From Cyanobacteria bacterium auto_48_18 (GTDB taxonomy: Bacteria > Cyanobacteriota > Vampirovibrionia > Obscuribacterales > Obscuribacteraceae), in contig JAVHQC010000011.1 in NCBI GenBank assembly GCA_036170915.1, positions 64,001 to 128,000 of the forward strand: DNA of 64,000 bases, in the 5' to 3' direction. This document shows, in pieces, positions 1-64,000 of this stretch. Within the stretch, counting starts at the first letter, position 1. Each line of letters begins with the position of its first letter. The notes under the pieces were generated by a model, which saw nothing but the letters and a program-made list of their open reading frames with translations, was not told the DNA's origin and made no database searches. The position numbers were made by a program, and so were the translations under genes.

Positions 1-1263
1 CACAGCGATGCTGACCAACTTAGAGCGAATTACGAGAAAGAGAAAATATCGCGCAAGGTTGCTGTTCTGGAAGAACGAGAAGCTTGGCTGCAGCAAGCTT
101 CCAGCGGCCCGGGACAAAAGCCGACCGACCAGGTTGAAGCTCTTACTGAATTGGCTTACCGAGCATTCGATACTCAGAAATGCGATGAGGGTCTAAAGTT
201 GCTTAAAAGCGCTGTGGATGCCTACGAGATGAACGCCGACAGTAGAGATAGTGAGCGCATGTACAACCGGTTTCTAAACATTAGTGCTCGATTGAAGAAA
301 TGTGGTCATGAGGGCGACAGTAAGGCACTTTTACTTCGAATTGTGCGCGCCAGGATAGTAGCTGGTTTTCCGGATCCTGACGGTAATCACATTACCGTTT
401 GCACAATGGGCCCTCGTCCGCTGGATGCGCTTACCGATTTGATGTATCAGAACAATTCAGATAAAAAAGCTGTGATAGATATTCTATTGGCCGATGCGAA
501 GGCTTCCTCCAAGCCGACAAGCGTCATCTATTTTATGCAGTTTTCAAATCCAATTTCTGTGGATGAGCGGGGTCTAGCAAACTTAGAAGAGATCGAAGAG
601 TGGAAAATCAAAGCAAACAATCCACCGCTTTTGTTTGCCCATATGCTGAGAATTTCAGATTGGATGATCCATTTGAATCAGTTTGACAAGGCCGCAGCAA
701 AGTGGAAACAAGCAGTAGCTCTCGCCGAGACAGCGAAAACGCAATCGCCAAAGATGCTGAACTATTCGGCAACCGTGAGACTGCAAAATGTTGGCGCAGC
801 CTTTGTTAAGAAGAATCAGATGTCTAAAGCGGCTGATGTCTATACTGTTGCTTACAAATTGGCCTTGAATGAGCCGAAAGAATATAGTGCTCAGACCATA
901 GCTAAATCGATTGACACTTTAGCATCGAAATATGTCGAGGCTGGTGACACCGCATCTGGTGAATCGCTATTGAACAGTGTGCTTGAAATCAGTAGGGCCG
1001 AGAGAGGCAGCGATAGCCTGCTTGAGCGCATGTGGCTTATCAAGCTTGCTGACTTTTTTGCCCAGCGAGGAGATAAAGCAAAAACTAAAAGTGCCTGTAG
1101 TGCTTTCTTTGACTCAATCAACAAGCCTGGCTTGACTGTTAGCGCCAGTACTATTGATGATATGAGAAAGCATCTGACAGTCTTGAAGAACTATGGCTTT
1201 TCCTCAGAGGCCTCATCGGTTGAGAAGAAATTGCACGAGCTAGACGCGCACCAGTGCAAATGA
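1..1263 (+). CDS. Helical-repeat (TPR-like) protein, 5'-truncated by window edge
   Basis: Frame 1 is open from base 1 (HSDADQLRANYEKE...) into the 151..1263 ORF; TPR-like amphipathic helices (e.g. LADFFAQRGDKAKT, VGAAFVKKNQMSKAADVY). Confidence 0.6.
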   Translation, partial: HSDADQLRANYEKEKISRKVAVLEEREAWLQQASSGPGQKPTDQVEALTELAYRAFDTQKCDEGLKLLKSAVDAYEMNADSRDSERMYNRFLNISARLKKCGHEGDSKALLLRIVRARIVAGFPDPDGNHITVCTMGPRPLDALTDLMYQNNSDKKAVIDILLADAKASSKPTSVIYFMQFSNPISVDERGLANLEEIEEWKIKANNPPLLFAHMLRISDWMIHLNQFDKAAAKWKQAVALAETAKTQSPKMLNYSATVRLQNVGAAFVKKNQMSKAADVYTVAYKLALNEPKEYSAQTIAKSIDTLASKYVEAGDTASGESLLNSVLEISRAERGSDSLLERMWLIKLADFFAQRGDKAKTKSACSAFFDSINKPGLTVSASTIDDMRKHLTVLKNYGFSSEASSVEKKLHELDAHQCK

Positions 1264-1287
1264 GTATCGGTCGCGTCCCGCTAGCTG

Positions 1288-3696
<2,409 letters not shown>

Positions 3697-3954
3697 TCAT
3701 CAACTAATCAATTGTAGAAGATTCTTTGTGGTCCTTCCACCACATTTTTCAATTTTGCGGCTCATTACTAGAATGTCAATGTATGGTTCTTTGCGTGCTT
3801 TGAAATTGCTCATGCGTTTGAGGGCACCACATGTAGTGCGGAGCCTGGCCGATCACCGATTCGGTAGAAAGTAAAGAACCTCACAGCAATCTAACGCTGA
3901 TATTTGTATTGTCTTTGTTGTGACCACTTACCACATCAAGCAAAAGGCAGTTTC

Positions 3955-4329
3955 ATGACAAAAGCAATCGAAGATGTAAGCGACAATGCTAAACCTCAAC
4001 AGACAGATAACAATTCTGACTTGTCTGTATCACTCTGGCAGTCAATGCGAAACGAAGGCACCGTAGGCACCACCAACAACAATCGACCAGGTAGCTTTGC
4101 CATTACCGATAACAACCGCGGAGCAAATGGTAGCGAGAAAGTATTGCCTGCCATTGATTTTTTTGACTCTCAATCAGCAGAGAATTCGCCCACTGGTCCT
4201 TATAAGTTCGAGAGCGTTTCCAGTTCCTATGTAGGGAAGAGCGACGCGCAAGAGCAGATGAGAATTGAAATGAAATTTGAAAGCGTAAACAGCTCGTATG
4301 TCGGTAGCAGCGAGGACCTTTATAAATAG
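3955..4329 (+). CDS. Hypothetical low-complexity protein with duplicated KFESV(S/N)SSYVG motif
   Basis: ORF 3904..4329, ATG at 3955 preferred; internal 11-aa duplication. Confidence 0.55.
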   Translation: MTKAIEDVSDNAKPQQTDNNSDLSVSLWQSMRNEGTVGTTNNNRPGSFAITDNNRGANGSEKVLPAIDFFDSQSAENSPTGPYKFESVSSSYVGKSDAQEQMRIEMKFESVNSSYVGSSEDLYK

Positions 4330-4391
4330 CTAGTTAAATTCGTTACCGAAGAAAGGCCAAGTTTTTCTCTTTACTCTAGCGATCCTCACCC

Positions 4392-4419
4392 TTGACATAA
4401 GTGGCACGGTTGCTAGAAT
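4392..4419 (+). promoter_or_regulatory. Sigma70-type promoter of the hypothetical-rtcB-prfH operon
   Basis: TTGACA (4392-4397), 16 nt, TAGAAT (4414-4419) with extended -10 TG. Confidence 0.7.
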
Positions 4420-4451
4420 GTTTTTAGGTTCCCCCCATCTTTAGAGGTAAA

Positions 4452-4710
4452 GGTCATGTTTTCCCGAAGTACGTCGCACAGCAGCATATCGCTCTAAGGG
4501 CTCACAGCCCCTGCTTTGTACTTGGGACAAATGATCTGACGGAACTACAGCTTCTGTAATTTATCGTTGTATCCACTGCTCTGGCATCGCGCCTTGCTGC
4601 GGTAGTCAATTACGCATCCACGCGCCCGTTTAAAAAGCCTGCATCTGAGCGGCTTTGTATAACGCGCATCGTTTTTCACTTCGCTTGCAGCGGAGAGCTT
4701 TGCTGCGAGC
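4452..4710 (+). promoter_or_regulatory. Structured 5' leader (attenuator-like)
   Basis: Pairings GGTCAT..TCCCGAAGTAC / GTACTTGGGA..ATGATC, AGCAG/CTGCT, GGGCT-CAC-AGCCC, AAAGCC/GGCTTT; strong hairpin 4683-4710 directly before the GGAG SD of 4725. Confidence 0.5.
4456..4497 (+). CDS. Putative leader peptide MFSRSTSHSSISL
   Basis: GAGG/AAGG SD-like sequence upstream, ATG 4456, TAA 4495-4497; lies inside long hairpin 4452-4536 just downstream of the promoter. Confidence 0.5.
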   Translation: MFSRSTSHSSISL

Positions 4711-4724
4711 ATTCGGAGAATTAT

Positions 4725-5540
4725 ATGTTTGCCAATTTGGAAAAGTCATTTAGAAAAATCGGCGCTAAAGTCGCCATAAAAATAGCCAATGGAGACATTG
4801 TACGCGGCCGCCGACAAGTTCAAAAAGCACCGGTGCGCCTCAATATCGTCACTACAAAGGGAGAAGAAATTTTCGAGATTTCAGTTCGCCGAGATGCACT
4901 AGCAGACTTAGAGCTTTCAGTTTTAGAAGTTCTTGCTCACGACAAACACTTATTGTTGCTTTCTAGACAACTGGATAGCAATGGAACCGCACGGAGAAAA
5001 GACCATTTTCTTTGCGGTCGAGATGAGCGCCATCTGTTTGTCGCAGCTGTTGAGGGGGTGTCCACTGTGGCTGCTGCAAAAGCCTCTCTCAAACCAGATG
5101 AGATTTTGCATCAAGAAGTGGGAGTCAATGCAGTCAAACGAAACCGTCGCAAAACAAAGGCATTCCGACGCCAGGGAGAATGGTTTTTCATTCCAGTATC
5201 GCTGGTAGTGCCAACTGCTGTCATGCGCTCACATGAACCTCTTGTACGGGGAACCGGTGGTAAAGCTCATGTGGCCAGGTATGCATATCGCACTGGCGGT
5301 GAGAGTGTGATGGTGTGCAATCGATATCCTCAAGGGCTTACTGAGCCGGAACACGCAGCTTTGTTGGCAAGCGACGCGTTGGCCAGGTCATTTAATTGGC
5401 GGCTGATGTCTCGAAATGCAACCGTTTACGTTAAGGGCCCGGTGCGCCATCCTGACCACGCCACTATCGTTCTCAACCAGTGGCACCGGGTTCTCATGAA
5501 CACCGAAGTGCGAACAGGCACCATTGCTTTTCTCGACTGA
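4725..5540 (+). CDS. Uncharacterised basic protein (RQGEWFFIP and HPDH motifs), first gene of the rtcB-prfH operon
   Basis: 271 aa ORF, GGAG SD, 26 nt from rtcB; motifs CGRDERHLF, RQGEWFFIP, KAHVA, VRHPDHATI. Confidence 0.8.
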   Translation: MFANLEKSFRKIGAKVAIKIANGDIVRGRRQVQKAPVRLNIVTTKGEEIFEISVRRDALADLELSVLEVLAHDKHLLLLSRQLDSNGTARRKDHFLCGRDERHLFVAAVEGVSTVAAAKASLKPDEILHQEVGVNAVKRNRRKTKAFRRQGEWFFIPVSLVVPTAVMRSHEPLVRGTGGKAHVARYAYRTGGESVMVCNRYPQGLTEPEHAALLASDALARSFNWRLMSRNATVYVKGPVRHPDHATIVLNQWHRVLMNTEVRTGTIAFLD

Positions 5541-5566
5541 TCAAAAATAACTAAGAAAGGACAAAT

Positions 5567-6673
5567 ATGACCACTAGAATAATTGCATCGTCAAAAAATT
5601 GGATAGAAGGCGATGCTATCGAACAACTAAATCAAACATCCCGATTGCCTGGTATGCGCCAAGCAATTGGAATGCCTGATCTTCATCCCGGCAAAGGCAC
5701 TCCAATTGGTGCCGTTTTTGCCTGCCAAGGTTTTGTCTATCCACATCTTGTCGGTAATGATATCGGCTGCGGAATGGCCTTCTGGCAAACGAACTTAAAC
5801 ACCGCGCAAATTAAATTGGATAAGTGGATTAAGAAACTAAACGACTTTGAATCTGTCAAAGTCGATAATCATGGTGAACTGATTGATGGCACTGCGTTGG
5901 CAACCAATAATTTCGACAACGCATTGGGCACTATAGGTGGAGGCAATCACTTTGCTGAACTTCAGCGAGTTCACACTATTGTTGAACCAGCAGTGTTTTC
6001 TTCTCTGGAGATTGATAAATATAGCCTTTATGTTCTCGTGCATAGCGGATCACGTGGCCTTGGTGAGCACATTTTGCAAACTCACCAAATGCTTTATGGA
6101 AATGGGGGCCTTGAGGAAAGTTCGCATGAGGCACGTGAATATCTTTCTGCGCATGACGCTGCCGTCAGTTGGGCTAGCTTAAACCGTCGAATTATCGCCG
6201 CCAAGTTTATGCAGTGTCTTAACACGAGCGGAAAGGAAATCTTGGATGTTTGCCACAATGGTGTCCATTTCAACCCTGAAGAACGCTGGTGGCTTCATCG
6301 CAAGGGCGCGGCACCGTCAGATCAGGGGCTCGTGGTTATACCCGGTTCACGCGGCACCCTCAGTTATCTTGTGCGCGCGTGCGGAGATCAGACTTCAAAT
6401 CTTGCAACGGTGGCACATGGTGCTGGCCGCAAGTGGAAGCGCTCAGATTGTCGCGGCAAATTGGAAAAGCGCTATAGCAAAGAAAGTCTCAAGCGCACCG
6501 AATTTGGTGGCCGAGTGATTTGCGAAGACAAAGCTTTGCTTTACGAAGAAGCACCACAAGCCTATAAAGATATCGATGTGGTTGTGGATGATCTGGTTAA
6601 TGCCGGCCTAATTACGGTAATTGCAACGTTTGCGCCCGTCATTACGTACAAGACAGGAGGCTCAAAACGATGA
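5567..6673 (+). CDS. rtcB: RtcB-family RNA ligase, release factor H-coupled type (RtcB2)
   Basis: MPDLHPGKG, VGNDIGCG, GGGNHFAE, VHSGSRGLG, HN, HRKGA, HGAGR, EEAPQAYK; overlaps prfH (ATGA). Confidence 0.95.
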   Translation: MTTRIIASSKNWIEGDAIEQLNQTSRLPGMRQAIGMPDLHPGKGTPIGAVFACQGFVYPHLVGNDIGCGMAFWQTNLNTAQIKLDKWIKKLNDFESVKVDNHGELIDGTALATNNFDNALGTIGGGNHFAELQRVHTIVEPAVFSSLEIDKYSLYVLVHSGSRGLGEHILQTHQMLYGNGGLEESSHEAREYLSAHDAAVSWASLNRRIIAAKFMQCLNTSGKEILDVCHNGVHFNPEERWWLHRKGAAPSDQGLVVIPGSRGTLSYLVRACGDQTSNLATVAHGAGRKWKRSDCRGKLEKRYSKESLKRTEFGGRVICEDKALLYEEAPQAYKDIDVVVDDLVNAGLITVIATFAPVITYKTGGSKR

Positions 6674-7296
6674 CGGTTTGGTTGCAGATTACTGCGGGCC
6701 TTGGGCCTGATGAATGTTGTTTAGTTGTGGCGAGAGTGGCAACTTTGATTTCGGAGGAATCGAAACTCAATCAAACCGAATTGCACTTAATCGAAGCCGT
6801 AGATGGAAAAAGAACTGGAACCTTCCAATCGTTGTTATTTTCCATCGACTCTGAAACTGTCCCTGGTTGGTTGCAAGCCTGGATTGGTTCGGTGAAATGG
6901 GTGAGCAATAGTCCATATCGCCCCAACCACTCTCGCAAGAATTGGTTTGTTGGTGTGCAGGCTTTGCAACCGCCCTCGGGAATTAATTTTAAGTTGTGCG
7001 ATGTGCGCATAGACACGTGCCGAGCTTCAGGACCAGGTGGGCAACATGTAAACAAAACTGAGTCGGCAGTTCGGGCTACGCACTTACCAACAGGCCTGGT
7101 GGCAATCAGCCAAGACGCTCGTTCTCAAAAACACAATCGCGATCTGGCACTGGAGCGACTTAAGCGAAAGTTGCAGGTCGTAGATGAGGGCAAGCGAGCA
7201 AACTCCAAGCTACAACTTCATAACCAGCATTCACAGCTTGAAAGAGGTAATGCAGCCAAGACTTTTATGGGGGATGAATTTAGCCTGAGGCTCTAG
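6670..7296 (+). CDS. prfH: Peptide chain release factor H
   Basis: LQITAGLGPDEC, WxGSVKW..SPYRP..RKNWF, ASGPGGQHVNKTESAVR (GGQ), LERGN; coupled to rtcB. Confidence 0.95.
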   Translation: MTVWLQITAGLGPDECCLVVARVATLISEESKLNQTELHLIEAVDGKRTGTFQSLLFSIDSETVPGWLQAWIGSVKWVSNSPYRPNHSRKNWFVGVQALQPPSGINFKLCDVRIDTCRASGPGGQHVNKTESAVRATHLPTGLVAISQDARSQKHNRDLALERLKRKLQVVDEGKRANSKLQLHNQHSQLERGNAAKTFMGDEFSLRL

Positions 7297-7345
7297 CGGC
7301 TTTTCTACTAGCCATTCCAACCCACATTTGCTATCCTCTGCTGTC

Positions 7346-8155
7346 ATGTATACATTAGGTCATGCTGTAATTTTAATTATCGTTGTCGTCACCCTGGCCC
7401 TGATAGGCCAATGGGTCGTCAACCGCAGCGTCAAGCAAGATGTGCTTGAACAACACCACAGTGCTGGCGAAGCAATGATGGGTGTAGTGGGCACACTTTT
7501 TGCTGTCTTGCTTGGTTTCATGATTGCATCAGCTATGGATCGCTACAACGACGCCCGTATGCACGATGAGCAAGAGGCTAGTAACACTGCCAGTATTTTC
7601 CGCGTAGCCCGTGGCCTGTCTGATATTGACAGACCAAGAATCAGACAGCTTTGTCGTGACTATGTAAATGACGTCATTGATAGCGAGTGGCCAAAGATGG
7701 AACGCCGCGAAAAAATCAACCACGGATGGGAAACTTATCAGAAGTTATGGGAAGCTACCGTTGCAACCGTTCCAGAAAACGATAGGCAGAGTAATTTGCA
7801 GCAAGGCCTGATTGCTTCGATGCAAAATTTGGGCGAGCATCGCCGCGCTCGCATTATGTTGGCCCAGACTTCGATGCCGCCGGCTCTCTGGATTATTGTC
7901 GGTCTTGGCGCGGTGATTACAATTGTGTTGAGCTACATCTTTGCGTCGCAATTCCCAAAAATTCAAGCTGCAATGACTACTTTAGTAGCAACGGCACTTT
8001 CCCTCAATATCTGGCTGCTTTCGGCTTACAGCAACCCTTATAGCGGTGAGCTGAAAATTAAGCCGACAATGTTTTTACTTTTAAGAGAAAGTGTGATGCC
8101 TGTGCCTGATACGCCATCGCGCTATTTGCATGACACCAAGGAAGTAAGTAAATAG
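7346..8155 (+). CDS. DUF4239-like membrane protein
   Basis: Four TM segments; VGTLFAVLLGF, EW..M, R..R, LW..., NPYSG pattern. Confidence 0.75.
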   Translation: MYTLGHAVILIIVVVTLALIGQWVVNRSVKQDVLEQHHSAGEAMMGVVGTLFAVLLGFMIASAMDRYNDARMHDEQEASNTASIFRVARGLSDIDRPRIRQLCRDYVNDVIDSEWPKMERREKINHGWETYQKLWEATVATVPENDRQSNLQQGLIASMQNLGEHRRARIMLAQTSMPPALWIIVGLGAVITIVLSYIFASQFPKIQAAMTTLVATALSLNIWLLSAYSNPYSGELKIKPTMFLLLRESVMPVPDTPSRYLHDTKEVSK

Positions 8156-8169
8156 CCGCAGGACCGTAA

Positions 8170-9441
8170 ATGGCTAGCTCAATTGAGACAAAGCAGAAAG
8201 TAATCAAATGCATTGAAGAACTGGGCAATGTTGTCACTGTTCCTTCAGTTGTACAGCATACCGGGTTGTCGCTCAGTGAAGCAAATTTACTCGTCAATCA
8301 GATTGGTGGCGATGTCGGAGCGCATCTCGCGGTAAGCGCTGATGGCCAAGTTACTTACAAATTTGAATCTGGCTTTGCCAATTACTATGCCTTGAAGGGA
8401 ATGACCAAAGTTCTCTATGCCATAGCATTCACAACTTTTGAGGCTGCGTTTTTTCTTGTGCGCATGTCTTTTGGTTTTATGCTGATCTTCAGCTTTCTTG
8501 TCATAGTGATCTTACTGATTGTCGGCATTGTGGCTCTGCTTGCGGCTCTGCGGGCTGACGACGCGCCAGATATCAGTGGTGGAAGCGCATTTGATATTGG
8601 TAGTATGGACCTTTCGTCCATTGGTGACGCCTTTTCATGGAGTTATACTCCAACGCACCAGGCTAGATTGAGGAAAAAGGAGCACAAAGGGCACTTCTTT
8701 CTTGAATGTTTTTCCTTTCTTTTCGGCGATGGCGACCCCAACTATAATTTCGACGAAGAAAAATGGAAGACCATCGCTCAAGTGCTCGCCACCAAGGGTG
8801 GAGTCGTATCAGCTCTTGAACTTGCACCATATACCGGTTTTACAGAAGAAAATGAGAAGGAACTATTTGCTGTGCTCGCCAGGTTTGATGGCAAACCAGA
8901 GGTGACGGAGAGCGGCAACATCGTTTATACATTTGAGCAATTCAAACCACAGGCGTTCAAGCCGAATATTGATCTTAATTCACCCCCGCCGCAGTCGATG
9001 CTTGAAAGATATTGGAATTTTAGTGTCTATCCAGACTTCTCCTTAATCAGAGTTTTTCTCTTCGCTGCCTTCAACTTATGGGGCAGCTGGTGGCTATGGA
9101 GGCACATTGCCACCATCAATGTTTTGCATCACTTCGTTCTAATTATTGATATTCTTCTCGCTTACTCCGCGTTCTTTTTGATCATTCCGCTTTTGCGTAT
9201 TGCTTTCATTATCTTTGCTAATTCTGCCATAGATGCCAGAAATGATAAGAAAGACGCCAGTGTTGAAGCACTTGAGGAGGAGTCTGCCAAACAAATCTTG
9301 CTAGAGGCTCAGGCAATGAGGCAGCTGGCAATTGAGAGTGAAAAATCGAAAAGTGATCATGGGCAAAAGATTGTTTACACCACAGAAAAGCCTGTTGATG
9401 AACAAGATGATGATAAATGGCCTGCCGTGCCAGAGCAGTGA
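8170..9441 (+). CDS. Membrane protein of the cyanobacterial/plastid At5g03900-like family
   Basis: GAHLAVSADGQVTYKF, FLECFSFLFGDGDPN, GGVV..ELAPY, FDGKPEVTESGNIVYTF. Confidence 0.75.
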   Translation: MASSIETKQKVIKCIEELGNVVTVPSVVQHTGLSLSEANLLVNQIGGDVGAHLAVSADGQVTYKFESGFANYYALKGMTKVLYAIAFTTFEAAFFLVRMSFGFMLIFSFLVIVILLIVGIVALLAALRADDAPDISGGSAFDIGSMDLSSIGDAFSWSYTPTHQARLRKKEHKGHFFLECFSFLFGDGDPNYNFDEEKWKTIAQVLATKGGVVSALELAPYTGFTEENEKELFAVLARFDGKPEVTESGNIVYTFEQFKPQAFKPNIDLNSPPPQSMLERYWNFSVYPDFSLIRVFLFAAFNLWGSWWLWRHIATINVLHHFVLIIDILLAYSAFFLIIPLLRIAFIIFANSAIDARNDKKDASVEALEEESAKQILLEAQAMRQLAIESEKSKSDHGQKIVYTTEKPVDEQDDDKWPAVPEQ

Positions 9442-9475
9442 ACGACTAATTTCTTAGCCATCCACCGCTCTAACT

Positions 9476-10903
9476 TCACACCTGGTGCAATTTCCATTTA
9501 CCGACTTTGAATTGCCAGAGCATCAGTAGGCCCAGCATTACAGTTGGAATAGCAATCGCATACCAGCATCCGATTGGTCCCATTTTGAATGTAATCGTCA
9601 GTAGCCATGCCAGCGGTAAACGAATTACAGCCAAACAAATTACCGATGCCCACATCGGCCAGGTGGTGTAACCTGCTCCGTTCATGGCTCCCATCAAGAT
9701 CAACCAGATGGCCACAAATGGTTGCGCAATGCCAACAACTTGCAAATATTGCACGGTGTATTCGAGCACCAGCGGATCATTAGTCATTGCTGACGCCAGT
9801 GGTCGCGCTCCAAAAAAGAGAACGATTGCGATTAACGCGTTCACCCCTGCACCGAGCGAAGCAACCTTCCAGCCGGCTTCAGCCGCCCGTTCTGGTTGTT
9901 TAGCTCCCAGGTTTTGTCCGACAATTGTTGCTACTGCCATGCTTAAAGCATAGATAGGAAAACCACCGAGCATTTCTTCTAATCTCCACCCGATTCCCCA
10001 GGCTGCTTCCGTAGCAGTTGGATGAGCGGTGTGGGCAAAAATTACAAGCAATACTCCATTGCCGCCGACCCATGCCAAATCTTGTACACAGGCTGGAATG
10101 CCGATTTTCATCAGTCGCTTGAACCATTCAATAGATGCTTCTGCAAACATCTTTTTCAAATTTAAGCAGTCGCCCAAATCTGAACGCTTGAGCAATACAA
10201 GCGATAAAGTTAAACCGGAGATACTGGCAATGCCCCAGGACATGCCGATTCCAGCGCAACCTAAATGGAGTGGCCCAAGGCAGAGAAGGTAGTCGAGAGC
10301 GATAACCTGCGCTGTGATTATTGCCATAACCAACATCGGTACGCGGGTGTTGCCACGGGCGCGAAAAATTGAATTGCTTACCCAGAGCACCGTAAATGGT
10401 ATCTGAGCCAACAGATCAAATTTTAAATATTCCCAACCGAGTTTTTCAACTTCAGGAGACGCCCCAAGCAGGTGCAAAAGTGGGCGGCAGATTATCAGGC
10501 CAGTAGTGGCCGAGAAGATGCCGAATATAGCCGAAAACAGTAGTGCCTGCCTGGCAGCCACGATTGTTTTTGCCTTATCGCCTTCGCCCCAGAAACGGCT
10601 GACGAGCGCATTTGTACCTGATGACAGTGCCACTGCCAGAAGTATCATAAAGATTGAGATCTGCCCGCTCACGCCGATAGCAGCTTGAGCTTGCGAACCA
10701 AGTTTACCGGCAACCCAAATGTCAGCGAAGCTGGCAAATGCAATGGTTACCATGTTCAAGAATAGTGGCCATGACAGAGTCCAGATTGCGAGCCAGAGTG
10801 ACCCTTGTGTGATCGCTTCATGGTTTGCGTTCTTTTCTGGTGTCTGGTCTTCTAAATTACCAACATCTACATCGATGTCGATTTCACTTATATGTGCGTT
10901 CAT
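9476..10903 (-). CDS. MATE family efflux transporter
   Basis: About 12 TM; FRARGNTRVPM, IVGQNLGAKQPERA; start refined to ATG 10903 with GAGG SD. Confidence 0.92.
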   Translation of the reverse strand: MNAHISEIDIDVDVGNLEDQTPEKNANHEAITQGSLWLAIWTLSWPLFLNMVTIAFASFADIWVAGKLGSQAQAAIGVSGQISIFMILLAVALSSGTNALVSRFWGEGDKAKTIVAARQALLFSAIFGIFSATTGLIICRPLLHLLGASPEVEKLGWEYLKFDLLAQIPFTVLWVSNSIFRARGNTRVPMLVMAIITAQVIALDYLLCLGPLHLGCAGIGMSWGIASISGLTLSLVLLKRSDLGDCLNLKKMFAEASIEWFKRLMKIGIPACVQDLAWVGGNGVLLVIFAHTAHPTATEAAWGIGWRLEEMLGGFPIYALSMAVATIVGQNLGAKQPERAAEAGWKVASLGAGVNALIAIVLFFGARPLASAMTNDPLVLEYTVQYLQVVGIAQPFVAIWLILMGAMNGAGYTTWPMWASVICLAVIRLPLAWLLTITFKMGPIGCWYAIAIPTVMLGLLMLWQFKVGKWKLHQV

Positions 10904-11133
10904 TTGTTCCTCGTTTGCGGCCGAGGCCGCCTTTGCTGAATCGATAGAAACGGAAATTGGCCCCATCTTTGCGAAAAATGGGCACAAAAAAACCAACAGC
11001 ACGCGCCAAGCCCGGAGGGCAAGTTGTCGCAGACCATTGGTAGTCAGTTAATATCTCATACCTCTACCTTACCTTCTTTTTTGCAAAAGGCAATAGTTTG
11101 TTAAGTGGAGGAATTGAATTATTTATCGCTGCG

Positions 11134-11721
11134 CTAAGGTCTTCGAGTTGGACCAAAGCAAGCTGGAATCATTCTACAAATAGGGAAAAGTTTTTTTGTT
11201 TGCGGGTCTACCTGAGCAAGTGATGGCGAGTACCCGTCCGTACAGAAACGGTAAAGCGCTGGGAACTCTGTTCTATACATAGCTTTTCTGTTTAAATCAA
11301 GTTTCAAAATTGCTAGCAACAATTTGTTATTGAGTTGTGCTGAACCAGTTTGTTTGATCCATTTTAAATGCCCGATTTTAAAGGTCTTATCGATTTGAAA
11401 TTCTATGCAAGCTATTGACTCGGGATGAGGCCATGCCTCTAGAATCTTTGTAAGTAATTCCGAAATGGCAGAATCGAAAGGCCCATTGTCTATAACTGCG
11501 AGCTGTTCTTCTAAATTAGCCCGCAGTTTCTGCAGGTCGACCAGGCGCTGTTGCTCATCTGATTTTTCTTCAATGAGTGACAATCGATCAAGATAGTTCT
11601 TTTCGCCCACACCTTTGCTGTTTCCGTATTTCAATCGTTCTACAAACACTGAACGATTCGATTCATAGTTTTCCTGACCATATGCGCCCAGCGGCATAAC
11701 GAGCAACAAAATCGGCGTCAC
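11134..11721 (-). CDS. Hypothetical exported protein (C-terminal part weakly TonB-C-like)
   Basis: Signal-like N-terminus; W...IEFQIDK..KIG..KWIKQTGS..LN pattern. Confidence 0.45.
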   Translation of the reverse strand: MTPILLLVMPLGAYGQENYESNRSVFVERLKYGNSKGVGEKNYLDRLSLIEEKSDEQQRLVDLQKLRANLEEQLAVIDNGPFDSAISELLTKILEAWPHPESIACIEFQIDKTFKIGHLKWIKQTGSAQLNNKLLLAILKLDLNRKAMYRTEFPALYRFCTDGYSPSLAQVDPQTKKLFPICRMIPACFGPTRRP

Positions 11722-11813
11722 CGTAAGCTGATAGAAAAGTTTTTGCCGATGATACTTTTGCGAGTTCGTACAATCACCCTTGCTTGTAATCCTATATTTG
11801 ATACGTTACTCCT

Positions 11814-12392
11814 ATGAGTATCTGTTTCATCAATAATTTAACCAATTCAAGGTTAAGCCTTCTATTTGCAGGGCTTCTAGTCTCTACCATGATTTTGATG
11901 AATCAAGTTTGTTTCCATAAATTACTGATTCCACGAGAAATCCGGTGTGCTCTATTTAAACAAGCTCAGTTGGCGTATTGCAAACATGATTATCTTCAGT
12001 CTGAAAGTCTCTGGCGCCTGTTGATATGGCTGGACAAACAGCATATTAGTTGTGAGGTTGAAGTTTGGTGTACTGAGATCTGGTTGGCAGACTCCTTGAT
12101 GGAGCATGGTGCATTTGCTGAAGCTGAGCCACTTTTGATTGAGGCTGTTGGAATAAGTCGTCGGATTGGTGCACACCCGTCCACAGAGATGTCATTGTCT
12201 ACGTGGAGGCTGGCTAGTCTATATCTGGCACAGCGTCGGTGGAAAGAGGCCGAGGCTATGTATTCGCAATGCCTGGAGATTCGGAGAAATGCGTTTGGGA
12301 TTGGACACCCGAAGGTCACCAGTGCTGTAGAGCGATTGGCCCTTGTTCGCAAAGTTCAAGCAGGCCGTGCGACGGCTGTACTACGTCCGTGA
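11814..12392 (+). CDS. Membrane-anchored TPR protein
   Basis: LASLYLAQRRWKEAEAMYSQCLEIRRNAFGIGHP kinesin-light-chain-type TPR. Confidence 0.75.
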   Translation: MSICFINNLTNSRLSLLFAGLLVSTMILMNQVCFHKLLIPREIRCALFKQAQLAYCKHDYLQSESLWRLLIWLDKQHISCEVEVWCTEIWLADSLMEHGAFAEAEPLLIEAVGISRRIGAHPSTEMSLSTWRLASLYLAQRRWKEAEAMYSQCLEIRRNAFGIGHPKVTSAVERLALVRKVQAGRATAVLRP

Positions 12393-12482
12393 ATGCGCAC
12401 TGAAGCCTTTAGAAATGCTAAATTAGCAGCCTAAAGCCTCGTTGAGAATTCTCAAATTAAGCATTTACCAATCGACGATATT

Positions 12483-15038
12483 TTGCCTCAGGTCATTTCA
12501 GATCTCACAAGCAGTGAGAGCGGTGCTCTCGTGCTCATTGCTGCGCCTGGTGCTGGTAAGACGACGCGAGTACCACCAGCTATCCTTGATAGCGGCCTGG
12601 CTGACCTTGCTGGTGGTGCAGGTCAAATTGTTGTACTTCAACCGCGCCGGGTCGCGGCACGTGCTGCAGCATCGCGCATGTCTGATGAGCGCGGCACCAA
12701 AATTGGCGAAGAGATTGGCTATCAGGTTCGTCACGAAAGCAGAGCTTCTGCTCGCACACGCATACTCGTGTGCACTGAAGGCGTTTTTCTCAGGCGTTTG
12801 CAGAAAGATCCTTTGCTTGAAAAAATAGCCGTGGTTATTTTTGATGAGTTTCACGAGCGTAGCCTTGATAGCGATCTAGCATTGGCTCTAGTCAGGCAAG
12901 TGCGCAATGAATTGCGGTCGGATCTGAAAATCATTGTTATGTCGGCCACTCTTGACGCCGAACCTGTGAGCCATTACTTGGCGAATTGTCCGGTAGTAAA
13001 TAGCCCAGGTCGTACTTATCCGGTCAACATCGAGTATCTGCAATCTTCGCCCAATCCAAGTAACCTTGAGCAGACAGTTTGCGATGGTGTCAAACGAATG
13101 ATCAGCCATAGTGATGGTCACATTCTGGCTTTCCTGCCTGGTGTTGGCGAAATTCGCAGAACGCAAGAACTGCTTGAAGCAACTGCCGCACGTGATGATT
13201 TATTGTTGCTTCCACTATATGGCGACTTGCCATTAGAGGAACAGCACCGCGTATTAAGCGAATCGAGTAAACGCAAAGTGGTGCTTGCTACCAATATTGC
13301 AGAAACTTCCTTGACTATTGATGGTGTTACAGCTGTTGTCGATAGCGGTATGGCCCGAGTGAACAGGTTGGATGCGCGATTGGGTCTCAATCGCCTGGCG
13401 CTCGAACGCATTTCGCAAGCATCTGCTGACCAGCGGGCTGGTCGTGCCGGTCGCACCACCAGTGGTTCATGCCTTCGCTTGTGGACCGAGCGCGAGCATA
13501 GAAACATTGCAGCTTTTACTTCTCCCGAAATCGAACGAGTTGATTTATCTGAATGCGTGTTACAGCTTTTTGCCTGGGGAGAGAATGATCCAAAGGCATT
13601 CAGCTGGTTCGAGCAGCCGCCAGAAGGAAGCCTCAACCGGTCTTTGGAATTACTTGAGCGCTTAGACGCATTAGCGAATGGCAAATTGACACCGCTTGGT
13701 GGCAAGATGGCGCTCTTACCACTTCAGCCCAGGCTGGCTCGGCTACTTTTGACAGGAGCAGAATTGGGTCGCCTCAAGGATGCAGCCCTTTGTGCGGCCC
13801 TGCTGGCAGAGCGCGATCCGCTTAAGCGCTCCACTGAAAATAAGGGAGCCGCTCACAAGTCAGAATCTGACGTTCTGGACCGAATCTGGGCCCTCAAAGA
13901 GTTTGCAGATAGCGGACACAGGCACTCTTTTGTCGGCGAGCTTATGGTAAATCAGGCTAAGCAAATTTTACGTGCTGCCGAACAACTCACTCGTCTCGTG
14001 AGTGACTCAGGCACTGCAGGCAGTGACAAACAGCTTAGCGACACGTCAGGCAATAAGACATCTGCAAAAGCAGATGAAGCGGTGATGCAGGCTTTGATGC
14101 TAGCGTTTGTCGATCGCATTTGTCGTCGTCGAGAGACTGGTGGCAGAACGGCAATAATGGTGGGTGGCAGGGGTGTGCGGCTTTCCAATGACTCAGCTGT
14201 CACTGAAGCAGAATTTTTCGTCGCGGTAGAACTTGCTGAAACCGGGCAATCTGAAGCCACTGTCAGGCAAGCTTCAGCTATCGAGAAAAGCTGGTTACCT
14301 AAGTCGCACCTTTCTACAAGTACTGATGTTTTTTACGACACTGTGCGTGAGAAAGTCTTGGCATTGAAGCGCACTCGATTTTGCGATCTAGTTATTGAAG
14401 AAACAGTGTCAGCTATGCCTGAAGGCGTCGATACCGGTGAAGTGCTGGCTCAAGGTCTAATAGCAACCGGCGCAGATCTAGCCACCTTAGTTGACGAGCA
14501 GACTTTTCAATATTTGGCTCGCATAAACTATCTGCGTGAAAATTTGCCAGAACTAAATCTACCCGAGTTTTCGAGCGAGCCCTGGCGCGATTTATTGTCG
14601 CAGTGGTGCGCTGGCTCTTCAAGCCTCGCAGAGCTCAAGGCATGTTCATTTTTATCAATTTTGCAATCGCAACTTGATCATCAGCAGCTATCGACAATTG
14701 ACTCTGAGGCTCCCGAACGTCTACTCGTGCCCAGTGGCAATCTAATCAAAATTCATTACGAGAGTGGTAAGCAGCCGGTTCTAGCTGTGCGAATTCAAGA
14801 ATTATTTGGAATGGCCGCAACTCCAAAAATTGCCAGGTCGCGTCAATCTGTGTTATTGCATCTACTGGCTCCAAATTATAGAGTGCAGCAAATCACTGAC
14901 GATCTTGCGAGTTTCTGGAAGAATACATATGGCGATGTGAAAAAAGATCTGAAAGCTCGTTATCCTAAACACTCATGGCCTGATAATCCGTTGATTGCAC
15001 AGGCTGAGAGTCGGCCAAAGAGGCGGATTCAATCGTAA
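12483..15038 (+). CDS. hrpB: ATP-dependent RNA helicase HrpB (true start may be ATT at 12456)
   Basis: APGAGKTT, DEFHERS, MSAT, ATNIAETSLTI, QRAGRAGR; HrpB C-terminus LHLLAPNYRVQQITDDLASFW..RYPKHSWP. Confidence 0.95.
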   Translation: MPQVISDLTSSESGALVLIAAPGAGKTTRVPPAILDSGLADLAGGAGQIVVLQPRRVAARAAASRMSDERGTKIGEEIGYQVRHESRASARTRILVCTEGVFLRRLQKDPLLEKIAVVIFDEFHERSLDSDLALALVRQVRNELRSDLKIIVMSATLDAEPVSHYLANCPVVNSPGRTYPVNIEYLQSSPNPSNLEQTVCDGVKRMISHSDGHILAFLPGVGEIRRTQELLEATAARDDLLLLPLYGDLPLEEQHRVLSESSKRKVVLATNIAETSLTIDGVTAVVDSGMARVNRLDARLGLNRLALERISQASADQRAGRAGRTTSGSCLRLWTEREHRNIAAFTSPEIERVDLSECVLQLFAWGENDPKAFSWFEQPPEGSLNRSLELLERLDALANGKLTPLGGKMALLPLQPRLARLLLTGAELGRLKDAALCAALLAERDPLKRSTENKGAAHKSESDVLDRIWALKEFADSGHRHSFVGELMVNQAKQILRAAEQLTRLVSDSGTAGSDKQLSDTSGNKTSAKADEAVMQALMLAFVDRICRRRETGGRTAIMVGGRGVRLSNDSAVTEAEFFVAVELAETGQSEATVRQASAIEKSWLPKSHLSTSTDVFYDTVREKVLALKRTRFCDLVIEETVSAMPEGVDTGEVLAQGLIATGADLATLVDEQTFQYLARINYLRENLPELNLPEFSSEPWRDLLSQWCAGSSSLAELKACSFLSILQSQLDHQQLSTIDSEAPERLLVPSGNLIKIHYESGKQPVLAVRIQELFGMAATPKIARSRQSVLLHLLAPNYRVQQITDDLASFWKNTYGDVKKDLKARYPKHSWPDNPLIAQAESRPKRRIQS

Positions 15039-15278
15039 TTTTGTGGTAGTGCACATCACTAAATGACATCTATCAAAAAAATAATCTTTCCAACGGAAAC
15101 AAAATTTTTTTCAGAACGTCAAGCCCGAAAAATGTTGCCAGGGCGAGATTTTCGCCTCATTTTATTTGATAAGATACCGCGTGTTTCCTGAAGCCAATCC
15201 AGTGATCGGTCAGCGACCGATGACAATGAAAGCGCGCATTCTAATGCGACCTTGTGGCAATTATAATGGGGTATCGAA

Positions 15279-18200
15279 ATGGCACGCACTCGAATTTACG
15301 CCGCAGTCCTCTTCTCTTGTTTGGCGTTTTCTCCGCTTGCCATTGCCAAATCGCATCAGGCAGAGGGAGCACTTCTCAAAAGAGGTGCCTCGCAGATCTC
15401 CAAGATTTCAGCACCCAGAGCGGATTATTTCTTAACGCACATTAGTACGGATAAGCCAATTTATCGTGTTGGTGAGAAGGTATATTTTCGTGGCGTAATG
15501 CTGAATGCATCAGATCGAAAGCCCTTAGCTGACAACTCTAATACTAACGCTGCTATCCAGATTCGAAGCCCAAAAGGCGAAGTAATTTTTAGTGGTACGG
15601 CCCGCACGCAAGATAGTGTTTGGTCCTTTGAGTGGCCGGTCTCGGCCGGACAGGCTGGCGGTGAGTATACCGTGTTGGCAACTTATCCATGGCAAGGCTA
15701 CGCGCCAGCTGAGAGAAAGTTTGACATCAGAGCCTATAGAGCTCCACGACTAAATTCTCAGATAAGTTTTTTGCGCGACGGCTACGGACCGGGAGAAAAA
15801 GTAACGGCCACATTGGAAGTGAAGCGCGCTGAAGGGGGTATTCCGGCCGGCGCAAATGTTTCAGTCAGTGCCCGCGTTGATGGCGTTGCTATCGACGGCG
15901 GCCGTGGAACCGTGGACGAAAAAGGTTTCTGTTCGGTCAGTTTCGTTCTACCTTCAGAAATTTCACGTGGCGAGGGTACGTTAGCCCTCGCCATTGCAGA
16001 TGGTGGTGTTGTTGAGACAGCGTCAAAAACAATTCCAATACTCCTAAAAAAAGTAGACCTTCACATTTATCCTGAAGGTGGCGAACTTATTGGTGGTTTT
16101 AAGAACCGTGTTTACGTGCAGGCAAATCAGCTTAATGGGAAACCTGCAGATTTGGAAGCAGAAGTTCTTACCTATATTGGTGGTGGTAAAACCAGTGCTG
16201 TTGCGCATTTTTGCACTGAGCATGAGGGTCGCGGACGTTTTGAGTTTAGGCCCGAATCAAATCGGCAATATTTTTTGAAAATATTGAATCCCTCCGGAAT
16301 TGAAAAAACGTATGAGCTGCCGGCCGTAAAAGATGCCGGTGCAATAATCTCTTCTGACAAAGAGGTTTTCGAAAGAGGAAAACCAGTTACTGTTCATTTA
16401 GGCTCAACGCGAAAGAAGATTCGAGTAACAATCTCCAAGCGTGGTGTTGATCTTGCTACCGTTCACGCCACCATGAGTGGTAGCACGCGGCACTCGGACT
16501 TAAAGACTATAGTCTTACCTTTGCCTTCCGAAGCAGACGGCGTGCTCACTGCTACGGTTTGGGATGAAGACGGTCTGCCACTTGCCGAACGTTTGATTTT
16601 CCGGCAACAAGCAAAACCCCTCAATGTGACCCTTAGCCTAGACAAGGAGAACTATATTCCGGGCCAAAACGCATCTGTGAAGGTAAAAGCTACCGATATT
16701 GATGGCAAGCCCGTGTCAGCTATTATTGGTGTAACTGTCACTGATGAAAGCGTACTGCAAATGATTGAGAAGCGGGAGCATGCACCACGGCTCCCTATCA
16801 TGGTTTTATTGGAGCCCGAAGTAAAAGATCTGGCTGATGCACATGTCTATTTGGATGAAAATAATTCTAAGGCACCACTGGCCACCGACCTTTTACTTGG
16901 CACACAAGGCTGGCGCCGTTTCGCCCAAATTGACGTAAACAAATTTATACAGGTCAATGGTGACAAGGGTCGCCGTGCTATTTCGGCTGCGTTGCCTAAA
17001 GTAAGTTCGTTAGGAACAGGCATTGGAGCTTTGGCAGGCGGCCGGATTGTGGCAGGAAGAATCGGGGAATTCGGCAAAATTCTGCGTCCAGACAATCGCG
17101 TCCAAATTCCAAATGAGATTGGGCGGGTGGAAGGCCCGCGCGACATGAATATGTTTCAAGTTGAACCCACCGTCGTTGATGAACGCCATTTCTCATCAGG
17201 CCGGGCCGAAAGACATCAGAAAACGAGCCCTACTTTACCCGATGGAGCACCAGTTCCTGATGACGACGGCGCAAGTGGAACTGTAGATAGGTTTACGTTC
17301 TTCAGGTCAAATTTGGGTAGCCCGGTCGCCGTGGTGCGCGAGTTTGCTCATCAGGTACGTCAGAACAGACAGGCTAACGATCGCAGTGATTTTCAGGAAA
17401 CTATCTATTGGAATGCCGCAGTTAAAACAGATGCAAATACAGGCGAAGGCACTATCAATTTTGGTTTAAATGACAGTGTAACTACATTCCAAGTTTTTGC
17501 TGATGCCTTTTCGAATGATGGCTCAATTGGTGCCACCAGTATGGGCTTGAAATCGGTTCAGCCTTTCTATGCTGAAGCAAAGCTACCTTTAGAGGTGACT
17601 ACCGGTGATCAAATATTTCTTCCCATTAGTCTTGTGAATGCTACCAGCAGTTCGCTTGCAAACACTAAAACTACTGTTGATTTGGCCGGCCCATTTAAAG
17701 TGATGCCCCTATTAAATCAGTTACAAGAACTAGCCGCGGGCGCACGTGAGCGTTATATACAAGCCATTGATGTAGGATTCGGAAAAGGATTGATGAATTT
17801 CATTCTGCATGCAAATGCTGGCTCTTATGAGGACAAAGTAACACGTCAGCTCTTAGTTGTGCCAAAGGGTTTTCCTGTAGAAAAAACATTTGGTGGCTTA
17901 CTTGAACCCGGCAAAAAGATCTCTCTAAAAATCATTATTGACAAAAATGTGGTGCCAGAAAGCATTTCCTCTAACACTGCAGTTTATCCTACTCCACTAG
18001 CGAATATGACCGGTGCTCTAGAAAGAATGATTCAAGAGCCAAATGGTTGTTTTGAACAAACGTCGTCTACGAGCTATCCACTAACTATGGCTCAGCAATA
18101 TTTCCTTTCGCACTCAGGTGTTTCACCCAAGTTGATTGAAACATCGCGCGAAACTTTGGACAGGGGTTACAAGAAACTGATTAGCTTCTGGTGCCCAGAT

Positions 18201-19466
18201 AAGGGTTACGAGTGGTTTGGTACCAATCCTGGACACGAGGCGCTCACTGCATTTGGCTTGCTTCATTTTAATGATATGGCGCAAGTCAGAGAAGTCGATC
18301 GCGATATGACGACCAGCACTCGCGCGTGGTTGATGAAGCAAAGAGATGGAAGTGGCGGGTTCACTCGTAAGCGTGCATCATTGCATACCTGGATTGAAGA
18401 TAAGGACTGCTCAAATGCGTACATTCTTTGGGCGCTCTTAGAAATTGGACAGAATCCAGATGATTTGAAGCCTGAAATTGAGTCGCTAAAGGCCGCGGCC
18501 GGCAAAAGTCAAAATAGTTATGTCTTAGCGTTGGCGGCAAGCGCGCTTTACCTGTCAGGCGACAAAACTTTGGCGAAGCAATTGATGCAGCGATTAGCGA
18601 CATTGCAAAAGGCTGATGGTTCTGTTGATAAAATTGAAAGCACCATCGTTGGGAGTGGCGGCGAATCTCTTCAAGTAGAGGGAACGGCGCTTGCAACCTT
18701 AGCTTGGTTGCGAGATCCACAATTTGCAGGCAACGTAGAGAAGGGTATTCAATATCTAGCCGAATCATGCAAGGCCGGACGCTTTGGTTCAACCCAGGCC
18801 ACCGTCCTCGCCCTTCGCACCATTGTAAATTATGACAAGCAAAGGGCTCGCCCTAAGACGGCTGGCAAGTTGTGTTTGTTTGTTGATGGACAGCCTACCG
18901 GTGACTGTATAAACTTCAGCCCCTCCAGCCAAGACGCGATTAAACTTCCAGATCTCAGCAAGATCCTCAGTGCGGGTGACCATTTGGTTGTGCTGCAGAT
19001 GGAAGGTGGAAGCGCTATGCCCTACTCACTTGCAGTTAAATACAACACTCTGAGTTTTCCCACTGACCAAGATTGCAAACTTAAATTGAGCGTCAAAATG
19101 TCGCAGGACAAAGTAGTTGAGGGTGCTTCTACCGAAGCGAACGTTTCAGTTGAGAATATGACCAAAGAGGCTGTCCCGACTCCCGTTGCCATCATCGGTT
19201 TGCCAGGCGGGTTGGAACCGAGACACGATCAGTTAAAGGAACTGGTTAAACGTGGAACAATCGACGCCTACGAGGTGCTTGGTCGTGAAGTTGTCTTCTA
19301 CTGGCGCGCTATGCCTGCTAGCACAAAGATAGAAGTTCCAATCAGCCTCATAGCTGCTGTGCCCGGCACTTACACTGGACCAGCCAGCCGTGCTTATCTG
19401 TATTACACTGATGAGCACAAAAATTGGGCTGATGGACTGCGTATTGAAATCGCTGCAAAAAATTAA
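15279..19466 (+). CDS. Alpha-2-macroglobulin family protein, secreted
   Basis: TDKPIYRVGE MG domain, DFQETIYW, thioester motif GCFEQ, FGSTQAT; signal peptide. Confidence 0.9.
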   Translation: MARTRIYAAVLFSCLAFSPLAIAKSHQAEGALLKRGASQISKISAPRADYFLTHISTDKPIYRVGEKVYFRGVMLNASDRKPLADNSNTNAAIQIRSPKGEVIFSGTARTQDSVWSFEWPVSAGQAGGEYTVLATYPWQGYAPAERKFDIRAYRAPRLNSQISFLRDGYGPGEKVTATLEVKRAEGGIPAGANVSVSARVDGVAIDGGRGTVDEKGFCSVSFVLPSEISRGEGTLALAIADGGVVETASKTIPILLKKVDLHIYPEGGELIGGFKNRVYVQANQLNGKPADLEAEVLTYIGGGKTSAVAHFCTEHEGRGRFEFRPESNRQYFLKILNPSGIEKTYELPAVKDAGAIISSDKEVFERGKPVTVHLGSTRKKIRVTISKRGVDLATVHATMSGSTRHSDLKTIVLPLPSEADGVLTATVWDEDGLPLAERLIFRQQAKPLNVTLSLDKENYIPGQNASVKVKATDIDGKPVSAIIGVTVTDESVLQMIEKREHAPRLPIMVLLEPEVKDLADAHVYLDENNSKAPLATDLLLGTQGWRRFAQIDVNKFIQVNGDKGRRAISAALPKVSSLGTGIGALAGGRIVAGRIGEFGKILRPDNRVQIPNEIGRVEGPRDMNMFQVEPTVVDERHFSSGRAERHQKTSPTLPDGAPVPDDDGASGTVDRFTFFRSNLGSPVAVVREFAHQVRQNRQANDRSDFQETIYWNAAVKTDANTGEGTINFGLNDSVTTFQVFADAFSNDGSIGATSMGLKSVQPFYAEAKLPLEVTTGDQIFLPISLVNATSSSLANTKTTVDLAGPFKVMPLLNQLQELAAGARERYIQAIDVGFGKGLMNFILHANAGSYEDKVTRQLLVVPKGFPVEKTFGGLLEPGKKISLKIIIDKNVVPESISSNTAVYPTPLANMTGALERMIQEPNGCFEQTSSTSYPLTMAQQYFLSHSGVSPKLIETSRETLDRGYKKLISFWCPDKGYEWFGTNPGHEALTAFGLLHFNDMAQVREVDRDMTTSTRAWLMKQRDGSGGFTRKRASLHTWIEDKDCSNAYILWALLEIGQNPDDLKPEIESLKAAAGKSQNSYVLALAASALYLSGDKTLAKQLMQRLATLQKADGSVDKIESTIVGSGGESLQVEGTALATLAWLRDPQFAGNVEKGIQYLAESCKAGRFGSTQATVLALRTIVNYDKQRARPKTAGKLCLFVDGQPTGDCINFSPSSQDAIKLPDLSKILSAGDHLVVLQMEGGSAMPYSLAVKYNTLSFPTDQDCKLKLSVKMSQDKVVEGASTEANVSVENMTKEAVPTPVAIIGLPGGLEPRHDQLKELVKRGTIDAYEVLGREVVFYWRAMPASTKIEVPISLIAAVPGTYTGPASRAYLYYTDEHKNWADGLRIEIAAKN

Positions 19467-19735
19467 GTTGATCTATGTGTCACAGATGCAAAAGTTGCGT
19501 TTACGATCACGCGTCAAAGCATAGTGACATCAAAATATTGATTCGATTCCTTAGCACCGAATATGGTGTCAACCCAATTGAGCTTGGTTCGCTATGTGTT
19601 CAGCTCTGAACATCCAACTCTATGCATATTTTGCAAATAGTAACCTTGCGGCTGTGCTAAGCTACGCCTATAGAAGTACTTATAGATATGCAGTCTGAAT
19701 TGTGACTGTAAACTAACTCTACAGTTGGTGAGCGT

Positions 19736-21112
19736 ATGTCAACAATTCGACCGATTTCCGTCCTGATTGCAGAAGACGAATCTATTATAAGACTTGGTCT
19801 TACGTGTTCGCTCCAGCCTTTTACCGATATAAAAGTCGTAGGCACAAGTGCTGATGGTCGAGCTGCAGTTTGTGACGCGGTTGAGCTCAAGCCCGATGTG
19901 ATCTTAATGGACATCGGATTGCCTCTCATCGACGGCATCACCGCTTCGCAGCAAATTAAGGCTGTTATGCCTGGTGTGCGCATTATCATGTTCACTGCTT
20001 CTGGAGACGAAGCCACAATTAATGCAGCATTAGGTGCTGGCGCCGATGGTTATTGCTTTAAAGACTGTTCACCCGCCCACCTCTATTCTGCTATAAAGGC
20101 TGTTGCTGGTGGTGTTGCATGGCTTGCTCCAGGCATCGCCGACCTGATTTTGCGCAACCGCCCAGCAATAACGCCTAGCGATAATTCCCTTGCTGGAACA
20201 GAAAAAAACCTTGTAGATGCCAGTCTGATAGCTCTGCCTTCTCTTGCCAGCGCCTCCTCAAGGCCTTCAACTTCAGCGTTGGAAAAGGGATCACTTCTCG
20301 GTGATCGTTATTTGATTGACTCGACGCTTGGCCGAGGCGGCATGGGTATTGTCTATAAAGCCACGCATTTATTGATGGACCGACCAGTTGCAATTAAGAT
20401 GCTTCATTCTCATCATCTTGCCGACGCATCTATTGTTAAGCGCTTCCAGACCGAGGCCAGAAGTCTCTCACTACTGACCCATCCCAATTTGGTGACTGCG
20501 TTTGATTTCGGTATGACGCAATTAAATGAACCGTATATGGTGATGGATTTTCATGATGGTAAGGGGCTCGACGAGATACTGCAAACTTATTCGAAAATTA
20601 CTTTCGGTCGCGCCGTGAATATTTTTTCTCAAATTTGCGACGCGCTTACTGCGGTTCACGAATGTGGAATTGTGCACCGAGATATTAAACCGAGCAACAT
20701 ACTGATTTCAGAGGCGGGGCTGGTAAAACTCGTTGACTTCGGAATTGCTAAAAGCATCCAAAGTATGACATCAAATCTAACTTTGGCTGGACAAGTGATG
20801 GGTACTCCGAGGTACATGAGTCCCGAGCAATACATGGGTAAGGAATTAGATTCTAGAAGTGATATTTACGCCTTGGGCTGCGTCATGTACGAGGTTTTTA
20901 CTGGCAAGCCTCCTTTTTCCGCTACTGGCTATTTTGAGCTCGTGCGGCAGCACGTCGAAGATTTACCATCACACGAGCCGTTTGCTCCGCTTATTGATTT
21001 TTCACCAGCCCTGGAGGAAATCATATTTAAATGTTTGGAGAAAGATCCAGATTTTCGATATCAATCTGCTGAGCAGTTAAACTATCAGCTAGCAAATATC
21101 GGGTCGAGTTAG
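19736..21112 (+). CDS. Receiver domain fused to Ser/Thr protein kinase
   Basis: REC: AEDE, DVILMDIGLP, T, K; kinase: GRGGMG, VAIK, HRDIKPSN, DFG, GTPRYMSPE. Confidence 0.92.
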   Translation: MSTIRPISVLIAEDESIIRLGLTCSLQPFTDIKVVGTSADGRAAVCDAVELKPDVILMDIGLPLIDGITASQQIKAVMPGVRIIMFTASGDEATINAALGAGADGYCFKDCSPAHLYSAIKAVAGGVAWLAPGIADLILRNRPAITPSDNSLAGTEKNLVDASLIALPSLASASSRPSTSALEKGSLLGDRYLIDSTLGRGGMGIVYKATHLLMDRPVAIKMLHSHHLADASIVKRFQTEARSLSLLTHPNLVTAFDFGMTQLNEPYMVMDFHDGKGLDEILQTYSKITFGRAVNIFSQICDALTAVHECGIVHRDIKPSNILISEAGLVKLVDFGIAKSIQSMTSNLTLAGQVMGTPRYMSPEQYMGKELDSRSDIYALGCVMYEVFTGKPPFSATGYFELVRQHVEDLPSHEPFAPLIDFSPALEEIIFKCLEKDPDFRYQSAEQLNYQLANIGSS

Positions 21113-21571
21113 TGTCGACTTGGTGTAATCAAAATCGTATCTTAGAAAACCATTGAACTTCGCCACTTTGTCGTAGAGCAAGCGAGCCTGGATGTTGTTG
21201 TCTTGGGTGAGCCAGTAGCATTTGTAGCAGTCCAAAGTTTTAGCAGTCTCGGCGACTTTCTCAATCAATCTTCGAGCGAGACCCTGACCACGACAATTTG
21301 CATCAACAAACAAATCTTGTAGGTAACACATCTTTTTAGGCGTCCAGGCCGTCTCGTGAAGCAAATAATGCGTTATACCCAACAACTTTCCGTCTACACT
21401 TTCGCGTACTCCAAATCCGCTCAGGGTGCCAGACCTGCTCATCAATCTATTCCAGGTTGAATCAAAAATTTCGGTTGGTAGAGTTGTATTGTAGAAGGCC
21501 AGATATGCAGTCCAGAGTTCCACCCAGCGGTCGTGATCGGCTTCGCGAATTTCTGTTACTACTGCTTCCAT
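21089..21571 (-). CDS. GNAT N-acetyltransferase
   Basis: YLQDLFV..CRGQGLAR, N..ARLLYDKV. Confidence 0.9.
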   Translation of the reverse strand: MEAVVTEIREADHDRWVELWTAYLAFYNTTLPTEIFDSTWNRLMSRSGTLSGFGVRESVDGKLLGITHYLLHETAWTPKKMCYLQDLFVDANCRGQGLARRLIEKVAETAKTLDCYKCYWLTQDNNIQARLLYDKVAKFNGFLRYDFDYTKSTLTRPDIC

Positions 21572-21687
21572 GAAAGAACCTCTTTAAAAGTCTGCTAGAT
21601 TTGCCTCGCCAAGTCCAGGTATATTTTAAGCCTAAAAAGCAAATACAATTAAGTTACGCTACCTTCCGGTTTGCCAAGGTTTATCTG

Positions 21688-22194
21688 ATGACCATCTGTG
21701 TGCATTTGACTGCCGAATCCAACGTTAAGCATATTTTGCGCTCTGGAATTAAGGCGCAACCTGGTGGCGTAAATGGTGTCAAAGGTGTCTATTGCATGCC
21801 TGTTTTGCAAAATTACTATGCTTCGCACCAGTGGCTGCGCGAACTTCGACAGGGAGGTGGACGAAATAGAATGGCCATGATTGCCGTTGATTTTCGCCTG
21901 CATTCAGATGAAGCTGTTCTTGTCGGGCACTACGCCCAACCGCATGTTGAAACAACGGTCTCGCAAGCAGCCAAAGTAATTATGTCAGCGCAAGATCCAA
22001 TGGGGTTCGAAATCTTTTTGCCACGGTCAGTTAAGCGGGATGAGATCCATAAAATTCGGTCTGTGGCACAAGTGATCGGATGGAGATACAGTCCGACGGC
22101 TAAAGGTACCAAGCCGTTTTGCACCTGTGAATATTGCATCCGCGGCACCTTTGGCGCTAAAAAGTTACGAGCCTTGAGACCCGACTCTGACTAG
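21688..22194 (+). CDS. Hypothetical protein with ADP-ribosyltransferase-like N-terminal motif and C-terminal CxCxxC
   Basis: VHLTAESNVKHILRSGIK, GVYCMPV, SHQWLREL, EIFLPR, CTCEYC; ATG 21688 preferred over TTG 21601. Confidence 0.65.
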   Translation: MTICVHLTAESNVKHILRSGIKAQPGGVNGVKGVYCMPVLQNYYASHQWLRELRQGGGRNRMAMIAVDFRLHSDEAVLVGHYAQPHVETTVSQAAKVIMSAQDPMGFEIFLPRSVKRDEIHKIRSVAQVIGWRYSPTAKGTKPFCTCEYCIRGTFGAKKLRALRPDSD

Positions 22195-22308
22195 TAGTTT
22201 GCCCGGTCACGTCAGACTCGCCACAGTTTCGCCATATTGAAGCCCTAGTATCAAATTGCCGACCGAACCGCTCTGGAGTGTTCGGACCGGCACTTACTAT
22301 TATTTGAG

Positions 22309-22881
22309 GTGGTTATGACACCCGATTTCCAAAGTGATCGTGCAGAACAGCATCAAAAGGGCGACCAGGCCGAAAGCCGTGTGTTCATTGATATGGCTGA
22401 TCCCAAAAACAGTCTTACCGCAAAATCACTAAGCGGTCCCGGGCATATGGAGGGCAGCGGCAAAGGTGAACCTGCTTTTTTAAATTTTGATGATCCTTTT
22501 AAATCGGGCTCTGACAAGAATCATCACCAGGGCTTTAACAACCAGCACGATGGTTATCAACCAAAGCAAGCTAACCAACATGAGAACAATTCTGCTTCAT
22601 CCGATAATACTAGGTGGTCTTTTGTCGGACAACAAACTTCTCGCGAACCTTTTGATTTAGAGCGCTTTGTATCATCGTTTAATTTGAGTGAGCGCGCGCG
22701 CTGGATGTTCCAGGCTATTGGACTTAATTACGACCCATCTAATTCATATGCTGCCGCGGCCTATGATGATTACAAGGCTAACCAGCGAGTTGATTCCAAT
22801 ACTAAGCGCGAAAATTTTGCACCAGAGGTTGCCCCATCAGCTAGACACATCTCGAAGAACCATCCTAGGCGTGCGAACTAG
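22309..22881 (+). CDS. Hypothetical hydrophilic protein
   Basis: 190 aa ORF with GAGG SD; N/Q/H-rich. Confidence 0.55.
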   Translation: MVMTPDFQSDRAEQHQKGDQAESRVFIDMADPKNSLTAKSLSGPGHMEGSGKGEPAFLNFDDPFKSGSDKNHHQGFNNQHDGYQPKQANQHENNSASSDNTRWSFVGQQTSREPFDLERFVSSFNLSERARWMFQAIGLNYDPSNSYAAAAYDDYKANQRVDSNTKRENFAPEVAPSARHISKNHPRRAN

Positions 22882-22938
22882 GGAGTGCTTTCATACGTAA
22901 GTCACCAGTGCTTTTGAGCGGTCTGCTAAACTGAAAGG

Positions 22939-23337
22939 ATGGAAAAAAAGGATAAATTACGACGCGAAGCAGTCGGGGCGGTTGGAACTTTTGGGTTTCT
23001 CTGCGGCACTGTTGGTCTGGTGCTGGTACCCCTGCCGTTAACATTCGTTCTGTTTTTCTTCTGCGTTTTGGCCACTTGTTTTAAGTTCTTGCGCCGCAAA
23101 AGAAGCCCCGCTGCTGCCGCATCCATTGAGTCAGTTCAGCACAAATATATTTACCCGTTGGGCGATTTGATTTTGGCTACAACGATGGCAATGTTTTCTG
23201 TCGTGTTGACAGTGGTCTTCATTGCCGTATTTTTCAAATTTATACCGCTTGCTTTAATAGGCGCTGTTTTCTATTTCGCGGTCGCTTCGTGGCGAACAAA
23301 ATCTAGCGACGCTGTGGTCAACAGTGGGTCAGCATAA
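22939..23337 (+). CDS. Small 4-TM membrane protein
   Basis: Two hydrophobic hairpins; 3' end overlaps nadB. Confidence 0.55.
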   Translation: MEKKDKLRREAVGAVGTFGFLCGTVGLVLVPLPLTFVLFFFCVLATCFKFLRRKRSPAAAASIESVQHKYIYPLGDLILATTMAMFSVVLTVVFIAVFFKFIPLALIGAVFYFAVASWRTKSSDAVVNSGSA

Positions 23338-24836
23338 TCTTCTCTCAAATGCGAACCGCGAGATTCTGTTCGCAGTAGGGCGGCCTGCGCAATAAGAAGG
23401 CCAACCTGGAAAATATTGCGATGACTATATTGTTCAGCTGTCAATTGACTCTCAGAAACACTCTTTGATGGCGAATTCAGTAGCATATTCAAACCGCTCT
23501 GTGACCGCACCAGGCCGGCGTGTCTGTACATCTGTGCGCGGAAAATTTGCACATCTAGCGGCAACAATATTTGCTCATTTCTCTTCTGGCTAGCATTTGC
23601 CCTAACCGATTTACAATCTGATGCAAATAGTTCATCACCAAGGTTTAGTGCCATAACTCCAGCTTCGAGCAGCGAATTGCTGGCTAATCTGTTAGCTCCG
23701 TGCAGGCCAGTGCACGCGCATTCACCAATTGCATAGAGACCAGGCACGCTGGTGCGCCCTGAAACAGTGGCTTTAATTCCGCCCATCATATAATGAGCTG
23801 CTGGCGCAACCGGTATCGGCTGCGTCAGTATGTCGATGCCGTACTGGCCGCAGGTTTTTAAGATATGCGGAAATCTCTTTTCTATCTGAGCCGCACCGAT
23901 CGGACGCATGTCTAAGTAAACTTGCGGCAAATCATTTTCACTCATAACAGAGTGAATAGCGCGAGCAACGATATCACGAGTGGCTAGTTCGCCATCTTGA
24001 TGAAAGCGTTTAACAAATCTTTGGCCCTTGTGGTCAAGCAGGGTGGCACCAGCGCCTCGGGTCGCTTCCGAAATGAGAAATGCAGGTGCATGGTCTAATC
24101 TCAAGGCGGTAGGGTGAAACTGCACAAACTCCATGTCACTTAAAACAGCGCCGATACGGTACGCCAGCGCGATACCGTCTGCAGTGGCTACCAGAGGGTT
24201 AGTGGTACGTTCGTAAACTTGTCCAATGCCACCCGTAGCCAGCACCGTGTGGGTGGAATGCACAATAGTTTTGGTGCCATCTTTGAGCAGTTCGGCTCCG
24301 CAACAAACATCGCCTGTGGTGCGAAGATTTATGGCAATGGTATTTTCTAAAACAATCAGGTTTTCATTTTCTATCGCCGCCGCCAGCAGTTTAGCGCTCA
24401 ACGCCTCAGTAATGGAACGACCTGTAGTGTCTTTGTTGTGCACAACACGGGCTTGTTTGTGGCCGCCTTCTAACGCCAGGTCATAAGCGCCCACCGGGTT
24501 TTTCTCGAATGCCACGCCAAGGCGATCTAATTCGGCAATTAAGCGGTGGCCATCAAAAATGATACTTCTTGCTGCATCAACATTGGTCAGTCCTGCCCCA
24601 GCTTTAATGGTGTCAACAAGGTGAATTTCTGGCGAGTCAAACGGGTTGGCACCTGTTACCGCAGCAACACCCCCTTGAGCCCATGAACTGTTTGAGTCAG
24701 AAAGGCCTGCTTTAGACACCAGCACCACTTTCAAATCTGACGATTGCAGACGCAATGCAAGCATTAAGCCTGCTATGCCGGAGCCGATGATTAGAACATC
24801 GGCATTAATGACTGGTGCGGTGCACTTGTTGTTCAT
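23271..24836 (-). CDS. nadB: L-aspartate oxidase
   Basis: GSGIAG FAD motif, SSWAQGG, EFVQFHPT, LISEA.RG, ELATRD, HYMMGG, GLHGANRLASNSLLE, ESRGSH. Confidence 0.95.
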   Translation of the reverse strand: MNNKCTAPVINADVLIIGSGIAGLMLALRLQSSDLKVVLVSKAGLSDSNSSWAQGGVAAVTGANPFDSPEIHLVDTIKAGAGLTNVDAARSIIFDGHRLIAELDRLGVAFEKNPVGAYDLALEGGHKQARVVHNKDTTGRSITEALSAKLLAAAIENENLIVLENTIAINLRTTGDVCCGAELLKDGTKTIVHSTHTVLATGGIGQVYERTTNPLVATADGIALAYRIGAVLSDMEFVQFHPTALRLDHAPAFLISEATRGAGATLLDHKGQRFVKRFHQDGELATRDIVARAIHSVMSENDLPQVYLDMRPIGAAQIEKRFPHILKTCGQYGIDILTQPIPVAPAAHYMMGGIKATVSGRTSVPGLYAIGECACTGLHGANRLASNSLLEAGVMALNLGDELFASDCKSVRANASQKRNEQILLPLDVQIFRAQMYRHAGLVRSQSGLNMLLNSPSKSVSESQLTAEQYSHRNIFQVGLLIAQAALLRTESRGSHLREDYADPLLTTASLDFVRHEATAK

Positions 24837-24845
24837 TATTGGCTC

Positions 24846-25841
24846 CTAGAAAATCGAAATCATGCGCTCGATAGCGAGACGCGCTTTGGAAGCTATTTCT
24901 TCTTCGACGGTGACATGAAACACATCATCAACCAGCGAGCGGTGCAGCTTTTCCAGAGTGATCATTTTCATAAACTGACAGCTCATTTCTGAACTGATTG
25001 GCAAAAATTCTTTTTCTGGATTTTCTTTTTTCAGTCTGTGCAAAATTCCAATTTCGGTAGCAACTACAAATTTTTTCGAGTCAGAAGAGTTTGCCAGTTT
25101 CAACATTCCTTCTGTTGATGCCACTTTCAAAACATCTTTGCTGTCGCCACCTTGCCGTGCAACGCGGTCCAGATATGGTGTCAAACATCCGCATTCAGGG
25201 TGAATGAGAAGTTCAGCATCAGGGTGCTCTTTCATTTTTTCGTCAATTTTACTTGGGTGTACTGCGGCATGTACGTGGCATTCACCCATCCAGATGTGCA
25301 TGTTTTTGCGCCCGGTCATTTTTTGAACCCACGAGCCAAGAAAAACATCGGGCAAAAACAAAATTTCTTTGTCGTCAGGTATAGACTGAACAATCTTCAA
25401 CGCATTGCCTGATGTGCAGCAAAAGTCTGATATGGCCTTGATTTCAGCGGTAGTGTTAACGTAAGAAACCACTACAGCGCCAGGGTGTTCCGCTTTCCAG
25501 TCAACCAACTGCTGCAAGTTAATAGATGCAGCCAGGGAACAACCAGCTTCAAGATCTGGTATCAAAACTCGCTTGGTGGGGCAAAGAATGGCGGCTGTTT
25601 CTGCCATAAAGTGCACTCCGCAGAAGACAATCATCTCAGCGTCAGTTTTAGCTGCTTGCTGAGAGAGCCCCAGAGAGTCGCCCACAAAGTCAGCCACATC
25701 TTGAATGATCGGAATTTGATAGTTGTGAGCAAGAATGACAGCATTACGCATTTTGCTGAGGTATTTAATTTCATCGACCAGGGTTTGCGTTTGTTTGTCG
25801 ATTTTAGAAAGGGTATTCATTGTTTGTTTTACCTCTTGCAC
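24846..25841 (-). CDS. nadA: Quinolinate synthase
   Basis: ILAHNYQ, GDSL.LS, FCGVHFMAET, AGCSLA, YVNT, ECHVH, HPEC, C.FMK. Confidence 0.96.
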   Translation of the reverse strand: MQEVKQTMNTLSKIDKQTQTLVDEIKYLSKMRNAVILAHNYQIPIIQDVADFVGDSLGLSQQAAKTDAEMIVFCGVHFMAETAAILCPTKRVLIPDLEAGCSLAASINLQQLVDWKAEHPGAVVVSYVNTTAEIKAISDFCCTSGNALKIVQSIPDDKEILFLPDVFLGSWVQKMTGRKNMHIWMGECHVHAAVHPSKIDEKMKEHPDAELLIHPECGCLTPYLDRVARQGGDSKDVLKVASTEGMLKLANSSDSKKFVVATEIGILHRLKKENPEKEFLPISSEMSCQFMKMITLEKLHRSLVDDVFHVTVEEEIASKARLAIERMISIF

Positions 25842-25871
25842 CCGAGCTCACTATCTGATTGTGGTGTCGAG

Positions 25872-25892
25872 TAAGCGTACTTCTTACGTTTT
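25872..25892. promoter_or_regulatory. Putative NrtR operator upstream of nadA
   Basis: Imperfect palindrome TAAGCGTACTTCTTACGTTTT with GT-N7-AC core. Confidence 0.65.
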
Positions 25893-26185
25893 ACCACTAA
25901 CTAGGCGGTTGTGCACCTAAAATTGCCAAGGTGCACATTAATTCGCAAGTTTTCGCTTAGTTTGGACCGTATCGCGACCCTTTACTGTGGATGCTGGCCC
26001 TCTGTGGTGGAGGCTATAACCGATCTAGGCCGCTAAACTAACTGTATAAACAACGGTAACCAAATATTCTGCCGATTGTCTTTTGCCTTCTCGGCATTTG
26101 GTTAAAGGCCTCTAAGAAAGCAGGGTGAGTCGTAAGACTGTGAGTGGGCCTGCTTAAGCAAGTGTTCAGTTGATTGCTTTAAGCC

Positions 26186-26206
26186 TTAGCGTTTGCTTTA
26201 CGATTA
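26186..26206. promoter_or_regulatory. Putative NrtR operator upstream of nrtR
   Basis: TTAGCGTTTGCTTTACGATTA, GT-N7-AC core, resembles the nadA site; just upstream of TATACT -10 (26214-26219). Confidence 0.6.
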
Positions 26207-26273
26207 CTTCCGGTATACTGGGGGCAATTCGAGCTCCTTTCAACACCGTGGCAGCGCGCAAAAACCATAATTT

Positions 26274-26948
26274 ATGGCTATTGAACCTATTAAAGTAACC
26301 GTCGATACCGTGGCTCTGGCAGTTCAAGAGGGCCAGCTAGAGATTGTTTTGGTAAAACGCAAGCGCGAACCCTTTAAAAATCTATGGGCATTGCCTGGTG
26401 GCTTTCTTGCCGATGATGACAGCATTGAGGACGCGGCTGCCAGAGTGCTTTTTGAAGAGACAAATGTTGGTGGTGTGTACCTCGAGCAGTTGTACACCTT
26501 TGGCGACCGCGGGCGTGATCCACGGGCTCGCGTTGTAACCGCATCATATCTGGCTCTGTTGCGGCAAGACGATTTGGAGCTCAGAGCCAGCGCTGATGCC
26601 AGTGGCGTGGCCTGGTGGCCAGTTTTGGATCTTCCACAGTTGGCTTTTGATCATAAGAGAATTGTCGAATACGCCCACCAGCGAATTAAATACAAAATCG
26701 AGTATTCAGCCGCTGCATTCAATTTGCTGCCTGACAAATTTACCTTGCGCGATTTGCAGTCAGTCTACGAAGCAGTTTTAGGCAGGCCGGTAGATAATCG
26801 AAATTTTCGCAAAAAATTTCTCAAGTCTGGCGTGTTGCGCGAGTTAGACGAAACCACCCAACAGGGATCTTTCCGTCCGGCCAGACTCTATGGTTTCTCG
26901 CAAGAAGAATTTGACGAGCTTCCTGATCGCCCGGTTTTTACTTTCTAG
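26274..26948 (+). CDS. nrtR: Nudix-related transcriptional regulator
   Basis: WALPGGF Nudix domain, LEQLYTFG..RDPR, LAFDH, wHTH FTLRDLQ.VYE..LG..NFRKK; divergent from nadA. Confidence 0.9.
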   Translation: MAIEPIKVTVDTVALAVQEGQLEIVLVKRKREPFKNLWALPGGFLADDDSIEDAAARVLFEETNVGGVYLEQLYTFGDRGRDPRARVVTASYLALLRQDDLELRASADASGVAWWPVLDLPQLAFDHKRIVEYAHQRIKYKIEYSAAAFNLLPDKFTLRDLQSVYEAVLGRPVDNRNFRKKFLKSGVLRELDETTQQGSFRPARLYGFSQEEFDELPDRPVFTF

Positions 26949-26982
26949 CCACGTCACGTCACGTCACTATATATGGTGCGCA

Positions 26983-27678
26983 CTATGTCTTGGCTTTCGC
27001 CTTGGCCTTAGGCTTCTCTTTGATGAAGTCGCTGCGATTGAGTACGGTGCCACGAAACTGACGCACAATGTATACAGGGGTATTTCTTCTTACCATGCCA
27101 TACAGGCGCGATATGTCTGAGTTGGAATGGCGAATGCAACCGTGACTGGCACTTTTTCTAATTTCTTTTGGCTCATTGGTACCATGCAGAGCTAACTCGT
27201 CGCCGTTGAGATATATCGCTGCTACTCCAAGCGGGTTTCTATGCGTCTGATTGTAGGGTGGGATCGGTTTCTGTTTTGGATCTATTGTTCTAGGCGGCAC
27301 CCAGATCGGAAACTGCTTTTTCATCGCTACCAGATATCTACCTGAAGGAGTTGGCTTGTCGATGGTTCCAATGGCATTCGATAAGGTCATCACTCGCATA
27401 ATTTCATCACGACGGCCGAAGTGTTGCAGCTGCAAAACGTGAGTGGAATGGCTGCCTTTATCAACAACGAGCACAGTAGGAGCATTCGAACGGTAGCCGT
27501 TAGTTTTCATTATTCCTGTCAACGCATAGTGTCCATTGATAAATGGATACTGCATATTTGCTTTGGCAACCCCAGGAACAGGTACAGCTTTCTTCGGATG
27601 AGCTACCGGAGCGCTAAACGCCGGCGCCCAAGCATTGATGCCGATGATCAATGCTGCCACTAAAGAAAACTGTTTCAT
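26983..27678 (-). CDS. L,D-transpeptidase (YkuD family), exported
   Basis: TPSG, NPLG, ALHGT...SHGCIR catalytic motif; signal peptide. Confidence 0.9.
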   Translation of the reverse strand: MKQFSLVAALIIGINAWAPAFSAPVAHPKKAVPVPGVAKANMQYPFINGHYALTGIMKTNGYRSNAPTVLVVDKGSHSTHVLQLQHFGRRDEIMRVMTLSNAIGTIDKPTPSGRYLVAMKKQFPIWVPPRTIDPKQKPIPPYNQTHRNPLGVAAIYLNGDELALHGTNEPKEIRKSASHGCIRHSNSDISRLYGMVRRNTPVYIVRQFRGTVLNRSDFIKEKPKAKAKAKT

Positions 27679-27764
27679 TGCGCCCCTCCGGCCAGACTAT
27701 TGCCCTAAGATCGCTAGTCGGAAGTAAGGAGAGTTAAGTTCCACTTTTAGAAGCGCCAGTTTGC

Positions 27765-28361
27765 CTATTTGAAAACTTCGTAAGGATCAACGTCAGCGGT
27801 TTGCCACCAATTGCGCTTAGCATCGCCCAGGCCAACAGCAAAATGCAGATGGGGACTAGTCGGCGGCGCGTTGCCCGAAGTGCCTACGTAGCCTATTACT
27901 TGGCCTTTTTTTACTTTGTCTCCATCTTTCAAATTGGCAGCATATTTTTCTAAATGCGCGTAGTAATAGACGTATTTATTCGACGGTTCACTCTGATAAA
28001 TGGTTAAACCGCCCGCTTTGCTCGAGAATAGTTTGACGATTACGCCGTTATCAACGGCCAGTACCGGAGTATTGCGGGGAGCGGCCATATCGGCGGCGTT
28101 ATGCTTGCTGTCACCGCGTATTTCAGTGAATGAACCCTTAATAGCAGCCATGTTAAAACCAGCGATTGGCGAACCTAAACGTTTGGCACGCAGTTCTTTG
28201 ATTGCTGCCTGCATTTCGGCGTCTGATAGTGGTGGCTGTTCTACAGTCGTTTTTACCTTTGGTTCTTCTTTGTCTGCCGCAGCACACGGGCCGAGGCTAG
28301 CCGCACTAAGGGCCAAAAAGCAAAGTATTAATATGGGAATACTTAGTCTATTCATGCGCAT
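27765..28361 (-). CDS. M23 family metallopeptidase, exported
   Basis: HNAAD (HxxxD), YAHL, HLHF; signal peptide. Confidence 0.9.
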   Translation of the reverse strand: MRMNRLSIPILILCFLALSAASLGPCAAADKEEPKVKTTVEQPPLSDAEMQAAIKELRAKRLGSPIAGFNMAAIKGSFTEIRGDSKHNAADMAAPRNTPVLAVDNGVIVKLFSSKAGGLTIYQSEPSNKYVYYYAHLEKYAANLKDGDKVKKGQVIGYVGTSGNAPPTSPHLHFAVGLGDAKRNWWQTADVDPYEVFK

Positions 28362-28554
28362 AAGGACGTTCCTAACAAGTTAGAAGTTCCAAGAAGCAAA
28401 TGACAGCTCTCAGTTGTGATTGTGGTACTCAAATGTTACGCGCTCGTTGAGAGTCGCATACAGGGAGGGTATTTGTTATGGCTTTCTGCAAAAATAGTTG
28501 GTCGCCGTAGCGGTTCAAGTTTCACTGTTGTGCAGAACGTTATCAAGGAGCTTC

Positions 28555-29169
28555 ATGAATAAGTACAATCGATTGTCGAAAGACACTGCCGCTGTTTTGC
28601 TAGTCGACCATCAGGCTGGCTTATTGTCACTGGTTAGAGATTTTACTCCTGATGAATTTAAAAACAATGTGTTAGCGCTGGCTGATGTCGCTAGATTTTT
28701 CAATTTGCCGACGATTTTGACTACGAGTTTTGAGCAAGGGCCCAACGGTCCCATCGTACCCGAGCTTAAAGCCATGTTTCCAGATGCGCCTTACATAGCT
28801 CGCCCCGGGCAGATTAATGCTTGGGACAATTCTGATTTTGTCGATGCCGTCAAAAAGACAGGTCGTAAACAGTTGATCATTGCCGGCGTTGTCACTGATG
28901 TATGTGTTGCTTTCCCTGCACTAGCCGCTTTAGAGGAGGGTTTTGAGGTCTTTGTCGCCACTGACGCTTCAGGAACTTTCAATACGACTGTGCGCGATGC
29001 TGCGTGGAGTCGCATGACTGAGAACGGTGCTCAACTTATGAATTGGTTTAGCATCGCTTGTGAATTGCACAGAGATTGGCGCAATGATATTGAAGGTCTG
29101 GGCGCGCTGTTGTGCAAACATTTGCCTGCTTACGACAATTTGATGCAGAGTTACTCCGTCAAAAAATAA
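28555..29169 (+). CDS. ycaC: Isochorismatase-family cysteine hydrolase YcaC
   Basis: LLVDHQAGL, GPNGP, RPGQINAWD, GVVTDVCVAFP, ELHRDWR; AAGGAG SD before ATG 28555. Confidence 0.88.
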   Translation: MNKYNRLSKDTAAVLLVDHQAGLLSLVRDFTPDEFKNNVLALADVARFFNLPTILTTSFEQGPNGPIVPELKAMFPDAPYIARPGQINAWDNSDFVDAVKKTGRKQLIIAGVVTDVCVAFPALAALEEGFEVFVATDASGTFNTTVRDAAWSRMTENGAQLMNWFSIACELHRDWRNDIEGLGALLCKHLPAYDNLMQSYSVKK

Positions 29170-29199
29170 TTCTGGTCAACGCCAAGACAGGGATACTTT

Positions 29200-29760
29200 A
29201 TGACCATTTCTACGCGCGGCGAGCTAATTGAATTGCTTGACCAAGGGAAAAGTTTTGAATACTTGCCGTTCTATGACCACCGTCTACCGGCCGATGGATC
29301 TATTAGTGAAACTTGTTGCAGCCAGTGGTTTCCTGCTTCATTTAAGGTTGATGGAATTTATTATTCCACAGCAGAACATTTCATGATGGCCGAGAAGGCG
29401 CGGCTATTCAATGATGAGGAAACCCTGCAAAAAGTGCTCAAATGTGACACCCCGCGCGAAGCCAAAGCACTCGGTCGCAATGTTCGAAATTTTGATTCCA
29501 AAATTTGGAAGCCACATTGTTCTCAGATCGTTATTCAGGGCAACCTTGCCAAGTTTGAACAGAATATTGATTTAGGCCACTGGCTTAAATCAACAGCGCC
29601 TAAAATTTTGGTTGAGGCCAGTATCGACGATCGAATATGGGGAATTGGCTTAGAGAGCTCAAATGCCGATGCCCATGATCCGCGCAAATGGAATGGCGAG
29701 AATTTGCTCGGCTTTGCAATAACACGCGTGCGAACGCTGCTGCTAGAAGCTAAAAATTAA
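29200..29760 (+). CDS. NADAR (YbiA-like) protein
   Basis: SQWF, TAEHFMMAEKA.LF.D, KALGR, LVEAS.DDRIWGIG, W.G.NLLG. Confidence 0.9.
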   Translation: MTISTRGELIELLDQGKSFEYLPFYDHRLPADGSISETCCSQWFPASFKVDGIYYSTAEHFMMAEKARLFNDEETLQKVLKCDTPREAKALGRNVRNFDSKIWKPHCSQIVIQGNLAKFEQNIDLGHWLKSTAPKILVEASIDDRIWGIGLESSNADAHDPRKWNGENLLGFAITRVRTLLLEAKN

Positions 29761-29824
29761 AGCGCAGCGGCTCCGATAACAGGTCCTCTATAATAATGAG
29801 AGAAAGAAGAGTTAGCCCAGCCAC

Positions 29825-30754
29825 TTGATTAAACTGCCTACCTACAAAGAACTTGGTCGACTGTTGTTGTTCGCCGCAGTAATGCTTAGCCTTCTGGCTG
29901 TAGGTGTATATCTTTACTACATGCCGCGATTTAATCGCTCTATGATCAATTATGTTTTGTTTCATCCGCCTGATAGAAAATTGAATCAGCGTATTGAAAT
30001 TGGTGGTGTGGTCGGCGAGCACCATAAAATTGCTGTTTCAACAACCGCGAAGTCTCCTGGCGCTGCCATTACTCTTGATTGTCTGTTATTGAAAGCGAAA
30101 GAAGAGAAGGGAATAATTTTATATTCGCAAGGCGTGGGCAGCTCTATAAATGGACTAGCCGACCATTTCAAAATAGCAACCATGCTGAAGCTAGGCTATT
30201 CGGTTTGCATTTATGATCACGAAGGGTACGGTCTATCCAGCGGTGAATGCAATCTAGATCGCATCGTACCTGATGCTATTGCTGCTTATGATTTTCTTGT
30301 CAAAAGCTTGCATTATCCGCAAAATTTAATTGTTGGTTATGGAGAATCTTTTGGTGGTGGCGTTACTTCTGAGTTAGTAAAGCACAGACCTCTTAAGGCG
30401 GTAATTTTAGAATCGACTTTTATTTCGCCGAAGCAGTGGGCCGACGATCAAGCCGGATTTACAGTTATCTATCCTTCGTTTCTCTTTATGGAACCGACCT
30501 TCGACAATCTGTCTATGTTGAAGGGCATTCACCCACCGGCTCTACTAATCGTCGCCGGAAAAGATAAAAGTATGCCGGCATCACATGCTGCACTTATGGA
30601 GAAAGAAGCAGTTCAGCCGTTCCAGTTTGTTAACTTACCAACTAGCAATCATGCGCTGGTTAGCCTGGCCGATCGTGATTTGTATGCCACTAGCATAAAT
30701 TCGTTTCTCACCAGATACGGTGCCGGTGCTGTGGGCTCTGGTAAACCGCTTTGA
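29825..30754 (+). CDS. Membrane-anchored alpha/beta hydrolase
   Basis: YD.EGYG.S, GESFGGG nucleophile elbow, C-terminal His (SNH). Confidence 0.85.
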   Translation: MIKLPTYKELGRLLLFAAVMLSLLAVGVYLYYMPRFNRSMINYVLFHPPDRKLNQRIEIGGVVGEHHKIAVSTTAKSPGAAITLDCLLLKAKEEKGIILYSQGVGSSINGLADHFKIATMLKLGYSVCIYDHEGYGLSSGECNLDRIVPDAIAAYDFLVKSLHYPQNLIVGYGESFGGGVTSELVKHRPLKAVILESTFISPKQWADDQAGFTVIYPSFLFMEPTFDNLSMLKGIHPPALLIVAGKDKSMPASHAALMEKEAVQPFQFVNLPTSNHALVSLADRDLYATSINSFLTRYGAGAVGSGKPL

Positions 30755-30808
30755 AAAGGTATTTTTCACAAATTCCTTTGCTTGCTAAGTGTGCGCTTTG
30801 CTCCCGAA

Positions 30809-31672
30809 CTAGATTGAGCTTATGGATTTTAGGTCTAGCACGTATAAACTTGTTGAATCCACAAAAAAGAACTTTGAGCCACGTGCGGCTGACTGTCTAA
30901 TTGGAATTCTTTCTCCTTTTGAATCCACCGGATAAAAGTCTTTGGCCGCGCTACCGCCGCCCAGTTCTAAAATAGTGAGATAGGGTGGGCTAGTCGCACG
31001 GGAACTTTGAAACATTACGGTGTCTTCTGTAACGGCGAAGTAACGCGAACGCGGGCCGATGTTTGTTTCGAAAGTGGTATCAATGTCAGCGTCGACAATT
31101 TTGGTGAGCCCATTATAGTTTTGATACCATACAACGCTGTCTGATACAACGTTAAGTCCATCGCACCAGTCTTTGGTGTACGAGTGCAGCATTTCGCCAC
31201 TGGCGTCAAAAACTGCCAGACCGACGTGTTGCTCTGACCGCATAAAAGCTTCATCTCCAAATCCGACCCAGATTTTATCAGTTTCAGTTATTTGAACATT
31301 CTGAGTATCGTGACCGAAAAATAACCGCTGCACAATGTCGCCCCGATGATTAATTACTGTGGCCGAGTCGGTTGGCGCTTGCTGCAGTGGTGCAATCAGG
31401 TAGCTCTTTCCGCTTAGAGGTTGAACAGCGAAGTTTCCCAATGGAACTTCACTTAACTCTATATCGCCTAAAGTCCCGTTTTGATAATGGCAAATTTTAT
31501 ACGAGTTTCTATGGTCATGCGTTTGCAAAAGTCGCGGGTATGCTTCGGTATTATTGAGATAGAGAATGACATCATCATTCGGCCCAACAAATATCTCGCT
31601 AAGCCGTAGATTCGCAAATCTGGCTTGGTAGTTGAAAAGTTTTTCCGCCTGAATTGGTTGAATGTTTCGCAA
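30809..31672 (-). CDS. Hypothetical protein, beta-propeller-like
   Basis: 287 aa; IWVGFGDE, GLAVFD.SG, DGLNV. Confidence 0.6.
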   Translation of the reverse strand: MRNIQPIQAEKLFNYQARFANLRLSEIFVGPNDDVILYLNNTEAYPRLLQTHDHRNSYKICHYQNGTLGDIELSEVPLGNFAVQPLSGKSYLIAPLQQAPTDSATVINHRGDIVQRLFFGHDTQNVQITETDKIWVGFGDEAFMRSEQHVGLAVFDASGEMLHSYTKDWCDGLNVVSDSVVWYQNYNGLTKIVDADIDTTFETNIGPRSRYFAVTEDTVMFQSSRATSPPYLTILELGGGSAAKDFYPVDSKGERIPIRQSAARGSKFFFVDSTSLYVLDLKSISSI

Positions 31673-31786
31673 GAATTATTCCTCTATCTTACAGAACAAT
31701 CATACTGATTATGTTTTCAGTAGCCGCCAACGTTAACAGTTGCGCTGCGCGTCCAAGTCAAAGTGATCATCATGCAACTGACTTGA

Positions 31787-32041
31787 TCACTCGTCATCTA
31801 AACTTGCCCTGAAGGCCGCGCAACGTTTCATAAATTCCTCCCACGCCGGCACTTCCGGTTGGGGATGAATTTTTTCAGGCAGAACATCCCACAGTTCAGG
31901 CAAATACCAGCAAAGGTCGTGGCCCTGCTGATCGCGTTGTTGCCTTAGCGCAGTACGCAGTTTAATTACTTCTGCGCGCAGTGCTTCGGCGTCCATAGTT
32001 AAAAGGTCATCGTCCATCATTGCCTCGTTTTGGTTGGCCAA
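31787..32041 (-). CDS. Small conserved hypothetical protein
   Basis: GHDLCWYLPELW..LPE...VP.W.EF..RC..FR motif. Confidence 0.7.
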   Translation of the reverse strand: MANQNEAMMDDDLLTMDAEALRAEVIKLRTALRQQRDQQGHDLCWYLPELWDVLPEKIHPQPEVPAWEEFMKRCAAFRASLDDE

Positions 32042-32086
32042 ACTGGTGGCTGTCTAGAGTAACCCGCCTTTTAGGCCACATGTTTC

Positions 32087-33235
32087 CTACTCATCAAGGT
32101 CCAAATCAATTTCGCATTGTCTATTAGATTGACTAGACAGATTTATAACCAGCATCGGTTTGCCTATAGAGGTCGGCAGTAATTGATCGGCTGGAATTGC
32201 TCGTACGGCAGTACCTATAGCAGTAAAGTTAACAAGCAGCCCGCTGCCAAAAGTAGAACCCTCCTGTTTCACTTTTTCAATTTCGGAAGATACTTCAACG
32301 CCAACTGCGCCATGGCCGCCACTTGCTTTCACTTCCTTTTTTAGCTTGTTTGTGGCTTGATGCCTGCTGTGATAAAGTCCACTGCTAAATCTCTCCAGTT
32401 CCTGATTTTGCAGGCTGGCAAAAATTCCAGTTTGGGCTTTCTGGGTTTGAGCGTCACCAGCGATATAGTAAGAACAGTTTCCTGCAACCAGGGCTGTAGG
32501 CCAATACCCTGCCTGGTAAAGCTGCCAGAATTCAGCGCCGGAAAGATGACTGAGAAATGGTGTTTTGCGCGTGGAATCGCCCAGGTGATGAGCATTCCCT
32601 ACGGTCATACCCATACCGGCAATGTGACCAATTGGGCCAGATCGCGGTTTTTTCTTAAAGAATGCATTGCCACCACCAGCAGGGCCAGGCGAGATATCCA
32701 CTTCTGCAAAGATAGGTTTTCCGGGTACATTTATGGCGGTACCTGTTGCGGTGAATTCGGTTATACCTTTGCCCCAGTTCATTCTGCGGCTCAAGATTTT
32801 TACATCAATAACACCTTCAGCACCTAATGTTTCAGCCTCGCGCGTTAGCCTATTTAATGCAAGAATGCGCGCGGTATTGTAAGTGACGGTAAGCGGGTTG
32901 ATTTCACAAGAATTGGTGCCATAGCTGCTGCTGTACTTCTCAAAATCTATATTGACGAATGCGCTGCCCATCACCTGAGTGATCACTTCATAGCCGGCTT
33001 GCCTTGATAAAAGAAAAGCGCCCGCGCCCATTGTAGTGCTGAAAAACTTTCCCTTAGTTTCTGCGATAGACTCTAAACGCTTAGTTGCCGCTGGCGTGAT
33101 GCCACCGCTTATAAGCTGTTCGATACCGTTAGTCTGCTCCCGCTGGCGTTCTCTCTCGTTCTCGTCTTTTCTAAAAAATCCAAATGGCAAGTTTGGCACC
33201 CTCGCGACTGCCACTATTTTACCTCGAACCTTCAA
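32087..33235 (-). CDS. Protein with two YbjQ-like (putative heavy-metal-binding) domains
   Basis: AL.RL..EA..LGAEGVIDV and GGHGAVGV...FTAIGTAV repeats; start uncertain. Confidence 0.75.
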   Translation of the reverse strand: MKVRGKIVAVARVPNLPFGFFRKDENERERQREQTNGIEQLISGGITPAATKRLESIAETKGKFFSTTMGAGAFLLSRQAGYEVITQVMGSAFVNIDFEKYSSSYGTNSCEINPLTVTYNTARILALNRLTREAETLGAEGVIDVKILSRRMNWGKGITEFTATGTAINVPGKPIFAEVDISPGPAGGGNAFFKKKPRSGPIGHIAGMGMTVGNAHHLGDSTRKTPFLSHLSGAEFWQLYQAGYWPTALVAGNCSYYIAGDAQTQKAQTGIFASLQNQELERFSSGLYHSRHQATNKLKKEVKASGGHGAVGVEVSSEIEKVKQEGSTFGSGLLVNFTAIGTAVRAIPADQLLPTSIGKPMLVINLSSQSNRQCEIDLDLDE

Positions 33236-33340
33236 AGGCTTTAGAACGCTAGCGTTGTCAAGAAAAGCTGATTGGAGACAATATTCAACTAATGCGACAA
33301 TTGCAGCCCAAATCTTAGTTCACCTGCTAGATTGGAGCCC

Positions 33341-34924
33341 ATGCAAGGAAGAAATCTTAAACCGCTAGCACCTCTGACTTCGCCGCCCAAAGTCGATGAT
33401 CTGCAAAGACTATTGAAGGCCGCCCAGACAGGCACGCCTGTCAATCAGACCATTGCCATTCCCGATCGCACAAAATATGTGCTCAAGGTGCAGATGACCA
33501 AGGCTGCCAGCGGCTTGGGCCGCTCGAAGGCGGCTGACGCTGCTCCCATTTGGACGCTAATTGATGGCGTCCAAACGCTTTGGGAGTACAGCACCACTGA
33601 TGTGGAATTGATTTTTAATCTGGTGGAAGAATCGCTTTACGTTAAACCAGCAGCGCCAGCTACAGATTTTGCCGCAGCTTCTCCAGCTGCCGTCGAGCAA
33701 GTGATCTATGGGGCCAGCCCAGTGAGAGCCGACAGTTTTGAAGCGCAATCACCGCAGCCGGCTATGCACGAAGCCCCAGTTGCTGCGTCAGTCGCTCCGC
33801 AAGCAACCAGTCAGACCATTCAACTCTCTGGCAATCTCAGTGAGTTAGGTGCCTGCGAACTAATTCAAACAATCAGCGTTGCCAAAATGACAGGTCGCCT
33901 TGATATCACCAGCGGCTTGCAGTCGGTTGAAATTTATTTTGAAGATGGGGCTCCGCGTCGAGCATCTTATAGAAGCGACTCTATGACCGCGGCGCCAAAA
34001 AATCTAACCGACGAAGAAGTGATTGTCGAAGCGATGACTTGGTTCAATGGATTTTTCCATTTTAATGCTTCCATGAAATCTTCCGAGCGTTCCGCCATGA
34101 AACGTTTGGACTTGCTTTTGATGGAAGGAGCCGCGCTCAGAGACTACATTGTTAGTATTGAGGGTGCAGGATTGACCGACGATTCTGTGCCGGTAAAATA
34201 CGGCTCTCCATCTGAAGCTGAATTTGAAAAAGCTTTGCAAAATAGTGCGCCTGTTGATATGCAAAGTCAAAAAGCAATTTACATTGCCTTTGATGGCAAA
34301 GCTACTCTGGCTGAAGTCGTTACTCAGAGCGGATTACCAAAATCGGCATGGCTACCAATCGTTTTCAATCTTTCCAAATCAAAACTTATTGGTCTTTCTG
34401 TTAAAGCGAAAAAAGAAGAGAGTGCTGCTGAAATCATACAAGCCCCAGGTGCGAAAGAAGCAGTGCGGGAGGCATTTCAGCAAATGCTCCGTTCTGATAC
34501 GGGTCTTATGAGTTATCAGCTTTTTATGCATTTTTTGGAAGTTGAATATCACCGCGCCCTCAAACTCAGATTGCCTTTCAGTTTGATTATCATTGCTGTG
34601 CACAAAGAAGAAGCCGCTATCAGAGAAGAGTTGTCGTCAGATGACTTGAAGTTGGTGGCAGAAAAAATTCGTTTGCAACTAGAGCCCTTTGACTATGTGG
34701 CTCACTACCAGACTTATAATTTGGCAATTTTATTGCCGCATCGCCCATCTTCTTCTGCTAAAGAATGCGTGGCGAAAATTATCAATGATTTCAATACTGA
34801 GTTAGCGCAGACTGGTAATGCCGTGCGCTTTGTCTGGTCTGTTGGTGCTGGCTGCATTCCCGAAGACGGTATCAAACTCGATGCGCTCTTAGCGAAAGTT
34901 GAAAAAGAACGCGTGCCGGTTTAA
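33341..34924 (+). CDS. DUF4388 (PATAN-like) domain plus degenerate GGDEF domain protein
   Basis: LSGNLSELG..ELIQ.I...KMTGRL..IYFEDG; DTGL, E..RA, FSL, AHYQTYNLAILLP where GGDEF is expected. Confidence 0.8.
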   Translation: MQGRNLKPLAPLTSPPKVDDLQRLLKAAQTGTPVNQTIAIPDRTKYVLKVQMTKAASGLGRSKAADAAPIWTLIDGVQTLWEYSTTDVELIFNLVEESLYVKPAAPATDFAAASPAAVEQVIYGASPVRADSFEAQSPQPAMHEAPVAASVAPQATSQTIQLSGNLSELGACELIQTISVAKMTGRLDITSGLQSVEIYFEDGAPRRASYRSDSMTAAPKNLTDEEVIVEAMTWFNGFFHFNASMKSSERSAMKRLDLLLMEGAALRDYIVSIEGAGLTDDSVPVKYGSPSEAEFEKALQNSAPVDMQSQKAIYIAFDGKATLAEVVTQSGLPKSAWLPIVFNLSKSKLIGLSVKAKKEESAAEIIQAPGAKEAVREAFQQMLRSDTGLMSYQLFMHFLEVEYHRALKLRLPFSLIIIAVHKEEAAIREELSSDDLKLVAEKIRLQLEPFDYVAHYQTYNLAILLPHRPSSSAKECVAKIINDFNTELAQTGNAVRFVWSVGAGCIPEDGIKLDALLAKVEKERVPV

Positions 34925-35137
34925 GACTTCAAAGCTCTAACTTTTGAAACGATAGACATTTTCTCTCATTTGCAATTTTCCTATTTTGTGGTACAAATGT
35001 TGTAGAGGTCTCGGGCCTTTTTCTTTTCAGGTATAAAATCGTGAACTTCAATACAGAGCGAAAATCAAGCGAGAAACGGTCCTAGTCACCGTTTACACGT
35101 TTGCGTCGTTTTGCTCTGTTGAAAAAGGTTTTCGATC

Positions 35138-35266
35138 ATGTCAGCTCTATTTATTCGTTCAACCAAAATAAATCCGCAGTCAATCATTCAGATTATGGCT
35201 CTGTTTCGGCTTGTGGTCACTGAGCGATGTAGCAAACGCGTGCTCAGGCCTGTGCTGCTAGTTTAA
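35138..35266 (+). CDS. Putative 42-aa leader peptide upstream of tRNA cluster (MSALFIRSTKINPQSIIQIMALFRLVVTERCSKRVLRPVLLV)
   Basis: AAGG SD, ATG 35138, TAA 35264-35266; flanked by hairpin 35047-35123 and alternative CTGAGC/GCTCAGG/CCTGAGC pairings. Confidence 0.4.
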   Translation: MSALFIRSTKINPQSIIQIMALFRLVVTERCSKRVLRPVLLV

Positions 35267-35417
35267 GGCTTTAGCATTTGTCCTGAGCGGAAGTAGTTAA
35301 AACAGTCGTAGATCTGTTTTGAGAGAAACTCGAGGTTTTTCTGTAAGCATGATTTGCACCGCCTGTGGTTCCCCTCCCTCCTATCTGTTCTTTCAGATCT
35401 CATCTCCAATGTAACAA

Positions 35418-35491
35418 GCCCTGGTAGCTCAGCGGATAGAGCAGCACGTTACGAACGTGCGTTGTCGGGAGTTCAAATCTCTCCCAGGGTG
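35418..35491 (+). tRNA. tRNA-Arg(ACG), CCA not encoded
   Basis: Acceptor GCCCTGG/CCAGGGT, D arm GCTC..GAGC with A20, anticodon arm GCACG-TTACGAA-CGTGC, T arm GGGAG-TTCAAAT-CTCTC. Confidence 0.9.
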
Positions 35492-35494
35492 TAT

Positions 35495-35567
35495 CTCCCA
35501 GTAACTCAGCGGTCAGAGTGAACGCCTTTTAAGCGTGGGGCCGCAGGTTCAAATCCTGCCTGGGAGA
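35495..35567 (+). tRNA. tRNA-Lys(TTT), CCA not encoded, atypical C1-G72
   Basis: Acceptor CTCCCAG/CTGGGAG, D arm ACTC..GAGT, anticodon arm AACGC-CTTTTAA-GCGTG, T arm GCAGG-TTCAAAT-CCTGC. Confidence 0.88.
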
Positions 35568-35571
35568 ATTT

Positions 35572-35643
35572 GGCGCTATCTTCTAGTGGTTAGGAAGCCG
35601 GTTTTTCACACCGGAGACACGGGTTCAATTCCCGTTAGCGCTA
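35572..35643 (+). tRNA. tRNA-Glu(TTC), CCA not encoded
   Basis: Acceptor GGCGCTA/TAGCGCT, anticodon arm CCGGT-TTTTCAC-ACCGG, T arm ACGGG-TTCAATT-CCCGT. Confidence 0.9.
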
Positions 35644-35688
35644 GTTTTTTAAAATCTTCTGCCGATAGAATTTGCCTGTAGAAAAGGT

Positions 35689-35715
35689 GGAACTTTTAAC
35701 CATGGCAATTGTCAC
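35689..35715 (+). promoter_or_regulatory. ECF-sigma-type promoter
   Basis: GGAACTT-N15-GTCAC upstream of 35749. Confidence 0.55.
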
Positions 35716-35748
35716 TGAACTATCGAAAGCTAGCAGCAGAGGTTCAAT

Positions 35749-36027
35749 ATGTTCGACAAATTTCTAGAGTCACAAGCGAAGCGATTTGTGTCCGACAGCA
35801 GAACAAAGTTTGACGATTTTCTGACCAATAATGACGTCGACAATAATGGTGAGAAAGATAGACAGCAGTTGCTAGCAGATTTTGATCAATTTACTGACGG
35901 TGTACAAGATTGCATCAAGTCGGGAGCTAGCATGGCTAAATTGTTGGCTGCGTATTACAACAAATTTGGTCCGAAACCAGAAGCTGCGTTGGTAGGCACG
36001 GAAGCCAGTAAACAATTGACCCCTTAG
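35749..36027 (+). CDS. Small hypothetical protein with EF-hand-like loop
   Basis: GAGG SD; DVDNNGEKD loop between helices. Confidence 0.6.
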   Translation: MFDKFLESQAKRFVSDSRTKFDDFLTNNDVDNNGEKDRQQLLADFDQFTDGVQDCIKSGASMAKLLAAYYNKFGPKPEAALVGTEASKQLTP

Positions 36028-36053
36028 GGGCTACAGGCACTGTACAATCATGA

Positions 36054-38213
36054 TTGCCGAGCGACTTTTGGCAATGGCTGAACTTATGTGGTTGTGAAGT
36101 GTCTGCACCTGACAGTTTTGAAAACGGTTCTGTTATCGGTGGCACGTACAAAGTGCTTGATTTTATTGGCGAAGGCGGCATGGGCCTCGTATATAAAGTC
36201 GAACATTTACTCATGCATAGAATACTGGCTCTCAAGGTCCTCAAAACCGAACAGTTGTCTGAAGCTGCCTGGTTGAGATTCCGCAAAGAGGCACAGGCTA
36301 TTGCCCGCCTTGATCATCCCAATATTGTCAAAATTTACGACATGAACAAGACCGACGATGGTCGACCCTTTTACACCATGGATCTGTTGGAGGGAGACTC
36401 TCTTGCCGATTACCTGCAGCAGAACCATCATCTCTCCTGGTCGAATGCATTGCCTATTTTTCGCCAGGTTTGCAATGGGCTGGCTTATGCCCACGACCGC
36501 GGCATTATTCATCGCGATATCAAACCAGGCAACATTATGCTTTCCCTTGGCATTGATGCGCCAATTAATACGGCATCTGTAAAAATTGTCGATTTCGGCA
36601 TTGCTAAACTGGTCGATGATGACGGTCGGACTATTCAGGCTCTAACAGCCGCTGGAGAGGTTTTTGGTAGTCCGCTCTATATGAGTCCAGAACAGTGTCT
36701 CGCTGGCAGACTGGATGGCCGCAGTGACATGTATTCAGTCGGGGTGTCACTCTTCCAAGCTTTGACCGGCAGACCACCATTGCTTGGTCGCACCGCTGTT
36801 GAAACCACAATAATGCATCAAACCACCGAGCCTCCTGCATTAAATGCGGTGGCACCAGATCTTTATTTTCCACCCAGACTTGAAACTATCGTCGCCAGAA
36901 TGTTGGCTAAAGATCCATCAGATCGATTTCAGTCGCTTGCCGACGTGGCTGCCTTGCTTGTGCCGTCTATCGACAGTGACCAGAGTGAGAGTTTGGCGAC
37001 GCACGATAGTAAACATATGGGCTCGAAAAATGTACCTTTGTTCGTTACTGCGCAAGATAGCGGGTTAGAGAACGAATTTGATCAGACCAGCGAAAACAAT
37101 ATTGATAGTGAAGTAAGTGGTTCAAAAATTCCGCTGATTCTCACTGCCTTCGCCGTGATCATTCTGGTAGGGGTTTTAGCAACTTTCTATTTTGTTGGTA
37201 ATAATTCGCCCTCTAAAATAATTCACTTACCATCTGCAATTAGCAAACCTGCTGAGCCGGTCATACCAAGCGCTTATGTTCCTGGGTTGCTGGCGAGGAA
37301 ATACGGTTATGGGTCAGAACCTAAAGTAAGCGCATCTGATGTTAAAGAAGTTAATGCCTTTCTCAGGTCTAATATAAAGCAATTTTCTCGCTTAAAAAAA
37401 GTAGGAAATGACACCATTAAAGAGTTTCACTTTCCCAGTAAATTTTCGCTAGGCAATCTTTTTTTTGACGAAGATAAGGCAAACTCCCGTCAACAAGCCC
37501 TCGATGTAATTCGAGTATCGGAAAAGACAAAATTAGTGTTGGAGGGAAATTACGTTGTTGGTGCTTACCCAGAGCTTCTAAAGTATTTTGGTCCCGACGA
37601 GCTCTATTCTCTGAGAATTGAGAGGCTACCTCAACGCAATGCAAAACTGCTGCCTATGGTAGGTCGCTTAACAGGGTTAACAGTACTGGAACTGCCTCAA
37701 GTCCACGTCAGCAATAACGACCTGAGCATAATCGCCAGCCTGCCGAATCTTCAAAAACTCAATATTGCTCAAAGCGATGTCACTGGTGCTGCACTGGCTA
37801 ATTGTAGCGTTCTGGCTCGACTGCGCTCACTTAATATTGAGAAAATCGATCAGGTAGCGCCGGTTTTAGCACGTGTTAATCCGAAGATTGAAGAGCTTGA
37901 TCTGAGCCATACCAAATTAAGTACAAACGACCTAAATACCATTGCTCGTCTGCAGAATTTGCACTCGTTAGTTTTGAGCGGAACGTCCATTCGTAATAGT
38001 GATTTGAGTCTGCTGTTGCCTCTGAAAAACAAACTGACTCTGCTAGACATCAATGAATGCCCGAATCTAACAATAGGTTGTGTGGAGACATTAAAGCAGT
38101 TTAGAAGCATGCGGGAATTGACACTGCCAACAGCGCTTAAGACAAGCGGGGTTAAATCGGTTCTCGAGCAGGCTTTGCCAGGAATGAACAAATTGTTGAT
38201 ACATATGTATTAG
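36054..38213 (+). CDS. Ser/Thr kinase - TM - LRR receptor-like protein (start may be GTG 36099)
   Basis: GEGGMG, HRDIKPGN, DFG, GSPLYMSPE; TM ILTAFAVIILVGVLATFYFV; LxxLxL repeats. Confidence 0.92.
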   Translation: MPSDFWQWLNLCGCEVSAPDSFENGSVIGGTYKVLDFIGEGGMGLVYKVEHLLMHRILALKVLKTEQLSEAAWLRFRKEAQAIARLDHPNIVKIYDMNKTDDGRPFYTMDLLEGDSLADYLQQNHHLSWSNALPIFRQVCNGLAYAHDRGIIHRDIKPGNIMLSLGIDAPINTASVKIVDFGIAKLVDDDGRTIQALTAAGEVFGSPLYMSPEQCLAGRLDGRSDMYSVGVSLFQALTGRPPLLGRTAVETTIMHQTTEPPALNAVAPDLYFPPRLETIVARMLAKDPSDRFQSLADVAALLVPSIDSDQSESLATHDSKHMGSKNVPLFVTAQDSGLENEFDQTSENNIDSEVSGSKIPLILTAFAVIILVGVLATFYFVGNNSPSKIIHLPSAISKPAEPVIPSAYVPGLLARKYGYGSEPKVSASDVKEVNAFLRSNIKQFSRLKKVGNDTIKEFHFPSKFSLGNLFFDEDKANSRQQALDVIRVSEKTKLVLEGNYVVGAYPELLKYFGPDELYSLRIERLPQRNAKLLPMVGRLTGLTVLELPQVHVSNNDLSIIASLPNLQKLNIAQSDVTGAALANCSVLARLRSLNIEKIDQVAPVLARVNPKIEELDLSHTKLSTNDLNTIARLQNLHSLVLSGTSIRNSDLSLLLPLKNKLTLLDINECPNLTIGCVETLKQFRSMRELTLPTALKTSGVKSVLEQALPGMNKLLIHMY

Positions 38214-38274
38214 AAGCACTGACCACGCCGGAACTTCTTCTGCAACTTCGAACATTCAGCTTTAGCTGCGCCAC

Positions 38275-39489
38275 TTACTGTTCTGTAGAACTGCTTTCTT
38301 TATCGTCAACTAGTTCAGTTTCAGATTCCGATTCTTCGTCAGCATGTGCTTTCTCTTCAGCTTCGCCTTCAGCGGCGGCTATGTTTCGCTGTTTGATAGC
38401 ATTGGCAACAGCACCAGGCATATCAAAAACAGCGACGCTGGCCAATCCTTCCGAAAATGGGTGAAGCTGGCCAAATTGACACTTGATCACAATTTTTCCT
38501 GTGCTGTCGGCGAAACCCCAGAGACCATTGTCAATTATCGGCGTCAGTCCTTCTGCAGAAAAACTTGATAGAGGCTTGTCTCCGAAACGGAGTGCCTGTT
38601 CAGGCGGCAAAATGCGGGAGAGATAGTTATAGGCTGGTTGCAGGCGATACGCACCCCTTCTGTCAATCAATCCATATTTGCCATTCACGCTTACAACCGC
38701 CACGCCGTTGTGAAAATCGCCGGCGCTGTCAAATTTTGCCGGAATAACCATGCGCGTGAAGCCGTCAATATAGCCCCACTTTCCATCTTTAGAAACTGCC
38801 GCTAAACTTTCCGAAAAATTTGAAGCATCGCTAAATTGCGGCTCCAAAAGCAAGGTTCCATTGCTGTTGACAAAACCATATTTTGAATCTTTTTTTGTGC
38901 GGAACAAATACTCAGAAGGTTCACTGATTTCATCAAGATTCTGACAAATGAACTTACCATCCTTTCTGATTAGGCCTTGCTTTAAGCCCACTTCTACCCG
39001 AGCTACTCCGTTCTTAAAAGCTGTGGCTGTTTTCCAGTTGCTTGGTGCAATTGCCTGACGCCCTTCTTTATCAATGTAGCTCCAGGCTACTCCTTCTCTC
39101 ACTGGTGCCAGCCCTTCCGAGTAATCGAGCACGCTGCTATATTTTGGTGGCACTACGATCTTGCCGGCTCTATTAATAAAACCCCAGCGCTTGTTCACGC
39201 GCACAGCACACATGCCTTCATGAAAGCTTGAGGTCTGCTCATACTGTGGAGCAATAACCTGCTTGCCGGTTTTGTCAATGAAGCCATAATGTGCTCCGTA
39301 CGATTTTTGAACTGCGATCACTGCACCATTATCTGTTTCGTTAACGCCGACAGAGCGAAAAATAGTGTCGCTGCAGAGGGCAATCGTTGCGGCTACAGTG
39401 GGCTCTTGCAACACCAATGAAGGAACAATCAGGGCTGCGCACGAAGCAGTTAAAATACCGGCCAGAACTAATGATCTTTTCTTATTCAT
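38275..39489 (-). CDS. WG-repeat protein, exported
   Basis: Repeated WGFID..G..VI.P.Y....FSEGLA.V units. Confidence 0.9.
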   Translation of the reverse strand: MNKKRSLVLAGILTASCAALIVPSLVLQEPTVAATIALCSDTIFRSVGVNETDNGAVIAVQKSYGAHYGFIDKTGKQVIAPQYEQTSSFHEGMCAVRVNKRWGFINRAGKIVVPPKYSSVLDYSEGLAPVREGVAWSYIDKEGRQAIAPSNWKTATAFKNGVARVEVGLKQGLIRKDGKFICQNLDEISEPSEYLFRTKKDSKYGFVNSNGTLLLEPQFSDASNFSESLAAVSKDGKWGYIDGFTRMVIPAKFDSAGDFHNGVAVVSVNGKYGLIDRRGAYRLQPAYNYLSRILPPEQALRFGDKPLSSFSAEGLTPIIDNGLWGFADSTGKIVIKCQFGQLHPFSEGLASVAVFDMPGAVANAIKQRNIAAAEGEAEEKAHADEESESETELVDDKESSSTEQ

Positions 39490-39491
39490 AT

Positions 39492-40751
39492 TTAGCCTTT
39501 GTTTTCCCAGATAGGCGTTGGACTATCAGCAGCGATACCATAGGTGGTGCTTTGTGGCGGTAAGTCTCGAATGACAAAACGCTGACAAACTCTGTCCATT
39601 AAAGTTTGACCGTTTTTTAAAGAAAGGCAAAGAATCATGCCGTAGCCCAGATAGAAGAGCAGATAACCAAGGGAGAACAGGATGGGCCCAAAGTCAGGTA
39701 GAGCCATAACGATTAGCGAAATTATTGCTAAAATCGGATACAGACTGCAGTAAGCAAGCCCTTGCTTCATTTGTTTAGCAAGCGCCTGAACAAATGAAAT
39801 TTTGCCTCCGTCCTCGGCAATCACCTTAATTCCAGCCACCAGCTTTCCAGGGGTGGCCTGTAAGCGACTGCATTCGAATGCGGCGAAGGTGCTTATTGTC
39901 AAAACAGTGGTTAGCAGAAAGACGACTAGATATAAGCTGATTATAGTGAAAACATCAGCGATCACTGCGTAATGGGCTAAGCCATGCGCCATGGCCACCA
40001 TGCAAAAGCCTAGAGTAAATTGAACAATAGCGAAATAGAGAAATGAATCAAGTATTGAAGCCACCGCCCGCCTGCCAATTCCTGCGCATGCCGGTTTTTC
40101 TATCTTGGCGATTTCGGGCACTAGATTTGGTGCACCAGCCTGTTCTATTTTTGCAATATTGACCTTCGTATCCACGTAGGCCCCAGCGATGCGATCATGA
40201 ATCATCTGGCGACGATTGCCGGCCACCAGATAAATAAAGGGCATAATACTAACAATCAGCGTCAATCCTTTGGCAAAATTACGTTCCTTCGCGGCCTTAA
40301 ATGATAATCTGCCTCCATCGCGTGCAGTTACTTTAAGCCGCATAATTTCTTTGCCAGGAGTAGCTTGTTTCGCCGAACTTTCGTAAATTGCATGATAGAG
40401 ATGATTCAAAAGCAGTGGGGTCACTGTTCCTAAACCGTTTGCGGTGATGATTGTAGACATGCCTCCCACCAATGCACCGAGCACCAGCAGGCCGCCGCAG
40501 GCTAAGGCGACATCAACAAAGCCGATGACAAAGGCAGAAACGCAGGGAACCCAGGCCCCATAATTGGCAAGATTGTTGCTGGCAGCGAGAAGAGCGTACA
40601 CGGTGGCGGCAGATAGAGTTCCGACAATAAATGCATCTATCAAACCGGCAACGCTTCTCTTAAATGGTAGCGTTAACTCTGGAGGAGCCTCTCTGCTACC
40701 AGATGTGGTGCCTCGACTTATTTCTATTGTATTTGGGTCACTTAAGGTCAT
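39492..40751 (-). CDS. Double RDD-domain membrane protein
   Basis: Two R..A..ID / QATPGK / HDR.A (MDR) modules. Confidence 0.85.
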   Translation of the reverse strand: MTLSDPNTIEISRGTTSGSREAPPELTLPFKRSVAGLIDAFIVGTLSAATVYALLAASNNLANYGAWVPCVSAFVIGFVDVALACGGLLVLGALVGGMSTIITANGLGTVTPLLLNHLYHAIYESSAKQATPGKEIMRLKVTARDGGRLSFKAAKERNFAKGLTLIVSIMPFIYLVAGNRRQMIHDRIAGAYVDTKVNIAKIEQAGAPNLVPEIAKIEKPACAGIGRRAVASILDSFLYFAIVQFTLGFCMVAMAHGLAHYAVIADVFTIISLYLVVFLLTTVLTISTFAAFECSRLQATPGKLVAGIKVIAEDGGKISFVQALAKQMKQGLAYCSLYPILAIISLIVMALPDFGPILFSLGYLLFYLGYGMILCLSLKNGQTLMDRVCQRFVIRDLPPQSTTYGIAADSPTPIWENKG

Positions 40752-40886
40752 GAAATATTTGTAGGCTCGTAAAAGTTCAACGTTTACCTATCTTATCAAC
40801 TCCCTTGACAACGCACCTTGGCTTCATTCCGATTTAAGAATTGGCGAACAGACCTATAATGACAGAGCATTTCTCCAGGAGACTAT

Positions 40887-43256
40887 ATGGCCGCTGAGAC
40901 CTCTAAAAGTCTTGTCGTCAGGCAGGTGCGTAAAAGAAAGATAAAAACACTGGTCGCTTCAATTTTGTTGGCCTCGCATATAGCTGTTTCGGTGCAGCCG
41001 GCGTCGTCTCAAGACGCTTTGACAAATAGCGTTTCGGCAAATAGCCCGTCGGCATATAATGCAGAAAAAAACGATTTTGTCGCCAGGCTCATGGCGCAAA
41101 TGACCCTTGACGAGAAGATCGGCCAACTTAATCTTTTATCTGTGGGGGCAGATGTCACAGGCCCGATTCTTTCTCAGGGTGTAGAAGAGAAGATTTCTCG
41201 CGGTCAGGTGGGTGGTGTTTTTAATATTTTTGGCCCGGCGTCTGTACGCAGGTTGCAACAGATGGTGCTAGCCAAATCTCGCCTCAAAATTCCATTGATT
41301 TTTGGCTATGACGTTATTCACGGGCACCGCACAATTTTTCCCGTGCCGCTAGGCCTTGCCTGCAGTTGGAATTTAGACTTAATCGAGCAAACTGCTGCTG
41401 CCGCTGCTGCTGAAGCCACAGCTGACGGCCTCAACTGGACTTTCTCGCCTATGGTTGATATTACCCGCGATCCGCGCTGGGGCAGAGTTTGCGAAGGGGC
41501 AGGAGAAGACCCTTATCTGGGTAGTCGCGTGGCAGAGGCCATGGTGCGCGGATATCAGGGAGAACCTGTGGCTAATGCTTTAAGGCCCGATAAAATGCTC
41601 GCATGCGTCAAGCACTTTGCTCTTTATGGAGCTGCCGAGGCCGGCCGCGATTACAACACAGTTGATATGAGTCGTCTGCGCATGTACAACGAATATTTGC
41701 CGCCTTACAGGGCAGCCGTCGAGGCCGGAGTGGCGTCAGTTATGACTTCATTTAATGAGATTGACGGCGTGCCCGCCACAGGCAACAGGTGGTTGATTAC
41801 CGATTTATTGCGCAAACAGTGGAATTTTAAGGGTTTTGTCGCCACTGATTACACCGCCATTACTGAAATGGTGGCCCATGGCGTGGGCGACGAAAAGAAG
41901 GCCGCTCAACTAGCATTAAATGCGGGCGTCGACATGGACATGGTCGGCGAACTTTTCACCAAGTATGGTGCGTCGCTGGTGAGTGACGGAAGCGTGCCGG
42001 TTTCACAAATTGACGCTGCCTGCCGCAGGGTGCTGGAGGCAAAATATCAACTTGGTCTGTTTGCCAACCCTTATCGCTATGTGGGTCAAAGTCGGCAAAA
42101 AGAGGTCATGGATGCCGAGAAGCTTGCTTTGAGTAAATCCGCTGCCATAAAAAGTATGGTGCTCTTAAAGAACGACCGTAACATTTTGCCTTTGAATAGC
42201 GGCCAGAAAATTGCCCTGATCGGACCGCTGGTTAAAGATCAACGCAATTTAATTGGCAGTTGGAGTGCTGCAGGTCAGGGCAAAGAAGCCATGAGCCTCT
42301 GGCAAGGTTGTGCCGCTAAGGGCAGCAACTTTATTTATGCCAAGGGCTGCAATCTGGTTGACGACCCTGACTTAATTGAGCGACTGAACCGCGATGGGGG
42401 AGAGCTTGTGCTCGATGCCAAACCACCTGCGGCTCTAATTGCTGAAGCCGTCGAGGCGGCGAAGCAAGCTGATGTGGTGGTGGCTGCACTGGGCGAACCA
42501 TTTTGTATGAGTGGTGAAGCTGCCAGTCGAAGCAACATTGGGCTGCTCGATAATCAAATTAATCTTCTCAAGGCCCTGAAGCAGACAGACAAACCGATCA
42601 TATTGGTTTTGATGAATGGCCGACCCTTAGACCTTAGCTGGGCAGACCAGAACTTAGACGCTATTCTGGAGACCTGGTATGGAGGCACCATGGCTGGTGC
42701 TGCCATTGCCGACGTACTGTTTGGCGAGAGCCCCAGTGGCAAGCTAGCTGTGAGTTTTCCGCGCAATGCCGGCCAGATTCCAATTTACTATGCTGCTAAA
42801 AATACCGGCCGTCCGTATGTGGAAAAAGAAAAGTTCCACTCGCAATATCTGGATGTGCCTAATTCGCCTCTTTATCCCTTTGGTTATGGCCTCAGTTATG
42901 GTAATTTCAAATATGGCAATATTGCTTTGAGCTCAGACACACTTTCACCAGGTAACACCATTGCCATTACTACCTCAGTCACCAATAGCGGTGCGCGGCC
43001 GGCAGTAGAAACGGTGCAGCTTTACATACGCGATATGGAAGGCAGTGTTACTCGACCGGTCAAAGAATTGAAAGGATTTCAACAAATCAACCTGGCCCCT
43101 GGTGAAATGAAGACTGTAACTTTTAACCTGTCCGAGGCCGACTTGCGGTTTTACAATAGCGATTTAGAGCTAATTTCTGAGAGTGGTGACTTTAAAGCTT
43201 TTGTGGGCAGCAACAGTCGCGATTGTGCCGAATGCCGGTTTAAACTTGTGAAATAG
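40887..43256 (+). CDS. bglX: GH3 periplasmic beta-glucosidase (BglX-like)
   Basis: MTLDEKIGQL, DVIHGH, RDPRWGR, KHFA, TDY nucleophile, SGEAASRS, YPFGYGLSY, Fn3 tail. Confidence 0.92.
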   Translation: MAAETSKSLVVRQVRKRKIKTLVASILLASHIAVSVQPASSQDALTNSVSANSPSAYNAEKNDFVARLMAQMTLDEKIGQLNLLSVGADVTGPILSQGVEEKISRGQVGGVFNIFGPASVRRLQQMVLAKSRLKIPLIFGYDVIHGHRTIFPVPLGLACSWNLDLIEQTAAAAAAEATADGLNWTFSPMVDITRDPRWGRVCEGAGEDPYLGSRVAEAMVRGYQGEPVANALRPDKMLACVKHFALYGAAEAGRDYNTVDMSRLRMYNEYLPPYRAAVEAGVASVMTSFNEIDGVPATGNRWLITDLLRKQWNFKGFVATDYTAITEMVAHGVGDEKKAAQLALNAGVDMDMVGELFTKYGASLVSDGSVPVSQIDAACRRVLEAKYQLGLFANPYRYVGQSRQKEVMDAEKLALSKSAAIKSMVLLKNDRNILPLNSGQKIALIGPLVKDQRNLIGSWSAAGQGKEAMSLWQGCAAKGSNFIYAKGCNLVDDPDLIERLNRDGGELVLDAKPPAALIAEAVEAAKQADVVVAALGEPFCMSGEAASRSNIGLLDNQINLLKALKQTDKPIILVLMNGRPLDLSWADQNLDAILETWYGGTMAGAAIADVLFGESPSGKLAVSFPRNAGQIPIYYAAKNTGRPYVEKEKFHSQYLDVPNSPLYPFGYGLSYGNFKYGNIALSSDTLSPGNTIAITTSVTNSGARPAVETVQLYIRDMEGSVTRPVKELKGFQQINLAPGEMKTVTFNLSEADLRFYNSDLELISESGDFKAFVGSNSRDCAECRFKLVK

Positions 43257-43289
43257 TCGACGAAAGATCCAGGTGAGTAAGACAAGCTT

Positions 43290-45509
43290 ATGACCGGTTC
43301 AGTTTGTAAAACTTGCGGCAAATCATTACTGGCTGAACATGCCGGTTCTTTCACGGCTTACATGTTTCAGCATAACTATTGCCAGTGCAATAAAGTAACT
43401 TTCTATAGTAAACGCAAACCGACAGCTTCGGCCGATTCAACTGAAGTTTGCAAACGGTGCCGTAAGGCGATTCCAAAAGACAGCAGGGGCGGTTCGTTTA
43501 CCGCTTTTCTCTTTGACAATCTGCGCTGCCAGTGCGCGATTCCGGCACGACCTAAAGCTAGAGAAAAGAATAAGCGTAGCGATACTGCCTATCGTACCGC
43601 GCAGCGCAAGCAATTTACACATTCTTCACAGACTGTCCCTTCGGGAGTGGTGCCAAAAGAAGAGTTTAAGGCTGGTGATATTGTTGGCGGAACTTTCAAA
43701 ATTAAGTCAGTTATAGGCAGAGGTGGCATGGGCGTTGTCTATGCCGCTGAGCAGCTTGCTTTGCAACGCTCATTTGCGCTGAAAGTTTTATCTCCGCAAT
43801 TGATCAACGAACAGACCTGGAAGCGTTTTCAGGCAGAAGCTAAAATGCTGGCCAGTCTGCATCACACCACTCTAGTGAAAGTGTACGACCTTGGTATTCA
43901 TAATCAAGCTGTGCCTTTTTATTCCATGGATTTGCTGGCAGGCCGCACGCTGGAGAGAATTCTGGCAGATGAAGGCCCGCTGGAATTGACTGAGGCCATA
44001 GATATCTTTCTACAAGTGTTAGATGGTTTGGCTTACGCGCATCGCAACGATATCGTTCATCGCGATCTTAAACCGGCAAATATTATGGTTTCATTCGCCG
44101 CCCAGGAGCCCACAGTAAAAATTCTCGATTTTGGCATTTCAAAATTGTTGAGAGATAGTGAACAAAATCTGACCGTAGCAGGAGAAATATTTGGTAGTCC
44201 ATATTATATGAGCCCCGAACAATGCATGGGAGACTCTGTAGACGCAAGGTCAGACATTTATTCGGTGGGCTGTGCACTTTTTGAAACCTTAACAGCGTGC
44301 ATACCCTTTGAGGGAAATTCAGTAGAGATGGTGGTTATGCATGAGCAAGAACTGCCGCCACTTATGGGTGATGTCTGCGACCTAGATTTTCCTTCATCAA
44401 TTGAGTATGTTGTGGCTAAGTGCCTTGAAAAAAGGCCTGAGGATCGTTATCAGTCGGCGAAAGAGATGGCCATTGATTTGAGCCGTATCAAATCTGAATC
44501 TTCTGCAGAGAGCGATTATTTTCTCAATAAATTGCCACGCTCAGTCACTATCCAGGCTGCGCCCCCGCCGGTAGACACCCTGCCGGCCGGGCAATGGGTG
44601 AAACCTCTACTTCTGGCTTCAGCGGCGATTATGGTGCTGGCATCCGCTGCTTTAATGGCTTTCAATTTTTGGTCTCAGAAACAGTCTGAACCTGTGACCG
44701 CAGCATCTGAAGAAGCCGAACCAATTTATTTTTCCAGCATTGAAGGTCCCAGGGTGGTCTTTAGTTTCCCTGACAAACCAGCAATCGGAAGAATCAATAA
44801 CAGATACACTTCATCAAATGGCAAGCTCGCTCAAGGTAAGGTTTATTACGCTCCCGCAGATCAGGTGCATTTTTTCACCAATGATTATTTGATTCATCAT
44901 CCTGAGTTGGTCAGGTCATTTCGCCCAAATGATTTATACGCCTTTGTGGTGGGCGAACAATCTATTGAAGAAAGAATACGCATAAATGGCATTATGCCTT
45001 ATGTTGCCAGACTCACCGGCTTACGTGTGTTTTCGGCCGACAACAATCGTTTCAGTGATGATTTGATGGGTTATCTCAATAGTTTGCCAAACTTGACTCA
45101 GCTCAATTTGATCAATTCGGAAGTTACCGCTGCTGGTATCAAGAATTATCATAACTGGAAAAATTTAAATGGTATCAATTTTGCCTACAACAGAGATTTA
45201 ACTGCAATGCTGGCTGCGGTAGAAGCTAGTGAAAACCTGACCTTCCTCAATATCGAAGCTCCGGAGCAAAGTTTGTCTGATGCCGACGTCAAACTGCTTT
45301 TGACTTGTAAAAACCTTGGTCATTTAAACATCATGGCTTCAGATGCCACCGATTCAATGTTACTGCAATTGGCGACCATGCCTAATCTAAAGTATGTCAA
45401 TGTTTCCGGCTGCAAAGTTTCGTCGGCGGCGGTTAAACAGGCAAAAGCTCTAAATAGTAATCTGCAAATCGTAACGTCTCAATCATTCAACAATGAGATG
45501 AAGAATTGA
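43290..45509 (+). CDS. Cys-rich repeat - Ser/Thr kinase - TM - LRR receptor-like protein
   Basis: Two CxxC..GSFTA..CQC repeats; GRGGMG, HRDLKPAN, DFG, GSPYYMSPE; TM; LRRs. Confidence 0.92.
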   Translation: MTGSVCKTCGKSLLAEHAGSFTAYMFQHNYCQCNKVTFYSKRKPTASADSTEVCKRCRKAIPKDSRGGSFTAFLFDNLRCQCAIPARPKAREKNKRSDTAYRTAQRKQFTHSSQTVPSGVVPKEEFKAGDIVGGTFKIKSVIGRGGMGVVYAAEQLALQRSFALKVLSPQLINEQTWKRFQAEAKMLASLHHTTLVKVYDLGIHNQAVPFYSMDLLAGRTLERILADEGPLELTEAIDIFLQVLDGLAYAHRNDIVHRDLKPANIMVSFAAQEPTVKILDFGISKLLRDSEQNLTVAGEIFGSPYYMSPEQCMGDSVDARSDIYSVGCALFETLTACIPFEGNSVEMVVMHEQELPPLMGDVCDLDFPSSIEYVVAKCLEKRPEDRYQSAKEMAIDLSRIKSESSAESDYFLNKLPRSVTIQAAPPPVDTLPAGQWVKPLLLASAAIMVLASAALMAFNFWSQKQSEPVTAASEEAEPIYFSSIEGPRVVFSFPDKPAIGRINNRYTSSNGKLAQGKVYYAPADQVHFFTNDYLIHHPELVRSFRPNDLYAFVVGEQSIEERIRINGIMPYVARLTGLRVFSADNNRFSDDLMGYLNSLPNLTQLNLINSEVTAAGIKNYHNWKNLNGINFAYNRDLTAMLAAVEASENLTFLNIEAPEQSLSDADVKLLLTCKNLGHLNIMASDATDSMLLQLATMPNLKYVNVSGCKVSSAAVKQAKALNSNLQIVTSQSFNNEMKN

Positions 45510-46461
45510 GTAATTCTTTTTCCTTTTCCAATGATAGCCCTGCTTTTCTTTCTACAGGCTGCAGCCGCTCTGTGTCCCATTTTAATGTATCGGCGATTGT
45601 CTCTGCTAGTGGCCTAATCTGAAGCCCATGCGCAAATGCTTTACTGCAATCAAACTGCATAAAGCCTGCCCAGTCTTGAGAAGACAGTGGTATCCACAGA
45701 GGCAATTCAGACCATGGTGTTATCTGTAGTGCCAGAAGTTTTTCGTCGCTCTGCCACACCAATTTACAGTCACTTTTAATTGTTTGCAAACACATTTGTA
45801 AAAATGCAGCCATAGTCAAAGGGGCTTCGGGACCAGTAGCATTGAAACAACCGCATGTATTGCTTTCCACCAGTTTGATTATCCATGTGGCGAGGTCGCG
45901 CACATCGATAAACTGAATTGTTCGCTCAGGTTTGCCTGGGCACAATATAGTTCCGCCCTGAGCGATACGCCAGGGCCAATAAGTGAAGCGATCACTGGGG
46001 TCAAACGGTCCGACAATCAGTCCAGGTCTAATAATCAGGCTGCTGCTGATATTGTCACTGACTATCTTTTCACAGTCAGCTTTAAAGGTGCCGTAGTCGC
46101 CTTCACCATTGTTTGTGTACTTGACCGCATTGGCTTCGGTAAGCGATAAGCGACTGAAATCACCGTACGCTGAAATTGATGAGATCAATACATAGTTTTG
46201 CACCTGGTCTTTGAGCGCTTTTACCGATTTCTCTACCACTTCTGGTTGGTAGCCGCAGGTGTCGATTACGGCGTCAAAATTTTTGCCGGCGAGAACTTCC
46301 AGGCTTCCTTCTCGATCGGCAATTAGTTTTTCTACCGATTGCTGTTCTGCTAAATTTTCACGGCCACGGTTTAAGGTGGTGACAAGGTGACCGGCAGCAA
46401 GAGCAGCGGCCACCAGATGCCGACCGAGAAATACCGTTCCGCCTATAATTAGCAGTCGCAC
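45487..46461 (-). CDS. NAD-dependent epimerase/dehydratase family protein
   Basis: GGTVFLG, ISSISAY, YGTFKADCE, RPGLIVGP, QFIDVRDLA. Confidence 0.88.
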   Translation of the reverse strand: MRLLIIGGTVFLGRHLVAAALAAGHLVTTLNRGRENLAEQQSVEKLIADREGSLEVLAGKNFDAVIDTCGYQPEVVEKSVKALKDQVQNYVLISSISAYGDFSRLSLTEANAVKYTNNGEGDYGTFKADCEKIVSDNISSSLIIRPGLIVGPFDPSDRFTYWPWRIAQGGTILCPGKPERTIQFIDVRDLATWIIKLVESNTCGCFNATGPEAPLTMAAFLQMCLQTIKSDCKLVWQSDEKLLALQITPWSELPLWIPLSSQDWAGFMQFDCSKAFAHGLQIRPLAETIADTLKWDTERLQPVERKAGLSLEKEKELLNSSSHC

Positions 46462-46527
46462 TTATTTTCGCCTTGCGTTGTCAACGGTAGATAATAGCAA
46501 CAATTCGCACACTAGTAGAGCCTGATT

Positions 46528-46890
46528 ATGAAAGAGTCAATTCAAATTACCGTTTACGAAAAACCGACCTGCTCCAAATGCAGAGAAATGAGCAAGCTTT
46601 TAAAAGACAAAGGGCTCGATTTTCACAGGGTCAATTATTATATCGAGCCATTAGACGCGGCAAAAATTTCTGACTTACTACTCAAGATGCAATTGCCTGC
46701 CAGGGCCATTTTGCGCAGCAGTGAAGCAGTCTACAAAGAGTTGGGTTTAGCACGGGCTGAACTTTCAGATCAAGAGTTGATTGCTCTCATGGTTAAGCAT
46801 CCTGATTTGATGCAAAGGCCAATAGTCGAGAAAGGCAAACGAGCGGTACTTGGTCGGCCAACTGAGAATGTCATCGCTCTTCTTGAATAA
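46528..46890 (+). CDS. ArsC/Spx family protein
   Basis: YEKPTCSKCR, HPDLMQRPIV, LGRP. Confidence 0.88.
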   Translation: MKESIQITVYEKPTCSKCREMSKLLKDKGLDFHRVNYYIEPLDAAKISDLLLKMQLPARAILRSSEAVYKELGLARAELSDQELIALMVKHPDLMQRPIVEKGKRAVLGRPTENVIALLE

Positions 46891-46898
46891 AGGAATAT

Positions 46899-46925
46899 GG
46901 AACTTTCGCCTCACGGTGCCGTCGC
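46899..46925 (+). promoter_or_regulatory. ECF-sigma-type promoter
   Basis: GGAACTT-N15-GTCGC upstream of 46952. Confidence 0.55.
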
Positions 46926-46951
46926 GCTAAAGCACTAGTTAGGAGATTGCC

Positions 46952-47395
46952 ATGTCAGGATTGAAACGAGCATTTACTGTGGCCCTGATGGCCTGCGCCA
47001 TTTGTGGCAGCGTTGCAGCCGGTGATGCCAAGAATTATCGTCAAATTGAATCAGATATTCGCTCTGCCGCTTACAGTGGCTCAAGCAAAAAGAAGGCTGC
47101 TCCTAATCGGGTGGCGAAAACCACCGCGAGTTATCAAACTGGCAATATCGACCGCACCCAGCCAGGAAATGCCGCGAAATATCAAACCGGAAATATCAAT
47201 CGCACCACAACCGGCCATCCAGCTAAATATCAAACTGGCAATATAGACCGCACTAAAGCTGGCCATCCAGCTCAGTATCAAACCGGCAATATTGATCGCA
47301 CAACCACGGGCAATCCGGCTAATCTGCAAACCACTGTCCGCAGTAAAACCAGCAACTATCAAACTGGCAATATCGATCGCACCCACACTAAGTAA
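46952..47395 (+). CDS. Secreted protein with 16-aa tandem repeats (YQTGNIDRT core)
   Basis: AGGAG SD, signal peptide, five YQTGNI(D/N)RT copies. Confidence 0.8.
   Translation: MSGLKRAFTVALMACAICGSVAAGDAKNYRQIESDIRSAAYSGSSKKKAAPNRVAKTTASYQTGNIDRTQPGNAAKYQTGNINRTTTGHPAKYQTGNIDRTKAGHPAQYQTGNIDRTTTGNPANLQTTVRSKTSNYQTGNIDRTHTK
47132..47383 (+). repeat. Coding 48-bp tandem repeat
   Basis: TATCAAAC(T/C)GG(C/A)AATAT starts at 47132, 47180, 47228, 47276 and 47357. Confidence 0.9.
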
Positions 47396-47740
47396 TTAGC
47401 GTGGTGATGGTGGCGTGGTAGGCGGCATCTCGTTTACCATGCGCGGGGCCTTAACGTATTGAATCGGTTGACCCTCTGGATTTATGCCTATATTGGGCTT
47501 CCGTGAATTAACTCTCTGATAGTTTTGAAGCACAGCGCCGCGCTCCATCTGGGGCGTGGTTGCGGTGGTGGGATCTATGGTTTTATCCGCTACAAAATCA
47601 CTAATAATCAAAGCTATAGCAAATACAGCTGCGGCCACCAGTACTTTGATAATCCAGCTGGCGCTGTTGTCGGGCTCGCGCACTCGTGCCGCCTCTAAGG
47701 CCTTTAGTTCGCTTGCGATTTCCTGATCTGACATAATCAC
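47396..47740 (-). CDS. Hypothetical single-TM protein
   Basis: GAGG SD region; TM WIIKVLVAAAVFAIALII. Confidence 0.6.
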   Translation of the reverse strand: MIMSDQEIASELKALEAARVREPDNSASWIIKVLVAAAVFAIALIISDFVADKTIDPTTATTPQMERGAVLQNYQRVNSRKPNIGINPEGQPIQYVKAPRMVNEMPPTTPPSPR

Positions 47741-47806
47741 CTCTCTGCTAGATTAATTCTGACGCGGCCTTGCGTGTTTAGTTCCTGTTGATATGTGGGC
47801 AATTGA

Positions 47807-48400
47807 GTGAATATTACCTATTCTCCAGAGCTAAATCGAGCTATTACGTACGCCCAGGAGGAAGCCAGAGATCTGGGGCACCACTGCGTTTCATCGGCTC
47901 ATTTGCTATTAGGATTGTGTCGCACAGACAGTATTGCCGGCAATTTTTTGCGAGCCCTTGGTGTGACTTTACCTTTTGCCCTGCCTGTTGTAGAAAGGCT
48001 GTGCGGCCGCGGCGAGCCGCTGCCAAAAGACTTGATACTGCCATTAGATCAGAGAGCACACGAAGATTTAGCACTGGCGCAAAGTGAGAGCAATCGATTC
48101 AAAAGTGTTTTGTGCCATCCTGAACATTTGTTGCTGGCTCTGTTTAGAGACCCTGAGAGCATCAGTGCTGCTGGAATTTTACCGGCTCTGGGTGTATCGC
48201 TTAGTTATGCCGAGGCCGAATTTGCCATCTGGCCTGAAAATAATCATGACCTTTCGGGCTACAAACAACAGCTGCAAGCTATGATCAAGACCTGGCAAAT
48301 GCGAGCAGAAATGGCAAAGCATCAGGGCTTTGCCCACCTGGAGGCACAAGCACTGCAACATGCTGACAAATACAAAAAACTCTTATCAAATCTTGAATAG
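47807..48400 (+). CDS. Stand-alone Clp protease N-terminal (Clp_N repeat) domain protein
   Basis: AQEEARDLGH..V..AHLLLGL and AQSES.......HPEHLLLAL; no AAA+ domain. Confidence 0.8.
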   Translation: MNITYSPELNRAITYAQEEARDLGHHCVSSAHLLLGLCRTDSIAGNFLRALGVTLPFALPVVERLCGRGEPLPKDLILPLDQRAHEDLALAQSESNRFKSVLCHPEHLLLALFRDPESISAAGILPALGVSLSYAEAEFAIWPENNHDLSGYKQQLQAMIKTWQMRAEMAKHQGFAHLEAQALQHADKYKKLLSNLE

Positions 48401-48427
48401 ACTTAAGACCAAAATTTTGAAAGCTTA

Positions 48428-50533
48428 TCAAGGCTCGACAAAGTTCTGAATCTGCTCACCTTTTGAAATTTGCAACTCTTTCATCTTTTTGAATTTTTTC
48501 AAGACCGGATTGTTTTTATCAATGCCACATTTGTCGGCATAGAGATATTGTAAATGCGGCAACCGTGCCAACATTGCCAGATCAGTGGGGCTAATTTTAT
48601 TGCCTGAAATCTGCAACATGGTGAGCCCAGAAATTTTGGCTATTGTCTTGAAATCGCTGTGCGTTAAATTGGAATTCTTCAAACCCAAGTTTGTTAACTC
48701 TCTACATTCACGCAGCTTTGCCAGCATCGCCGACGGTGCTACTGCGCCAGTCCAGTGAAATCGCTTTAAGTGTTTCCAGCAAGTAGCTTTAGCGAGTGTG
48801 TTGCCTGTTAAGGAAATGCCAAAAGCATCAAAATCTGCCAAATTTTGTAATTTATTCAACGAATCGATAGACCGCTCAGTTAGGCCATCATCAGAGATAA
48901 GTTCAAGAGATCTAATGAGCGGAATCTGAGTGACAGCGGCCAGCATTTTGTCGTTAGACTGAGAACTAAATAAGCGCACAGTGTAGATGTCACCTGGTTG
49001 AAAGCGTTTTACAAAATTGGGAAATTCTGCAGCAATCGGATTGGGCGCAAATTCAAGTAACTCGTTGTATTTATAGCGAATAAAGCCGCGCGCTTCCTGC
49101 CTGGTGTTTGGCTTATGTCGTTGAGCAATGATACCTATCACTGTATCTTTAGGAAAATAGAAGCAGCGATATTTCTGATCGCCAATGACGCCCACGGTTG
49201 AATATTTGTCGAGTTGGTTCTGTGAACCGATGGGCCTTTGCACTACGGCAGCGTCGCCAAAAATTGGTATAGGCGTATATGTTGATTGCAGACCTTCAAC
49301 TGCTGGAGCTGTTTTGTTGTGACGCGGTTTTATAAGATCAAGAAAAACTGCTGAGGCCGTCACAGTAAGCGTGAGCAACGCCACTAAAAACAACACAGGT
49401 AGCCAGGTGCTTAAGTCGCCTTGAGTTTGATTTGGTGCTTCCCTCGGAGGAATTGTAGCGCCCGAATATTGCAGCGGATCCTTTCCTTCTTTAATGCGTG
49501 TCAAGTCTAGAGCCAGTTCTTTGCACGACTGATATCGTTCTGCCGGATTTTTGTGCAAACATTTGCCCACAACATATTCAATCGATTTGGCGAATTCGCG
49601 GCCGCTTACCGTACTCATAGTTGGTGCATCTTTCTCTTGATGCAGCAGCGCTGTGTCAAAAGCCGTTGGCCCCGCAAACGGTACGTAACCAGTTAAAATT
49701 TCAAAGAGAGTACAACCGAGTGAATAAATGTCGCTTCTGGTGTCGGCGGGTTCTCCGGCACATTGTTCTGGGCTCATATACGACGGGCTGCCGAAAATGT
49801 CACCAGCTAAAGTCAAATTTTGATGGTGGGCTGATCCTTCAAATTTTGAAATGCCAAAATCGAGAATCTTAACTACTTGGGCACCGTCCCTGGTGCAGAG
49901 CATGATATTGGCAGGTTTTAAATCGCGGTGAATTACTTTATTGCGGTGAGCATACGCCAGCCCGTCCAGAACTTCCAGAAAAGGATCAATTACCGTTTCG
50001 AGCTTGATCGGTCCCTGGCTGACCAGCATCTCTTCTAAGGTTCGACCCTGCAAATAATCCATGGAGTAAAAAGGGAATTTCTGTTCGTGCACGCAGAGAT
50101 CGTAGACTTTAACGAACGTAGGATGAGTCAGGGCTGCTAAAATCTTGGCTTCGGTTTTAAAACGCAGCCAGCTTTTTTCTGTCACCTGGTCTGGTGAAAG
50201 CACTTTCAAAGCATATTGATTGTTTAGAGTCGTATGCCTGACAAGATAAACGACACTCATGCCGCCTTCGCCAATGACCGATATAATTCTAAAAGAGCCG
50301 CCGATAATTGTGTCTGCGGGCAGAATCTCGTGAACAGATAGTGGAGAGTCTGAGCGGGTTGCTTTGAGGCTCTGAGTAAAAAGTTTGTGCTGGTTAACTC
50401 TTTCGACGGTGCTTGTATGGTGAGCGTTTACGGTATTACTGTGTTCGCGCTCTAATGGACGCACCCCGGCACAGTCGCACTTCTGTTCTTTGAATAGCAA
50501 GGGTCTAGGCTTGCCACACGATTTACACAGCAT
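48428..50533 (-). CDS. Cys-motif - Ser/Thr kinase - TM - LRR receptor-like protein
   Basis: CKSCGK..CDC; GEGGMS, HRDLKPAN, DFG, GSPSYMSPE; TM; LRRs. Confidence 0.92.
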   Translation of the reverse strand: MLCKSCGKPRPLLFKEQKCDCAGVRPLEREHSNTVNAHHTSTVERVNQHKLFTQSLKATRSDSPLSVHEILPADTIIGGSFRIISVIGEGGMSVVYLVRHTTLNNQYALKVLSPDQVTEKSWLRFKTEAKILAALTHPTFVKVYDLCVHEQKFPFYSMDYLQGRTLEEMLVSQGPIKLETVIDPFLEVLDGLAYAHRNKVIHRDLKPANIMLCTRDGAQVVKILDFGISKFEGSAHHQNLTLAGDIFGSPSYMSPEQCAGEPADTRSDIYSLGCTLFEILTGYVPFAGPTAFDTALLHQEKDAPTMSTVSGREFAKSIEYVVGKCLHKNPAERYQSCKELALDLTRIKEGKDPLQYSGATIPPREAPNQTQGDLSTWLPVLFLVALLTLTVTASAVFLDLIKPRHNKTAPAVEGLQSTYTPIPIFGDAAVVQRPIGSQNQLDKYSTVGVIGDQKYRCFYFPKDTVIGIIAQRHKPNTRQEARGFIRYKYNELLEFAPNPIAAEFPNFVKRFQPGDIYTVRLFSSQSNDKMLAAVTQIPLIRSLELISDDGLTERSIDSLNKLQNLADFDAFGISLTGNTLAKATCWKHLKRFHWTGAVAPSAMLAKLRECRELTNLGLKNSNLTHSDFKTIAKISGLTMLQISGNKISPTDLAMLARLPHLQYLYADKCGIDKNNPVLKKFKKMKELQISKGEQIQNFVEP

Positions 50534-50633
50534 TCAGATGCATGGCTCCGCCAACTAACAAGCAGTCAGTTTGAGTTTAACACAAGGGCGGCCATCAGTT
50601 GACAGATTGCCATAATTTGCACCATGGGCGGTG

Positions 50634-50915
50634 CTATGAGGCGTGCCGACGTTTCGTTTGAGGCAGTTCTAGTGGAGCGCCAAAGCCGCTGGCAGGCTCT
50701 TGCTCACCATAGGTGAAGCGCGGTACCTGGTCGCTGTCCATTTCACTGACCCAGTGATCAATCAAGTCATCTGCAGTCAAGACTTGCAGGTCTCTTTCTA
50801 CGCACTCTCTGGCGTAACAGCGCAGTCTTTCAAGATCCCAGTTTTTAACGTCATCTACCAGTCTGGCTATGGTTTCCGCTTTATCTAGTTCGCCGTCTTC
50901 ATAATGGCTTTTCAT
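50634..50915 (-). CDS. Small acidic hypothetical protein
   Basis: 93 aa ORF preceded by GGAACTT-N16-GACTA promoter motif (50976..50949). Confidence 0.6.
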   Translation of the reverse strand: MKSHYEDGELDKAETIARLVDDVKNWDLERLRCYARECVERDLQVLTADDLIDHWVSEMDSDQVPRFTYGEQEPASGFGAPLELPQTKRRHAS

Positions 50916-51114
50916 GGTTTAGCTCTATCTATATGTAACGCATATAAATAGTCGTATGTAATGGGTGGAAAGTTCCCTTTGCAATGGCCAAATTCCGCAC
51001 AGGCAGCTATTCTCAACACCATACATATGTTCTAGCGAGTTCCAAATACTTGTAACCTGGCAGTTCCCAAGACGCCTGTGTGCTAAAGTTTGCCCACTAA
51101 TCACGAGCAACTAT

Positions 51115-52308
51115 TTGAAAGCGCAACTTGCATTTAATATTGATTTAGCGTTGCTCAGCCTGCTGCTACTCGGTTTATACACCCCAGTGTGTGGGCTTGA
51201 ACCTCTGGCAATAACGGAAGAACAAGCCACAGTCAAACCAGCGGAAAAATCGGAGATTAGCGCAAAAATGCATCAATTGCAGACAGCTACTAGAAGCCCT
51301 TTTGGTACCACTAAAGACGGAGAAGCTGTTGAGCAAGTGACTTTGCGCAATGCAGATGCTGACATTGAGGCGCGCATTATCACTTACGGTGCCACCCTGA
51401 CAGCTGTGGAAGTACCTGATAAAGCAGGTAAGAAGGCTAATGTAGTACTTGGTTTTGATAATCTCGGCGACTACGAGTCTAAGTCTCCATACTTCGGCGC
51501 CACCGTAGGCCGTTGCGCTAATCGCATTGCTGATGCCAAATTTGTGCTTGACGGCAAGACTTATGTTTTAGACGCCAATAATGGCCCTAATACGCTGCAC
51601 GGCGGTCTTAAGGGATTTGACAAAAGAGTCTGGAAAATCATTGAACTGACAGACGGCGCAGTGACCTTTGCCCTTGAAAGCAAAGATATGGAAGAAGGGT
51701 TCCCCGGCAATCTTAGTGTCACAGTTAAGTATGCCTTGAATGCAAAGCAAGAACTGAAAATCACTTATGCCGCCGAAACTGACAAAGCAACGCCTGTTAA
51801 TCTCACTAATCATGCCTACTTTAATTTGGCCGGAGCCGGTAACGGCAACATTCTTGATCACCGGCTAATCATGCATTGTGAGCGTTATACACCGGTCAAT
51901 GCTACTTTGATTCCTACAGGTGAAATAGCGCCGGTGGCAGGCACAGCGTTTGATTTTACAGATTGGCACAAAATCGGCGAGCGCATAGAAGCGGCCGGTG
52001 GATACGATCACAACTTTGTCATCAACCGCAAAGCTGATGGGTTGGTCAGTGCAGCGGAGGCTCAAGATTCTGCCAGTGGGCGTTCACTCGAGATTTTGAC
52101 CACCGAGCCAGGTGTGCAGTTTTACAGCGGTAATTTTCTAGATGGCACCATATCTGGTACCGGTGGCATTTACAAGAAACACTTTGGTTTTACTTTTGAG
52201 GCCCAGCACTATCCAGATTCAGTGCACCAACCAGAATTTCCCAGTATTATTTTGAGACCAGGCCAGAAATACAGTCAGGTAACTGTTTACAAATTCTCTG
52301 CTAAATAG
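51115..52308 (+). CDS. galM: Aldose 1-epimerase (start uncertain: TTG 51115 with signal-like peptide, or ATG 51268)
   Basis: YFGATVGRCANRI, LHGG, EGFPG, NLTNHAYFNL, GYDHNF, QFYSGNFL, FEAQHYPD. Confidence 0.92.
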   Translation: MKAQLAFNIDLALLSLLLLGLYTPVCGLEPLAITEEQATVKPAEKSEISAKMHQLQTATRSPFGTTKDGEAVEQVTLRNADADIEARIITYGATLTAVEVPDKAGKKANVVLGFDNLGDYESKSPYFGATVGRCANRIADAKFVLDGKTYVLDANNGPNTLHGGLKGFDKRVWKIIELTDGAVTFALESKDMEEGFPGNLSVTVKYALNAKQELKITYAAETDKATPVNLTNHAYFNLAGAGNGNILDHRLIMHCERYTPVNATLIPTGEIAPVAGTAFDFTDWHKIGERIEAAGGYDHNFVINRKADGLVSAAEAQDSASGRSLEILTTEPGVQFYSGNFLDGTISGTGGIYKKHFGFTFEAQHYPDSVHQPEFPSIILRPGQKYSQVTVYKFSAK

Positions 52309-52404
52309 AAGCAAATTACTTTCTAATTGATTTAGTTTCTAGCGGCACTTTTGCATTCTTAGTGCGTCGATTCGTCAGTGAATCGCCACAACTGAGGATA
52401 TTAA

Positions 52405-52608
52405 ATGAAACTGGTCAGACTCAATTTTATGCAAAGTGCTGAAACCATCATAGAGTACGGTTTTAACCCCTTGCAGATTAGCCATGTCAAGCCTAATCTG
52501 GTCAATGCTAACGAAACTGAGATTAAATTGGTCGATGTAGCTCTAGCACTTAAAGTGCAAGGGTCTTATGCTGAAGTGATGGCTCTGGTTGAAGCTGCTT
52601 TAGCTTAA
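52405..52608 (+). CDS. Small hypothetical protein
   Basis: GAGGA SD; 67 aa; GGCACTT-N15-GTC motif upstream (52344-52368). Confidence 0.6.
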   Translation: MKLVRLNFMQSAETIIEYGFNPLQISHVKPNLVNANETEIKLVDVALALKVQGSYAEVMALVEAALA

Positions 52609-52623
52609 GTTGCGGGTACAGAT

Positions 52624-53154
52624 TTGAAAAAGCACTCCCTACTTGTCTTGTTTTGTGCTTTTGCGATCTTGCAATCGGCAGCTGCCGCTTCAGAGTCTTC
52701 TCAGCAGCGTTTGTACGAGGTTGGTGGCCAGTCGCTTGGTAAAGAGATGTGGAAACCCGGTTATGGTCTTTCGGTAGGCACTCTTGGATGCGCCGCCGCT
52801 GTATGCAATGTTTTAAAGAAAGCCGGAATCACTAAAGTCAGTTCACCGGTAGTAACAGTAATGCGCAGGCAACTGTTGAGCAAAGGTTGCCGAGAATTTA
52901 TTGTGCGCAATGGCGAAGGTAAGGCCTTAAATGATCAAATGCTCCTCAAATATTCCCGACCCGGCGACATTCTCATTGCTACCATTGAGCCACCCAACCG
53001 GTTGAACGGTGGGGGCAATGCGCACTGCGGCATTATGGCTCAAGGCCTGCAAATCTACACCAATGATTGGAATAATGGCATCTGGAGTGAGGTCAATGTG
53101 CACCAGATGTTCGACGCTTATCCTTATGTGCGCTTAGTCAGGTTGCCACAATAA
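52624..53154 (+). CDS. Secreted protein, probable papain-like (NlpC/P60-type) amidase
   Basis: Signal peptide; LGCAAAV (Cys), PGDILI, AHCGIM (His). Confidence 0.65.
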   Translation: MKKHSLLVLFCAFAILQSAAAASESSQQRLYEVGGQSLGKEMWKPGYGLSVGTLGCAAAVCNVLKKAGITKVSSPVVTVMRRQLLSKGCREFIVRNGEGKALNDQMLLKYSRPGDILIATIEPPNRLNGGGNAHCGIMAQGLQIYTNDWNNGIWSEVNVHQMFDAYPYVRLVRLPQ

Positions 53155-54104
53155 TGCCGATGAAAACTCGTTTCGCACTGGCTCTCTTTCTTGCGGTGAT
53201 TATCCTGGTGGCGCCGCTGCCGGTGGTGGCGCGGAAGACGCCTGATTTGATGGGTAAAACAGTAGTGATTACCGGTGCTTCTAGTGGCTTCGGTAAAGGT
53301 GTGGCACGAAGATTGGCAGCTGCTGGTGCTAATGTTGTTCTTGCTGCCAGAAGAGCCGATTTGCTTAATTCACTGGCCACTGAATGTGGTGCTCGTGCTC
53401 TGGCAGTTCCGGCTGATGTTACTAGTGAGGCAGCTGTAGAAAACTTGAGTGCTGTTGCCATAAAGCAATTTGGCGGCATCGATGTTTGGATCAACAATGC
53501 TGGTGTAGGAGCCGTAGGACGCTTCACTGACATACCATTGGCAGACCACAATGAAATCGTTGAGACCAATTTAGTCGGCACCATCAATGGCAGTTATTTT
53601 GCCTTGCGTCATTTTAAGCACAAAGGTCGCGGCACACTTATCAACATTGCATCAATTTCGGGAAAAGCGGCAACTGGATTCTATGCCTCGTACAGTGCCG
53701 CTAAATTTGGTGTATGTGGCCTGGGCAGAGCGCTCAGAGCAGAGCTACACGCTGATGGTGTCAAAGACATTCATATCTGTACGGTGATGCCAATGCCGGC
53801 GAATACACCTTTCTGGAAGCATGCTGCCAATTATACTGGTCATGAACTTAAGCCTTACCCGGTGTGTGCTGCAGAAAAAGTCGTCGATGTAATAGTGGCA
53901 CTGGTAGACAAGCCGCAAGACGAAGTTGCCGTTGGTGACACTACTAAAAAAGCTTTTGCTGCCCTTAAATTTGCGCCCACATTTACAGAAAATAAAATGG
54001 CCGAAATCATTCGCAAGCATCAAATGGAAAGAAGTGCGCTTGCTGCGCCTACATCTGGCTCGTTATTCAAACCCATGGATGCCGGCACTGAAGTTTCAGA
54101 GTGA
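53154..54104 (+). CDS. SDR family oxidoreductase
   Basis: TGASSGFG, NNAG, S, YSAAK. Confidence 0.92.
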   Translation: MPMKTRFALALFLAVIILVAPLPVVARKTPDLMGKTVVITGASSGFGKGVARRLAAAGANVVLAARRADLLNSLATECGARALAVPADVTSEAAVENLSAVAIKQFGGIDVWINNAGVGAVGRFTDIPLADHNEIVETNLVGTINGSYFALRHFKHKGRGTLINIASISGKAATGFYASYSAAKFGVCGLGRALRAELHADGVKDIHICTVMPMPANTPFWKHAANYTGHELKPYPVCAAEKVVDVIVALVDKPQDEVAVGDTTKKAFAALKFAPTFTENKMAEIIRKHQMERSALAAPTSGSLFKPMDAGTEVSE

Positions 54105-54115
54105 GGACATAAAGA

Positions 54116-54979
54116 TCAAATTTTGCCGGCTCTGCCGACTAGATTGGTGGCTTTAATTCGCTCGCATATTGCTGCAAAATCGTCAGTTGGCCCTGGCCAG
54201 CGTAGTTCGTCGATAGAATCGAACACAGGTACATCAAGTCTCAATGTAGCCAATTGACGAAAGAGCAAGGCATCATCCCATTGGTCAAAAAGGGTCTTAG
54301 ACAATTTTGCCGCGCCTCTTAGAGACGATGGCCATTTAGTTAGCTCATGGGGAATGTCTTCAAAATGTGGAAACTTTGAAAGCACAGCAGCCGCCCCTTT
54401 GGCACCCCAACCAGGCAAGCCGGGATAACCGTCTGCGGTATCACCCACTAGAGCCAAATAGTCAGGAATTGATTGAGGTGCCACACCAAATTTTTCGATC
54501 ACGCCGGCTTCGTCGCGAATAGTGTCACGTCGCCTGTCCATTTGCACCACGCGGGTGCCCACCACTGACTGACTGAGGTCTTTGTCTGGCGTACAAATTA
54601 TCACTCTATCAACGCTTTTGTTCGCTGCAGCTTTTGCAGCAGCTGCCGCCAGGGCATCGTCAGCTTCAAATTCCACCATGGGCCAGACTAGAACTCCAAG
54701 ACCAGTGAGCGCATCTTCTAAAATTGGAAACTGCGACATCAACTCTGGTGGTACACCAGCACTGGTTTTGTATCCGGCATAGAGGTCGTTGCGAAAAGAC
54801 TCAACTACATGATCAGTAGCAACGCCAATGTGAGTGACGCCTTTTTCGAGCATCGGCAAAAGCGAATTAAGTACTCCGCGCACGGCGCCAATTTCTTCAC
54901 CGGCAGAATTGCTGGCTTCAGGCACGGCAAAATAATGACGGAAAAGTTCGTAAGTGCCGTCAATTAAATAGACTTCCAA
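54116..54979 (-). CDS. Stand-alone 5'-3' exonuclease / flap endonuclease
   Basis: LIDG, FRNDLY.GYK, FEADD, DKDL.Q, LVGDTADGYPGLPGWGAK. Confidence 0.9.
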   Translation of the reverse strand: MEVYLIDGTYELFRHYFAVPEASNSAGEEIGAVRGVLNSLLPMLEKGVTHIGVATDHVVESFRNDLYAGYKTSAGVPPELMSQFPILEDALTGLGVLVWPMVEFEADDALAAAAAKAAANKSVDRVIICTPDKDLSQSVVGTRVVQMDRRRDTIRDEAGVIEKFGVAPQSIPDYLALVGDTADGYPGLPGWGAKGAAAVLSKFPHFEDIPHELTKWPSSLRGAAKLSKTLFDQWDDALLFRQLATLRLDVPVFDSIDELRWPGPTDDFAAICERIKATNLVGRAGKI

Positions 54980-55072
54980 AGTAAATCTCTCAGCGCGGCA
55001 GATCAGAATAGTAAAGTTCAGAATAGTTGTGGCAATAATGGCTGAATCAGTTAGCTAAGCTTAATTAAGCTC

Positions 55073-55540
55073 TTAACGACGCCAGAGCTGCCACCAGTGG
55101 CGTTTTTTCGACTTTTCCGCAGCTGCTTCCATAGTAGATTCGTCTGTTAATTCAACAGGCACGTTAGAAAGTTGCTGAAAATTGACCACAGTGTCGGCCC
55201 GCCTCGAGCTGACATTGTCGGCAGTTATTTCAAGATGATAGCGACCAGGCATGAGCTGAAACCGCGGAGTATGAAATGTAGTCTCATGCCCTTTCACATC
55301 GAAAGCTTTGACCGTCAAGTTGTGAAATGGTTTGTCGGTGGCGATATTGACGTCGCCTACATAATAAGTGCCTGCTGCCCAAACCACACCACTACCGAGC
55401 AAACCGAGCACTGGTATAGAAGTTGCCATCAGCGCCAATGTGTCTTTGGCAGTGGCAATTTTGTTGGCCCTGCTTGGCGTAACTACAGCAGGGGACAGCG
55501 TCTCTGTGGATTGTTTAACAGCGTTCATTTTCCACTCCAA
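55073..55540 (-). CDS. Hypothetical membrane-anchored protein
   Basis: One TM, beta-rich domain (LMPGRYHLEI), C-terminal KRHWWQLW. Confidence 0.6.
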   Translation of the reverse strand: MEWKMNAVKQSTETLSPAVVTPSRANKIATAKDTLALMATSIPVLGLLGSGVVWAAGTYYVGDVNIATDKPFHNLTVKAFDVKGHETTFHTPRFQLMPGRYHLEITADNVSSRRADTVVNFQQLSNVPVELTDESTMEAAAEKSKKRHWWQLWRR

Positions 55541-55695
55541 AGTGGACTAGGATGTAAGTAGTTTACTGCTGGCTGGTCGGCTCAGCCTTAGATAAGACTT
55601 ATTCAGCCGTAACACTTATCTAAAAGTTACTAGTTTGCTATCTTTGGTTGAGCGTTTGCAGTGACACCGTGCGTAATACCATAGCTATTTTTGCA

Positions 55696-56379
55696 TTAGT
55701 GATACTGTTGAATTTGTGATGTGAAACCTTCGAGGCTTGATGAAGGACCCCCGTTGTATAGTACGTTGCCTGAGCCGTCTAAGAAAACCACTCTCGGAAT
55801 ACCGGTAACCGAATACTTTGCTGACAGTTCACCATTAGAACTGTTGTCTACATCTACTTTCTCAAAAGATACATCGGAAAATTTAGACTTGGTTGCGTCA
55901 AACACGGGCGCAAATTTTCTACATGGTGCTCACCGCTCCGCCCAGAATTCAATCACTTTCTTCACTTTGCCCATAGCAAGTTTCTGACCACCACCCGACG
56001 CTGCTGGCGCAACTGCCGCTTGCGAGCTACTGCTTGAAGATGAGTTACCTCCTGAACCGGTCAAGCGCGCTGATGAAAGTTGAGCTAAGCCGGTGGCGGC
56101 TTTAGCAGACAGATTGGCATCTCTGCTGTCTACGACCCATTTGTATTCTAGTTTTGCCTGGTCTATGCGACCAAGGGCCTGTTGGCAGAGCGCGACATAA
56201 TAGTGCACCAGAGCATTATTGGGATAACTGACCTTGAAAGCTTGAAACTCACTCAAAGCGAGGGCATATTTGCCGTTGGCATAGTCAGCCATAGCCTGCT
56301 GGAACGACGGCGCTGCCTGCACTACCGAACTTATTGAGATTGTGCAAGCTAATAGCAAACCTACTGGTAAAAATCGCAT
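55696..56379 (-). CDS. Secreted TPR + thioredoxin fusion with in-frame TGA at the catalytic position (U-A-P-C); candidate selenoprotein
   Basis: ORFs 55930..56397 and 55696..55905 are in the same frame; readthrough gives KVIEFWAER-U-APCRKFAPVFD...VDVD...YSVTGIPRVVFLD; GGAGG SD before ATG 56379. Confidence 0.8.
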
Positions 56380-56504
56380 AAAACCTCCGACATCCACAAT
56401 CGCTAGTTTCTTATACCCTCATAGCAGCCTCAGTCGATGCACTGTCTACCTGGTGTGATAGTCTTTTGCACATTAACACTCCGTTGGCTTTACAGGGATT
56501 ATTG

Positions 56505-58574
56505 ATGAAAAGAGCTGCTGCCTTCATTCTCTCACTTGTGTCTTGCGCCAATGTTAGCGCTGTTTCTGCTCTGACTGCAAAGGCGGCCAGCACAGCAAGC
56601 GAGAAAGAGCCAATTATCCCCCGATTTTCAGCCGCATACATGGACAAATCGGTTAAACCTGCTGACGATTTTTATCTTTTTGCCAACGGCAATTGGGTCA
56701 AAAATAACCCGGTACCGGCTGATAAAGCCCGCTGGGGTAGCTTTAGCGAACTGGCTGAACGCAATAACTATTTGATTCACGGCCTGCTTGAGAGTGCCAG
56801 TGCCGATGTTGCCAAAAACCAACCCGGAACCCCTCGAAGACAGGTAGGTGACTTTTTTAAAGCCGGTATGAACACTGCTGTATTGGAAAAACGCCGTTTC
56901 GCACCAATTCAAAAAGATCTTGATCGTATTGCTGCTCTCACATCTTACGACCAGATGTTTCGGTTGCTGGCAGATTTTCACAAAGAAGGCGGCGGCGGTG
57001 TTTTCTATAGCACCGTAGATCCTGACGCCAAAGATAGCGGTATTTACGCCTTTCAATTAATGCAAGGTGGGCTCAGCTTGCCTGATCGTGATTATTATTT
57101 GCAAGACAGTTTTTCAGTTCAGCGCAAAGCTTATATCGAGCATCTAAAAAAAATGTTTGAGTTGGCCGGTGACAGTTCAGAGCAAGCGGCAAAGAATGCT
57201 GACACCGTCTTCAATCTAGAGAAGGAACTGGCCCAAGCCAGTCGCTCAAGAGTCGATTTGCGTGACCCAATTAAAAATTACAACAAAGTCAAAACCGCAG
57301 AACTAATCGAAGTCAATTCAGTTCTTCCCTGGCAAGTTTACCTCGACGAGCGTGGTCTCAAAGATATTCCGTATGCGGTGGTGGGCCAACCTGACTTTTT
57401 TGCTGCTCTTGATAAAACGCTTAAGTCTCATCCATTAGATCAATGGAAGACATATTTGCGCTGGCATTTATTGCATGAGGCGGCACCATATTTACATGAT
57501 GCAGTAGAAACTGAGAACTTTAATTTCTTTGGCAAAACCCTAAGTGGCCAGGAAGTGCAAGAACCGCGCTGGAAGCGTGTTGCCAAAGTCATCGATCGTT
57601 CAGTTGGCGAGGCCTTAGGCCAGCTTTATGTAGAAAAATATTTCACTGCTGCTGCCCGCAAAACCATGGCCGAATTGGTCACTAACTTGCGCGAAGTATT
57701 TACCGACCATTTGCAAAAGCTAGATTGGATGAGCGATGTTACGCGCAAAAAAGCCATGGCCAAATTTGAAAAATTTGTGCAGAAAATTGGTCACCCTGAT
57801 AAGTTTCGCGACTACTCCAAAATCACCATTGAAGCTGACGACTATCTGGGAAATGCCCAGAGAGCAGATGCTTTTGAGGTAGCCAGGCAAGTTGCTCGCA
57901 TTGGCAAACCGGTAGACAAAAGCGAATGGGGTATGACTCCACCCACGGTGAATGCATATTTCAATCCGACCATGAATGAAATTGTATTTCCAGCCGGCAT
58001 TTTGCAGCCGCCATTTTTCGATGTTGATATGGATGATGCCGTAAATTATGGTGGCATTGGTGCCGTCATTGGTCATGAAATTACGCATGGTTATGATGAT
58101 GAGGGCAGGCATTATGATGCTGACGGTAATTTGAATGAGTGGTGGACTGAAGCCGATACGAAAGAATTTGATAGCCGTGCTCAGAAAGTTGTAGACGAAT
58201 ACAACTCATTTGAAGCCTTGCCTGGTTTGCATGTGAATGGCAAGCTGACTTTAGGCGAAAATATCGCCGACCTGGGTGGTGTCAGTATTGGCTACGACGC
58301 TCTGCAAAGAGCAATGAAGAAAGACCCGTCTAAACGCAAGAATATTGATGGCTTTACGCCTGAGCAGCGTTTCTTTCTTTCTTTTGCACAACTCTGGCGC
58401 ATGAATATTCGCGAAGCTGAGCAGCGTCGCTTAATCACTGTAGATCCTCACTCACCAGGCAAATTCCGCTCGGTGGGGCCGCTCATGAACTTCCAAGAAT
58501 TTTATGACGCTTTTGATATTAAGTCGGGTGCCAAAATGTGGCGTGAACCTGAGAAGCGCGCCAAAATCTGGTAG
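56505..58574 (+). CDS. M13 family (neprilysin/PepO-like) metallopeptidase, exported
   Basis: DDFY.FANGNW, VNAYFNP..NEIVFPAGILQPPFF, HEITH, GENIAD, DPHSP. Confidence 0.95.
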   Translation: MKRAAAFILSLVSCANVSAVSALTAKAASTASEKEPIIPRFSAAYMDKSVKPADDFYLFANGNWVKNNPVPADKARWGSFSELAERNNYLIHGLLESASADVAKNQPGTPRRQVGDFFKAGMNTAVLEKRRFAPIQKDLDRIAALTSYDQMFRLLADFHKEGGGGVFYSTVDPDAKDSGIYAFQLMQGGLSLPDRDYYLQDSFSVQRKAYIEHLKKMFELAGDSSEQAAKNADTVFNLEKELAQASRSRVDLRDPIKNYNKVKTAELIEVNSVLPWQVYLDERGLKDIPYAVVGQPDFFAALDKTLKSHPLDQWKTYLRWHLLHEAAPYLHDAVETENFNFFGKTLSGQEVQEPRWKRVAKVIDRSVGEALGQLYVEKYFTAAARKTMAELVTNLREVFTDHLQKLDWMSDVTRKKAMAKFEKFVQKIGHPDKFRDYSKITIEADDYLGNAQRADAFEVARQVARIGKPVDKSEWGMTPPTVNAYFNPTMNEIVFPAGILQPPFFDVDMDDAVNYGGIGAVIGHEITHGYDDEGRHYDADGNLNEWWTEADTKEFDSRAQKVVDEYNSFEALPGLHVNGKLTLGENIADLGGVSIGYDALQRAMKKDPSKRKNIDGFTPEQRFFLSFAQLWRMNIREAEQRRLITVDPHSPGKFRSVGPLMNFQEFYDAFDIKSGAKMWREPEKRAKIW

Positions 58575-58628
58575 GTCATTTGTCAACAGCAATTGAATAT
58601 GGGTGCACAAAAACAGGCTGCAACAAAA

Positions 58629-58654
58629 CAGGGTGACTGTTGAGCCACCCTGTA
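58629..58654. terminator. Hairpin between convergent M13 peptidase and ferredoxin genes
   Basis: ACAGGGTG-N10-CACCCTGT; second hairpin CAGTGG-AAA-CCACTG followed by a T run near 58680-58700. Confidence 0.5.
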
Positions 58655-58711
58655 AAGCATTTCTGGTAAGCGCCGCTTTCAGTGGAAACCACTGTTTTTT
58701 AGGCGTTTTGA

Positions 58712-58936
58712 CTACGGTTTTTGCAGTTCAGGCTGCCAGTCATCAAGAATCGCACCTTCTACAGGGCAAGCTGATAAGCAAGCGCCGCAGTCGATACAGG
58801 TGCTGTCATCGATGTATGGATACTTAGTGCCTTTGGCGTTTGTCTTGCCGTCAGCCCAGTGAATGCATTCGACGGGACATACTGGGACGCAGTCGCCTAC
58901 GCCTTCACAGATATCACTTACGATGGTATAGGACAT
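58712..58936 (-). CDS. Dicluster ferredoxin
   Basis: CEGVGDCVPVCP and CIDCGACLSACP; AAGGAG SD. Confidence 0.93.
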   Translation of the reverse strand: MSYTIVSDICEGVGDCVPVCPVECIHWADGKTNAKGTKYPYIDDSTCIDCGACLSACPVEGAILDDWQPELQKP

Positions 58937-59596
58937 TATTCGCTCTCCTTGTTGTGGCTATCAGAGATAAGTTTTCGCTGAAGCCTCATACTTTCTCTTC
59001 CCAATTATGACTCATGCTAATACGACTGGTGCCCAAATGTAATTGGTAAAAAAAAGTTTGGACATATAATCGATTTCTCAGTTCTCAAATTTGATTTTCG
59101 CACAAATCGGAGCCAATACAAGCTCCTCGAAGACAGTGACATAGTTGATGTTGAGGCAACTTGAAATTGGATGGCCATTGTTATTGCTAGCCAGTGTCAA
59201 AATTGCTAAGACCGTCAAGAAGCATGGGAATGGTTCTCAATAAGGGTATGGTTTATTACTCTCGAAAGCTCAATCGTGATTATCCGCAAGTTCCGAATGG
59301 CAGTCTGTGCTGTAGTTTGCGGCGATTGCATTCGGTCTACCTTGCGATGACAATTGAATTGCATCGACGGCATCTGCGAATAGCTGCCAATAGTTTCAAA
59401 TTTTTCAGTACTTTGTCATGCACATGATCTTTTAGCTAATAATCACTGTGCAATGAAGACCGCTGCTGTGTGGGCTTATGGGTGAATTTGTCAGAGTCAC
59501 TTTTTTTGTGATCGCGAAAGTTTGCAAAAACTGTCAAAAAAATAAATGCAAATTGTGGTGGAGAAGCAGTCAAAATCTGCGTATTTGATCACAATT

Positions 59597-61117
59597 TTAT
59601 TTTTGACTGACCTTAATATTCACTGCTTGCGTTGCAAACAAAGAACCAATGACAAGGGTGACAATGCTGCCCAGCATGATGCGCCACGGAAATGCTACTT
59701 GCGGCAGGCATGCCACCACCAGAGCACCAGCAACCATGGCCAGGCAGTTGCCGTTGTCATTGCCGCGTTTGGTCAGCAAACCTAAGAGAAAGACTCCCAG
59801 AAGTGAGCCGTATGTATATCCAAAAATGGTTAGTACGATGGGAATGATTCGAGAGTCGGGATGCTCGATGACAAAATAGGCGGTGCCACCGGCCACAACG
59901 ATCATCAAAAATGCAAAGACAAAAGTCAACTTGCGCGCTTCAGTTACGGTTTGCTGTTTCGAAAAATCTCTGGTCGCACTGGTTGCCAGTGCATTGAGAG
60001 CCGCACTGAGCGAGCCCATTGCAGTGGCAAAAATTCCAGCAACGAGCAAACCCCGAAGGCCAACCGGCATTTTTGTAAGAATAAAGTAGGCAAAAATCTC
60101 ACTGTTCTTTTGCGGCAGGCCGGCGTCAGGTTGTTGCAGATAGAAGAGGTGAATCAAAATGCCGATGGTGAGAAAAATAAAGCCGATGGGTAAGTCGGCC
60201 AGGCCTGAAAGCACCAGCGACAGTCTGCTCTTCTTATAATCAGAGGCGGTAAGCATGCGCTGCACCATGTCTTGATCGGTGCCGTGGGTGGCCAGAGTGG
60301 TGAAGGTCGACCCAATGAGCGCCGCCCAGATTGTATATTCTGAGCCCAGTACTGCTTTTATATTTTGCCAGAGTGAGGCATTATCAGTGGTGCCACTGAT
60401 AAAAATTGGCATGTCAGTGTGGCCGTAGAATTGCTGCACTGAGGCGAATCCCTCAGGCATAATGAACACGAGCACTGCTATGGCACCAAGGGCGCCACCG
60501 AGCATTACGGTTGCTTGAATGCAGTCTGTCCAGACCACTGCTTTGATGCCACCACTTGATGTATAAACGGCGGTAATTATGGTAATCACTACAATGGCTG
60601 CAAGATACACCGTTAGTTGCTCACCAGCGCTCAGTTGCGCGCCGCTTATGAGGGCAAAGCCCACGGCTAAAATTATGGCTGAAACATAAAGCCGTGCACC
60701 TGAAGCAAGCACACGAGTAATGAGAAAAACAGCCGACGCCAACAGCCTGGTTTTTCTACCAAAGCGTACTTCGAGATATTCATATATAGAGAATACGTTG
60801 TGATCGAAAAAGGGCTTGATAAAGACGAAAGCAACGATGACGCGCCCAATAACAGTGCCGATTAAAATTTGCAAGTAAGTGTAATTGACAAGTTTAAAGC
60901 CCTCGCCGGGCGTGCCGAGAAATGTGGCAGCGCTGGTCTCTGCTGCAATAATCGAGGCCAGTACAGCAGGCCAGGGCATTGATCGCCCACCCAGGGAAAA
61001 ATCAGAAAGATTGTCTTCTTTGCGGCCAAATTTGAGGCCGACAACAATAATCAGGACAAAATACAAGAATACGATGGCAAGGTCTAAAGCAAAAAATGCA
61101 TCGAGCCTCATGGTCAC
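59597..61117 (-). CDS. Sodium:solute symporter (SSS family)
   Basis: SIIAAETSAATFLGTPG, SIYEYLE.RFG, GGIKAVVWTD.IQ, DQDMVQR. Confidence 0.93.
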   Translation of the reverse strand: MTMRLDAFFALDLAIVFLYFVLIIVVGLKFGRKEDNLSDFSLGGRSMPWPAVLASIIAAETSAATFLGTPGEGFKLVNYTYLQILIGTVIGRVIVAFVFIKPFFDHNVFSIYEYLEVRFGRKTRLLASAVFLITRVLASGARLYVSAIILAVGFALISGAQLSAGEQLTVYLAAIVVITIITAVYTSSGGIKAVVWTDCIQATVMLGGALGAIAVLVFIMPEGFASVQQFYGHTDMPIFISGTTDNASLWQNIKAVLGSEYTIWAALIGSTFTTLATHGTDQDMVQRMLTASDYKKSRLSLVLSGLADLPIGFIFLTIGILIHLFYLQQPDAGLPQKNSEIFAYFILTKMPVGLRGLLVAGIFATAMGSLSAALNALATSATRDFSKQQTVTEARKLTFVFAFLMIVVAGGTAYFVIEHPDSRIIPIVLTIFGYTYGSLLGVFLLGLLTKRGNDNGNCLAMVAGALVVACLPQVAFPWRIMLGSIVTLVIGSLFATQAVNIKVSQK

Positions 61118-61123
61118 TTCTAC

Positions 61124-62836
61124 TTATTTGGCTTTGACAAACTCTTTAAATTGTTCAACCGGCAGGGTATTTAGAACATCGGCTTTTGTAATGCCGGCAC
61201 GACGAGCTAAGTGTATGCCAAATTTTAAATTTTGCAACTCAGATATGGCATGGGCGTCAGTGGAAATGACAAATTTCAGCCCACGCTCTTTGGCCAGCTT
61301 CGACCAGCGAGGCTCTAAGTCGAGGCGATGAGGGTCTCCATTGATTTCAATAGCCAGTCGTGCGTGAGCTATTGCATCGAGCAATTTTTCTACATCTACA
61401 GGAACGGGATCGCGCCTCAACACCAGTCGCCCTAGTGGGTGGCCCCAGACTTTGAAATGCTTGTCTTTCAAACCTCGCAAAAGTCGCTTTGTCATTTGCT
61501 CTTCGTTTTGCTTATATCGAGAATGGATGCTGGCCACGATAATGTCAAATTTGTCTAAAATATGATCAGGATAATCAAGTTTCCCGTCGGCGAGGATATC
61601 GCATTCGGTGCCTTTGAGAATGCGAATTTTTACCAGATCTTGTACGCGATCAATTTCTTCCCACTGTTCCTTTAAGCGCTCTATGTCAAGCCCGCCGGCG
61701 TAGTGAGCGGTGGGCGAATGGTCGGTCAATGTGATGTATTTCATTCCCATTTTCTCAGCCGCCCGGGCCATTTGTTCAATAGAATGTCTGCCATCTGAAA
61801 AAGTACTGTGGCAGTGGGTCATGCCTTGAATGTGGCCAATTTCAATCAGGTCGGAGAATGCCCCGCTTTTAGCAAGGGCAATTTCGTCTTCACCTTCCCT
61901 TAGTTCGGGCGGAATCAGAGGCAATTTTAAAGCGCGGTAAAAATCAGCTTCTGATTTAACTTCAATTGTCTGGCTGTTTTTTTTGAAAATACCGGCACCC
62001 AGTGTCAAATTTTGTTTTTCGGCAATTTTTTGCAATTGTTGATAATGCTCTTTTGAACCGGTGTGTTCAATCAGGCCCAGCGCCAGATTGTCTGTTAAGT
62101 GCATCTCAGCGGTAACACCCAGCGACAGATTGACGCGCATATAGGCATCATCTTTTGCATCAACTTTAGTCACCTGAGGAAATTTTTTAAAGGCATCAAA
62201 AGCAGCTTTGTGACTTGAATTGGTACTTTCAACCACCAGACAAATAGTATCTGTGGTTTCGTGCCATCTTCGCGCTTCTCCTGCCATAACAATGCGTTCA
62301 GATTTCAGTGCTGCTTTCATAAAACTGACTAGTTCTTCGGCTGCCGCCAGCACATCGACTAAGAGTGTTTGCTTGTCAGCGGTTTTGCTAGCATCAATAG
62401 CTTTTAAAAGTGCTTTTTCTGTACGCAAACCAAAGCCTTTAATTTCGCGCACCCTGCCTTCATGGCAAGCCTGTTCGAGTTGGTCTAAGGTTTTGATACC
62501 AAGCTCGTTATGCAAAATTTCGATGCGTTTTAAAGTGAGACCTTCTACTCGCGAAAGTTCGAGCACACCTTGTGGCAATTGTTCGCGCAAAGCTGACAAC
62601 AGCTTGGTCTCGCCGGTATTGTAGAGTTCAATTATATAGGCTGCCAGTGAAGCGCCGATGCCGGGCAACTCTGTTAGCCTCTCTTCTTCAATTAAAAGCC
62701 TGATGTCTAGTTGCGCACTCTCTAAAGCTCGGGCACCAGATAAGTATGCACGCGCTTTGAATGCATTTTCACCTTTGAGACTCAGCAGCGTGCCGGTTTC
62801 TCTCAATGCATTGGCTATGGCAAATTTGTCGTGCAT
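61124..62836 (-). CDS. polX: Family X DNA polymerase-PHP protein with altered polymerase site
   Basis: GENAFKARAY, HhH LPGIG/IKGFG, PPELREG; PHP HCHS, DHS, HP, D.H; start refined to ATG 62836. Confidence 0.92.
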   Translation of the reverse strand: MHDKFAIANALRETGTLLSLKGENAFKARAYLSGARALESAQLDIRLLIEEERLTELPGIGASLAAYIIELYNTGETKLLSALREQLPQGVLELSRVEGLTLKRIEILHNELGIKTLDQLEQACHEGRVREIKGFGLRTEKALLKAIDASKTADKQTLLVDVLAAAEELVSFMKAALKSERIVMAGEARRWHETTDTICLVVESTNSSHKAAFDAFKKFPQVTKVDAKDDAYMRVNLSLGVTAEMHLTDNLALGLIEHTGSKEHYQQLQKIAEKQNLTLGAGIFKKNSQTIEVKSEADFYRALKLPLIPPELREGEDEIALAKSGAFSDLIEIGHIQGMTHCHSTFSDGRHSIEQMARAAEKMGMKYITLTDHSPTAHYAGGLDIERLKEQWEEIDRVQDLVKIRILKGTECDILADGKLDYPDHILDKFDIIVASIHSRYKQNEEQMTKRLLRGLKDKHFKVWGHPLGRLVLRRDPVPVDVEKLLDAIAHARLAIEINGDPHRLDLEPRWSKLAKERGLKFVISTDAHAISELQNLKFGIHLARRAGITKADVLNTLPVEQFKEFVKAK

Positions 62837-62953
62837 AGTTTCCACTGAAAGCCTACATATAGATATATCGTCAAAATATAAAGGCAAGACCGGCGATTGG
62901 TCCGGAAGTTCCTCAATTTTGCCCAAGGGCTCCATTTAGGGCATAATTTAGTG

Positions 62954-63580
62954 ATGACCGTAACCCAAATCGCTATTGCTCAACATGTGGCCACATTGCA
63001 GGGCTGTGATCTATGCCCTTTGATGGTAGGGCCGGTGGTTACAGGCAGACCCGTGGTCAGCCAGGTCTATATGATCGGGCAGGCGCCAGGCCCTCATGAA
63101 GGGGCAGCGGCCAAGCCTTTTGCCTGGACCGCCGGAAAAACCCTCTTTCGCTGGTTTAGCACCATTGGTTTAAACGAAGAGCAGTTTCGCTCACTTGTAT
63201 ATATGGCGGCAGTCTGCCGCTGTTTTCCCGGCAAAGCTTTAAACGGCACTGATCGTGTGCCTAATGGGCAGGAAGTGGCTAATTGTTCGCGCTGGATGGC
63301 TGACGAAATGTCGATTTTGAAACCATCGTTGGTTATACCCGTAGGAAAGCTCGCTATTGAACAGTGTCTTGGTAAAGGTCAGCTTATCGACTATATTGGC
63401 CGCCAGTTTGAAAAAGAACTTTTCGGTGTCCATTGTGATGTGATACCACTACCTCATCCGTCTGGTGCCTCTACCTGGTTTAAGAAGGAACCAGGTATCA
63501 CTTTGCTCGCTCAAGGCCTCAGTCAAATTGCTGCCCATGTGGCCTGGCAAGAGCTTCTACGTGGAGCAGATAACTTGTGA
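62954..63580 (+). CDS. Uracil-DNA glycosylase superfamily protein
   Basis: CDLC, IGQAPG, CRCFPG, DR.P, LPHPSG. Confidence 0.88.
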   Translation: MTVTQIAIAQHVATLQGCDLCPLMVGPVVTGRPVVSQVYMIGQAPGPHEGAAAKPFAWTAGKTLFRWFSTIGLNEEQFRSLVYMAAVCRCFPGKALNGTDRVPNGQEVANCSRWMADEMSILKPSLVIPVGKLAIEQCLGKGQLIDYIGRQFEKELFGVHCDVIPLPHPSGASTWFKKEPGITLLAQGLSQIAAHVAWQELLRGADNL

Positions 63581-64000
63581 AATTTTTTGCCACCACACTT
63601 GTCGTTCTTTCATTGATTTTTTCGCCTGCATTTGCCGCAGAGAAAATGGTCAAGCGCACCATTGTTTTTCCGCAAGCTTTTTCTCTGGGACGACTTTATC
63701 AGTTTAAAGATCCGCAACCGGGTCATGTTACTCCCGCCCGGGTCGTAGTAGAAGGACGTGGTCAGGTAATTGGACCAGCTCGAGGCAAGGTGACATTTTT
63801 AGCTACACCTGGCAGTCTAATTTACTTATCAGCCTCTTATGAGCTCATGACCAAGCCTGAGGTGCTGCGCCAGTTAGAGCCAAATGGAATCGATGGTTTG
63901 ACCTTCGGCAGCTCAGGCATTGTGGAAGAACTCGATAAAGTATATGCACCGATTTCGCATCTTACCGGCTTGCAAGTTATTGATTTGAATGCTTCCGAAG
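63577..64000 (+). CDS. Secreted cap+LRR protein (kinase-less), 3'-truncated by window edge; missing from ORF track
   Basis: GTG 63577 overlapping the UDG stop; MKFFATTLVVLSLIFSPAFAAEK...IVFPQAFSLGRL...ARGKV...PEVLRQLEPNGIDGL...LTGLQVIDL, open to the window end. Confidence 0.8.
   Translation, partial: MKFFATTLVVLSLIFSPAFAAEKMVKRTIVFPQAFSLGRLYQFKDPQPGHVTPARVVVEGRGQVIGPARGKVTFLATPGSLIYLSASYELMTKPEVLRQLEPNGIDGLTFGSSGIVEELDKVYAPISHLTGLQVIDLNASE

Follow-up and report, generated by a model that had tools for sequence, protein, structure and literature searches.

The window, a stretch of 64,000 nucleotides, holds a minus-strand gene for a TPR-thioredoxin which, judged from its sequence and those of its relatives, is very probably a genuine selenoprotein, with selenocysteine (Sec) predicted to be inserted at an in-frame UGA. 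The explanation as a whole, that of a predicted exported UxxC selenoprotein likely to serve as a periplasmic thiol-disulfide reductase, is considered very probable; export to the periplasm, to which the signal-peptide pattern points, is considered probable with slightly less confidence. The host is a member of the non-photosynthetic Obscuribacterales, and the genome holding the window (G000) is a bin of 86% completeness. The conserved TGA, the Sec machinery, covariation in the hairpin behind the codon and purifying selection past it supported the Sec redoxin proposed by the first-pass annotation.

Reading frame, protein architecture and proposed function

Translation of 56379-55696 (-) gave 227 codons with one internal TGA (55932-55930), placed between VIEFWAER and APCRKFAPVF, and a TAA end. 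ORF calling divides this frame into pieces of 155 and 69 aa; the earlier view that the two minus-strand ORFs are one frame split by a single TGA was confirmed. The gene has the following features:

55696..56379 (-): full TPR-thioredoxin CDS, 227 aa, Sec as residue 150, TAA stop included (full-length homologues)
56384..56388 (-): Shine-Dalgarno-like GGAGG, 4 nt upstream of the ATG at 56379 (sequence)
56314..56379 (-): predicted cleavable signal peptide, residues 1-22, with basic start, hydrophobic core and VQA/A-P (sequence pattern)
56071..56304 (-): TPR-like five-helix domain, residues 26-103 (AF2, alignment, weak TPR matches)
55972..56070 (-): Ser/Gly/Ala-rich flexible linker, residues 104-136 (sequence; pLDDT <50 at 108-133)
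55699..55971 (-): thioredoxin-fold domain, residues 137-227, with U150-x-x-C153 and cis-Pro-position P195 (PF00085, Foldseek)
55930..55932 (-): in-frame TGA, predicted selenocysteine codon (conservation across homologues)
55921..55923 (-): codon of the resolving Cys153 (translation, alignment)
55795..55797 (-): codon of Pro195, in the G-I-P loop facing the active site (translation, alignment)

The database protein P0121 begins at the same Met, and orthologue N-termini showed similar ALA/AP ends at the predicted cleavage site. The signal-like N-terminus, TPR-like helices and Ser/Gly linker described at first were all present in the sequence and in the AF2 model (mean pLDDT 84.3; pTM 0.46, a value to be expected of two domains on a tether). 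The N-terminal helical domain is TPR-like by fold and by PDB sequence matches (CDC27 TPRs, E 9e-6), though under the Pfam threshold (TPR_6, 23.3 vs. cut-off 26.3 bits, E 9e-5), and its Cys65 was nearly invariant in the alignment. The PF00085 score was 54.2 bits (cut-off 23.5) over profile positions 18-90 of 103; of the complete thioredoxin claimed earlier the core fold was present, and the first strand and helix were missing. The Foldseek matches listed were thioredoxins or thioredoxin fusions, and the closest folds were ordinary thioredoxins. C153 and P195 were invariant in 63 aligned sequences, in agreement with the resolving Cys and cis-Pro having been called intact. With PF00085 over its cut-off, C/UxxC, the proline at the cis-Pro position and the Trx fold, the protein belongs to the thioredoxin superfamily. 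The family consensus has a W-U-G-P-C site, an acidic residue equivalent in position to Asp26, and an I-P loop, which presumably resemble those of reducing thioredoxins (E. coli comparison).

The gene is flanked by a divergent M13 peptidase gene and a small unknown gene, and G003 has the same order. The small gene (window 55073-55540 (-)), directly downstream, had no Pfam match; in close relatives a kinase-like gene of ~680-710 aa, absent from G000, lies between it and the thioredoxin gene. Tandem TPR-thioredoxin paralogues occurred in other genera. In G000 several paralogues of the N-terminal TPR module follow signal-like starts (e.g. C22:203010, C32:28338, C29:72126, C14:9058), which suggests a lineage-expanded export or interaction module.

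Signal cleavage would leave a mature TPR domain, a flexible tether and the thioredoxin core. Catalysis would begin with attack of the Sec150 selenolate on a disulfide or oxidised Cys of the substrate and end with resolution of the intermediate by Cys153; the TPR domain would likely select partner proteins. Once exported, a reductase depends on electrons passed on by the membrane, and their likeliest source would be the DsbD-like membrane protein of G000 (contig C20, 648 aa, below the DsbD family cut-off); the protein was therefore read as a periplasmic reductase. That it is fed by DsbD and repairs or reduces disulfides on TPR-chosen partners is modestly favoured.

A tentative and less probable account keeps Sec and replaces the DsbD-fed reductase by a periplasmic isomerase or oxidase with a TPR chaperone arm, or by a selenium-dependent switch between TPR-only and full-length products. 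The combination of TPR, flexible linker and thioredoxin would suit a chaperone-coupled isomerase and DsbD is not a conserved neighbour (G003 had the linkage, whereas G002, G006 and G012 lacked it), but the WUGPC consensus and I-P loop presumably match those of reducing thioredoxins, and the closest folds are ordinary thioredoxins. The protein databases carry the TGA forms as TPR-only proteins of 147-170 aa, as the switch would have it, though these are truncations by gene callers, an annotation error corrected here; in several genomes, moreover, Cys orthologues unable to make the truncated form replace the Sec form. The DsbD-fed periplasmic reductase is retained as the preferred function.

Conservation of the UGA and of the hairpin behind it

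A search for orthologues with TGA aligned to Cys (six-frame protein search of 61 genomes) gave 30 loci with 33 genes spanning the site, where 23 had TGA, 9 Cys and 1 Ser. As the same column holds TGA in so many homologous genes and Cys in 9, the TGA is not due to chance, and the claim that the stop sits at the nucleophilic Cys of CxxC stood. The 23 TGA genes sat in 22 genomes, with identity down to 38%, and the 22 complete TGA genes of the 33-gene set continued for 73-78 codons after the UGA. Beyond the TGA, NG86 dN/dS ranged over 0.04-0.19 across 8 pairs, compared with 0.03-0.15 for the TPR part (7 computable pairs); the coding frame past the TGA is under purifying selection. In the G000-G006 pair dN/dS was higher downstream of the TGA (0.19) than in the TPR part (0.06). 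Named records with the gene were titled Obscuribacter, Obscuribacterales, Melainabacteria or uncultured cyanobacterium. The Sec and Cys forms needed 6 changes on a quick 63-row tree, at least 2 of them forced by strong branches, which hints at Sec/Cys exchange in both directions. A divergent TGA paralogue (L148, G033:C42:40702-41295; ~30% identity), with the stem diverged and the CCCGTG core kept, sat on a long branch among Cys paralogues and may have gained Sec independently.

The structure behind the UGA is:

55893..55913 (-): SECIS hairpin UUGCGCC-CGUGUUU-GACGCAA, 6 pairs plus a C-A mismatch, 7-nt loop CGUGUUU

All TGA forms retained the block 16-37 nt past the codon. In the protein-search subset, CCCGTG at +22..27 was present in 24/24 TGA genes vs. 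1/9 Cys genes, and the six stem pairs were kept in 141/144 cells (TGA) vs. 23/54 cells (Cys); CCC makes up only 17% of genome-wide Pro codons. The combined pattern of UGA and hairpin occurred in 53 of 107 Obscuribacterales genomes, with 52 belonging to the TPR-thioredoxin family, and the reversed control gave 1 hit. Some 30 of the 56 TGA genes entered the set through a search pattern that includes the hairpin, so that counts on the full set are inflated. The hairpin alignment comprised 49 of the 56 distinct TGA genes (7 with duplicate 48-mers left out), all related sequences, and the 7-pair stem was paired in 87% of their cells. Two-sided stem changes (U-A to C-G in 8 sequences, G-C to C-G or U-A in 8) covered 3 pairs and 17 cells; 0 of 500 shuffles had as many two-sided cells, and slid controls were far lower. 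TGA forms conserve the hairpin and show compensatory changes in it; in Cys forms it decays. Of the longer mRNA fold claimed earlier, the inner GCG/CGC pairs belong to the conserved hairpin (55913-55893), and the outer GAAAAUUU/AAAUUUUC stem was not conserved, pairing in TGA forms in 267/448 cells vs. 333/336 for the upper stem. It is the short upper hairpin that makes up the SECIS, in place of the longer structure.

The bSECIS consensus has a loop of 3-9 nt, a stem of 4-16 bp, G in the first two loop positions and a spacing of 16-37 nt (PMC13188914, Fig. 2A legend), with a free energy at or below -7.5 kcal/mol (PMC13188914). The G000 hairpin agreed with the bSECIS criteria (3/4) in its loop of 7 nt, stem of 6-7 bp, G in the loop start (55905, second loop position) and loop beginning 23 nt after the UGA; its energy of -4.8 kcal/mol lay above the -7.5 threshold. 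Orthologues with C-G instead of the C-A mismatch reached -10.5 kcal/mol. The minimum-energy fold of 60 nt in G000 was a different structure (z -0.78). An unrelated barrel family showed a hairpin in the same register after its UGA. A weight matrix made from the Trx and barrel hairpins found only the TPR-thioredoxin gene in G000; the TGA genes on contigs C22 and C36 have different hairpins and were missed, so no one SECIS sequence holds throughout the lineage. A generalised hairpin pattern was dropped (4 known sites among 14 hits in 5 genomes, with controls at a similar level), and so was a coding-potential scan of TGA junctions, which was too noisy.

Sec-tRNA(Sec) would be made by SelA and SelD, and SelB, bound at the hairpin loop 23 nt downstream, would bring it to UGA 55932; the machinery genes present and the covarying hairpin point to this delivery step, along the standard bacterial route of Sec decoding (PMC9312934).

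Sec machinery and readings without Sec

The tRNA-Sec of G000 scored 75.8 bits (cut-off 47), had a long variable arm and was the only UCA tRNA at default settings. Genes for selB, with the SelB wing domain, and for a Cys-type selD were present; the selD gene adjoins a gene taken to be YedF-like, with TusA and weak DsrE domains. The selC gene (L023:9904-10441, C16) lies between a gene for a XerC/D-like recombinase and rpoB, and G037 has the same order, with selA also nearby. Two dense tRNA arrays of G000 (C33:15652-16458 and C33:164122-165603) hold 9 genes each, with duplicate isoacceptors found elsewhere in the genome.

The search for sel genes proposed by the first-pass annotation thus found selB, selC and selD in the genome; selA was not found in the bin (86% complete). 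An archaeal/eukaryal route replacing SelA was rejected, with no SepSecS match in G000. Among the congeners of G000, 13 of 14 had selA; in G003, G004, G006 and G007 it is found immediately beyond the repeat that begins G000 contig C27, and the neighbours next on the selA side were likewise missing from G000. The selA region of G006 matched one contig of 17,496 nt in run X1, with a depth of 13.3 (window contig 12.8), which covered positions 39-4687 of that region with 381 differences and ended in the starting repeat of C27. None of the indels listed (12 of 14 shown) fell inside selA, and this unbinned selA was ~92% identical to the G006 copy. The absence of selA from G000 was read as a binning gap, the link being drawn from synteny, depth and identity.

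It is very improbable that the G000 gene is decaying after loss of selA, with the UGA now a stop, or that the TGA arose through an error or through a recent nonsense mutation. Such decay would fit the absence of selA from the bin, the weak G000 hairpin and the changes D148E and W149R beside the site, private to G000 vs. the closest genomes; against it, the depth-matched selA contig ends at the repeat where C27 starts, selB, selD, selC and two further TGA/Cys genes of G000 are intact, and private changes downstream of the TGA numbered 4 in G000 vs. 5 in G006. The gene does not look like one in general decay. An error is opposed by the TGA being common to several genera and by run X1, in which one contig (depth 12.8) held the window and was base-identical over the gene, though it is possibly the source of the window and not independent; run X2 gave no cover of the gene. 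The Arg noted earlier in place of the usual Trp is real and specific to this genome: Trp precedes the site in 51/56 TGA genes, and among the Cys homologues Arg was also found in one, L043. Each of the three closest genomes differs at position 151. The G000 substitutions next to the Sec site may tune or impair activity.

Decoding of the UGA as Cys by a dedicated UCA tRNA, raised by the first-pass annotation as an alternative, or as Trp or Gly through an altered genetic code, would accord with the Cys of homologues and with database entry P0133, translated with W at the TGA position, and is still the least credible reading, since the sole UCA tRNA passes the Rfam cut-off for tRNA-Sec and has a long variable arm, TGA is a normal stop in this genome (it ends 384 of 1451 G000 frames of at least 400 codons) and the TGA form tracks the Sec genes across genomes.

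Insertion of Sec remains the preferred reading. In the order, selA was found in 86/107 genomes; 47 of the 52 genomes with a TGA thioredoxin had selA and the other five had tRNA-Sec, and six genomes of at least 90% completeness had neither selA nor the UGA-hairpin pattern (kin are not independent, and no P value is given). G026 and G031 had only Cys thioredoxin forms and lacked selA, tRNA-Sec and the SelB wing; G031 and G095 had SelW-like genes without TGA. Two TGA genomes (G014 and G017) gave no tRNA-Sec match, but had selA and selD. In G040, which gave no selD match, selA (L204:5624-8410) lies directly behind a gene like those of FAD-dependent oxidoreductases and is possibly an orphan.

Probable Sec use in the order and phylum, and comparison with known systems

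The TPR-thioredoxin was rejected as sole selenoprotein of the lineage, as SelW-like, TlpA-like and barrel TGA genes were also present. Of the TGA families seen in the order, the SelW-like one was the most widespread (85/107 genomes, mostly with TGA); its G000 member (C36:72325-72083 (-)) is a SelW/Rdx-like gene with CGS-U-GY (CxxU) and a hairpin of -12.7 kcal/mol, and adjoins a gene that presumably resembles ferrochelatase. A Cys paralogue lies on G000 C29. G000:C22:457190-456612 (-) (L206, L209) encodes a TlpA/ResA-like redoxin, a lipoprotein, with FGNW-U-GPC; a strong hairpin with a GGUC loop follows the UGA at 25 nt. Its homologues were found in 7/107 genomes, all with TGA. The barrel family, a second candidate selenoprotein family (L113:1286-2440 (+), G022:C637; L157-L186), combines a signal peptide, A/GQG-U-xxxR and a FapF/COG4313-like outer-membrane barrel, with PF13557 in 10/51 members. 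Of the 107 genomes 58 had it, while the G000 assembly did not; all 30 loci examined had TGA, and distant homologues had Cys. In the second family of the order, a thioredoxin-like protein with a signal peptide has APT-U-LQC (L208:3287-3721 (+), G037:C91). A peroxiredoxin TGA in G030 was left uncounted, as it precedes the conserved Cys and has no clear hairpin. All 37 selD matches were without TGA. The molybdopterin Fe4S4 domain turned up in 34/107 genomes, G000 not among them. Most of the frames that carry it were long and open, and in these no Sec-FDH was evident.

In a phylum sample of 401 genomes, selA was found in 15. All 15 lacked photosystem reaction-centre genes, which 10 of 15 selA-negative controls had, and selA was found in 0/107 genomes of the eight families with a photosystem-positive member. 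In a tree of 26 rows that had no outgroup from other phyla, the SelA proteins of Obscuribacterales lay together to one side of a branch with good support. Tentatively, and with less than even confidence, the Obscuribacterales are proposed to have a Sec system, hitherto unreported and passed on vertically, in which neither Sec formate dehydrogenase nor Sec-SelD is apparent and which would serve mainly envelope proteins (TPR-thioredoxin, TlpA-like lipoprotein, outer-membrane barrel with Sec at mature residue 3) and a SelW-like protein; Sec may be ancestral in Cyanobacteriota and lost toward oxygenic phototrophs. If this is true, Sec loss would date to the origin of oxygenic photosynthesis. The distribution of selA makes the timing and cause of the cyanobacterial loss of Sec testable by phylogeny.

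Cyanobacteria are listed among lineages lacking Sec (PMC9312934). The same statement in the first-pass annotation was not contradicted for phototrophs and does not extend to the host, a non-photosynthetic member of the phylum with Sec genes; Sec use is thereby placed in non-photosynthetic sister lineages of oxygenic cyanobacteria. The passages of PMC5029168 covered mention only an orphan SelD, in Prochlorococcus. The portion of the PMC13188914 text covered has no mention of cyanobacteria, melainabacteria or tetratricopeptide, and the pages of PMC9025218 covered treat Melainabacteria thioredoxins without mention of selenium proteins. Table S1 of BSepDB (PMC13326102) has at least 18 Vampirovibrionia input genomes, with none among those listed named Obscuribacter, and the deep-Sep supplements (PMC12013277) gave no match. 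No report of Sec in Obscuribacterales was found in the full-text literature, a coverage that takes in few subscription journals.

UxxC thioredoxin (Trx, PF00085) is an experimentally verified selenoprotein class (representative WP_010956703.1; PMC13188914, Table 1), and that table names no TPR fusion. The present protein shares with bacterial selenoprotein Trx the PF00085 domain, the U-x-x-C site and a SECIS directly behind the UGA, and differs in its predicted signal peptide, TPR domain, linker and shortened thioredoxin N-terminus; its lineage is absent from the selenoprotein lists covered. Compared with classical cytoplasmic TrxA (TIGR01068), a stand-alone protein that has no signal peptide, it scored 54.4 bits vs. 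an equivalog cut-off of 96.8 and has 136 extra N-terminal residues. It is like the predicted Trx-fold subfamilies (PF13098, of thiol:disulfide interchange; SaoT NF040730; HUIPC NF047660; Trx7/PDZ NF041199; TsoB NF045694) in its Trx fold and Sec at the CxxC position, and some of these subfamilies are fusions, as it is. No cut-off of the named NCBIfam Trx-like selenoprotein families was reached, and only TsoB was listed (31.9 vs. 805).

The Cys-type TPR-thioredoxin paralogues of Obscuribacterales (e.g. G000 C22:380178-380807, P0123-P0131) have the same architecture at 32-50% identity, but have Cys for Sec and no conserved hairpin, and are intermixed with Sec forms on the tree. The protein is like the DsbD-fed redoxins TlpA, ResA and DsbE in being a likely exported thioredoxin fold, with weak HMM matches, and the TPR protein CpoB/YbgF gave a weak HMM match only; all of these fell below family cut-offs, and unlike them the present protein has no membrane anchor and has both modules fused. 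What is new is very probably a TPR-fused, likely exported architecture of the known UxxC class in a lineage for which the literature covered reports no Sec use. UxxC thioredoxin selenoproteins thereby gain an architecture, and the chemistry itself is that of the known class.
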